A stretch of DNA of 60,185 nucleotides, counting the filler, from Nemertoderma westbladi (lineage: Eukaryota > Animalia > Xenacoelomorpha), in the NCBI GenBank assembly GCA_032718475.1. It is 3 parts of 3 records of this genome, joined end to end, with 100 filler letters (N's around TTAATTAATTAA, not from the genome) between each part and the next. Parts side by side here need not be neighbours in the genome. Positions count along the whole stretch, not along the records: positions 1 to 25,076 come from JAUCBJ010004892.1; 2 more parts are not named here. The stretch is one strand, 5' to 3'. The notes beneath the pieces were generated by a model. It worked only from the letters and a program-made list of their open reading frames with translations. It was not told the DNA's origin and ran no database searches. Each line of letters opens with the position of its first letter. Position 1 is the stretch's first letter. Of this stretch, positions 1 through 60,185 are shown piece after piece. A program made the translations under genes and the position numbers.

Positions 1-2761
1 CAGTTACCCTGTAATTGAAATACATAAAATGGTTGGCATAATATAATTTGATAAAAAAAACTAAATATGGCACTAAATCCTTATAATTCCATTTATTATT
101 ATATATATATTGAATAGTAAACAATAGAAGTACGTAGGTAATGATGTAAATAATATATATATATTATACCACACGCTATACAATAGAAAAAAACAATTAG
201 AAATAATATTTCACAGTGAATATTAAATACCCACGGATACCAAGAAACCAACGATATTACATTAATTATACGTACAATCTATAAAAACTATTCTAAAACG
301 GAGACATTAAAGAATTTACGTATTAAATTCGAGTTTTACGAAATTTCTATAAACTACTGTGTGTATCCTTGGGTTGCAGCACATATTTTAAGATATATAA
401 AATAAAATTCCATCAAAATTCGGTTTAACTCTTATTTTTTTTTCATAGGGTTCTCTTTTTAATAATTCACGTTGTAGGACCAAGTCTAAAAAGCTGAAGG
501 AGGAAAAAAGTAAAAATAAAGTGTTTAATAATGAAATTATTTGATTTGAACATATTATACTGATATATCAGTACTTATTAAATTGTACCATTTAAAGATT
601 AACTAATACATTACCACAGGTTATTATTTAATTAATTAATATTCCATTAAAAAGGCCACCTATGATCTAGCAGGTGGCTTTGTTCTATATCAGAAAATAA
701 CATAAAAACTTCCCACAGGTACGAGTTTATGAGACCTATCACGGAATCCACTAGATTGTCTACATATAACGGTACATAAAACATTCTAAGACACAGATAG
801 ATGCGTTGATCTGACATAAACAATATATTTATATTATAATCAATAATAAAAAAAAAACACGCCTAACGACAATTTATTAATTAGACTGATTTAAATTGTA
901 GGTTTAAAACTCCTTATACAGTAAAAATAACCAAGCACCATTTATGAAGTTAAGTTGTGCAGAATATTTTAATGAGATGCAATTAGGTTAAATAGTTAGG
1001 CAAGCGAAGCAATGCAGTAATAATTAGTGCGCCCAAAACTATTGAGAATAATTATAAAAAAATAATGTACCCTAAATAATATTAACTTTATCTCGAACTA
1101 TTTAAATTGAACATTATAATTCTGGGTCGAGTTCTTTTTTATTTACACGAGTTCGTAGATTTTACCACGAGCGAAGCGAATGTCTAATAATTAAAACTTG
1201 GATAAAACTATTAAACAAAAAAGGAATAATCAATAATGTTATTCAATGTAAATAAATGAGATAAAGCAAACAGTTTGATTTGAGGTACTTTATTTTTTCT
1301 ATTATTATTTTCTTTGCAAAATCGCTTCTACGTTAAACAGTAACTTAAATTGTCTGATTATGATAGATCTAATTAACCTAAAATACTGAAACAAAATGAA
1401 ATTAACGGAATTGTGAATAGCCTTGATGCTACATAACAAACTGTCTAGCAGTAATGATGTAGGCCTCTGTATATCAGATGTATTTCTGTTTAACATTGTT
1501 AAATACTGCGATACTTTAAAATAAATACATTTTATTGAGTAGAAAAAAAAAGTTTATTTTTGCAAAGAAAATAATAAAATTTATAATATTCAATATGAAA
1601 GCTCAACTTACGACTCTAATTTAATATTGGCGGGTGCGCTGCGGTATTTGATGCCCATGCACGCACAGTGAATGGCAATTTTCGTTTAAAGTTCTACAAT
1701 AGAATAATAAAAGACTATTAGCACAAAGGTAGTTGGGAAAATAACTCCATCTTATTTCGATGGTGTCCATCCTCAAGGAATTAAACACAGAATCAATGTC
1801 GCAGATTGCCTACAATATATATCCAAGACTATATTTAGCAAGTGTGTTGGGGGTGTGACCTTCGGGTTAAATTCAATACTCTCTGCGTTTAGTAAACATT
1901 TATAAATGACTGCCTAACAGATACTTTACTAACATAATAATAATAATAATAATAACTACAATTAATTATTAGAAGACATAATTATACAGTTTGTGATCCA
2001 AAGAAACACATACAAAAAGTACAGTATGATTAATTAATACACATGCCCTATAAATTTTAACATGCAAAGGAGTATTTGAAACTAGCAAAAATGCTAGTTA
2101 AACTAAAAAATGTAGTTAAAAATGCTAATTTAAAAATGGTTATATGTTAAATAGTAAAATTACCAATTTGACGATCAATTTAAAAATTTTCTCAAACATT
2201 GATTGCGACAAAAATTCAACGAAATAGTGAACTATCGAATACCAATAAACAAGATAAAAACTTGTTGTTAAAATGTTAACTGGATTCCCGTTGGACAAAC
2301 AAACAATTATTACTATGTAAAGTGATTTTGCACCGTTTTATCATTATAAAATGACATAAAACAATTAAAACTACCAAAAGTGAAGAAATGATTGGAAAAA
2401 TCTCGTTTAAATGACAGTTAAATGATTTCCCTCACCAAAATCCTTCACCATAAAAATATTCGGTTAATTTAAGCCGATAAATTCCGGCTTAAAAAGGTGA
2501 TATTATTTTCATTAACAATTTTTTACGTGTACAGTAGCCTACCAAATATAGTAGAAAAACATTACAAATGTGTAGTAAGTGTCTCGTACAATACGATTTT
2601 CATAACGCAGAAAATTAAGAAATGTTAATGAGGTTATTAAATTTCATCGAGCGTACTGTTAGTAGCAGCCTGCTGTACCGTGTCGCAATAGATTTACTAA
2701 TGTGTACTGTTTACGTACAGTAAGTCATTTACTACACAACAGTGCGAAATTTATACAGCAC

Positions 2762-2832
2762 TTTACCAGATTCGAACCTGCGCCGCCAAACACTAAGTGT
2801 ATGCAGTTCAGGCGCCGTATCCACTCGGACAT
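2762..2832 (-). mobile_element. tRNA-derived SINE head or tRNA pseudogene
   Basis: Minus strand reads ATGTCCGAGTGGATACGGCG (A-box-like) ... GCAGGTTCGAATC (B-box). No intact acceptor or anticodon stem. Confidence 0.5.
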
Positions 2833-2946
2833 TTATGACATTTATGTAAGCAAATCCGAACAGTGTTTATTTAATACGTAAAAGGAACATTGTTCGAGAG
2901 TTGAGTGATACTTTGTGAGATAAAGATAGCTAACAGTTTGTTGTGG

Positions 2947-3054
2947 CTAAGGTAGAAGAAATATACGTTTATCTGTTATTAGTTCATGCATGTTATATAG
3001 GGCTAGCCATAAGCTAGGCAATACAAATGGCAGCAGCTCGAGGTAAGGGGAGAT
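2947..3054 (-). CDS. mbnl: muscleblind-like candidate terminal coding exon
   Basis: Acceptor ttgcctag|ATC follows a ~127-nt AG-free, YGCY-rich tract. Phase-0 reading is ISPYLELLPF...LLP*; phase-1 reading is YLPLPRAAAICIA* (stop at 3014). No protein homology recognised. Confidence 0.45.
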   Translation of the reverse strand: MSPYLELLPFVLPSLWLALYNMHELITDKRIFLLP

Positions 3055-4249
3055 CTAGGCAATAATACATATACAGCACGTAGTTACAGCAGGGTGCGGG
3101 CATAATATAGCAATGTACAGCAGCACAAGAAAGGTGGTGCATTCAGCGCAATTTATGGAATATTTGGTTAAATGGAAGTTTTTCTTAAACGCACTGCACT
3201 TGTTTCGATAACATGTGGTATTGTATGCATCCCAAGTACCAGTTGGTACATACATATACATACAGATGTAGGCCTATTATAAAATGTATATCACATAGAG
3301 ATCCAGTACAGGCACTGTACTGGTATACTGTACTACCAAAGTAAAGTATAACTAAATTTACAAAATATAAGCTACAGTATATGTTATGGCACGTTGAAAC
3401 GTGTATACCTATTTATACGCGAAAATTAAGGCGGAGGTATACCGACTATACCGGCTAGAATATTACAAATTCCGTCGTAAACCTTTTTCTTTAATATAAT
3501 ACGAGTTATCACTACCAGTATGGAATATAGTATAGTTCTGCTGTACGCCATCATCTGTGATCGCGAAACGAAGTTACATAACTTGTGCCGACAAAAGATT
3601 CAACAGCCAAAAAATATATAAGGTGGGAAGACTTTACTTACGGAGCCAGTAATATACATCTCATGTACAGGCTAAAATATACACTACGGTACGTTTATAC
3701 TTAAATGGGAACTAATATAAGATAAATTTAAATTTGTTCCTATTCGTATCTAATTCATATAGTTTCAGTTTATTTACTTACCTTTTTACATGATTTCCGA
3801 TTTCAAATTGTAAATATTAAATAATTTCAAAATATCCGATGGGTTTCTTTATCGGGTCAATAAAATCTAAACTAAATTGTATACGTATGGATTCAATCGT
3901 TATATAAATATAATACAACCACAAAGAAACTGAAATACAATAAGTTAACTAAATAACCCAAAATATTGACGAGAAGCCCATCTTGGGTTGAACAGTCGAC
4001 CTATTCAACTCGGAAGCCATTGTAATTGAATTGGTTGTTCGCAGCGCAAAGAGAGGCGCCGGCTGTGGTATTCGGAACGGTGGGAGGAGTGTAGCCCCCT
4101 TGCGGTGGGTGGTAGTATTTACATTGTAATCTGGAGCAACGGCCTCGAGTGAAGTCCTTACAAGGTATCACGTGACCGTCAAGTATTTCTGTTGTATCTG
4201 AAAAAAAATAATAAATACCTGTTATACTCTGTTATCTCTATCTGCTATT

Positions 4250-4870
4250 CTGTGACCACCACAGATTATCCCAGTTTTGTTGCATTACGTGACCACCAGC
4301 GATTACCCCAAGATCTATTGCATCACGTGACCACCACAGATTATCCCAGTTTTGTTGCATCACGTGACCACCCACCACCGATTATCCCAGTTCTATTATA
4401 TCACGTGACCACGACCGATTATCCCGGATCTATTGCATTACGTGACCACCACAGATTATCCCAGTTTTGTTGCATCACGTGACCACCCACCACCGATTAT
4501 CCCAGTTCTATTATATCACGTGACCACGACCGATTATCCCGGATCTATTGCATTACGTGACCACCACAGATTATCCCAGTTTTGTTGCATCACGTGACCA
4601 CCCACCACCGATTATCCCAGTTCTATTATATCACGTGACCACGACCGATTATCCCGGATCTATTGCATTACGTGACCACCACAGATTATCCCAGTTTTGT
4701 TGCATCACGTGACCACCCACCACCGATTATCCCAGTTCTATTATATCACGTGACCACCACAGATTATCCCAGTTTTGTTGCATCACGTGACCACCCACCA
4801 CCGATTATCCCAGTTCTATTATATCACGTGACCACCACAGATTCTCCCAGTTCATTATATCACGTGACCG
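4250..4870. repeat. 37/41-bp minisatellite with a 115-bp higher-order unit
   Basis: Monomer CACGTGACCACCACAGATTATCCCAGTTTTGTTGCAT. Monomer starts at 4324, 4361, 4402, 4439 and 4476 give spacings of 37, 41, 37, 37. Confidence 0.9.
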
Positions 4871-5294
4871 CGTTACATCCGTTACTTACCATCAGTTACG
4901 TGAATGTATCGACAGTTGCTACGTTTGCACCCGTTACCAGACTGGAAATCCCTGCATATAGGTAGTGCCTGTGGGAACCGTTGGTTGTCCTGGACGAGTT
5001 GTGTCTGAAACAAACACAATGTATTTGTTTTGTAACATTTTGAAATTCGACTTGATCCAAAAAAAAATCATGATGTTTTAAAAATAGGCAATTGTCCCAA
5101 ATTTATTAAAACGAAATAGAGCACAGCAAACAACACTGAATTGATAAGTTAATAGATTCCAACTATACAGAATGGGCCAACAATATTATACATTAATTTT
5201 TATAAAACACCACCCAAAGGCTTAGTAAATTAGGTTGCTGTATATTATATCACTATATATGGTTCTATGGAGTGAGTTGGACCCCCCAGGCCCA

Positions 5295-6235
5295 GACAGT
5301 ATAGTATCCCGGACTGTAGCCCCCGTGCTCCAGCCACCCGGACAGTATCCCGGACTGTAGCCCCCGTACTCCAGCCACCCGGACAGTATCCCGAATTGTA
5401 GCCCCCGTACTCCAGCCACCCGGACAGTATCCCGGACTGTAGCCCCCGTACTCCAGCCACCCGGACAGTATCCCGGACTGTAGCCCCCGTACTCCAGCCA
5501 CCCGGACAGTATCCCGGATTGTAGCCCCCGTACTCCAGCCACCCGGACAGTATCCCGGACTGTAGCCCCCGTACTCCAGCCACCCGGACAGTATCCCGGA
5601 CTGTAGCCCCCGTACTCCAGCCACCCGGACAGTATCCCGGATTGTAGCCCCCGTACTCCAGCCACCCGGACAGTATCCCGGACTGTAGCCCCCGTACTCC
5701 AGCCACCCGGACAGTATCCCGGACTGTAGCCCCCGTACTGCAGCCACCCGGACAGTATCCCGGACTGTAGCCCCAGTACTGCAGCCACCCGGACAGTATC
5801 CCGGACTGTAGCCCCCGTACTCCAGCCACCCGGACAGTATCCCGGATTGTAGCCCCCGTACTCCAGCCACCCGGACAGTATCCCGGATTGTAGCCCCCGT
5901 ACTGCAGCCACCCGGACAGTATCCCGGACTGTAGCCCCAGTACTGCAGCCACCCGGACAGTATCCCGGACTGTAGCCCCAGTACTGCAGCCACCCGGACA
6001 GTATCCCGGACTGTAGCCCCCGTACTCCAGCCACCCGGACAGTATCCCGGATTGTAGCCCCCGTACTCCAGCCACCCGGACAGTATCCCGGATTGTAGCC
6101 CCCGTACTGCAGCCACCCGGACAGTATCCCGGACTGTAGCCCCAGTACTGCAGCCACCCGGACAGTATCCCGGACTGTAGCCCCCGTACTCCAGTCACCC
6201 GGACAGTATCCCGGACTGTAGCCCCCCGAACAGAA
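5295..6235. repeat. 41-bp GC-rich minisatellite (~23 copies)
   Basis: Unit CAGCCACCCGGACAGTATCCCGGACTGTAGCCCCCGTACTC, with starts at 5331 and 5372. Confidence 0.95.
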
Positions 6236-7317
6236 GCCCCCCGGACACTCGCCCCCACACAGTATCCCTGGATAGTATCCCCGGGACAATAGCCACCCGG
6301 ACAGTGGGCCGTACTGTCCAGGGGGCTCCTGTCCAGGGGGCTTCAGTCTGGGAGGTTAGTCTGAGGCTAGTATTCGCGCTGTATTATGTATTATACACGT
6401 CAACTTATATAATGAGTATGATTACTCCTTTTTGGGGAGTTCTTCTATTGGAGAGTGGTCCTTTAGCCCATCTACTGTACTCCTACCCTTAACAAACCCC
6501 TACCCCTACCCTACCCCAATATATCTCTCCACTCCCTCTAATTTATATACATTTACGATGGAGTGAAAATTACTTTTATAATAGAAACGCCTGGTGTTGG
6601 AAATTATGGACGACTCTTTAAAAAAAACCTTGAGTAAAAATCTTGACCAGAAAAATATTTCTTTGTGTTGCTACTAGTTTAGTCTATCAAAGTTATTAAA
6701 AATTTATAAATAAAACACTGACAATTGTAAAATTTTCTTCGGAGTATAATGGTAATATATTTTTTACCCTGAGGTTTCAAATCCCCCTTTAGTTATAACT
6801 CTAGGGAACCTTGTTTTCTATTTAAAGAAATGTGCACGTGATAGCATCACGTGACAATCTTCTTGTACCCCTATTGCAAAGTCTTTAGGATTATTCGTAT
6901 CGCACTCAAAACAAGAGTTTAGTGATTATATATTATTGAACAAAGAAGGAACAGGCCACGCCTTGACCTAAAATAAAATAATGTTCACTGAAAAAAAAAC
7001 ACCGTGCGCTTCGGATGAAAAATTTGTACATTAATACTTTACAGTCAAAATAGTTTCTTATACTGAATTTGCATCTTTGTTTGTTTTACATAGCAGATAC
7101 AGGGCAGTAAGTAAGTAACTGATTTATACATCACATTTCATGCAATGTGAATGAAATTTCAATAGTTAAATGGGAGAGAGGGGGTGGGTGTTTAGGGTGT
7201 GTTAGCCCTTAAATGAGTCAACTTTTATTAGTTAATTAGTTAAATAGTTTTCTAGCGGTAAGCGTGCCAGCCGTACAAATCAGTTCCAAGGGTATCCGAT
7301 GGAGGCGCATCGCTTAC

Positions 7318-7418
7318 CTGTGCGTTTAGAGTTTGTTCCATGTGGAGGTTGAAGGCCGCGGCCGCTGCCATCCCTTCTGGACTGTAGCACGCCGGGTTAG
7401 GTGATTGGGGGATTCCAA
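7318..7418 (-). CDS. mbnl: muscleblind-like exon, 101 nt (phase 1 to 0), probably alternative
   Basis: cctgcag|TT GGA ATC...GCA CAG|gtaagc. Reads (F)GIPQSPNPACYSPEGMAAAAAFNLHMEQTLNAQ in frame with the upstream exon. Confidence 0.75.
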
Positions 7419-8172
7419 CTGCAGGTATTAACCAATGGGAAGCGAGCGCGGTTCAATAAGCCAGTAATGTGTGGTAGGTAGGACGCACATGCATTATAAC
7501 AAGCCAATGAATGAGAGGTAAGCAGGTAGGTAGCGCGACCAATAAGCGCAAAGCACATACAAAGAAACGATGGGTAATAAGCAATTAGGTCTACAAGGCC
7601 ATATTATTTTGTTAGTTAATGGCCAACTAAGCTAAGCTAAGTTAAGCTAAAGGAACTGTTTTTAGAACGATTTTTTGAATATATCGCGGATAAATTTTTA
7701 TTTCAAGCGATATGGTTTATTTTCAATGAAATGGTATCTAGTTTCTGTCACATTATGTTAAGAAATATATTTATTTACAGTTAATATAAAGTCATGACCA
7801 ATAAAGTAATGAAGGATCTTTTGTTTCTGAAAATGATTCACAATGTGGGGCGAGCCATGAAGTGTGAGTCTTAGCATAGCGGTGCAATTAGTAAACCGTC
7901 ATACGACGTCGTTATCGGAAAAGAATGCACGCTAACAAGTGGCTCTATCTTTGATGAATTGGAACCAAACTCGGTACACATGTAGTCTATGAATTCAAAT
8001 GTTTTGGAATTTGACACACAGACAGAATTCTATAATTCCTCTCTAAATGGTCCACTAATTGTACCGCTATGGCCGAATACTCAGTGAGCGTGTTTCCTAG
8101 TGTTTCCAAGTGTTACTTATCATACAGCTGATATTGTAACTAATGTAACTTATACCTAGACATACAACTTAC

Positions 8173-8386
8173 ATTGTGGGGTTGGGTAGGACGCGAGATT
8201 ATGCAGCCCTTGTGGTGTTGATACGGTTGTCATAGGGATCCCCTGCATGGCAGCCAATATCGCCAACTGTTGTTGTTGTTGATAGGCGGCTGCGAATGAC
8301 GAGGAACAAGCTGACATTAAAGGAAGATTGTCAGCGGACACGAGGGCAGGTCGTTTAGTATACGGCATCAGCCCGGAAGAAAGCGC
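8173..8386 (-). CDS. mbnl: muscleblind-like exon with KRPAL motif
   Basis: tatttag|GCG...CAA T|gtaagt. Encodes ALSSGLMPYTKRPALVS...YQQQQQLA, matching the MBNL KRPALE...YQQAL region. Confidence 0.85.
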
Positions 8387-9465
8387 CTAAATAGGGAAAC
8401 AACATTAAATATAGATAGTTTAATTAATAATATCCACCTATTTAATACATTTATTATACACATTTCCCGAAGAGGATAAAAACTTTAGTACTAAAAACTA
8501 AGCAGTAGTTAAAAGTTGTCAAGAAAAGTGAGTTTAGCTAATAAGTTTTGCACCCCCAGAGACTATACGCCAAGAGGCTATGCCTAAACAATCTATTGAT
8601 AATATCAAACTCTTGATACACAACTACAGTAATATCTCATAGAAGACTTCACTCACTAATGTGCTCGTCTAACAAGATTGATTATCACGTTCTGTTTTTC
8701 AATCGACATGCAATGTAATAGCGAAATGTCGCGAAAATGTATGAAAGTCTAAGTCACAAAGAAATATAATATATATTTACGCTTTCATTATTTAGCTACA
8801 ACCGTTTAAAAAAGGTGTCTCCGAAAATAACACCAGTTACAGCGCAGCTATTCAACCTTATAGTGATTTGTTGTGTAAACTGATAAAAATGAAATTTAAA
8901 TGCGTGGTAATATCTATTGTTTTCCTAGCTATATTACATTATTATACAGGCATTGCATTGTTGCCCAGCTACTTATGAGATAATAATAAAAAAAATGATA
9001 AACAAAATGTTCTAGAACATTGCCTATTTATTAAATATAATATATGGCCTGCAGGGGAAGCCAATAATGAAACTTTCGAATGCCCATATCTCAGCTATTT
9101 ACCAACCAAATTCAAATATTTTTACATATTTGGAATCCTTGCAAGGTCAGCTTTCTAACAGTACCAACCAATATTATCACGAATAATAAACATAAAATTA
9201 TTTGATTTCATAATTTAGGTTGAAATTTTGAAATCCAGTTTCCGGAATGCAAATTATGTTCTGAATGCTTCACATTATGTTTAAGATGTGAAATATTTAC
9301 TGAAAACTACTGATTATTTACTATAACTTATATTTTCTACTCATTAAGTATAAGTAGGCCTCTATAAGAGCAAACATTAAAATATTTAAAAAAATTTAAT
9401 ATGTAAATTTACGTGTATAAATTTATTTTATATTCTAAATTGACAACTGAAATGACTCTGTGTAA

Positions 9466-9973
9466 GGCCCCCCTCACACGGAGCAACTTGTTTCTGCAAC
9501 TTGTTTCTGAAACTTGTTGCTGGACCCCCTCACACACAGAAACTTGTTGCTGCAACTTGTTTCAGCAACTTGTTTCCGAAACTTGTTTCTGCAACTTGTT
9601 GCTGGACCGGACCCCCTCACACACAGAAACTTGTTGCTGAAGAAAATAACAATTATTTGCAAATAAATAGCTAACAAGTCCAGTCATTTATATATAATAT
9701 CACATCACTCAAATTATCTAATATTAGCTAGTATCAAAAAATGGAATGTAATAAAAGTTTTTCAAAAAGTTGCTGGGAATATAACTTCCAGCAACTTGTT
9801 GCTGGACTCCCTCACACACAGAAACAAGTTGCGGAAACAAGTTGCAGAAACTTGTTGCTGGAGTCCTCACACACAGAAACAAGTTTCGGAAACAAGTTGC
9901 AGCAACAAGTTTCTGTGTGTGAGGGGGTCCAGCAACAAGTTTCAGAAACAAGTTGCTCCGTGTGAGGGGGGCC
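9466..9973. mobile_element. PIF/Harbinger-type MITE (508 bp)
   Basis: Long inverted arms start GGCCCCCCTCACACGGAGCAACTTG and end CAAGTTGCTCCGTGTGAGGGGGGCC. TAA target duplication at 9463-9465 and 9974-9976. Confidence 0.9.
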
Positions 9974-10226
9974 TAACAAACCACATATCAGAGGGTTTTG
10001 GCGTCAATAACTACTGAATTTAAATGTGACCACTGTATTTAATAATTATAAATACATAGATTGCATAATGGAATTCTTGACTATTCGTTCGGAAAATTTT
10101 ACTGCATGAAGCCACGTAATATCAAACTTCTACTGTATAAGGCAATATGTTTATAAATACAGTAGAACAGGTGTTGTAGTTACCGGTAGGATTACAATAT
10201 CGTTAAATAATAATATTAATAAGTAC

Positions 10227-10301
10227 CAGGTAATCATTATGCTCACGAAGACGCTTTTGTCCGATTAGTTGATGGTTCGCCATAGCAACAGCCGTGCCAC
10301 T
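10227..10301 (-). CDS. mbnl: muscleblind-like 75-nt cassette exon (MBNL1 exon 5-like NLS exon)
   Basis: ggctaataaag|AGT...TAC CTG|gtactt, phase 0-0. Encodes SGTAVAMANHQLIGQKRLREHNDYL and lies between the ZnF4 exon and the KRPAL exon. Confidence 0.7.
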
Positions 10302-10998
10302 CTTTATTAGCCAATAGCAGATCAGCGTGCCAAGAGAGCAATCATTGTAGAACAGAGAGATAAGCAGGCAACAATGTAAGTGAAAGTAGCCAATCAAATG
10401 CGGGCACATCACATGTAAATGTGAGAGGGGGAAATAACACATTTGGTAAGTAATTAAGATTTTAACGTTATTAATTAATTAACAGGTAAGATAATTAGAC
10501 ATCTTGACAATGAAGGAATAATTACCACATATTTTTAACATTCAAATTTAATGGATAAAAAATGATAAAAAGTTTCAGAAGAAGTTTTAGTTGAAGAGAA
10601 TATTATTATTATTGATAAGTGATTGAACTATATAAGGATCAGAACGGATACAATTCGTCAATACCGCAGTCAGATACAAAATAATGCTACAGCTAAAGCA
10701 TTCCAAACAAAATATTAATTGAAATTAAAATTAACTATTTAAATGCTTCCATATATGGTTTGCGTCAAGATTGCTAAAAATACTATGATAAGAAATTTCA
10801 AAAAATATAAACTTCCATAATTAAAACAATTTAACAATTAACTTGTATTAAAGGGCCCACATGCTTTAAAATATTGCATCTACATGTTATGTATCAAGCG
10901 AACTACGCGGTCATGCTCTAAAGAAAACATTTGCAACATGCGAACTAGCTAACTTTCAGTAACTAGCGTCGTATAACTGAATATCGAATAAATCTTAC

Positions 10999-11116
10999 CA
11001 TTTGTGTAGCGCCGTGGGCAGCTAGGTTCAACTGGTTAGCTTGCAGCTGCGCCGCCTTGATTTTGGCTTGTAAATGGCTCGGCGGGTGTAGGTATTTACA
11101 CGACTCCCGTTGGCAT
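10999..11116 (-). CDS. mbnl: muscleblind-like exon, second half of CCCH ZnF4
   Basis: ttttag|A TGC...CAA ATG|gtaaga. Encodes (R)[39 protein letters not shown]. The ORF track does not show this frame. Confidence 0.95.
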
Positions 11117-13282
11117 CTAAAAATAAAGTGAAACAATTTAAATAATATCCGGTGATTTTTGAAAAATGTTTTTTTTTTAATTTCTGCGCCGGTTTTAACA
11201 CTGTGATATTAAAGAATATTGTTGAGTTATTGATGACAAACTTCTTTGAAAAAAACAATGCAAAATATGATATCAACCGGAATAATATTTATACCTATTA
11301 CACGATTAATTTAACTAGAAAGCCAGCAAGCTGGCTGGAAGGAGCCCGGGGGAAGAATCCTAGCCAAGACAGATTTTACAAATGAACTATGTCAGTCAGC
11401 TGTAGGCCTAGTAAGTAGGCCTAAACTAAACAATTGTCTAAACTGTAAGGCGTGAGGCTAGCTGACTTTGTCGATCGTCCCACATAATAAAAAATTAAAC
11501 TTTGCTACCACTAACAAAAATATAATATGAAGCAAATAATTTCATTATCAAGCACGTTTACAAGATATAAGATTACCGAATATTTATGAAAAAATGCCCA
11601 TGATGCACAACCGGGACACCGGGCGAGTGATGACCCTGAACCCACCCTACAACCACCCTATATTATAAATGCGACTCCATTTCCATACGAATATTACAAC
11701 ACCGGCTGCTAAGGGAATCAACCAATGCTGCATTATAGAACAAAACTAACAATAGAAAGGGGTAGCTATAGTTACTAAAACTAAAACACAAACAAAGCGC
11801 AAATATCCTAGCTGTTCCACATTAGTGTCAGTAGTTCTAGTAAGATAATAATAGTGATAACAGTTTGCCGCACCCAGACCCAGTCCAGCAGAATAACCTA
11901 TGGAGATAGATATTATGACAACACACCCGGTTTCTTTTAAATTTGTGTGATTTGAGTTTTATGTTCGCTTCGCACCACTATTGAGTTTTATAATATTTGT
12001 AAGAAATGTTAAACTTATCTTATGCCAATGTAGTAATGGTATTAAAATATAATTAAATTAATTTGCACTATTAATGCTTCAGCTAAAAAATGATGCTAAT
12101 CCTATGTAATAAAAAAATAAGAATATTATTTGTAAGAACTTTCTACATATATCCTATACAAAATAATCAGCCCAATGATTCGTGGAATAATAATATAATC
12201 CTACTGCAGTTGTATATTTTATTTTGTTTATTGACAACTCAACTATTTTCTGTCTATCCCTGAGAGCTGATAAAGGATGTGTAGACTCAGCCAGCAGCCA
12301 GCAGCAGGAGGGGTGTAGTCAAGAAATTCTGCATTGATGGAATTCTATCTCAAGCAGCCCGGCACTCAACCATAATTCACAGCTAGCTGCTGCAGCAGCT
12401 CAGGGAGGAGTTGTTCTTTACCATTGCTATTAATTTCGCGACAAAATAATTTCAAAAAAACGAAATATATCGAATACCACACATTGAATTGATCTGATAT
12501 TTTGTAACGCGATTACTTAAAAAAAAGCAATTAAAAGCAATTTACTTGTAAAATTTCAACAAAATCGCCAGGCAGGAAGTGCCTGAACCTAGATAATTAT
12601 CAGTCAGGCAGTCAGTCAGTGTTATATATCCTAAGATTTTACAGTAAGTATCCCGCCTGTCGAGCGGGCTCCTAACTATACATATTTATTATTTGTACTT
12701 CTAATTTTTACCAACGGGCAATTTGTAAAAATATCAATTCAGATAGATTGGCGTTCTTTAGTTCCCGCGGCTCGTTATAATTATAATATTTTGGTAATAT
12801 AGGCAAAGCAGTTGAAACAACTTATTATTCGGAGTCCATTCAAAATTTTGGAAGTAAAATGAGAGGACTGTAAATGAAAAAACAAAGTTGCTTTGTTCGA
12901 AAACTCAGCCAATGTATATCTATGTATCAATGGTATCAATGTATACCAATGTACTCTACTGTATATCAGTTTTCATTACAGAGAGACAATAAATGTTGAC
13001 CAGCCAGAACTTGCTATGGATATTGTGGAATTGCACTCTAATACAAATGTCGCCGTGTCTTAAACAAGAATAGACATTAATTATTTATTAGGAGATTAAT
13101 TCTCCATACCAACATCAACTACATTTTAATATTTGGTTCGGGAATAAAAGGATCTAATACAAACAAACAGTTTGATTACATTGTCACCTTCAAAATATAG
13201 TATTTATCAAAACGTACTGCATCTATGATGATAGATAGATATATAATTGAAATTATGTTCCACAAAGGAAATTCGAAAGACC

Positions 13283-13372
13283 TGCGGGATATAAAGAACC
13301 GCTTGATATAAAGACCCGCGGGATATAAAGAACCGCGGGATATAAAGACCCGGGGATATAAATTGACCGGGA
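13283..13372. repeat. short ~18-19-bp tandem repeat (CGGGATATAAAGAACCG-like)
   Basis: About five degenerate copies just downstream of the ZnF3 exon donor. Confidence 0.7.
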
Positions 13373-13416
13373 TCCATCGACCCTATAAACACCATATAGA
13401 TTCGGCCATGCCTCAC

Positions 13417-13550
13417 CTGCCCTTAATATAATCCATACATACGATAACAGTGTTATCTGATTGGTCAATATAAACTTGTTCAGGTGGGTGGCAGTATCTG
13501 CACTCGCCTTCCCCCCTTACACAGTTACCTCTCTGGAAATCTCGACAAAC
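13417..13550 (-). CDS. mbnl: muscleblind-like exon, CCCH ZnF3 and start of ZnF4
   Basis: gttacag|GTT...GGC AG|gtgagg. Encodes [44 protein letters not shown]. Confidence 0.95.
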
Positions 13551-13739
13551 CTGTAACAAAATATGAAATGATAAATAATTCGAAAACTTAAATATCAAGA
13601 TAATAATAGCTATAAACACAAGTTTTGATCACCAACATATTTACTACAAAATTAAATGAATAATTATATTAAATCCTCAAAACAAGTTATTTGCCATTTG
13701 AATTACTAGCTACTACTACTAGTGAGCGAGCGTCGGACA

Positions 13740-14290
13740 GTCCAGTTATTGGTCTATATGTCATAGCCAGTCGTCCACAGCTATGCTTTCCTTACTGTGT
13801 TGGTTGCCAGAGAAGTAGATCTGGTATGACCTCGTCTTTACTTCGCCAGCAGTGCCCACTGAATCTTAATCTGCGTTCACGGAAGGTGGTTGATACAGGT
13901 GGTATTGTACCATAAAGCTCGGCGTTTGTCATGTGTTGTCTCCAGCTGATGTTTAGGGCTGCCCTTAGTAGTCTTGTGTAGCAACCATCAATTCGTTGAT
14001 CAAGTAATTTCGTCAGTGTCCAGGTCTCACCCCCAATAAAAGTACACTTTCCACCATCTGGTGTGAGTACCTGAGCCTCTGTGTCACAATATAATAATCC
14101 AATGCCAGCAACAATTACTTCTGGTATTCCATAAGCTCTTAGGATTTCAAGCATTTTACCTCTACGGACTCAGTCGAATGCTTTCTTGAAGTCCACAAAA
14201 GTCAAACAGCTACTAACAGCTGGGATGTTCTTTGAATTAATTCCCTTCAACCAGCCTCCGTATCACTACTATATGAGCAATTGTTGACAT
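13740..14290 (-). mobile_element. RTE-clade LINE remnant with internal deletion
   Basis: FVDFKKAF-type motif, then MLEILRAYGIP...VLTPDG joined directly to ETWTLTK...YTRLLRAALNISWRQH. The RT catalytic core is missing. Confidence 0.8.
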
Positions 14291-14458
14291 ATTTGGTAGT
14301 TTCTATATGTGAGGTCTAATTATATATACATTACATTATATACATATTTATTTATTTTGTTGTATATTTTGACATCCACTACGATATTATTGCGCTTATT
14401 TACCCTGAACGGGGGTGTATCTTTCAATATTATTGACAGTTTGCTTAGATTCACTCAC

Positions 14459-14629
14459 CTGCAGTCTATCGGTTTTATTAAATTTTTGCACTAAAGAAGC
14501 GTCTGCTATGAGTCCAGGTTGAGTGGGGGATTGAGGAATGCCGAGCAGTGATTGGCCAGTTTGGGCGGGAAGGTAGGTCCCAGCTTGTACACCCGTCGGC
14601 ATTATAGCATATGGAAGACCGGGTGGCGG
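14459..14629 (-). CDS. mbnl: muscleblind-like linker exon
   Basis: cttttag|CCG...CTG CAG|gtgagt, 171 nt. Ends QKFNKTDRLQ, matching the MBNL QKLMRTDRLE that precedes ZnF3. Confidence 0.9.
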
Positions 14630-15089
14630 CTAAAAGAGGGAAATATATATAAATTATTAAGGAAGTTATGGAGGCCGAAGTTTTACAAAGTCGACATGGA
14701 GACAGGCTCTCCGGCCATTCCGATAACAGTGTACGCAAAAGTTCGGCCTAGAAATACCACCTGAGTCGTTGTATGTCTGGAGGTTGTATCCTTAAGGCAT
14801 TCCATCTGTCAATATCGATCATCTGCAACCACTGTGCTCGCCGTCTTGTCCGTCTTATCCACTTAGTATAGTTAGAATGAAAGGTTAGTATTAACAATGG
14901 GCCGCAATGTCCACTACATTTAATTCATTCACTTTTTCCCCTACCAATTTTGACATTACCTTTCCCACAGAGATTTATAGTAGAAGAGGTGAGAGAAAGA
15001 AAGGTTCTTCGTGTAATTTTAATAATTTAATAAATACATATTGAATGAATTAATTTAAACCGGGATGAATGTAAATAAAGACAACGTAC

Positions 15090-15206
15090 CCAATAGGCTG
15101 TAGTGTAGGCTGGGTTAACGAAACCATTGCTGTGAGTCTGTATGTAGGTCTGTGCAGATTGTTCATTGACCTTTCCCGCAGTTGGGTATCCTGGTTGCTG
15201 CGGTAA
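15090..15206 (-). CDS. mbnl: muscleblind-like linker exon (not in ORF track)
   Basis: gtgtttag|TTA CCG...TAT TGG|gtacgt, 117 nt, phase 0-0. Encodes LPQQPGYPTAGKVNEQSAQTYIQTHSNGFVNPAYTTAYW. Confidence 0.75.
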
Positions 15207-15838
15207 CTAAACACAAAATTTAACATCTATGAATCCAAATACATCGGATACCATCAAGAATAATTTGTAAATTAGGGGTCTCTCTTCAAAAGATTTTCCC
15301 TGAGGTCTGAAATGCGGCTTTGCATTGCATTTAACCTCTGACAGCGCAGAAATTAAATGCTTCGCGATTTTCTAAAAAATTACAATCGTCTCATTCTCTT
15401 TCAAATTATTAAAACGTATGTTCCAAAATATTTTCTGACGATAAGAAATCATTGCAAATATTTTTAAACTAACAAATAGCGTACTATAAAATTAAAATAG
15501 TGTTCGCGAACAGAATATTTTCTGTGACAAGATAATTACAAAAGATACCACTATGGCCCTGGCCCAGGTACATGGGACACCCATTTTTCGATTAGCTTGT
15601 TTGAACTGTTCTGAATTGTATCGATCTCTAGAACATATTTGTAATTTATTGAAAAAATTAATACTTTTTGTTTCTAGAACACTGTTTACCATTTCACTCG
15701 TGTCATAGAACATTGTTTTAATTTATTTATACGGAAAAATATCCGAGAATATTAAAGTCGTATCTTTTGTGACTTGTATTTATAAAATTTTATGTTTTAA
15801 AGCAGAAATTTGAATATCTAGCTTGGTCTATGACTTAC

Positions 15839-16021
15839 AAACGGAATCCCTTGTTGAGTTCCAGATATCAATGGAGTGAGTCCTGCCGCTTGTGCAGAGG
15901 ATATTTGCTGCATGATGTGCTGCTTTTGCTGCTGAATGGCGGCACGTCCGTTTATGTCTAGTTGGGTCTTCAGATGCGGTGGGGGGTGAAGATATTTGCA
16001 GTTATCTCGGGTGCATTTACC
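15839..16021 (-). CDS. mbnl: muscleblind-like exon, second half of CCCH ZnF2
   Basis: ttgcag|GGT...TTT|gtaagt. Encodes [26 protein letters not shown], close to [30 protein letters not shown]. Confidence 0.95.
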
Positions 16022-16482
16022 CTGCAATAAAAATAAAATGAAAACAAATATAAAGGATTGTTTAACGGCATATCAAAATGGAGTCATCGATTGTCCGATC
16101 TGTAACCAAGTGGGTCGGGTAAAGTAAACTTCATTGAGTAACTTTAATGGTATTGGGAATGTCTTGGTCATTATTAACTACTTTGTGATACATGATATAC
16201 TCTACAACAAATTTTTGATGTGGCGGCTTAGTGTTAGCCAGCCGCACAGCAAAGTAGCACCAACAACTAGATATTGTTGCTTTAGCGGATCTCAAAGATA
16301 GTCCGACTGAAGGCTGACTGTTGGATACAGTCAGCACTTATATATTTGGTGTGCGTATATTCCGCACAAATTTAATGGTTAATTAAGTTACTCAAAATAA
16401 TTTAATTATTATTAATCCTGTTGATTGAACCGTGTACAAATGTGCTGAGGTTTTTACTCTTCAAGATGTTCTTCCATGCTAT

Positions 16483-18445
16483 AAAGGGAGCTAAGTTCGT
16501 AACAAAGGGAGCTAAGATCGTACCAAAGGGAGCTAATATCGTACCAAAGGGAGCTTATATCGTACTAAAGGGAGCTAAGATCGTACCAAAGGGTGCTAAG
16601 ATCGTACCAAAGGGTGCTAATATCGTACCAAAGGGAGCTTATATCGTACTAAAGGGAGCTAAGATCGTACCAAAGGGTGCTAAGATCGTACCAAAGGGTG
16701 CTAAGATCGTACCAAAGGGAGCTGAGATAGAGCCAAAGGGAACTGAGATCGTACCAAGGGGAGCTAAGATCGTACCAAGGGGAGCTAAGATCGTACCAAA
16801 GGGAACTGAGATCGTACCAAAGGGAGCTAAGATCGTACCAAAGGGAACTGAGATCGTATCAAAGGGAACTGAGATCGTACCAAAGGGAACTGAGATCGTA
16901 CCAAAGGGAACTGAGATCGTACCAAAGGGAACTGAGATCGTACCAAAGGGAACTGAGATCGTACCAAAGGGAACTGAGATCGTACCAAAGGGAGCTAAGA
17001 TCGTACCAAATGGAGCTGATATCGTACCAAAGGGAACTGAGATCGTACCAAAGGGAGCTAAGATCCTACCAAAGGGAGCTTATATCGTACTAAAGGGAGC
17101 TAAGATCGTACCAAAGGGTGCTAAGATCGTACCAAAGGGTGCTAAGATCGTACCAAAGGGAGCTGAGATAGAGCCAAAGGGAACTGAGATCGTACCAAGG
17201 GGAGCTAAGATCGTACCAAGGGGAGCTAAGATCGTACCAAAGGGAACTGAGATCGTACCAAAGGGAGCTAAGATCGTACCAAAGGGAACTGAGATCGTAT
17301 CAAAGGGAACTGAGATCGTACCAAAGGGAACTGAGATCGTACCAAAGGGAACTGAGATCGTACCAAAGGGAACTGAGATCGTACCAAAGGGAACTGAGAT
17401 CGTACCAAAGGGAGCTAAGATCGTACCAAAGGGAACTGAGATCGTACCAAAGGGAGCTAAGATCGTACCAAAGGGAACTGAGATCGTACCAAAGGGAACT
17501 GAGATCGTACCAAAGGGAACTGAGATCGTACCAAAGGGAACTGAGATCGTACCAAAGGGAACTGAGATCGTACCAAAGGGAGCTAAGATCGTACCAAAGG
17601 AGCTGAGATCGTACCAAAGGGAACTGAGATCGTACCAAAGGGAACTGAGATCGTACCAAAGGGAGCTAAGATCGTACCAAATGGAGCTGATATCGTACCA
17701 AAGGGAACTGAGATCGTACCAAAGGGAGCTAAGATCGTACCAAAGGAGCTGAGATCGTACCAAAGGGAGCTGAGATAGAGCCAAAGGGAACTGAGATCGT
17801 ACCAAAGGGAACTGAGATCGTACCAAAGGGAGCTAAGATCGTACCAAAGGGAGCTAAGATCGTACCAAAGGGAACTGAGATCGTACCAAAGGGAACTGAG
17901 ATCGTACCAAAGGGAACTGAGATCGTACCAAAGGGAGCTAAGATCGTACCAAATGGAGCTGAGATCGTACCAAAGGGAACTGAGATCGTACCAAAGGGAA
18001 CTGAGATCGTACCAAAGGGAACTGAGATCGTACCAAAGGAGCTGAGATCGTACCAAAGGAGCTGAGATCGTACCAAAGGGAACTGAGATCGTACCAAAGG
18101 AGCTGAGATCGTACCAAAGGGAACTGAGATCGTACCAAAGGGAACTGAGATCGTACCAAAGGGAGCTAAGATCGTACCAAAGGAGCTGAGATCGTACCAA
18201 AGGGAGCTAAGATCGTACCAAAGGGAACTGAGATCATACCAAAGGGAACTGAGATCGTATCAAAGGGAACTGAGATCGTACCAAAGGGAGCTAAGATCGT
18301 ACCAAAGGGAGCTAAGATCGTACCAAAGGGAACTGAGATCGTACCAAAGGGAGCTGAGATCGTACCAAAGGGAGCTAAGATCGTACCAAAGGGAACTAAG
18401 ATCGTACCAAAGGGAGCTAAGATCGTACCAAAGGGAGCTCAGATC
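16483..18445. repeat. 21-bp minisatellite (~93 copies)
   Basis: Unit GGGAACTGAGATCGTACCAAA or GGGAGCTAAGATCGTACCAAA, with some 20-bp variants in the right half. Confidence 0.97.
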
Positions 18446-18449
18446 CGGA

Positions 18450-18680
18450 CTGAGGCTAATACCGGGAGCTTCAACTTGGACGATATCGTCAAATCTTGTG
18501 GAGACCAAGTGTCCTCTTCAAGTACAACGTCTTCACTCGATCTATTGAGTGGAGGTTTGAAACTGACAAACGAGTCCAAATTTCGTCCAAGTTGTAAGTT
18601 AAAATCGGCAATATCTTGATATAAAAGATTTTCATGGCAGTAGTAGCCAGTGAGAGTCTCCGAGGGTTTTTAATGCTGTG
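18450..18680 (-). mobile_element. non-LTR retrotransposon fragment (post-RT region)
   Basis: AMKIFYIKILPILTY...DRVKTLYLKRTLGL resembles the thumb region of LINE ORF2. Confidence 0.6.
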
Positions 18681-20069
18681 CAATGTGATGTGCAGGGTGA
18701 TGCTGCGAACTACAGACCAGTTGCAATAACATCTCCTTTTGCCAAAGTTGTTGAAAAAATTATGTGTTCTCAAATACTTGAATATGTCAAAGATAATAAG
18801 CTTTTATACCCAAAACAATTTGGTTTCCGAAAAGGATTTTCTACTGTTGATGCTGTTACTTACTTAACTGAGAATTGGCGTCAACATTTGAATGACAACA
18901 AATTTGTCGCAGCCGCATTTTTAGACCTAAGCAAAGCTTTCAACTCTATAAATCATGACATTTTGAATCACAGACTCAAACATTTAGGCTTCCACTCGAC
19001 TGCATTGAACCTCATACAAAATTACCTATTGAAAAGGAAGCAACGTGTTAAAGTAGAAAATACTTTTTCTGATTATTGGCTAACTGAAACAAGGGGCGTT
19101 CCCCAAGGTACCATTTTAGGGCCTCTATTATTTATGCTATATACCAATAACATTCCAGAACTACTGACAAATGTTTCAATTATACAGTATGCTGATGATA
19201 CAGTTATTTATGTGGCTGACTCAGATCCAGAACAAGCTACAAAATTGTTAGAGTCGAATGTTCAGAAAATTCAAAAAATATTTAATGATTCTCATTTGAA
19301 ACTGAACCCGGACAAAACGGAATTTCTCCTTTTATCTCCGAAGCAAATCAGCCCAGAAAATAGAGCTGACTTCTCATCCATAAAATTAAATGTAGGCTGC
19401 CCTGAACCTATTCCACAATCTCCATCAGTAAAATATCTGGGAGTGAACATTGATAACGAGCTAAATTGGAAAGATTACATAGGGAAAATGATCCAAAAAA
19501 TGACTCTTACCATTTCTTGTTTACGAATAATAAAGGGTCAATTGCCCAATAAAACTAAATTGCAATTATATAAAACGCTTACTATGCCCTATCATAATTA
19601 TTGTTGTCAGCTGCTTGTGTCTCTCCATGACAAACATGGTTCAAAGGAACTGCTTTATAAATTTGAAAAGGTACAAAATTACGCATTACGCACTATTTTC
19701 GGGAAGAAAATTACCGACAGCAGTGGAACGGAGTTGAGGCAGAAAGGCGAAATTCCGTTACTCTCTGCAGTTCGAGAATATTATGCGCTTATATACTTTT
19801 ACAAATATATGCATAAGCTTACAGAAGCTTTTAAAACTTTGGATCTGCCGTTTTTAGCAAAAAACAATATTAGGTTAAATCCACGAACTGGGAATATCGT
19901 TATTCCAAAATCTAAAAATAGGTTTGGTCACGATAGTATAATTGTGAAATCGGTAAAATTATGGAATTCGCTCCATATCGATGTAATCAAGTCACCAAAC
20001 CTTGCAACTTTTAAACGACATTTGAAAAATATATTTCTAACTAAATACAGTCGAGAAGAAGTAACTTAG
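18678..20069 (+). mobile_element. 5'-truncated CR1/L2-group LINE with an open RT domain (463 aa)
   Basis: Motifs NYRPVAITS, QFGFRKG, FLDLSKAF, GVPQGTILGPLLF, QYADDT, KYLGV and LWNSL are present. No endonuclease domain. Confidence 0.92.
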
Positions 20070-20541
20070 CTGGAGGCTCTTTATTGTCTGCCAGATAGGG
20101 AGGTGGGGGGGGGGGGGGGGGTGGGGGTAACTGCTCCATAACGAAACCAAGGTTTCTGCATGGTTCAGCGGGGGTGGGGGGGGGGGGGGGGGGTAGTAAT
20201 ATTTGCGCTCAACTAATTTTTTATGTTTTTATTTATTATATCTACTGTACTTACACATGTCTTATTTCCGGTATTACATACATAGGAGTAAAACACGTTC
20301 GTGGGGGCCTTCGCGCAGCACGAGGCCCAGTTATGAGATACAAATTAAAATTGAGCGACTGTATCACAAAATCAGGTTTTGAGAAATTTACCCACACCAC
20401 CAATCAATCAAAGAAAGGGGGACAGTACGTGTTCACCCCTTTTAATCCCCCCCCCCCCCCCCACCCTTCCTCCAACCACCAATACATAACCGCGACATCT
20501 ACCACCCACGGAAGGGTAGCACGAACTTATTTCCAATCGCA

Positions 20542-20823
20542 CGTTCAATATGCGAAGCCAGGCGGTTTATAGGAATATAATAAACGCAGTACTCGTCTTC
20601 ATTATAAGCCTCGTTGCGTTCGTCCTGTTTTGTATTTAAATATATTTCTTAAACGCAGGCTAGGACGTTCTTTATAATAATAATAACTGGGGATGCGTTC
20701 AATATGTGAAGCCAGGTGGTTTATATAATAATATTAGTCAACGCAGTACTCGTCTTCATTATATGCCTCGTTGCGCTCGTCGCTCGTCCTGTTTTGTATT
20801 TAAAATATCTTTCCTAAACGCAG
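20542..20823. repeat. ~150-bp imperfect tandem duplication
   Basis: CGTTCAATATG.GAAGCCAGG...ACGCAGTACTCGTCTTCATTAT...GTCCTGTTTTGTATTTAAA occurs twice. Confidence 0.8.
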
Positions 20824-21959
20824 ACTGACGATCTTTATACAGTTATAACTATGCGAAGTTTCGAAACTGTGCGAGTAACTTTTGATACATCTATGTGGAT
20901 ATGTGTGATATGTGGAGATGTGTGATACAACGCCAACGCATCTTATGCCGATGTAGTAATATGGGTATTGAAATAATATTAAATTAATGTACACTCTTAA
21001 AGCTGCAGCGAAAAAATGTAGCTAATTTCCTAGGTTACATATAAAATAATAATATTATTTTTAAGAACATTAATTTTACTACTTTGCAAAAATTCAATTA
21101 AAAAATAACCAGACATATACATTGTGGAATAAACTATTTCAGAAGCCTACACAACAGCCATGCCATGGATAGTATTTATGTTATGATATCTGTCATTCAC
21201 CTGAGATAGCAATACAACATTTATAGTGAATTTAAAGAATGCTGTCTGGGCTGGAATAGCAATACTGGTTGTCTATTACTATTCCTCTCTGGTTAGTCTT
21301 AGCAACAACTCCCAGCCAGCAGCAGAGACTTGACCAATAATCATTCCCAGCAACTGGGAATGACACACACATCCCATCTATGTACCAGCATGTTGGCCAA
21401 TAAATGAGCAGTATTTAATGAGAATAAATTTTTTTTGCCGTTTTAATTACTTTAGATCAATTAAAGACACAATTATTAAAGCAAATCACTTGAACTAATT
21501 AAAAACTATAATAGAATGGCGTATGGGGATTACATCTGTATAATTTTTAATTATAATTATTTAAATCTTATACTGTAAAACAATTAATTTCCTTTAAAAG
21601 GCAGGTTGAAAATGGTGTTTTTACCGTAATAACTTAATTAACTAATTAACTGCTATTATCTTAGCTTCTCGAAGGCCACACTGAAATTCTACTTGGAAAA
21701 TTTCTAAACTTTTGCCAAACAACATGTGTACCAAGTTTGGATAGATTTCATCAAAGATTGGCCGAGTTATTAACGTTTAAAATTGAACACGACAGAACGA
21801 CAGAACGACAGGTTGATTAATGGTACCACTACGCTAAGGCTCACTCACTTCGTGGCTCGCCCCACATAGTTGTTCCTGTACACTGACGCTATTGTTCCAA
21901 ATAATCATTTAGTGTGTATACATTGAATGCCCAGTGCAATTTTTTGTCATAAATTCTCT

Positions 21960-22680
21960 GGTTTTAAGGATCAATAAAGAAATTATTATTATTATTATTA
22001 TTATTATGTGATAATGGATTTGCAGGTAATATCCGTAATGTGTTTGGCGAATTTCAAGGTTGTTTGAAATGTAATACCCAAATGAGATAACACTAGGGAT
22101 TGGCTGGCCATTGAATATGAAAATATCGGAGTTGCAAATCCTCAGCCCCGCCGAAACTTTATTATCGCTGTCTTTTTGGGGGTTCACCTTTATAAAGTCC
22201 TCAGATGCCCATTCCGATGCGCACTCAGAGCGTTTGGGGCTGCCTGGAGAGCTTCCTTATTGTCTGCATAAATGAGAAGGTCTTCGGCGAATAATAATAT
22301 AATTACGGCGGTTGCCGCCTGTTTAATTTTAGCAACTATGTCAGCGACGTAAACAATAGACAGCAACGGACTGAGCGAGTCTCCATATAAAAAACCCCGA
22401 AGCCGTGAGATTTTATTTGTCTGTCTCAACCCATCGAATATTTGTATATAGTCCACTGATAACGGAACCTTGATGAAAGACAACAAACGACCTCTTATTC
22501 CAAATAGAGTTCGTAGTTTGAGTCCTTTTCCTCGAAACTGAGTCGAATGCCTTTGTAAACTCGACAAACCATGTAAATAAAGGCTTCTATGGTTGGTTTA
22601 AGTTCTTGTTAGCATCGGTTAAGAGTTTATTAATTGGTTGCTTCGTAAACCTACCCGGCAGGAATCCTTACTGGAATCCA
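21960..22680 (-). mobile_element. degenerate LINE RT fragment
   Basis: GDSLSPLLSIVYVADI and LLFAEDLLIY (a decayed YADD motif), with frameshifts. Confidence 0.75.
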
Positions 22681-23627
22681 TAACAATAAATATAATGATG
22701 TGATATAGTGACGATTTCATGGAATTCACTTTTCATGTACCGATACACCAATAGTAGATACACCAACACTTGGTGGGGATAGACATAAAAATATCTACAG
22801 TGAAAGTCGAGCTGTAATAATTATGCATTGGGTTCTTCTAAGCTCACGGATTTCATAAAACTTTGATTTATGTGTAACATGGGATGGCAAGAGATCAGTG
22901 AAGGAAGACATCACTCCCAGCACACCTGTAACTAAAAAGTAAGTACCTCCCGCATGAATGCATCTAAATGACAACAACATAGTCGTGAATATTAAAGAAT
23001 TCATGAGACATGGGGGGGGGGGGGGGGGGGGTAGGTGAGAAGAATGGTTAATTAAGGACCATCTTTCCTAATTGTGATACCTTATTTTATTGCGTTGGTG
23101 GGGTCCATGCATACATTCCATACACATAATAAATAGGTATCCTGAGTCAGTATCCTGCGGGACAATCACGGTAAGGTACGACTGGAGTCCTACAATGTAA
23201 TCTTTATTGCGGAATCACAGTAATGATTAACCCAGGGCTTATCGTTCAATTAAAATAGGTCGTGTAGCTGGGATACCTGGATGTAACGAAGTTGGCAAAA
23301 CATGGATGTTTCGATGTTTGCTAGGCCAAGGAAATAATTGCGTAGTTTAAATGTACTATAGGCCTACAGTAGCTTAATGGATAATCGAAATCTAATGTAT
23401 TTCTTAATTACGTCCTAAGGTTAAAAATGGTTTACGTAAAGCTTGTATCCATGTTAAAAAGCATTTCAAATATTTCCGTTAGACCACGTATCACTTCGGC
23501 ACAGTAGTAGTGCCAACATCCGCAATCCAGACGTGGTCGGCTGGGGTGCTGTCACTTGCCCAATGAGTCACTCGCCCAATAAAAATCAGACGAGTCATTT
23601 GCCCATTAAAAATTTATCTAAAACTAA

Positions 23628-23826
23628 AAATGGTTGGGTGCAATCTTCACCCGAGGGAAATCTTCGCCCGCGTCCAATTGAGGGAAAGGAGCAGGTTACA
23701 GAGACGGTTTTTTCTACCCAAAACAATAATGATGTTATTAAAACGCATTTTGAGGGCGAAGATTGCTCCGGGCGAAGATTGGACGTGGGCGAAGCTTTCT
23801 CACGGGCGAAGTTTGCTGCGTACCCT
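23628..23826. mobile_element. MITE-like repeat, same family as 51345-51634
   Basis: Inverted CTTCGCCC/GGGCGAAG arms around the core GGGAAAGGAGCAGGTTACAGAGACG...CCAAAACAATAA. Confidence 0.7.
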
Positions 23827-24739
23827 AAAAATTTGTCACTTTACCAATAAGTTGCTCAAATGAATTCTAAAAAACTAATAAAATAATAACAAGCTTGCCA
23901 GCGAGAGTGCCATAATGAACAGATGCAATGCTATCAATATTGTTGTAATAAATTACGCGCCTATGCAGGGCAGCTTAATAACGAAAAACGAAACATTGGG
24001 CAAAGTACCGCCTGTACAATATACACAACACAAACACAAAAATAGTATATTGCATGTTAAAAAGACACTGTTTTTATTGGGTCGTTAGCAGCAACTGATC
24101 TTATAGTTACCACGGTTACTAATACTGGTAACATATTGGGTCTACAGACAAATGGATTGTTTTACACTAATTATCCAGGTATTAATTTAATAATATTTAC
24201 AGTATGAACGTAAACCAAACTACTGAAGGTTAGTAAATAAGCAGGTTACAGAGGCGGGCTGAAAGGAACCAATACAATAAACGTGAGTTAGGAATATTGT
24301 AGAAAACCCACTTTAATTATAAACAGCTAGATAATCAACAGTCAAGTCAGATGTATAGTATAGGCCTACCGGCTTATGGTACTTGTTTGTGAAGACTTGT
24401 ATGTGTTTGTGTATACGTTTTTGCCCACCCAAACCCATCACCAACACCAAAGTATCTACACAAAATACTGTTCACATATAACTTATACCATTGTCCTGAA
24501 AGTCACGATGTCCACGGTGTGCTGTTAATAATAAAAATAAATAAAACAGGGTGATTAACAGCACACCCATCTCTGATCGGCCCTTTATTAACCATATCAT
24601 AACAGTACAAAACTATATTTTACTGGTCTGGTCTGGTCAGGTGAGGGGAGTAAGGTAACGATTTTAAACATTTCTTCATGATTTTCGCAATCTTCGCAAA
24701 CGTCGCGATTATTGCGAAGATTGCGAAAATCGCGAAATT

Positions 24740-25026
24740 TCTCAAACGTCGCGATCTTCGTGACATATTTTGTGTTTACCAATACTATATAGGTGGAGCT
24801 TCGCAAGCGTCGCGATATTTTGTGTTTACCAATACTATAGATGGAGCTTCGCAAATGTCGCGATCTTCGTGACATATTTTGTGTTTACCAATACTAAAGG
24901 TGGAGCTTTGCAAACGTCGCGATCTTCGCGACATATTTTGTGTTTACCAATACTATAGGTGTAGCTTCGCAAACGTCGCGATCTTCACGAGATTTTGTGT
25001 TTACCAATACTATAGGTGGAGCTTCG
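24740..25026. repeat. ~50-60-bp tandem repeat (~5 copies) next to the gap
   Basis: Unit TTTTGTGTTTACCAATACTATAGGTGGAGCTTCGCAAACGTCGCGATCTTCG. Confidence 0.85.
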
Positions 25027-25076
25027 ATAAAAAATTTCTCAACCTTTAATAATATTATTTATTAATACCATTATAG

Positions 25077-25176
25077 NNNNNNNNNNNNNNNNNNNNNNNN
25101 NNNNNNNNNNNNNNNNNNNNTTAATTAATTAANNNNNNNNNNNNNNNNNNNNNNNNNNNNNNNNNNNNNNNNNNNN
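25077..25176. other. assembly gap/contig spacer
   Basis: 44 N + TTAATTAATTAA (stops in all six frames) + 44 N. Confidence 0.98.
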
Positions 25177-25334
25177 GCATGCCGATCCAAATAGTAGTAG
25201 GGGGGGGGGGGGGGGGGGGGGGGGGTGTATATGTACCACTTTACAAAGTTTTTGATTTTTTTTTTAATAATGAAGAATATAAGATTTTACTCAGATTCCC
25301 AATTTGAAATCACACATCTGAAAAATATAAGCCT

Positions 25335-25490
25335 CCTTGTACAACGAGCGCTAAATATCAGCTGGAGACAACACATGAAAAACAATACCACCTGTGTCAA
25401 CCACCCTCCGTGAACGCAGATTAAGATTCAGTTGGCACTGCTGCAGAGGTACAAAGACGAGGTCATACCAGATTTACTTTTCTTGACATT
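25335..25490 (+). mobile_element. RTE LINE 3' fragment
   Basis: RALNISWRQHM and GCAGATTAAGATTCAG are shared with the element at 13740-14290. Confidence 0.7.
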
Positions 25491-25722
25491 ATAGACTAAG
25501 TTGAAAAGCATACCGGTTTATATATTCTGGAATACGGTAATTGAAGTTGTTTCCATGTCATTGATTACTTTGCAGCGTTCCGTCCTAATAGGCCGCAACG
25601 CTGCAAAGTAGTACTTTCAAAGTAACTTTGCAGCGTTACGAGTAATTCACCAGAACGCTGTTAAGTTGACAGAATGTAACAAAATTAATTACATACAAGA
25701 GGTTCTCCTGTGGAAATAAAGT

Positions 25723-26202
25723 AACACGTTCGTGGGGACTTCGCGCAGCACGACACTGTATACGTACAAAATTTGGTTTAATTTCAACTGCAAATACCAG
25801 ACTTATTTCGGTTTTTATAAAAAGTCTGAAACCTCCGGTACCGACAGATTGTATACTTTATTACAGTTTTATATTATATATACTTATTATATACCATACT
25901 GTATACATTATTTGTAACCAAAATTGCAGCTCTGGAAAATAAGGCGTTCCCGAGAAATTTAACATTTTCTAAATACCACCTAATCTGTCATAGCTGACGT
26001 CAGACTACATGATTTTTCACAAAAATTTATAAACTTTCTAAACTTTCCCTCTGCTACTTAGATACTAAGTTTGGTTCAATTCCGAACCAGCGATGCCGAG
26101 AAATTCGCGGTCAAAAATTTACCAGACAGACGGGCATGCCCTTTTGGAGCCTAATATGAAACGTTTGCTAAAGGCTCGCCGAATTCGTGGCTCGCCCCAC
26201 AT
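25723..26202 (+). mobile_element. DINE-1/HINE-like non-autonomous element
   Basis: 5' ACGTTCGTGGGG...CGCGCAGCACG, internal CAGACAGACGG, 3' AGGCTCGCC...CGTGGCTCGCCCCACAT. The same ends occur at 20293/21867 and 37767/38067. Confidence 0.6.
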
Positions 26203-27460
26203 CAGTAACCATAAATTAATTAGACGGCAACTACAGTATCTTATAACTCTCTTGCACAATTCGCAACTCAAGGTCTAATTCTACATAATTCACACCATAT
26301 CTCGCGGTAACTTCGCTAACGTTGCGAATAATAATGTAAAAAACCGGTAGGGGGAAGGGGGGGGGGGGGTAATCTTGATTAGTTCGAGGATTAGATACAG
26401 ATCACAGCTAATCTCATCACTGTTGCGGGATATATCTCATACAAATCACCCAACAAAGTTACCTCCAACAGCACACATCTATATACACCCTCTCTATCTT
26501 ATTCTCCCTCCCTCTATTTTTGTCTCTTAAAAAATTGAATAATAATAAGAAAATGAGCAATTATAAATATAATTTAAGGGACATCACTGGGCTCAGGGAT
26601 CAGGGATTGGATCAAGGGGTTATTTATTTATCTTTAAAGTAGAATTCCATAAAATGACTAATATTATTTGGAACCAACAAAGTCATATTTTAATGTTCTT
26701 CTATGTTGGACGCAATGGGATGTAGAATATTTTTTATTCTGTGCGGTAATTGGAAGTAATGATATCTGTAAATTACACTTGGATTGAGCCGGCTTACACC
26801 TTTTGTGGAATTTCTTGAGAATTAAATTTAATTTGTTTCACATATCACATAGGGCCTACGACTACACTTCACTTTACAGCGCTGCCCTTAATACCCATCT
26901 ATAGCTTCCTTTACAGTTCTCAGATAAAAGAAGTCCCCGAAAGTACCCATATAATATATCTAAAGTGTACAAAACATTATCAAAGGATACTATACTTAAT
27001 TAAACCTCACTGAATAAAAGATGAAAATCTTTTCACAAACGAAAGTACCATACATTATAGTATATTGCATGTAAATAAAATGTTAAATAATGAGATTGCA
27101 TACGAAAATTCATTTCCAGCTCATAAAGACTGGGATAATTGGGTAATTCTAGCACATGCTCCATGTCCATTCGGGATCAGGTTGGTTGGTTAGTCGGCAG
27201 TATGGCTGAGATGTGATTATTTGGTGTCATTTAACCATGACATTATTTCAGGCAGGGTAGACAGGAGATATATCGATAGGGGGTTTGTACATTTTTCAAA
27301 TTGCTTTCATTATTCTTTCTTATTTTATGTACAGTAGGATTGGCCAACATTAATTACCACTTACATGTCAGCGACTGGGGAAAGGAGGGACCTTCATGCC
27401 AATATTTCAACTAAGTAAGTGATTTATGTCGTCGGCGGGGTTTTTCTGTCCGCCACCTTA

Positions 27461-27800
27461 CGCCAGAAGTAAGGCAAGACGGGGAAGTCTCGTGGTAAGG
27501 GTGAACGGGAATGATGAGGTAAACGCGAGTGCGACGTATACGTATAATATGGTATCACACATATATATAATGCAACGCAACAATAGTATAGCAGCAGACC
27601 CTAACTACAGTAGGTAACGCAGTGCGGCTACGGTAGGATGTAGGTTGCACAGTGCAGCTACGGTACCAGCAGCTGTGTAGTCCGCAGGTACCGGTAGTGT
27701 GCTGACGTGCACACCCTGCACCGTGTATGGACACACTGTATGTCAGGCCGACCGTCAGGCCATGTGAGACAGACAGACGGTAGGTCCTAACCGGCTGGCG
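27461..27800 (-). repeat. 3' LTR
   Basis: Direct repeat of 33366-33705 with no differences seen by eye. Termini are CGCCAG...CTGGCG. Confidence 0.95.
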
Positions 27801-28432
27801 TAACTTATCTTTTTATCCAGTTTGTGTGTCGAGGGCGAGGCAGGGACCACTACTAACTAGGATGACATCCATTCACCCCAGTCATATAAAGTCAACACAA
27901 ACATCGGGTAAAGTAAGCTGTAAGGCGTACATACGTAATCTAACTAACTATAAGCACACTAAATAGGAGTATACAACTATAATAACGATGGGGCAATGAT
28001 AATCATGTGTGCAAAAAAAACAGTTAGCGCACTTAGGTGTCGAACTCGGTATCGTTGGGTTAGGTACACATGTGTTATCCCCTAAGCTAATCGGGGAGTT
28101 GGGTAACGGTCGGTGTGCGGGTGGTATGATAGGGTATACTGGTTGTCCCTGCATATTAGATTGAAATGATCACAAACAAGACAATGAAAGAGTACAAAAT
28201 AGTATGTAATACACTTAAGTTTATCAAACTAAAAGTCACTAAAAGGGGCTTGTTTCTCCATTAGCGGCTGGAGTCACCACGGGGGATTATAATCTCAGTA
28301 TGTATATATTGCAACTTACTAACTCGCGGTAGAAGTAGGGGGGGGGGGGGGGGGGGGGGGTAATCGCGGTTAGTCACTGGAGTCGGATGGGGCGAGCCAT
28401 GCGCACAAGACACACGCATCAGGCGCGAGTTT

Positions 28433-31400
28433 CTATGGGAAACCGTAATATTCGGGTGGTTTGCGCACCCTGTAAGGGCGCTGTCGCTGGGTGGAGGGTG
28501 GGTCCAGGACAACTGGGGCGGGTTGTGGGACCGGTAGTGGCTCCACCGGTGGGCCGAACGCATCCACGTGGGCGGGTGGAGCGCTGGTGGGTTCCTCTGC
28601 CAGGGACCTGGCTGGGAAGGACTCGTTGAGGGACTCGGTATCGGAGTCGGACTCGTGGTCGAAGACTGTAGTGGGTTGTGCGATTCGTGGTACGAGGAAG
28701 CAGTCGGCCTGTGGGACCCTGTAGGCGTGTGCCCGGAGTTGGGTGCCCGTAAACTTGCGAATGGAGCACCATGTGCCGTCTGTAGCGCTAACGATATACC
28801 GGGGGCGGGCGCCTAAGCGGGGGGTGTCAACGTAGAGGTGTACAAGGTCGCCCACCTTGAGGGCGGTGAACCCGGGTAGGACGGTGGGGCGGTGGACCTT
28901 GGAGCGCGCGCTGGCCGCGTGGTTTGCAAGGCGACGGTCGTGTTGGGCGGAGATGATCGCGGTGTCGTTCAATGGGAGTTGGTCACCAGTAAATTGATCA
29001 CGCTGGAAGAGGATCTCACGTGCGGACAGCCCGGGAGCACGGAGTCGGGCGTTAAGGTGGGCCACTGCAATGGCGAGGGATGTGGATGAAAAGGGTCCGC
29101 CGGATGGGCGGAGCTTAAGTAGCTCGGCTTGCAGTTCACCGATGGCGTGTTCGGCGACGGGGTTTTTGTTAATATTCTTCCGGGCGCCGACTTCGAGGAG
29201 AAGGTGGTGGGACTTGAGGGTGGGGTCGCCAACGAGGGCCTGAAAGCCTGGAGCGGGGTCGGTCCGGATAACGGCGAGGGGGCCGCTAAGGGGACACATA
29301 CCAAAGGCCAGGGTTATTAGGGCGTCGCGCAGAGTGTCCTGTTGTTCGTCGGGAATGATGACGGCATTAGTGTAGGATGATACAGTTTCACGGATAAGGA
29401 GGATCCGCTGTGAATGGCGGCGGAAGACATCGGCGGCAAACGACTGGCCGACGACAGGGGGTGGATCGAGGGAGGACTGGGGTACTACGCGAGGGGGGGC
29501 CGTTGCCAGGGCGACGCATTGGTGGCACTGGGCAGACACTTCGTTAAGAGCGCGGTCGAGATCTAGTGCGTGGAAGTATCGGGAGAAGGTATTACGGAGT
29601 TGGGCCCGGGATGGGTGTAGCAACTCGAGGTGGAGGGAGGTAAGAAGTCCCGCAAGGGCGGACCGGGGTACGACAATAACGTCGTAGGGGGAAGTGAATG
29701 GACTCTGGCGGCGGACGACTATGAGACCGGAGGAGGCAAGGGAGCAGATGCCCAGGTACCGTTTAACGTCGCGTTTGTCGGTAATACGCTTGGAAGGTCG
29801 TGTGCCGGACGCAAGATGTTCTGCAACGCGGAGGAGGTCGGGGCACTCACGTTGGGTAGCCAGCCACGCGGGTCGGCTGGCGTAGAGGGGGCGCGGGTCG
29901 TTCAACTCGGTGGACGCGAAGCACCTCGGGGACGGGGAGGGGGGCGGATTACCGGGTGGCTGTGTCGCGAGACGTACTACGGGGGACTCAGCGACGGTTG
30001 CGACAAAGGAACAAACCTGACACGCCGGGAGAGAGCACGGCTCGACGTTGCGACTCTGAAAGTCGGCCGGTAGGTTAGTGGTTCCCTTGATGTGGGAGAT
30101 AGTTACTTGGGCCTGGCTAGCGATAGATAGAAAGGTTGACAGGCGGGGACTGTTGGAGTAAGCGCCGCGGGACAGCTTTTTGTACGCCTCAACGCAGGGT
30201 TTACTGTCGGAGAGGACATGCGACTGCTTGGAGGAGCTAATGAAATACGGGAGGAAGTGTTGTACTGCGGCGGCAATGGCGAGCGCTTCTAATTCGCACG
30301 GGAGCCATGTTCTCTGGTGGGCCTTTAGTTTGGCAGAGTAAAAGCCGGAGAGGAGGAGTTCCTTACCGCGTTTAGAATATAACACTGCACCTAGGCCGTC
30401 GACGGATGACGCAGCGTCTGTAACGAGGAAGAGTTCGTCGCTGGGACGCGGGATGGTGACGGACCGGCACGATTGAATGGCGGCTTGGGAGCGGTGGAAG
30501 ACTGCGTTAAGCTCGGGCGACCAAGCGACGGAATCGCCGGGTTTGGGTGTAAGGAGGGACTCGAGTGGGGCCACGAGTGCGGAGCAGCGCGGGAGGACGC
30601 GGGCGAGAATCTTGTAAGATCCTAGGTATGAACGGAGATCCCGAACTGTGGCTGGGATGGGGCACCGGGACAATGCGGACGTGATGTGGGTAGAGGCGGA
30701 TAACGAACCGTTGGACCACGACCAACCGAGGATGGTGGTGGTCTGAGGGCAGATAAATGTTTTCTTGGCGGATAGGCGTAAGTCGGCGCGATGGAGGGCG
30801 CGGAGGAGCTGTGAGAAGTTCGCGAGGAGTTCGGGGATGGTGTCGCCGCCGCAATATATGTCGTCGGCGAGTTTGACTACAGATCCCTGGACGAGAAGGT
30901 CGCCAAGGACTCGGGACATGAGTTCCTCGAGTGCGGTTTCGCTGCCGGGCATACCCATGGCGCAGCGCCTGTACACGCGCACGCCGCGGAAGGGAGTGGA
31001 TACTCCGCAGAAGCGCATCGACTCGCGTTGGAGAGGAATCTGGTAGAAGGCGCTGGTGAGATCCGCTTTGACGAGGTATTTAAACCGTCCGAGGGAACGG
31101 ATGGTTGACTCGACGTCGGGGAGGAACGCGGGTTGGGGTTTACAATAACGTGCGATCTCGGTAAATGCGGTAACCAACCGGGAGCCGCCGTTGGGTTTGG
31201 CGACGAGGAAGCTCGGGTTGAGGTATTCGACGGTGATGCCGGCGAGCTCGGGGCGGATGAAAACGCCGAGGCGTTCGAGTGAATCGAACTGTTCTTGGAG
31301 TTCTACGAGGCGATCGCGGGCGTATTGCGGGATGCGGCCTTTGTGCTGTGGAGGTAACGTGGGAGAAACGTTGACGACGGCCTCGAACGGACCGGCAGAG

Positions 31401-33283
31401 CCATTGTAGCCGGGATACTGGGGATCGAACACGGCCGCGTATTGTTCCAGTACATCGTGGAAGGAGGCGCGTTCCCGGTGGGTGAGGATGTTGTTGGGGT
31501 CTAGGTGGACTGCGCTGATGTGGGATTTGGATATGGCGGCGGGTGCAGGGGTTGCGACTACGGTTCGGATTACGGGAGACGGGAGTGACTGGGAAGTGGA
31601 GTTGATAGGTGCAAGGGTGGTAGGGAGGACGGAACAGACATGCGAGTTGCGTTGGATGAACACAGGACTGGGGGATAGGTTCGGGATAGTGATAGTACCT
31701 GCGAGGGGTTGGAGATGCATTGGCGGGAACCAAGACTGAGCGGTGAAGCGGGCGGGGTTTTTGGCTACGTGTGGGGATACGAGGAGGTCAGAGGACTCGT
31801 GTAGATGGGCTGGGAGGGAGAGGTCGAGGGATTCACCTGGTAGGACGATGGATGACTGAACCGGGGCTCGGAGTACAGATGTGTGACGGATCGCGGGACC
31901 GGGCCGCTTCGGGGGGGGGGGGTACCGGACAGATCTGCCATCGTGGAATGATATCAATGACTGGCCGGGACGGATAGTGACGTCATTGGTTGTGAGGAAT
32001 GGCATGCCCGCGAGAAGCGGAACGTTGAGGCTCGCGACGACGAGGCCGCGGAAGGGGAGGCTGAGGTCGTCGTACGTGAGGTTGAACGAGGTTTCGCCGA
32101 TGACACCGAGCATCGGGGAACCGTCGGCTTTCACGGGTACTTGTCGGGAGCCCCGGGTGATGGGGACGCCTAGGCGGATGGCGGTGTCGTGTGCGATCAG
32201 GTCGGACTCGGCACCGCAGTCAAGGAGGACGTTGACAGGTTTGTGCTCGTAGTGGGCGACAAACGTCGGGCTAGGTCGTACGGCCACTACATTAACTGAG
32301 GGATCGGAGGTCGGTGTTGGGGCTGGATCGGGGTCGTCCTCGGGTTGGTCGCCGAACTCTTCGTCTCCGTCGACATGGACGAGGCGTGCTCGAGATATGA
32401 AACGCTTGTCGGCGGGAGGGAGGAAGGGGCAACTGCTGAGGAAGTGGTCGGTACTTGAACGTTTCGTCTGTGTGCACAGGGGGCACCGGCGCGTAGATCG
32501 GTTGGGACCGCGGGTTGCGGGTGGTGGCGGTGGTCGCCGGGTCTGAGCACGGAAAGTGCGGACTTCGGCCGTGGTATGGAGTTCGTCCAACAGCGAGGAA
32601 AGAGCTTGAGAAATCTCGGGCTTTATGCTTGCCAGGGTTCGGGAACGAAGTTCGGTCCCGTACCGTTGCTGGACGAGTCGTGGGAGATCCGGATGAATCA
32701 GACGAAGCCAAACTAAGACGATAAGGTTCTCAAGGGTGGGGGAAAGCTCTTCGTCCTCGGGAGGGATGATGCCGTGGTGGGAAATTCCACCATCCTGGCG
32801 GAGGAGGCTATCGTCTACGAATGCTGAGAGACGTTGGAATAAGTCCTCGGCGCGTTCCTCGTGTTGCAAGGTGATCTCGCTGAACGCGAGGAAATGGGCG
32901 CCCGTGGCCTGGAATCCGTAGTGGAGGCGGATAGCTTGCCAGATGGAAGGCAAGGAGGTAGAGTCGCGGACTATGGTGTTGCGGGCGATGATAGGAGCGT
33001 AGTTTGCTACCTGGCCCAGCATCAAGTCTAGGGTGGCGGCCTTCTGTACTGCGGTGCGTCGGGCGGCCTCGGCGATGGTGTGTGGGTCGTCGGTGAATCC
33101 GCGGAGTGGAGCGGCGCGGGAGTGACGCAGCCATGTGGCACCGGGTGCGGTAAACTGGCTGAACTGGGGTTGAAGTGTGAGAGAGTACGTGAGGTTGTGC
33201 CGCCACACCTCGAACGAATTAATTGTCTCGGATTTATCGAGCGGTAAGAGTTTGGGAGGCTTTAACACTCCGGTAAACGCCAT
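28433..33283 (-). CDS. Gag-Pol polyprotein, 1616 aa
   Basis: CCHC-type knuckle (CPLC...H...C), protease LLDCGA, RT (ADLTSAFYQIP, KLADD), RNase H (VTDA, ELEALA, LSDS, ADFQSR) and integrase (H..H..C..C, ADVF, RTDPAPGF, VAEHAI), in Gypsy order PR-RT-RH-IN. Confidence 0.95.
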   Translation of the reverse strand: MAFTGVLKPPKLLPLDKSETINSFEVWRHNLTYSLTLQPQFSQFTAPGATWLRHSRAAPLRGFTDDPHTIAEAARRTAVQKAATLDLMLGQVANYAPIIARNTIVRDSTSLPSIWQAIRLHYGFQATGAHFLAFSEITLQHEERAEDLFQRLSAFVDDSLLRQDGGISHHGIIPPEDEELSPTLENLIVLVWLRLIHPDLPRLVQQRYGTELRSRTLASIKPEISQALSSLLDELHTTAEVRTFRAQTRRPPPPPATRGPNRSTRRCPLCTQTKRSSTDHFLSSCPFLPPADKRFISRARLVHVDGDEEFGDQPEDDPDPAPTPTSDPSVNVVAVRPSPTFVAHYEHKPVNVLLDCGAESDLIAHDTAIRLGVPITRGSRQVPVKADGSPMLGVIGETSFNLTYDDLSLPFRGLVVASLNVPLLAGMPFLTTNDVTIRPGQSLISFHDGRSVRYPPPPKRPGPAIRHTSVLRAPVQSSIVLPGESLDLSLPAHLHESSDLLVSPHVAKNPARFTAQSWFPPMHLQPLAGTITIPNLSPSPVFIQRNSHVCSVLPTTLAPINSTSQSLPSPVIRTVVATPAPAAISKSHISAVHLDPNNILTHRERASFHDVLEQYAAVFDPQYPGYNGSAGPFEAVVNVSPTLPPQHKGRIPQYARDRLVELQEQFDSLERLGVFIRPELAGITVEYLNPSFLVAKPNGGSRLVTAFTEIARYCKPQPAFLPDVESTIRSLGRFKYLVKADLTSAFYQIPLQRESMRFCGVSTPFRGVRVYRRCAMGMPGSETALEELMSRVLGDLLVQGSVVKLADDIYCGGDTIPELLANFSQLLRALHRADLRLSAKKTFICPQTTTILGWSWSNGSLSASTHITSALSRCPIPATVRDLRSYLGSYKILARVLPRCSALVAPLESLLTPKPGDSVAWSPELNAVFHRSQAAIQSCRSVTIPRPSDELFLVTDAASSVDGLGAVLYSKRGKELLLSGFYSAKLKAHQRTWLPCELEALAIAAAVQHFLPYFISSSKQSHVLSDSKPCVEAYKKLSRGAYSNSPRLSTFLSIASQAQVTISHIKGTTNLPADFQSRNVEPCSLPACQVCSFVATVAESPVVRLATQPPGNPPPSPSPRCFASTELNDPRPLYASRPAWLATQRECPDLLRVAEHLASGTRPSKRITDKRDVKRYLGICSLASSGLIVVRRQSPFTSPYDVIVVPRSALAGLLTSLHLELLHPSRAQLRNTFSRYFHALDLDRALNEVSAQCHQCVALATAPPRVVPQSSLDPPPVVGQSFAADVFRRHSQRILLIRETVSSYTNAVIIPDEQQDTLRDALITLAFGMCPLSGPLAVIRTDPAPGFQALVGDPTLKSHHLLLEVGARKNINKNPVAEHAIGELQAELLKLRPSGGPFSSTSLAIAVAHLNARLRAPGLSAREILFQRDQFTGDQLPLNDTAIISAQHDRRLANHAASARSKVHRPTVLPGFTALKVGDLVHLYVDTPRLGARPRYIVSATDGTWCSIRKFTGTQLRAHAYRVPQADCFLVPRIAQPTTVFDHESDSDTESLNESFPARSLAEEPTSAPPAHVDAFGPPVEPLPVPQPAPVVLDPPSTQRQRPYRVRKPPEYYGFP

Positions 33284-33354
33284 GCTGTGTGCGAGTGGTC
33301 AGGTAAGAGATCTGCTGCTATGGTGAGGAGAACGAGGCGGGGGACGGAAAACAA

Positions 33355-33365
33355 CGCTGCCACCA
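33355..33365 (-). promoter_or_regulatory. primer-binding site
   Basis: TGGTGGCAGCG lies directly after the 5' LTR; TGG is complementary to tRNA CCA. Confidence 0.7.
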
Positions 33366-33705
33366 CGCCAGAAGTAAGGCAAGACGGGGAAGTCTCGTGG
33401 TAAGGGTGAACGGGAATGATGAGGTAAACGCGAGTGCGACGTATACGTATAATATGGTATCACACATATATATAATGCAACGCAACAATAGTATAGCAGC
33501 AGACCCTAACTACAGTAGGTAACGCAGTGCGGCTACGGTAGGATGTAGGTTGCACAGTGCAGCTACGGTACCAGCAGCTGTGTAGTCCGCAGGTACCGGT
33601 AGTGTGCTGACGTGCACACCCTGCACCGTGTATGGACACACTGTATGTCAGGCCGACCGTCAGGCCATGTGAGACAGACAGACGGTAGGTCCTAACCGGC
33701 TGGCG
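33366..33705 (-). repeat. 5' LTR
   Basis: Direct repeat of 27461-27800. Confidence 0.95.
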
Positions 33706-33950
33706 TTAATCAAATGCCTTGAAGAAATCTACAAAAATGACAGTCATTGATCGTTGAACATAATGATTTAATGATTTCAACAGACATACTATTTATTTTT
33801 CAAAAATGTATCTGCATCCATTTATGTTTCCAATTGCCTCAGCAGTGCTTTTTCAATATTGAACTAATATATATACATCCTTGCAAGCGTAAATATTGTA
33901 CTTATTTTAAAATTAACATTTCAGATAATTGTATATTTATTGTCTTCTAG

Positions 33951-34531
33951 GATATACGACACCGGATTGGATGGTCTTAACTACCAACACCGAGTATTTT
34001 ATATTTCTCTTTCTCATGATCGGCCTTTACGGTAAGGTGTTTCGTGTGGCCCACGCGCAACAGAAAAAAATCTCGCGGGAGACTGTAGCCGTTCATTTCA
34101 ACAACGCAGCCCCTGCTGCACCGATGATGCAACAGAACAAAAGAAAGAAATCTCTGTTCCGCTCTAGAAACAGTGAGGCCGCACCTCACGTTGGTGATGT
34201 TAACATGAACAAAGAAATCAAACTCTTAAAGGGTTACTTAATGATAGTAGGAACCTTCATCATCACCTTTCTACCTGGTACGATCAGCGATATTCTGGAA
34301 GTGTCACAAACCGTACAGATTACCGAGACGTTCATGCAGATCAACATACTGCTGTGGAACCTGAATTCTCTTCTAAATCCGGCCGTCTACGCTTACTCCC
34401 AAAAAACATTCAAGAGAGCCTTCGAGAAAATCCTCAAGGATATCTTCTGCAAGTGTCGTGCGGAGAGCGAGGCACAGGCCGCCCATCGAAATGAAAGGAT
34501 GTATAGTAGAACATTAGACACCAACGTTTGA
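33951..34531 (+). CDS. class A (rhodopsin-like) GPCR, terminal exon encoding TM5-TM7
   Basis: cttctag|GA acceptor; TM5 LYGKVFRVAHAQ, TM6 IVGTFIITFLP, TM7 NSLLNPAVY, helix 8 FKRAF. Upstream exons were not found. Confidence 0.88.
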
Positions 34532-37500
34532 TGTTATATATATTGAAAGGACTATTATTACTCTTAAAACATCAGCATATTATGTGTTTTATAGGGGAGT
34601 AATATCGTTTCCCCCACCTATCAATCTATATATCTTCAGCGCAGATATTCCAACTTCCTGTTCGATTTAATAGACTCAAGGGAGATGAATAGGCTTAAAT
34701 GAATCGGCCTACCAATATGTGATAATTAATTGCGGGCCACCGTAAGGGCAACTTTTTTTAAACACAATTTTATAATATTGGAACTTTGATAACAAAATTT
34801 AAAAGATAAGGTAAATTTATTTTCCGGAAAATAAAAAGTGCCCGGAAAGTTTAAAGGTTGATCGAAATTAAAAACTACTTCGATTTCAGGAATTTTTTTT
34901 TCTTTTCAGAATATTATTTTTTCAAATATCAATTCATGGAAAGTCGCAATGATAACGAGGCCATCCAATTCCCACACCCATACGCTACTATAAGCTCCAG
35001 TTACTGGAAGAATGATAAAGAAACCGGGCGCATGTGGTTCCGCAGTCAGGAACATATTTTTTATATTTTCGTCAGTCTCTTCTTTATTATGATGGACAGA
35101 AAATGTTTTTTTAAATAATTTTAATAAACGTGTTTAATTAATCAATAAAAATTTATTCAAGCTATGAATTAATTTCTGGATATGTTTTTCTGATACCAAA
35201 ATAAAGATTTCCAAAGATATGTGAACGTGAATGGTGAGAAATAACTGATATTTTTGAAAATACGTAATTATGTTTCACATAAAAAATCAAATCAAATCAA
35301 TTATTATTAGTAACAAATTCATAACGTTTCATTGATTCGCAATTTAGTTGTTTCATCATTGGTTTGCCGCTAATTAAACCAGCATTAAGTTGTCATCGTT
35401 ACAGGATTACTATATTAATTGTGCGCGTTATCAATATGTCTATGTTACATTATTGATGTCAGCCTGTATAATTGCCTTTTGTTTGTACACTGTCTGTTTT
35501 GGACAGCATCTGATATATTATTTATAACTAGACTTAGAATCATTAAAAAACTAAGCTTTACAATAGCAATAGGCAGCACGTTAAATAACAAACAACACAA
35601 AAAAAACGATGTAGGCCTAATATGGTGTATATTATATAGCGCTGTTCTGTTTTTGTATGTATGTAGGGCTTACAGTATATTAATTAGGTTAGCTTTTAGT
35701 GGGTTATTAGCCTGTAGCTAGTAATCGTCCTGTAGGCTTACTGTTGTAGGCAGGACTATTTCTTAAAATCGCAACAGTCGTTGCCCGTTCATATTATTAC
35801 GTCCACATTATCATTAAGAATGTAAAGAAATTATTAAAAAAATATATAATGAAACAAAATAAAGCATACAATACAATATGGTTACAGATAGAGATCTATT
35901 CTGATCGATAGGTTTGGTTGTACATAAAATTGGACGGGGTGGCAGAAGTAAAGTAGTATTTGCCGTGGGATGCCTGTGAGATAGTACTTAATACCTAAAG
36001 TAAAATTACTTAATATCCGTTATCCTGTTGCTCTACAGTATTAGCAATTTCTTATTAGAGTCCCTTGAAACTTTTTCACATCAATCTCCTATCTTCGAGA
36101 AAGTAAAAATTAAAAAAAATTAGTTCACGTTCTCAATTTTTTTACATTCGAATAATGATTTCTCTCGAGCTTTTTATTGTTTTGTTTGAAAGAGTAAAGT
36201 AAGAGTTGAGTCTCAAATTTTAGGATCTGGATCCCGAGTAAAAAATGTAGAACAAATGATTCTGCTACTCGTACCGGTAGGCCTACTGATATTTCCGGCA
36301 TATAGTCAAAATACTGTTTTGGCATAGCGGTTTGTGTGGTGCTAACTATTGAACCACCAGTGCATTATATAGAGTAGAGATAGTCTGGGAAGTAATGGGT
36401 GGTCTACCTGCCGCGGATGTACCCGTACGAACAAAGATCCCATGCTACAGTAAGTGTCGTAAAGTTCCTAAGTTCTCACCCACCGTATAAAGCATTGTTA
36501 CCCGCCGCATAAAGTGCTAAAGCATGTTCTACCTACAACTATAGTTACGTATTATTTCCATTTTTCAAATAACCATCGTTCAATGACATTCAATTATAAA
36601 CTAAAATTAATTGTAATAAAACTGCATATTACCTCTCTCTACCTGATTTCAATAATATACTATTGGTCGGAAGCTAAAAAGTAAGTTATATATTGGTATA
36701 CTTTGCTCCCGGCTGCCCGGTATAAAGGACTAATTACTAATTTATCGAGTCGCATTATTTATAATTAGAATGCGGCTTCCGGCTTCCGGCGAAATTCACT
36801 TCAGTGAGTCAGTGGAATAAATTCATAAATAAATAATAAAATTAAAACAGTCAGGTAGGGAAATAAAATATAATAATATTTGATTGCGATGATGTTCGAG
36901 TAGGTTAGGCTACCGTAGGTGCTTCGCGTTTGTACATTTATTATTATAACGTAAAATATACAAAATAGCAACAAAATATGTAATAAAAAATCGCAATATA
37001 TTTAACACCGGAGCAGTTCATTAATAAGCCGCTTTGGACGTTTTAGTTGCGATCGCTAGGTGAGTCCGAGAATAAAAAGAGATTGAATTTAGCGCTAAGA
37101 ATACTAAAACTGATACTAAGTTAAGTTTACAGTGTGAATGATTATCAAAACATTAATCACTATGTTATAATTTCAACTATCTGTACAGTGTACAGTATAC
37201 AGTATAAATATATTCGACAAACACCAGGCAGATTGAAGTAGATTGCTTCTTGAATCTTGGTGGATAGGCCTACTCTGAAATAGGGCAAATTGTCGATTTT
37301 CAACTGTCGGTCTCGTTTAGTTTACCCAAATTCCACTCGCTTTGCTAGTGAAATAAACAAACTGGGATTTAAATACAAATACTTTGGTCGTAATATAATA
37401 AACAATTTAACATATTTAATTATTATTGTTAAAAATCATGTTATATTTATGCTGCAGCCCTAAGTGTAAAATATCTGTTAGATTAATGAATTAGTTCGCT

Positions 37501-37766
37501 TCTTTAGTTAAATAATTATTTGATATAGAAAATATAAACTGTATAGGGTAAATAATGGATCAATTAATTTGGTACCATAATGGTGACTTACTGTTACTAT
37601 TAGTGGCGAATGGCAATCCCAACCTGATGAAATATATCATGAAATGTCTTTTAATTCCAATTGCTTTAAATTATAGGCCTGCAGTAGTAAAGTAGATAGG
37701 GTTAAATGACAGTTTTAGTTGAGATAAAGCCATCCCTAACTTAGTCTAAATCGTGAACAAATTACC

Positions 37767-38067
37767 AACGTTCGTGGGGCGACGCGCAGCACGCGAACTT
37801 GAGCAAGTTCGCAACAGGTTCGATTTGATCTGGAGTCAAAGGTGCGAGAGGTATGTGCCCGTAACTTTCAAAAATATTGGAACTTTTTCTCTACTATGCC
37901 CATACAAAATTTGGTTGAAAATGGTTAAAATCTTCAAAAGTTATTTACCAATGAATTTTTCAGTACAGACGGACAGACATACAAACAGACGGACGTGAAA
38001 TTTTACCCTATTTACAAATTATAATTGTGCGCTAAGGCTCGCCCTGACTGCGTGGCTAGCCCCACAT
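37767..38067 (+). mobile_element. DINE-1/HINE-like non-autonomous element
   Basis: Same termini as 25723-26202, with an internal CAGACGGACAGACA microsatellite. Confidence 0.6.
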
Positions 38068-39739
38068 GGTACTAAATACTGCATGTTTGAGACTGATACA
38101 GTATCATAAAATGGAAGGAAGGTACTCAGTGTGCCAAAGTACAGTAATTAGACAATTTAGTCTTACAGTAGAACATAATAGGTTTATGTATCTATGATTA
38201 ACTATGATTAATTTTGATTCCGTTGTATGTAATGCAAGTTATTATAAAGATCACAATTTAATAATATAAACCTTAGTTTGCCTTAACTGTTTAACCAGCA
38301 GAATTTACTGTTTTTTAATGTATTGGTGTAAAACTGCTGCAAATATCTACTTAGATAATTTATGATACAATAGGCGCTTTCTTTTCGAATTGATTCTTTT
38401 AAAATGGCGGTCTCCACCATTAAACTAAAAGTTACTATTATGCAGCAACTTTGTTTAGCGTTATATAAGTTTATGCCTTCGTATTTTCCAGATTAAATTG
38501 ATGGCGTCTGTTGTGTTATAGAGCAATCTAATGCAGATTATAGATACTGTCATATTATAATGCGTATATTATTCATAATAATAATAAACTTAATTTAGCG
38601 AAACATTTTAGTTATTATAAATGTTTTAACATTATTATATTATTACAGATATCATGTGAAACATTACTTCTCTCCTTCCATTACTTTCTCTCATTACTTC
38701 TTTCTTAAAAACGCAACCATACTGTAGTAAGCATAACACTCCATTACTCTCTAAAACATAAATGTTCTGTTCTATTGACTTTAGTTTATTGTTTTGGTTA
38801 GAACATCATGCCACGTGCGTCGCCTGCTCCTTTGATAATTTAACATTGACATATCTTAATTGATAATTTAGCCCCCCCCCCCCCCCCCCTTTTTTTTTTC
38901 TATCATTTCGAACGGTTGGTGAACAGTACAAATTTTACGGATAACTTTATATCTTTAACATCCTACGGAAACTGTGTTTGAGAAAAATTCAATGTTTTTT
39001 TTACATGTACTACATTAGGCTAGGCCTACGTCATTTGATCGACGTACACTAATTCCAGAAACCCAGTTGATTTTTCACTCACAAAGTGTCAAAATGTATG
39101 TTATATTATAACTTGAAATGTACAAACGTATTAATAGTGGGGCCAACTGGGAAAAATTGATTTTACAAACCACCGTTTTAGGAATAAATATTGGACTTTA
39201 TTCCTACATAAACTAGGTTGAAAGATTATTTTCTTCAAACATATACTTATAATACTATTCACCAGCTATCTGTGATCGCTCAGCAGTCGCATTTCGTTGT
39301 ATTTCTGGAATATAGACATACTGGTTCATAACCATGAAACGTCTAATGAAAAATGAAAACCAACAGTTATTTTTCTTATTTACCCCTTGTTGAATAATTA
39401 ACAATATCTCTCACCATCACCTGATGGTTGTTTAGCTTTACTTCAATCTATAATTCATATATTTAATCCAGTTCTTTAACTATTTCACTATTTTTGGTAT
39501 ATGAACTTGAAAGGTTTAGTCTCCAGAAAACATTATTATTTTTATATTAAGTTCCTATAAATAGTGGATAAAAGCAGGGGCATCATATGAATCGAATTTA
39601 AAATTTTCTACCGCAAATTGAACATTTCAGGTTTAGATCTGATTCCATTACACCATGACACGTAATAAACAGTTAGTATAATTTTCTGGCTGACCCCTCC
39701 CTAAGTATGGCCCCTACACTAATGGGACCATCTTAATAA

Positions 39740-40280
39740 AGATGGTATGATGGTAACACCCCCTAATGACTGGCACAAGAAGTAGAGGAAATCCTGCAAA
39801 ATACTAGACATTGCTGATGACTTAGAGCTACTGTCAGAATCACTAGATGGAGCCCAAAGGCACCTCTGCCCATTAGAGCATGTTTCCTCTAGTGTTGGTC
39901 TATTGCCAAGAAGACCAAAATTATGGCAGCTAACCTTGACAGCCGTCAATAAATGTCTGATCGTAGGGGCATTACCTCTACTGTATGGCTTCTTAAGCAT
40001 GTGGATTACTTCTGCTACTTGGGATCATGGATCCGAAAGTCTGTTGAATACCTTCGTAAAAGTAAGGGGGCGGCATTGAATAGACTGTTTAGGAATTAGT
40101 CCCATATAAAAAACGGAATTTCAAGGTTATATTATTTAGGGCAGCAGTAGAACAAGTGCTGTTATAGGTTGCTGATTTCTAACTCAGGAGGATGCCAAAT
40201 CTCTGGGTGGCACTTATATTAGATGCTACGCTGGGTTCATTATGGGTGATACGCAGTTGTGGCGGCGCAATTTTTATCGA
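39740..40280 (+). mobile_element. highly degenerate RTE-like LINE fragment
   Basis: ADDLELLSESLDGAQ and VDYFCYLGSWI motifs, with stops and frameshifts. Confidence 0.6.
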
Positions 40281-41147
40281 CAAGCCGGCACAGCATTCTT
40301 AATATATATGTTATATACATCAGGCCGGTAGAAGTACTGTAGCAGTAGTAGTACCAACGGTGACAAACTGATACCAAACTTCCAAATCATGAGATTTTAT
40401 GAAATTTGAAACTGAGATAGTCTCACCTCCCTGCTCTCTCCTCCTTACTGTGTGAGAAAGAATTTTCGGATTAAAGAATTAAAAGTGTCGCCGTTGATAC
40501 TGTATTACACCATAATACATCATGCGCCTGCAATATTGGAACGGCCATATCTCAGCTGTTTCACAATGCGGATTCGACCCCGCAATTCACACGTCTTGCG
40601 TGAATATTTTATCTTAAACACGTATTGTAAGTCTGTTAGTAAATCAAATGTGGAATATGTTTGTCGAACGGGTTGTACAGTACAGTATGTTAACTTTTCG
40701 AAGGTCTTAGAAATATAACCCCTGCGAAACTGGGTTGAAATTGGTCAATAAAGACTTTATTAAAACGATTCCTATTTTCGGCAAATAAGAAATAAACGTC
40801 CATTTTCTTATAAACATTGGGAGAGACTGCTGTATTGCACGTTTACACTAGTCACAGTCGGCAAAATAGTAATACTGTAATAGAATACATAATTTTTTAA
40901 TTATTGCATTCTCAGTATTTATCACGACTGATGTGTCACAGCTAGATAAAATTTATAACGTTACAATATACATTCAGCCCCAGTACCATTGTATTTATAC
41001 AATATATTCATGTATAATATATATATATACTGTATATACAGTACGTAGATAATATGTAAAGTATGAGAATTGGTACAAAAAGTGAAGTAAAGGAAAATAC
41101 GTTATAATAAAATATTATTAAATCGATAATTTAATATTATTTGTCAA

Positions 41148-41325
41148 TTAAATTGCAAACATATGTGTAACAAATTCCGAGTATCTTATACCCCCATCAT
41201 CATTAACTTCAGCAACTCTTAGGAACTCGTCCATTTCTTCATCTGTAAACCCCTCGCACATATTGCTAAGTAAATTACGCATGACCTTAGCTTCAACATA
41301 GCCCGTGTCCATTTTATCGAAAACT
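41148..41325 (-). CDS. calmodulin-like/myosin light chain-like EF-hand pair, terminal exon
   Basis: Encodes (AFR)VFDKMDTGYVEAKVMRNLLSNMCEGFTDEEMDEFLRVAEVNDDGGIRYSEFVTHMFAI*, collinear with the calmodulin C-lobe. Exon starts at 41325 or 41355 depending on the acceptor. Confidence 0.85.
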
Positions 41326-42059
41326 CTAAAAGCAAATGATTTATACTTAATCGAACTGTATTATAGTGAATAATGTCGCAACGAATATAAATAAATGCAC
41401 AAAGCGAATAATCTCATGAAACAATACAAAGTAAAACACAGAATTACCTACATTTTACGACCTCTTAGTTAGCAAACACGCTGTAAAGGGGGGGGGGGGG
41501 GGGGGGGGTGGGGGTAGGAGGGTAGAGGGGGATGGGAGACAATATTTACAGATGGCCCATAAGTATTATAATCATGTAAATTGATAATGTACATTATAGT
41601 GTTGTTATTTGTGGTCAATCATAAATAAACAGAAGCAAACGCACGTGATTGACGGATTAAAAGTGAGGGCATGTTGAATGTCAAATTTGAAGGGGTCTGA
41701 ACTTGAATTTCATTTAGTAGTAGCCCTTTCGCACATTGTTTCAGAAAGTTTCACCTTTTTTGCATTACGTCGAAATTATTTGACTTAATTGAGCCCGTAT
41801 GAGAATATACTGTATTACAGTTAATAGAGTCACGCCATGGAATTTCGATATCTAGAAGAACACTGCTGGTTACTCAAACATGTCCAGAGTTCATATTATG
41901 TTATAATGACGAATGCACAAAACATAGAGGAAGGTTGTAATCACAAAAGCAAACAGTCGGCCGAAGCCGGCGGCGAGCCAAACTCTACTCTTTCGATAGC
42001 TGCTACCCGAAGGTACTGAGGGGTGGGCGCTACTCCTATCCAAATTTGGCCTTTTTGCC

Positions 42060-42150
42060 AGTAATTGAACTGTCATCAATTTATCGACCCCAAGGGATGA
42101 AATGAAAGGCTGAGAGGTCAATAAGCGGGTCTCGAACCTGCAACCTATTG
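42060..42150 (-). mobile_element. SINE fragment (B-box plus conserved central-domain-like sequence)
   Basis: Minus strand reads GCAGGTTCGAGACCC...CTCAGCCTTTCATTTCATCCCTTGGGGTCGATAAATTGA, resembling central domains of metazoan tRNA-derived SINEs. Confidence 0.55.
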
Positions 42151-42234
42151 ATTTATTATTGGTATTTTGGGTGAATGAGAGGTTTTCATATTATTATAAC
42201 TTTTTGTTAGGCACAGCTACGCAAAGTCGGCAAT

Positions 42235-42307
42235 GACGTGCAGGTGGGATCGAACTGGTGACCTCCGGGTTTGAAGTCTGACGCTCTAACCATTCAGCTA
42301 GCGGCTA
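42235..42307 (-). mobile_element. tRNA-derived SINE head or tRNA pseudogene
   Basis: TAGCTGAATGGTTAGAGCG (A box) ... AGTTCGATCCC (B box). Stems are imperfect. Confidence 0.6.
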
Positions 42308-44335
42308 AACCTATTGCTTGTAAGCACGGCGCTCTATAGAATGAGCTAGCCACGACTTTATTTTTTATAAAAGGTTGGTAAAGACTGATTCAAAGGATAG
42401 TAATGAATATAAGAAATAAATTTCTTTGTGTCGAGAAATGTGATGAAAAACTTGAAGTTAATACCTTGTCTCAATGATAAATGATGTTTGATTATTATGA
42501 TAAATTATAAGTGGCATGTTATTATAACCAAAACAATAAACCAAAGACAACAGCACAGGTTACAGTTTCATTTTGGGAATAAACAGCTGACAGTAATTAA
42601 TTTTGATAAGAAAACAAATTTTCGTATTTCGAATTGTACTAGGCCTATGTATATTAGCCATGTAATTTGCCAAAGTATATATGTTAACAGATCATTCAAC
42701 TTTTGCACTATATTATATTGAACTTAATTAAATAAATAACTGCCCCCAGGGAAGGTTAATCAACTCTGCTGTAATATTTATGATGTGGTGGAGGGTTAGA
42801 TTTATTCTTAAGTTAATTATTTACATAGAGGGTATTAAATCGATTTTATGTAATTTATTATCATGAGTAAATAATTAATTGTTCTCTTACTTAATATATT
42901 ATTGGTTAATAAAATATTAATAACATTATCAAACAAATTTTTCTTTTATATCGAACAATAAGAATAATTAATATTTGTATTTCGTATCAAAATAATAATT
43001 TTTGTAAGCTTTTTTAAGTTTGAATAATCAAATAATTTATTCAGATAAAAGTTTTATATACAGGGAAATGTTTACCATAATTATTGCAAAATAAAATTGC
43101 GTCAATAGACCCCCCCCCCCCCCCCCGCCCCACCCTGACTCAGCCCTGTCTCCGAATTATAACCTTATAGTGCGCAGTGATATATTTTATAAATAAATCT
43201 ATTCTACGAAACTTTTACTCGTTTTGACGTTTTGAAAAACTCAATGGCCCAAAAATTACCAAATATATATTTTTTATTATATTTCGCTAGTAGTATATGG
43301 GCCATGGTTAAATTATCCAATAATAAATTCCATGGTCATACATCAGATGGCGTTTAAATTATAATTTAATTTATATACATAACTATAACTATAAAATTGT
43401 GGTAGCTAAGGGGCCACATTGTAGCTTCTGGGCCATAGTGAATATATTCTTAGTCCCATTTAGGCCTTCTAGTAGCATAAAGGCCACGTAAATAATATAT
43501 GTAGCCCCAGGGCCAATTTGCAGCAATTGGGCCGCCAAATTTCAGAATGGCCTTTGATAAAATAGGCCACTTGGTAGCGAATAGGCCTGAAAAATATATT
43601 TCCTGAATGCGAATGGGCCACTGGAGTTATACATATGGCCCGCATGATACAAGGAATATCTATATATATATATGGTACATAAACAAAATACAGTTCTACA
43701 GTAGAATACGGTGTTCTTATTTAATAGAATAAAACAGCCTCGCGCAGGTGCAAAACCATGAAACTTTTGAAGGTCTGATATATCTCAGCAGTCTAACTGG
43801 TGCAATATCGCCTGACGCACCTTTTTCAAAAGCTTGTAGCTAAAAATTGAAAACAAAAATAAAATTCTGTGTAACCCACAGAGGAGTAGGTGTGCAACTA
43901 TCCCTGTTACTGTGTCTCTGTAACGTGCTCCTTTCCCTTAATCGAGATATTCGTACATTCGGCACTTCGTCCCGGGCGTGTTTTTGGAAAGATAACAATA
44001 TCAGACGTACAGTAGCGATTGAAAATATACGATTTAAAATATTTCCCGAAGAAAGAACAATAAATTTTATAGCGATAAAAAGTGATGAGTAATTTAGTAA
44101 AAATTAAAAATCGAATTATTGTTCCATCAGTTTAAACTTAGGTTGTTCTGTTAACAACCATTGTTTGTTTGCCAAATGGAAACTTGTTTGTTACATAACT
44201 TTTGAACTTTCTGGACATTTCATTTTAGATAAAAGGTACAGTACTTTATACTGCACTTACAGTATGCCGTCCAGCAGTAGTAGGCCTACATGTACTACTG
44301 AACTACTGGGCCTAGCGCTAGCAGGAGGACTATGG

Positions 44336-44465
44336 GTGTCGTCGCGTTACGGCTACTGTCGCGTTACGGCTAATTTTTTGGGAGAGTAGCCGTAACTCGA
44401 AATTCAAAATCGCGGTACGGCTACTCAAAAACTCGCGCTACGGCTAATTGTCGCATTACGGTTAA
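44336..44465. repeat. cluster of TCGCGTTACGGCTA repeats in both orientations, probably a DNA transposon end
   Basis: Five direct copies and one inverted copy (TAGCCGTAACTCGA). Confidence 0.55.
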
Positions 44466-45070
44466 TCTATTGTCTTTTCCGGGAATTTTTCCGCGCTGTT
44501 TTTATCGAGCTTTTCTTAGATACTAGAACAATTTATATTCAAAGCTTCAAGATGAATGTGAGAACTTTGAAATATTAAAACAGAAAATATCAAAAAGCTC
44601 CAAAAAAAGGTAATATTAAGCTTGGAGAAAAGCTCAGAGACGCACTGAAAACCTCATATAAAAAAGCAAGATCGAATTTTGACAAAATTATGATTCTACA
44701 CATAAATTAACTATAAATAGAAAGACATTAATTAATATTGCGTATAGTTCTAGCTTTGGGATTAATTACTTTAAAAGTAAGTTGGTTCCTAAACAATCGT
44801 ACTTAACTTTAACCGATAAATTTAATTAACTTTACCAAGTGACAACTAAGATATACGCCGATGAAATAAGGGAACCAATCGATGATTGGCATATTTATCA
44901 TTAAACAAGAGAAGAGCGTAAATCTTATTTCAGATACCATATAATTATTACTATTAATTAGTAAAATAAATTGAAACATTGTGTTCACAGTAGCACAATC
45001 AACTTGAAACGCAATAAAGTCATTGACGATAATGGCTATGAAAGCGATAATGTTTGTGACAGCATTCAGG

Positions 45071-45284
45071 TTACACACTTGGGAAGAGGTCAAGTTCAAT
45101 AGCTCCATCACCTTTATTACGAGCCAGCCATCGGTTGCATGGGAAGATGGTCGTATGCTCGTTCATCGTAACTTCTACTTTATTAAGATGCCACCCTGGA
45201 CCTCCACCAGCATTATCATGTCGAATGTGCAACTTGTAAAGATTTCCCAGATCATTGAGAATCAATAATTGAAACACATCGATT
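45071..45284 (-). CDS. PLAT/LH2-domain protein (LOXHD1-type repeat), terminal exon
   Basis: ttctatag|A ATC GAT acceptor. Encodes DVF...DLGNLYKLHIRHDNAGGGPGWHLNKVEV...FPCNRWLARNKGDGAIELDL*. The rest of the gene is in or beyond the gap. Confidence 0.88.
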
Positions 45285-45496
45285 CTATAGAATAATAAAA
45301 TGCGTAAAAATATAAGAAATTGCAATACTAACGGCATTCAAAATATTTACAGAATATTAACAATCATAATAATATATTGTTTCCACTGTCAATAGATTCT
45401 TTTTACATTAATTTCTGGTTCCCTCGAGTTCCTAGTTAATAATGATATTAAACAGTCAATAGTTATGACTATAGATGTATTAGGGCTAGTAGTAGG

Positions 45497-45596
45497 NNNN
45501 NNNNNNNNNNNNNNNNNNNNNNNNNNNNNNNNNNNNNNNNTTAATTAATTAANNNNNNNNNNNNNNNNNNNNNNNNNNNNNNNNNNNNNNNNNNNN
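45497..45596. other. assembly gap/contig spacer
   Basis: 44 N + TTAATTAATTAA + 44 N. Confidence 0.98.
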
Positions 45597-47357
45597 AGGT
45601 ACCGGTCCGGATGATCAGGCAGTCAGGCCTACTGGTTACCGGTCGACCGGTACTTTCGACTTTATTGCTTACTGCAATAAAGAAGCTATATCCTTTAATG
45701 TTCGCGCTTTCAGACCTTTGGCAGTTTAACCCGCCAAATTAGAATGTCTTCTAGATAATAAATCGCTTTTTAGTCTATGACAAGTATTTGATTCACTACA
45801 CTAGTCGAAACCAATCCGTGCGCGACCATTCACCCGCTGGATATTCCCGGGAGATTGGGTTCGACGGTTTAATTTTTATTGCTATGTAAGCCTAATGTAT
45901 TATTCGACTGACAGTAATATATAATCTCTGACAATATTATTCACCTTCGGTAATATTAACAGTTCCTTTAGGACGTGGCGCTTTATCTATATAAACAGAG
46001 TTATGACTTAAACTACTCACAACGATATGGCTTAATTATAATTCACATATATGGCGCATTCTTTAGGAATTGCTTCTTTAACAGACTCACTCATACACAA
46101 TGCTGCACAATACTGCACACTAATCTGCCAATCTTCACTGATTTTAGTCACATATAAAAGGAACACAGACTGAATCATGTAGGGTCTATCAAATAACATT
46201 AGATTCACTTCAAACCACTTTAACATAAGTCACAATCGTTTATTTGTAACCCTTCTCTCTTACCTTCGGTATATCAAGAATATTGGGTTTAGGGGTTGTT
46301 TATCGTTATTCCAAATATAATTATTCATCAACCATATTATGAAGAACTGACGGTAAATAGCAGTATAAAACAACAATGAAAACACTGATTGTTATGAGTT
46401 TGCAATGTTTCAGCAGTCAGCATGTATGATCAGTCAGCAGTCATCAGTTAAAGGATATATGCCCTTTATAATTAAACCTACTAGTGTACGACTAAAAAGC
46501 AGTACAGCACAAAATACTTCCAAGCCGTTCTTTCTTTGGCTCAAGACTGAATGTAAACACTGCACATAGGCATTGCGTCATTTCTCGGAAATTTTCTGTA
46601 CAAGGAGCCACAAAAACGCTCTCATTGGCTGACTGAACTGAGAGACGCCGTAGAACAAAGGAAATCAACACGTATGAATGTCAGCTGTTAACCGTAGTCA
46701 TAGTAACTACTGTTCAAGAGTAGCTATCACCCCTTTGCGTCACGAATTGCCATAGAATCACAAAATATGCCTTTCACAGTACACATACGGAGGAAATAGG
46801 TCTTAGATCCTCTAAAAACACCGATACAGCAATAATACGGTCTCTTACACTTATTAAATCAACTACAGAGTATTTTAATGTAAAAGATAATAAAAATAAC
46901 GGGGCAATTCAGCAAAGGCTTTTACAGCAGCTGCAATGTGAAGCTGGATCTCACACTGGTCTATGGCAATATAAAGGACCAATCATTCCGTGGCATGGTC
47001 GATTTCTTAGTTCTGCTATAGCGGAAACTAAGTCCTACCAGTCTATAGTCTAAGTCTTACTTTAGCCCAAATAAGACAATGATGACGGGTACATAACATG
47101 AGGAGACGGGGGGGGGGGGAACTCGACGCAAAACCCGCCTTGGCGAAATAATATCCCGCCGCAATGTTAAATTCTCAATTTAGAGAAAAGAGCAGGTTAC
47201 AGTGGCACGTTATTTTAACCAAAACAATAAACTAAATACAGGTTACAGTTTTATTTTTGAGAGTAATCATCTGTTATTTGCGTCAAATTTCCCCTGGAGA
47301 GGGATAACTTTTATTGCGTCCAGTCCCCCCCCCCCCCCCCCCCCCCCCCCTATCTGA

Positions 47358-47715
47358 AGATGCGACAACTGGTTCTCTGAGGGGCCGTAGATTGTGATTC
47401 AGATCCGCAGCCGACGGCGGCGGCGGTATAACCTAGGTTGGTTACTACCACACCGGTTGGCAGCATTATGTGTCAGGTTTCGGTGATTTGGAGTCGGACT
47501 TTTTTCTAGGTTTGGCTAATATACACGAATTTACCAAAGATGGTGTCATACCGATGGTCGATCCCTGGTACCAAGGCGAACGAAGACAAACTTCCAATCT
47601 AAACGGCGTCTATGGTGGAGTTGATACGAAGGGACCTTATTGGTTAACATTCACTGACCCTCACATCTTCGTACAAATGGATTATGTAAAGATGAAAATA
47701 AAACTTCTGGATTGA
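47358..47715 (+). pseudogene. fibrinogen-related domain (FReD) pseudogene
   Basis: RCDNWFSEGP*IVIQIR has a stop in place of the conserved Trp. A frameshift follows, then WQHYVSGFGDLESDFFLGLANIH joined almost directly to WY...SNLNGVY...MKIK, with the middle of the domain absent. Confidence 0.7.
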
Positions 47716-48899
47716 GACATTTAATACTTTGCTGAACTTTTCGCATGTTATACCCGAATTTTTAGCCAGTTTTTATAGAAAATACCTACCGGTACTAATT
47801 ACAGTTCATGTAGTATATACCTACACATACACAGCGCCTCGAAATAGTGCTTAGAAAGGCGCTTTATAAATATTATTATTATTATTAATACAAAGTGATA
47901 CATTACGTAGATAAATATTAATGTTCCATTATTTTAATACAAATAATGTTATTCGATAAACTCTAATTGTGGATCTTCAACATTGTCCTGATCATAACTT
48001 CCAGACCCGTTAGCTTTTACGCTAGATTCCTCTGACACTATTTAAATAAAATTTCTCTAAAAGACTCGGAATGTGCAGCAAAGGACTCTTTGACGCATGC
48101 AGCATTACCGACCTGGATACAAACCCCTAAACGGTTTGTTATTACAACAATATTAATTGTTTTAATAGGTTAGGTTATTATTAATTATACTGGTATATTG
48201 GTTATTATATACATTATGTACACAAATAACTTACTTGGTTAATATTAAACGAAAAATGTATCGATTTTAGCTACGAAATGACATCAACGCCAATTAATGT
48301 GCTATGTTAAAACTTCACATATTTTGATTATTTGTTTCTAATTTATACCCAATTCGTTTAACATGCTTCGCAATACTCATGAAATCAATAAACGCATCAG
48401 AAAAATACCTACATAAGTTTATTTAAAAGCTAAAATTATTTCAACGTAATATGTTCCCCCCTCCCCCTCCCCTCTTCGCGTATAGTTAATGGCGCAAAAG
48501 GGTTTGAAAAATTAATTTAATTTAATTTAAAAACATTAAGGGAAGGGAGCAGGTTACCAGAGCTAGCAGGTTAGCAGATTGGCTCTGTTTTTTAACCAAA
48601 ACAATAAACAAGACCTTATTTACCTTGTGCTCAATTTGCGCTAAAGATCACTATTTTCGCTAGCGGTCAATGTGCGCCACTATCTGTGCCTATACGACGT
48701 CACATAAAAACACCAGAAATAAACGGATTTAAAAAATGTACCTAATTTTGATTTGGTAAGTTCGCACAGAGAAAGGCGCCCTTGTATGCGGTATTTCCCT
48801 TTGATCTGGCGTTAAGGGGCCCTTTTATTGTGCGGCGGTCCCTTTGTACCATAAAGGTAAAGTCCACAAGGTAAACGGCCCTCTGGTTGGGGAGGGTTT

Positions 48900-49244
48900 T
48901 GGAAGCATGTCAGTGTGGCGCAGTACCGGTACTTACCTAGGGAACCATAAAGGATTATTTACGCTCCAGTAAATCCCACCAGTCGTAACTTCATCCAATC
49001 ACAGACTTTGTAAATGCTGGCAACCTTCCCCGCTCTCACACTCCCAGGTAATATATAAGGAATACCGTCTTTAATATAAAGCCAACTCACTGGTATCCAT
49101 TACACTGCCTGTGTTGGTTCCCTACTGTGTTACTAATACACCCGTGGCGAGTTATTCAAGATTTCCTGCTCATTTAAATATTCCTGGAATTAATTCCTTA
49201 TACGTTTTATTATTATCTAAAGGAAATAACTTTTATAGCTATAG
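48900..49244 (+). promoter_or_regulatory. wls: putative wntless promoter and non-coding first exon
   Basis: CCAATCA at ~48996 and a strong donor ATAG|GTAAGT at 49244. An acceptor TTTGCAG|G at 50089 lies just upstream of the ATG. Confidence 0.4.
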
Positions 49245-50126
49245 GTAAGTAAATCTAAACATGAACATAATTTATTATCAAATATAATCAATAATCAAAA
49301 ATAATCAAATATTATCTTAGACTTTGTAAGTTTACAACATCTAGCTACTGAGTGGTAAAGGTAAAACCTAGAAGTTTCCTAGGATAATTTAATTTAATTA
49401 AATAAATAATATAGTTTGTTTATAATTTAAATAATGAATTTACTGGTAACTTTAATTGATACCGGATGGGGGCGGTGGGGAATTAACACTATTTAATATC
49501 AATTAATGGAAAGGATCAGTTACAGCGGCACGTTATTCTAATATTCGAACCAAAACAATAAACGGGCGTCTGCAATCGAACAGATTATAGTTTCATTTTT
49601 GATGCTGTTATATTTGCGTTGATTTCCCCTGGTTAAATTACTTTCGGTTAAATTACTTTCGGTATACTCTGATACTACAAACAAACATTTTTTCAATTTG
49701 CTCGCGTTATTACTTTACCTATTGTGTGTTTTTATTTTATCGTACTTTGATATCATTATGATTTGTTACACTACGACTTACAACTCACCAACACTATAAT
49801 CTCGCAATCTTTCTACTATAATATAATGTTTCTAGCAATGTATCGATTTTAAGAGTATCTTACTGTTACCTAATTTATATTATAACACCTATGAAATTAA
49901 TTTGAAGTTAAATTACGTTAAAGTTTGTTAGATGTTGCGTAATTCGATACAACAGTTGTAGCATAATAATTAAAATAATTTACACTTCAATTATTTATCT
50001 AGGCATAACTAATGTTTCATTTTATAAATAAAGATGATTCGATTTTTTGCACAATTTTGTATTTTTTTCTCATTTTTAATAGTTTGCAGGTCTACATTCT
50101 ATTGAACCCTGTAAACATACCAACGA

Positions 50127-50342
50127 ATGACAATGGGCGGGACAATCTTAGAGAACATGAGTTCTAGAAAGCTGTTGATATTTTGTGGAGTTATGGTTGC
50201 GGTCCAGGTCATTAGCTTTATTATTGGTGGTGCTGTGGCCCCGGCACCCACATCCGCGTTCACTCACCTAGCAACCAACTGTATAGATCGAAGCGACGGG
50301 ACGGTCTGGTTCGAACCACGGGGAACTAATAAATGCGAAAAA
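50127..50342 (+). CDS. wls: wntless coding exon 1
   Basis: Encodes MGGTILENMSSRKL...IGGAVAPAPT; donor AAA|gtgagt. Confidence 0.95.
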
Positions 50343-50371
50343 GTGAGTCGAAAATTAAATTTATTGATTTA

Positions 50372-50548
<177 letters not shown>

Positions 50549-50559
50549 TTATTTAATAA

Positions 50560-51105
50560 GAAATTCTCAGGCTGTAGTAAAGATGTGAAAGTCAAACTGT
50601 TCCGTTCATTCTGTACGCAGATCTACTACTGTAACTCCCTTTGGGCCAGATGTAATTATATTTTATCCATTTGCGATAGGTTCCCTGTAGGATACAATAA
50701 TATAATTAGAAGACTTTTTGGTTTCAAATACGACTGTAGCGTCTCTTACATCTGTGGTGTACTTAATTTTCCCCAACTCATCCATATCCGATACAATTCT
50801 CGTGAGTCATTGTTTCATCGAGTCAAAGAATCTGAAAATAGCCGCCTTGGTCAAGTTGTATCCCAGGAGAGACATCAAACTAGCCGAGTCGTTTGTGTGG
50901 GCTACTCAGTTAGCCTCTGATAGACCTGTATTTTTTTTTATTACCTGCATCGGGGCCCCAAACCAATTTTCCTGTCACCCTACCTTAATTCAAATTTACC
51001 GGTTTAGGTTTTACCCTTTTGTGCTGTGCAATAAATATATGTTATGTTATCAGTTTTTATCGGCTGCTCCTTTAGAACCTGGATTAAATAAATAATAATA
51101 ATAAA
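50560..51105 (+). mobile_element. LINE 3' end fragment
   Basis: VKVKLFRSFC...SLW...YNNIIRRLFG resembles an ORF2 C-terminus and is followed by a 3' UTR and an (AAT)n tail. Confidence 0.7.
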
Positions 51106-51344
51106 TATAAAAGATAGTTAGTAACACAATATATTTTATTTATTATTTGTTAATAGTACTTTCACTTTCGACACTACAGACATCACCGTCTATCGGTAGA
51201 GCTGGAGGCCCATACCTTAAGAGTTTCAGTTACGTTACGTGAATGTATTAGTGGCTGTGTATCATCATATTTGGTAGACCTACTGACGCCTTACCACACT
51301 CCTCGCCAGCTGTTCCCCGGTATCGCCTTGCAAACTATGGGAAA

Positions 51345-51634
51345 GGTTGGGTGCAATCTTTGCCCGCGTTCAATCTTCGGCCGGGGGAAACCTTCGCCCG
51401 CAAGGCAATCTTCGCCCGCGAGCAACCTTCGCCCAATAAGATTTGTGTTGGTAACCATTTTAGAGAAAGGAGCAGGTTGCAGAGACGAATTTTTCTAACC
51501 AAAACAATAAACGATGTTGCTATCAATTGAGGGAAAGGATGATGTTACAGAGACGGATTTAGTGGGCGAAGGTTGCTCGCGGGCGAAGATTGACTGCGGG
51601 CGAAGGTTTCCACCGGGTGAAGTTTGCTGCGTTC
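51345..51634. mobile_element. MITE-like foldback element
   Basis: ~50-bp inverted arms at 51388-51436 and 51564-51611, built from CTTCGCCCG units. Confidence 0.75.
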
Positions 51635-51925
51635 TGCGTACCATAGGACACGGGCATTCTCGATCGCTGCACCCATCCACCTATGACGTACGCCAACATT
51701 AAATACATTCAAGCAAGACGTCTCTCAAAACACAACTTTTTAAACAGGAATATGCCATCTAACTCATAGAGAACATATCCTTTTAACTAATTTCCGTTTT
51801 TAGCGATGTATTTGTTTTTACTAAAGTGAATTTTTTTTTATATCTTTTATAGCTACGGAGGCTCTTTGTCATCAATTGTGAATAAATAAATAAATAAAGT
51901 TATTTAACTGGATTATTTACTTTAG

Positions 51926-52226
51926 CTCGAGGATTGGAGTGACGCCGAGCAACAAGGCCTCCACGAGGACGACTTTGTGTTCTCCATAATGACTCCCCAT
52001 CCTCCTTACAAACACTCCCGGTGGTTCCAGTACATCCTCGGGGTCCTAGACATCACCATCGTCTACCATCCCGATATACCCTACGTAGACGAGTCCACGC
52101 TCACCCTCAATGTCTCCATGGCCTACAAGAACGAAGGCGACCAGGAGTGGACTGAGTTTGCGAGAGGTGTCACTCATCGTGTGTTGTACTGCCAGCTGAA
52201 TCACGAGATGCTCCCCGCTAATATCG
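51926..52226 (+). CDS. wls: wntless coding exon 2
   Basis: tttag|CTC...ATC G|gtgagt; contains SRWFQYILGVL. Confidence 0.93.
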
Positions 52227-52606
52227 GTGAGTTGTACGATTTAATTTAAATACGTTAAATATTTAATTCATCACGTTTAATGTAATCAAGTAGTAGTGGC
52301 TTTGCGCAGACAGACATACTTAACATACATTTATGGGGGGGGGGGGGGGGGGGGGGGAGAGACTGGACGCAAATGCCATCTCTGTGAATTAAATGTTAAA
52401 TTATTAATTATGGGAAAGGAGCAGGTTGCAGGGGCACGTAATTCTAACCAAAACAATAAACTAAAGCCAAATAAAAGGGTGCAGTTTTATACGTAATTTG
52501 TAGTTTGATTAGAGAAGCTACAATTCATAAAATATAAATATTTGATTTTTTTTAATGCCTAGTCAACTTTATACAGGTGTTTTATCATCTCTTTTGTATT
52601 TCTCAG

Positions 52607-52788
52607 GCCGCGAGTACGATTGTGAACTTCTACCGTTCGTTGAGTTGGGATCCTGTTACTATGACTACTACCTGATAAACATCCGTCTACCAACCTCGGA
52701 TACTGACGGAGTAGAACTCAATAGAGACATAGGTAGAGTGACTGAGATTAATATAGTCGAGATAATACAGAATGGTGGATTCTCATTG
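52607..52788 (+). CDS. wls: wntless coding exon 3
   Basis: tctcag|GC...TTG|gttagt; encodes YDCELLPFVELGS...YLINIRLP...IQNGGFS. Confidence 0.95.
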
Positions 52789-52884
52789 GTTAGTTCGTTT
52801 ACTGGATAATTCAACGGCGGTTCTAATAAGTTATCATATTATATCGCCGGGTGAAATGCGAAAACTTTATTGCGGTCTAGAATA

Positions 52885-53055
52885 CAGGACACAGATAAAT
52901 AGAAATGATAAAGTTATTTATTGCACTGACAGGACACAGACAAATAGAAATGATAAAGTTATTTATTGCACTGACAGGACACAGACAAATAGAAATGATA
53001 AAGTTATTTATTGCACTGACAGGACACAGACAAATAGAAATGATAAAGTTATTTG
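52885..53055. repeat. 45-bp tandem repeat (~3.8 copies)
   Basis: Unit CAGGACACAGACAAATAGAAATGATAAAGTTATTTATTGCACTGA, with starts at 52885, 52930, 52975 and 53020. Confidence 0.92.
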
Positions 53056-53339
53056 AACTCTCTAGTCAAAATCGAGATTTTTCCAGGATCAAAATTGGTA
53101 AATTATGACAAATTCATTTTTGTAGAAGCTTTATATTCGAACGTTATATGATGGGAGCATTATACATCGTGTACACTGGGTAGGTGCCACTTTAAACAGA
53201 GCCGTCGCCGCTCTACTTCCTTTCCCCGTGAGGACCAGCCTGTGCACAATCTAGTAAGACTTTGGCAGCCCCATGTAAAATAAGCATTGGTTTGAATTTC
53301 TTGAGACGCATCTTTTTAAAGGACACTGTCATTAAAGAT

Positions 53340-55364
53340 CAGTGCCGGATTAAGCCTCTGGTGGCCCTAAGGCACATTTTAGTAATTTCCAAAAATGGCC
53401 CGAAAATTAAATATTTTTCCGCAAACTCTTTCAAAAGAAAAAGCTGCTAAAGACAACTGAAATTGTCAAAATGTTGCGAAGGAAATATAAAGTATTTTCG
53501 TTGGATGACTCGTTGCCAATAAGTACCAATTACTTTAATAATAAGTACTTTGCAAAAATAGTTTTCATCAAGAATAGTAACATTACGAAACGGCATATTA
53601 TGCCTATAAAACCATTGCTATAAAAAGTGTGATGGTTTTGGTAGAATTTCTCAAGCTTTAATTTTTAATATATTAATGGGACCATTACCCCGAATCTATT
53701 TGTTTTATTTATAAAGCTACTATTCTGAAACTTTAACACAATGATCTGTGATCTTTTATATACTATGAAAACTGAGTATAGATAGCTTCATAAACCGTTT
53801 GTTCGAAAAATATGGCACTTTTTGAGCAGGTCGGTTTTTTTTCAAAAATTATATAAATTTTGAGGCATTTATATGTAAATTAGCTCATCTTTGAGGATCT
53901 TTAATACCACCTGCATTAAAGTTCTTGGTCCAAAACTTTGTTAAAATGGACCTAGATATGAAGGCTACCTTTTATGAAAGTTTTAGCACAAAATTATTGT
54001 TATTGAAAAATTGATGGGGGTTTTAGTATGTCCAGGCTATATTTTGGGAATCAAATATTTTGGATAGACAAAGTGTAGTAGGGTACAAAATCGGTTCTAG
54101 AAGATCCCAACGATAGTATTCCTAAAGCTGCTGAACATTTTGGTATATGTTTGATGGCAATTGAGTAAAAAATAAAATACAGTAGTACATAGTAGGGAAT
54201 TTAGTGATGATAAAAGTCAAAATCGACAAACTGATAAAAAGGTTGTTTTATACAGAAAGTCATAAATATCAGCAATATATTATGTTGTTGAAAAGAGCAG
54301 TTTTGAGGTCAAAAAATAATTCAATGTTGAAAACCGATATCACCTCATGAAAGCCCTTCTATTAAACAACAAAAAATTGTGTAAATTGTCGAAAATTTCA
54401 TTTCTGTAGGGGTTATATAGCAGTTGGCCCCTTTAAGGCTGATGGCCCCTTTAGGCATTTAGCAATTTTGATCGGATCGCGGGAATGTGTTATTTATTTG
54501 CTGTAGGTTTCGCAGGATAGGCCTAATTATCTTTACAGGACTTGCTGAGAAATATAGCACACCAAAAGTGTGGGCTTAGTGCAAAGATCTAATATTTCTG
54601 ATCTAGATTTGGACTTGCTGAGAAAGTAATGTTCTTCGATAAGAGAACTGACTTGGAAATAAGCAGTTTTTGTCACTAATTTAAATTTACCCAAATTAAA
54701 TTATGCTGTCCGAGAGTTTTACAGTAGGTTTTGCAGGAATTGAACCTAAAATGCCATCGAATGCAAAATTCAATACACGAGGGTAGAACATCTGAATTTC
54801 GGTTAAATTAAATTACAGTAGTGACAAGAAGTTATTTCTGACACGTTTTTTTTTATCAACAACTATTTTATCTACAACTAATTTATACTTTTTTTTTATC
54901 TATTAGGACCTACATGTATTTATAAAACTCGTTTCCGGTAAAAAAAAAAATTTCGCACTACCATATCTCCACGCAATACATTTACTATGTACAGTATTCC
55001 AGTATGTCACCACGTCATTATTTGGTTGTTCTAGAAAGTTTAAGAGCATAACTACAATTAATTCCCAACAAATAAATAAAATTAAATTCTCCACTGTTCA
55101 TAATTAGCTCTTTAAAGTTTTACTGCCCATGTTTTATTATTTCCCTGCCATCAGGTCTCGAACTAATAACACAGCACCTGTCGGTTAATTGTCTGAGCTA
55201 GAATTTTCTATCACAAATTTCTACAAATTTTAGTGAGAAAAAATGTGGACTTTTCAGATAAAAATATTTTTTTCACAGGAATGACTCGCTGAGAAAAAAT
55301 GGCCCGTATTTTCGGCTGGCCCTAAGGTACGTGCCTTATATGCCTTAAGGTTAATCCGGCACTG
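53340..55364. mobile_element. non-autonomous hAT DNA transposon (2025 bp)
   Basis: 14-bp TIRs CAGTGCCGGATTAA/TTAATCCGGCACTG and a perfect 8-bp TSD TTAAAGAT (53332-53339, 55365-55372). No transposase ORF. Confidence 0.9.
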
Positions 55365-55490
55365 TTAAAGATTCGGATAATCTCGCGAAAGTCATGGGGG
55401 ATATGGAGTTGTGGCCGTGCAATTTTGTCTATACGCTGGATTTAAGGTTTATGGTTTGTAATAAAGATGGTGTTTTTCCCTATATTTCAG

Positions 55491-55707
55491 GTTTGGTTTG
55501 TAATAAAGACAGTGTTTTTCCCCTGCGTTCTGGTCTTCGTCATCTGGTATTGGCGGCGCATATCGGCGGAGAAACGAACCCCCCATCTCCTCGAGTTGCT
55601 CACTATGATTCTTGGTTGTATCATGTTGGTTCTGGACTTCCCAATTGACTGGATCAGCCTCTACGTTAATGTCCCGTTTATGTTACTGCTAACTGATCTC
55701 CGACAAG
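55491..55707 (+). CDS. wls: wntless coding exon 4
   Basis: tttcag|GTT TGG...CAA G|gtaaca; encodes VWFVIKTVF...WYWRRI...LLLTDLRQG. Confidence 0.95.
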
Positions 55708-55877
55708 GTAACAAAACAATGTCCTATGAGCTTCAGTAATTTTTTAAGAAATTTTTTTTTCAATTGAAAAAACTACTTTTTACCCCACTACACAACTTAA
55801 TGACAAATATATTATAATTTAATAATCATTTGAATTATTAAATTAGTTATTATTATGTTTAATTATTGAATTATTAA

Positions 55878-58372
55878 AGATTTGGACATCAATTATATTT
55901 ATCTCATTGTCTTTGTAAGTTACGATGTCCGGCGACCAATTTCCTTCGGGTGTTGGAATTATGAGAGCTTGAATCACCTTGTACCCTTTATAGCGTAGCT
56001 GCCCAACCAGGAGCTTCTCTACCCTTCCATGGCGCCTGTTCCGTTCGTGACCTGAACTAGGTCATACCTGAAGTATGTGCCCCAGGGTTTCCTTCTGTCC
56101 GCAGGCATCGCATGCCATTGAATGGCTCATCCTCGACTCGCCCCTAGAGTTTCGTTACTCTGTATGGGCGAGACCCGCTCTTATTTTAATCATACCTATC
56201 CACTCATTGGATGGTATCCAGCTTGGGGGGATCTGCTACCCATTTTTGAGTTTCAGGGCAGTTTATAGCCTCATTTAGTCCAGAACCGTCTACACTGTTG
56301 TAAAGGCGATTTCGCCACAACTCATGTACAGCTTCTTTATTCGCAAGCTGAAGGCCATCTGTAGTCAGCCTTTTCCGTGCAGCTCCAAGGGTACCTTGGA
56401 ACAACTTAGACTCTGATGAAACCCACCTCATCGGCTGATCAGAGTTTTCGCCAATGTTGTTGGTAATAAGCCTTGTTAGGCGTCCCACCATTACCAAGGG
56501 GACCTGTATCAATAATGATGGGATTCCCAGTCCCCTGTCTTTACAATGAGCATGGAAATAGCCCACACGCGTGTCTTTAGGCAACTTGAGCCAACCTCTT
56601 ATGGCAGTATCGCATCGCTTTGTCTACACTTCTCAGCATACCCTTTGAAGGGCAGGCCAGCACAGTCTGGTGGTACACCGCTGGTATGATATTCGTCTTC
56701 AAGATAGCCAGACGATAGCGTTTCCTGTAGACCCATTGCAAGGATCAGCTGCCTGTTAGCTTTCAGATATGGTCTCGGGTCGACAACCCACTAACCGCGA
56801 AACACTATCGAACGCCTTGGAGACATCAATGAATGCCAGACATAGCTGGGAGGGGGTCGTGACTGTATGATTTAACATTCTTCGTAGTAGCCATATAGTG
56901 TCACGACACCCATTTCCCTTCATGAAACCCTTTAGCCGCTGTCCTATGGAGATGGACGATTCAAACCGCTTCCCCATTATTCGGCGGAGCAGCCTAATTA
57001 CTAGGCTACTCATCGTAATAGGTCGGTGCTGGTCTGCTAATACCGGCACTTCTTTCTTTGGAATAAGAACCGTAACACCTTGTAATATTGGGGGTTGATT
57101 CCGAGTTAACAGCCATGTATTGAAGTGGGCAGCCAGTATGTCTGCTGGCATCTTCCTCAGTCTCGATAGATTAATACCATCAAGACCTGGACTCGACTCA
57201 TTGAGGGCCCTCACCTCAGACTTGATTTCCTTCGATTCTATCTGAGATATAAGCTCCCAGTGGATTTCGTTTGGTGGTTTTATCACCCTATGGTCCGGTG
57301 CGCTGGTGGTTCCAAATTTGGCCTGCCAATATGGCTCTACTGCATCCAGTGTCATTGGCTTTATGTCCTTCATCCAAGTCCCTTTGAGTATTGTTTCCAC
57401 GCATCGCTTCCGGATACGCTTAAGAAGGGACTGCACTCTGTGGTAATAGTACCTTCTTGTAACCTTATTAGGTGCACATCAGGTGGTGGAAGGCTACGGC
57501 GTATGGTTAGGCTGCTTCTGACCGGCTCATAAGGTTTTACAAAGTCATCAAAAGATTTATCAATTAAATATTTGGTTGCTTCTGATGGCTCAGCATAGTC
57601 CACAATTGCTGCTCGCACCATGGGGTGGTCCCTCATTGTCGACCTTTCGAAGAAGGACTTATGCCACCCCACCCATTCTGGGTCCGCCACTTCATCAATG
57701 CTTTCTTCTGATCCCCAGTTCTCTGCTGTATTAAACAGTTGTTTCGGTTCTACAATGGGGACAGTTGGTTGTTGGGTTTGGACAACCAACGAGTGAGTTT
57801 GGGGTGAGTTTGGAGGACTATCCATTCTAAGATGGTCCGTTTCCATCTCTTAATGCTCGAAAATTGGTAATCGATATTCTAGGTGATCCAGTACATCTCG
57901 TGGGGGGCCCAGCAGAGGATAGGCTTTTTCCTTATACTTTTCGTAAATACCCACGTAGGGCAACAGATCTCGCTTCCGACTATCGAGGCCGGTCCGTAGA
58001 GTGACCACTTCACAGTTGCAATGTCCTTTATAACGTGTCTGCTTACTGCAGAAAACTTTTTCCTGGCTAAGGATACCAGTCCCTCAGCTTTGGAATATAC
58101 TTCGTGATTTCGTTTGCTTTCTTTAAGTGTTTTATTTCGTATGCAAGTCAGGATATCACCCAAACTTAAAAATCCGCATGCGCTCTCCTGATATCCGATT
58201 CAGTGTATGCGTTAGCCCTATGGCGGCCCGAGGGCTCCCAAAGGTCTATACCCCACGGGTGGACAACCCAGGAGATTGTCCAGACCCCGCGTACACCTAG
58301 CAAATGTCAATGTGATTGTTTTCCAGAACACCTTTTCCAGTTTGCTTTTCCAGCAAACTAGTCGACTAACAC
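55878..58372 (-). mobile_element. decayed R2-like (RLE-type) non-LTR retrotransposon
   Basis: Motifs SSPGLDG, HRPITMSS, LAFIDVSKAFDSVS, LPKDTRVGYFHA..DRGLGIPSL, a frameshifted CDAC...H knuckle, and endonuclease start IPTPEGNWSPDIV...IIDVQI. The RT core and the 3' end are missing. Confidence 0.85.
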
Positions 58373-58595
58373 ATCAATGATAAAATTTGCCAGTGGGGCA
58401 AATCCACGCAAAATCCACATAAAATGATATCAAATTTATCATTTTGACCGTTGAAAAAGTGCTTGAGTGTATTGAAAATGACTACTTTTATTCACGACTT
58501 GAATGACAGTCAAGAAATATCTGCTTTTTATTTTATTGTTTACACCTCCACCTACTACATGACTTCCCGCTATATAGTTTTCTTACTCCCAACAG

Positions 58596-58891
58596 GTCTG
58601 TTTTACGTGACACTTCTAACCTATTGGACTATATTTGTTGGGGAACACCAGATGGAAGAAGTGAGCCGTAACCGGACAATGCGAACCTACTGGCGACAGA
58701 TCGTCCCCGTCGCCGTTGGCTGCCTCGCTCTCTTCGCCTTCGATATGTGCGAACGGGGCGTCCAGCTCAACAACCCCTTCTACAGTATTTGGGGTTCCCG
58801 CACCGGTGCTAACTTTGCGTTATGCTTTATTATCGTAGCGGCTATCTGCGCAGCCCTTTATTTCGTCTACCTGGCCTACATGATATTCAAG
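58596..58891 (+). CDS. wls: wntless coding exon 5
   Basis: caacag|GT...AAG|gttggt; encodes YWTIFVGEH...FDMCERGVQLNNPFYSIW. Confidence 0.96.
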
Positions 58892-59150
58892 GTTGGTACT
58901 GCCTTACCTCAAATTTACCATTTAAGTTGAAATGAATGCTATAATTTGTTAAGATTATTAAGAATATTCTTGTCAGTTCACCACCATAGGTGATCTTGTG
59001 GCATGGAAGCCCAGGTTTACTTTAACACCACTGGACCAAAAGGCTGCATAAGTTGGATTAAGCTAATAAAACGTTATTATATTTTACTAATTAACTAATT
59101 TGCGAACTAAATAAAACTAACTATCAAATTATAATAAATGATTGTTTCAG

Positions 59151-59357
59151 GTATTCCGGAATATCAGCAGTAAACGGGGTCTCATTACCTACAACATGAG
59201 TATATCGAAGAAAGCTTACTACGAAGGGATGATTTATCGATTCCGTTTCCTACTGGGTTATACAGCTGTTTGCGCCGCGCTAACTATCACATTGTTTATT
59301 ATCTCTCGAATCAACGAAGGCGGTCGTTATTACTGGGGCGAGGAACATTTAGTGCAG
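59151..59357 (+). CDS. wls: wntless coding exon 6
   Basis: tttcag|GTA...CAG|gtgaga; contains VFRNISSK and YEGMIYRFRFL. Confidence 0.96.
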
Positions 59358-59749
59358 GTGAGAACAAAATTACAGAAGTAATCCATTACCTTTTTAGAAG
59401 TTTATTAGAAGTTATTATTAGTTATTATTATTATCAGTTTATTACTTATTAGAAGTTATCCAATTTATTATTAATTATAATTAATTATTATTAATTTATT
59501 CATTCTATTCTATTTTATTTTGTACCCTTAACTTCCGCACATTACATTATGTCTTTCCGGCAACTTTTGTATTATGTTATTTTGGGCCTACGAATATTTT
59601 TTACTTCTTTCTAATTATAGTAATATTTAATACAGTTAATTTTGAAAAAGAAAATAAATATGGTTCCGACTATAATTGAAATACAAATCACCTGAGTAAT
59701 ACAAAATATTACATTAATGTACTCCACCCACCCCCCCCCCCCTCCCCAG

Positions 59750-60022
59750 GTTGATTCCGCGTTCTTTACTGGCGTCTACGGTGTCTGGAACACCTACGTC
59801 ATACTAATCCTATTCCTCTACGCGCCCTCCCATAAACGTCTACCAATCACAACGCGCGACGACGGTGCTGCCTCCCGATTGGCTGATACAGTGAGCGCTG
59901 CTGTAGACGAGGATGACAGCATAGAAGTGGAGAACTTTCGGGCTACCATAGAACCGCTAACCAGTGAGACACAACATCCGAGCGTTGTGTTCCATCTCGC
60001 TTCCAAGACTTCTATAGAGTAG
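59750..60022 (+). CDS. wls: wntless coding exon 7 (terminal)
   Basis: ccccag|GTT; encodes [14 protein letters not shown]...LYAPSHK...KTSIE*. The seven exons total 1692 nt (563 aa plus stop) with consistent phases. Confidence 0.96.
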
Positions 60023-60185
60023 ACGATTTGATCAACATTATAAGCACAAACTGTTGCAATGTAAACCTATACCGGTAACTCTATTGACAAATTTATTGTT
60101 TTTGTTAATAATATTCGTGCCATAGGCTATTAAAAACTTTAATTGGGCCTATAGTTCCAATTATTGGTACTGCATTGCTCTGCAT

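Follow-up and report, generated by a model that had tools for sequence, protein, structure and literature searches.

Results

A likely homologue of MBNL1 exon 5 in Nemertoderma westbladi

Segment 10301-10227 on the minus strand of the window, the whole 60,185-nt stretch of Nemertoderma westbladi DNA (filler included) that we analysed, is likely a real alternative exon of a muscleblind gene, and its position, phase and sequence argue for homology with exon 5 of vertebrate MBNL1 and MBNL2. The best explanation of its splice signals, to which we give a probability of about two in three, is an MBNL-repressed alternative exon with distant branching, acting in a feedback on protein localisation. Within the window, ten muscleblind exons run from ZnF2 (16021) to ZnF6 (stop near 4004), and the exon at issue, hereafter the KR exon, lies among them.

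16021-15839, minus strand: ZnF2 exon
15197-15090, minus strand: linker exon 1, 108 nt, in-frame, donor TGG/gtacgt
14629-14459, minus strand: linker exon 2
13550-13417, minus strand: ZnF3 exon
11116-10999, minus strand: upstream exon, ZnF4 (PF22628, E 2e-12)
10301-10227, minus strand: candidate KR cassette exon, 75 nt, phase 0-0, first KR of a likely bipartite nuclear localisation signal (NLS)
8386-8173, minus strand: downstream exon with the second KR (KRPAL), from the exon model
7418-7318, minus strand: 101-nt exon, phase 1-0, second candidate for regulation
5004-4890, minus strand: ZnF5 exon, third finger pair
from 4197 to about 4004, minus strand: last coding exon, ZnF6, third finger pair

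The ten-exon model forms a single open frame of 471 aa with the KR exon and 446 aa without it. The protein carries MBNL-type tandem CCCH finger pairs, its top matches are MBNL proteins (overall identity to the best of them 40% or lower), and PF22628 scores above the Pfam cut-off on four exons. The gene has six fingers with the third finger pair complete, which together with that modest identity favours an invertebrate gene, and three finger pairs are also present in the retrieved echinoderm, hemichordate, tunicate, mollusc and coral proteins. A ZnF1 exon was sought across the window and not found, so the 5' end of the gene may lie on another piece; stretches of filler N occupy 25077-25176 and 45497-45596. 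A homologue search using the last exon gave no match. Quick trees from a sample without amphioxus and xenacoelomorphs left the gene unplaced, outside the vertebrate, tunicate, ambulacrarian and cnidarian groups, and AU tests with the same taxa missing rejected no grouping (vertebrates 0.60, Ambulacraria 0.65, protostomes 0.46). ZnF3 and ZnF4 are split by an intron (11117-13416, minus strand) inside the second finger pair, which is a single exon in the compared genomic loci, and the linker exon at 15197-15090 could be a further cassette.

Elsewhere in the window we observed an LTR retrotransposon at 27480-33700 (direct repeats recognised by eye flank a 1,621-aa frame that matches protease, RT and RNase H), a rhodopsin-type GPCR exon at 33929-34531 (plus strand; Pfam), a Wntless-like exon at 58448-58930 (plus strand; Pfam) and a putative EF-hand-like last exon, read by eye, at about 41150-41330 (minus strand).

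The KR exon and its donor

The KR exon reads SGTAVAMANHQLIGQKRLREHNDYL and sits in frame between the ZnF4 exon and the exon with the second KR, the arrangement that defines an MBNL exon-5-type cassette; its omission leaves the reading frame intact. A preliminary description of this DNA had predicted a 75-nt phase 0-0 exon between the ZnF4 and KRPAL exons with acceptor gctaataaag/A and donor CTG/gtact (the slash marks the splice junction), and the coordinates, phase, frame and both sites are confirmed at the level of sequence. Its proposal of homology to MBNL1 exon 5 is likewise supported by equal position and phase, by a KR with eight residues after it, the last a Leu, that the window shares with pig MBNL1 (P0001), and by the spacing of the two KR pairs, the exon putting its KR 18 residues ahead of the second KR as against KR-19-KR in pig. 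Inclusion of the exon is predicted to complete a two-part nuclear signal. Pfam returned no match on the exon's 25 residues.

The KR-exon donor alone lacks a +5 G among the gene's nine donors; by plain match count (6/9) it ties for weakest. Donors of the form TG/GTAY without +5 G occur at 40 of 3,536 GTs on the minus strand of the window. A cryptic donor within the exon (after 10247, TTC/gtgagc) matches 4/9 positions, would shift the frame and is disfavoured. The following intron contains a small element with repeated inverted ends (about 9460-9990), and no Rbfox-type GCATG is present within 250 nt downstream of the exon.

An AG-free zone with displaced signals precedes the acceptor

The features of the two exon ends, with positions counted from the acceptor, are as follows.

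10304-10502, minus strand: AG-free zone before the acceptor, 199 nt
10316-10406, minus strand: six YGCY motifs, MBNL sites predicted from sequence
10423-10434, minus strand: displaced pyrimidine run TTTCCCCCTCTC, -133 to -122
10435-10457, minus strand: candidate A residues for distant branching, predicted at -153 (10454), -146 (10447) and -134 (10435)
10321-10325, minus strand: CTGAT, a competing branch candidate at normal distance, with its A at -21 (10322) and a YGCY overlapping it
10306-10310, minus strand: branch-point-like CTAAT against the AG, A at -6
10219-10229, minus strand: donor CTG/gtacttat, without +4 A and +5 G

The preliminary description had noted an AG-free stretch of about 200 nt, six YGCY motifs near the acceptor and a pyrimidine tract displaced by about 125 nt, and all three were recovered on recounting: the zone spans 10502-10304, the preceding sense-strand AG starting at 10504; the motifs lie at -105, -69, -65, -39, -26 and -18 (10406, 10370, 10366, 10340, 10327 and 10319); and the tract, starting at -133, is the sole run of 9 or more pyrimidines in the last 220 nt. 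Together these make up the acceptor architecture of an MBNL exon-5-type cassette. Among the gaps between the 2,977 AGs of the window's minus strand the zone ranks second in length, and when the 697-nt intron was shuffled with its dinucleotides kept, 1 shuffle in 5,000 matched it. The YGCY count is high relative to whole-intron shuffles (p=0.002) and within chance of local shuffles (p=0.60 for the last 110 nt, p=0.076 for the last 200 nt), so the number of motifs goes with a local composition rich in UG, GC and CU. A zone of at least 100 nt combined with at least four YGCY is found at 3 of 6,295 AGs on both strands of the window, the KR-exon acceptor among them, and at eight of the gene's nine other acceptors the zone measures 7-76 nt with 0-1 YGCY, the remaining one being that of exon 7418-7318.

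No pyrimidine tract lies next to the acceptor AG, and with no +5 G at the donor neither end of the exon is well defined. By analogy with the mapped human site, we infer that the A at -134, just before the pyrimidine run, is a candidate for the branch point. The CTAAT against the AG, a case of an acceptor-proximal CTRAY, is a feature that the preliminary description missed; it is common to the window, the coral, arthropod and rotifer-type loci considered below and the human primer. Folded as RNA, the zone was no more structured than its shuffles (z 0.42 and 0.00) and gave no support to a stable hairpin, in agreement with the largely unstructured RNA described in the available text of PMC5082313.

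Homologous exons share both splice-site ends across phyla

A scan of a metagenome collection with the ZnF4 exon yielded 170 confirmed relatives, mostly animal contigs, of which we took the best 80. Homologous exons, located by translation and not by their flanking signals, were found in 13 of these loci, forming seven groups beside the window that were labelled through similarity to named proteins.

L006: fish MBNL2-type
L009/L013/L062: first stony-coral type
L011: second stony-coral type
L065/L066/L068/L071/L076: insect-type, five loci
L060: arthropod-like
L078: bdelloid-rotifer-type
L017: group without a named-protein label

Among these best 80 of 170, no KR exon was found in a large annelid-like group, in the fish MBNL3-type locus L003 or in L042/L046/L047; many of the 67 loci without it are too short or are transcripts. 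Counting the window, a TG/GTAY donor without +5 G is present in all eight groups, with CTG in seven. The coral donors (CTG/gtactt) equal the window donor letter for letter, the fish donor is CTG/gtattt, and the human MBNL1 exon 5 donor is CTG/gtact according to the preliminary description.

The acceptors of the same eight groups from the best 80 of 170 were compared with 50 control acceptors, which are non-independent in that many come from related annelid-like loci and three (L004, L007 and L049) are transcript contigs rather than acceptors. AG-free zones of 72-346 nt precede the exon in 8/8 groups; the control median is 26 nt, and 3/50 controls reach at least 70 nt. Four to ten YGCY within 110 nt characterise 6/8 groups, with at least four in 4/50 controls; L078 and L017 have just two each. 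A CTRAY with its A at -4 to -8 occurs in 6/8 groups (L006 and L017 are without it), in 0/50 controls and at 72 of 2,974 AGs in the window (2.4%). L017 is AG-poor throughout, its own control zone measuring 330 nt. Exon length varies from 45 to 111 nt across the groups. The arthropod-like L060 (3291-3315) and insect-type L068 (4436-4460) share GCTTTGCATG, with a Rbfox-type GCATG, just past the KR-exon donor.

Coral contigs L010 and L011 match at 99.65% over 2,000 nt, after which L010 jumps exactly across the downstream intron with the upstream intron present; this precise absence indicates that the coral KR-exon donor is used. The retention of the upstream intron in L010 fits the KR-exon acceptor as the slow step.

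The preliminary description had held the switch to be conserved down to splice-site sequence. This stands for the donor and for the final ~10-25 nt before the exon, with a reach extending to corals, but fails for the zone body, which is at chance for most pairs between phyla: its alignment score was reached by 76/500 shuffles against fish and by 196/500 and 82/500 against the corals. Against L068 the figure was 10/500, with an alignment that is gappy and non-collinear. The alignment of intron ends that it had proposed as a check came out the same way, the last 30 nt of the window and fish introns being modestly above chance (29/1,000 shuffles) and the zone body not. What is conserved is the layout and the two ends rather than the zone sequence.

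KR peptides in isoform models

At the protein level, models with and without a KR peptide are available for Pocillopora, Stylophora, Exaiptasia, Antedon, Ciona and Styela, and across two Diadema species, these isoform pairs being database gene models. In the three cnidarians the peptide has 15 aa, with KR and then eight residues ending in Leu; it measures 22 aa in Antedon and Diadema, 11 aa in Ciona and 13 aa in Styela. In place of a second KR, cnidarians have KK or RK and ambulacrarians have KK, which makes an NLS function less sure in these animals. The six-finger sponge protein P0146 (Sycon) has KR and then RR at the matching place.

A second candidate regulated exon

Exon 7418-7318 (minus strand) is preceded by a 170-nt AG-free zone (7590-7421) with 7 YGCY in 250 nt. 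In the exon model, skipping it would shift the frame, which would then end 44 nt before the last junction, and the third finger pair would be lost; the predicted outcome is a protein of four fingers instead of six that ends in a short alternative tail. C-termini without the third finger pair also occur in Ciona, Styela, Phallusia and coral models. Downstream of the stop, at about 3010-3185 (minus strand), lies the densest YGCY cluster of the minus strand (10 in 110 nt), within a 129-nt AG-free stretch, possibly reflecting a 3' UTR or further terminal-exon control.

Discussion

A model for the KR exon, weighed against its rivals

In the reading that we prefer, MBNL repression with distant branching, the analogy with the human case suggests that branching would take place just upstream of the pyrimidine run, at about -134 to -153, that the AG-free zone would make the exon's own AG the first one met downstream of the branch, and that MBNL bound to the YGCY cluster, between the run and the AG, would block use of that AG. 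As in the human and worm work, high nuclear MBNL would then lead to skipping, loss of the first KR and a more cytoplasmic isoform, and low nuclear MBNL to inclusion and nuclear return, which amounts to negative feedback. An A at -6 leaves too little room before the AG for normal branching; the CTRAY at -4 to -8 is likely a decoy, or a binding site for SF1/U2 or a QKI-type protein, that would keep the acceptor weak.

The alternative that survives best keeps MBNL repression and places branching at the CTGAT (-21), so that MBNL would cover the branch point and the zone would be a by-product of a pyrimidine/UG-rich silencer. The A of this CTGAT does sit between the YGCY motifs at -26 and -18, arthropod-type zones are just 72-85 nt long, L060 is without a pyrimidine run of 9, and in humans introns with long zones often branch at several points, as the available text of PMC2991248 describes. 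We nonetheless consider proximal branching unlikely, since no pyrimidine tract follows it (45% pyrimidine in -14 to -4), the 199-nt zone far exceeds what it would need, and the run at -133 agrees in place and letters with that of the fish MBNL2-type locus at -129 (TTTTCCCTTTCTC).

Distant branching under MBNL must also be set against an exon that is constitutive, or regulated in this lineage by QKI-type, CELF, Rbfox or PTB proteins. The failure of the YGCY count to exceed the local 110-nt shuffles, the persistence of donor and zone in L078 and L017 with two YGCY, and the co-regulation of the worm exon by FOX-1 all lean this way, yet six YGCY here against 0-1 at the gene's eight non-candidate acceptors point back to MBNL. 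For a constitutive exon, the retention of weak sites across phyla would be hard to explain, and skipped models exist in every named lineage whose isoform set was examined; we judge this family of explanations quite improbable.

Separate origins, with KR cassettes arising repeatedly since any MBNL gene gains from feedback, would account for lengths of 45-111 nt, for a likeness confined to the KR and the ends and for zones that do not align. Identical intron position and phase, a Leu-CTG/GTAY donor in 7/8 groups (among the best 80 of 170), and a KR placed exactly eight residues ahead of the donor in corals, window, fish and pig make repeated origin very hard to credit. That the segment is intron sequence resembling an exon by chance, as a prediction from sequence alone with 25 residues lacking a Pfam match might be, is scarcely believable given that zone, YGCY cluster, open frame, KR position and coral-identical donor occur jointly.

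Age and significance of the switch

To our knowledge, it is rare for an alternative exon to retain its place, its phase and its regulatory signals from one phylum to another. Coral, insect-type and rotifer-type genes share the unusual splice signals of the window exon and of the human exon behind nuclear targeting of this protein, which suggests that the switch is likely older than the divergence of corals from other animals, and the module likely descends from a cnidarian-bilaterian ancestor. We advance more tentatively, as a proposal somewhat short of an even chance, that a single inherited cnidarian-bilaterian module carries a four-part code from corals to humans, in which AG-free zone, YGCY cluster, donor without +5 G and decoy CTRAY set inclusion, that of human MBNL1 exon 5 included.

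The earlier claim that the switch predates vertebrates was right, but it is already in print for C. elegans, as the available text of PMC10773944 shows. What appears to be new, judging from the sequences compared, is the extension to cnidarians and echinoderms, together with a common splice-signal code to which the acceptor-proximal CTRAY belongs: our literature searches found no cnidarian or cross-phylum account of the KR exon and none of the acceptor motif, although earlier published alignments may bear on this. If the coral and window exons act like the human exon, the loop would rank with the oldest splicing feedbacks that can be traced, its age exceeding what the available text of PMC10773944 states, and the Ambulacraria exception made there would be removed; the KK of ambulacrarians likely explains that exception. 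Our analysis also points out two elements, the CTRAY by the AG and the donor without +5 G, in an exon much used as a myotonic dystrophy marker.

Comparison with known MBNL exons

Coding exon 5 of vertebrate MBNL1 and MBNL2 has 54 nt in the consulted parts of several accounts (PMC2991248, PMC4176163, PMC5082313, PMC13044900, PMC9084524). The facts about the human acceptor that the preliminary description gave hold where checked: ahead of the MBNL1 exon lies an AG-free zone of 173 nt, branching occurs at -141 and -144, and the reverse complement of a cloning primer ends in GCTAATTAAG, implying the same intron end with the CTRAY A at -6 (available text of PMC2991248). Excerpts of the functional studies report that MBNL1, bound in the zone at a place downstream of the distant branch point, prevents the 3' site from being located (PMC4176163), that YGCY changes alter the dose response (PMC5082313), and that the human exon is repressed by MBNL1 and also by the fly, worm, Ciona and Trichoplax proteins (PMC5041496). 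The window exon resembles vertebrate exon 5 in its place after ZnF4, phase 0-0, KR with eight residues to Leu, long AG-free zone, displaced pyrimidine run, YGCY cluster, acceptor GCTAA-W-AAG and second KR in KRPAL. It differs in its length of 75 nt rather than 54, in a peptide likeness that ends at the KR and last Leu, and in a host gene whose six fingers include a second pair interrupted by an intron; compared with the fish locus it has six YGCY rather than nine and a zone body that cannot be aligned.

The 95-nt exon of MBNL1 and MBNL2 is frame-shifting, with a 224-nt zone and a branch at -229 (PMC2991248, PMC13044900, both in part), and in MBNL2 it is MBNL-controlled (available text of PMC13044900). 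Window exon 7418-7318 shares with it the place in the gene, a length of 3n+2, a long zone and a YGCY cluster, whereas its skipping would delete the third finger pair and its homology is suggested by position and phase only.

Among invertebrates, the closest parallel is exon 7 of C. elegans mbl-1, an autoregulated KR exon that controls localisation (Verbeeren 2023, PMC10773944, available text) and that, like the window exon, adjoins a second KR exon. The same text reports that every bilaterian phylum outside Ambulacraria carries the double KR on adjacent exons, and limits it to Bilateria, whereas the cassette is found here in cnidarians and echinoderms too, with KK or RK as the second motif. 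The word 'branch' does not occur in the portion of that text available to us; in our comparison, the donor, the zone and the acceptor-proximal CTRAY are common to several phyla.
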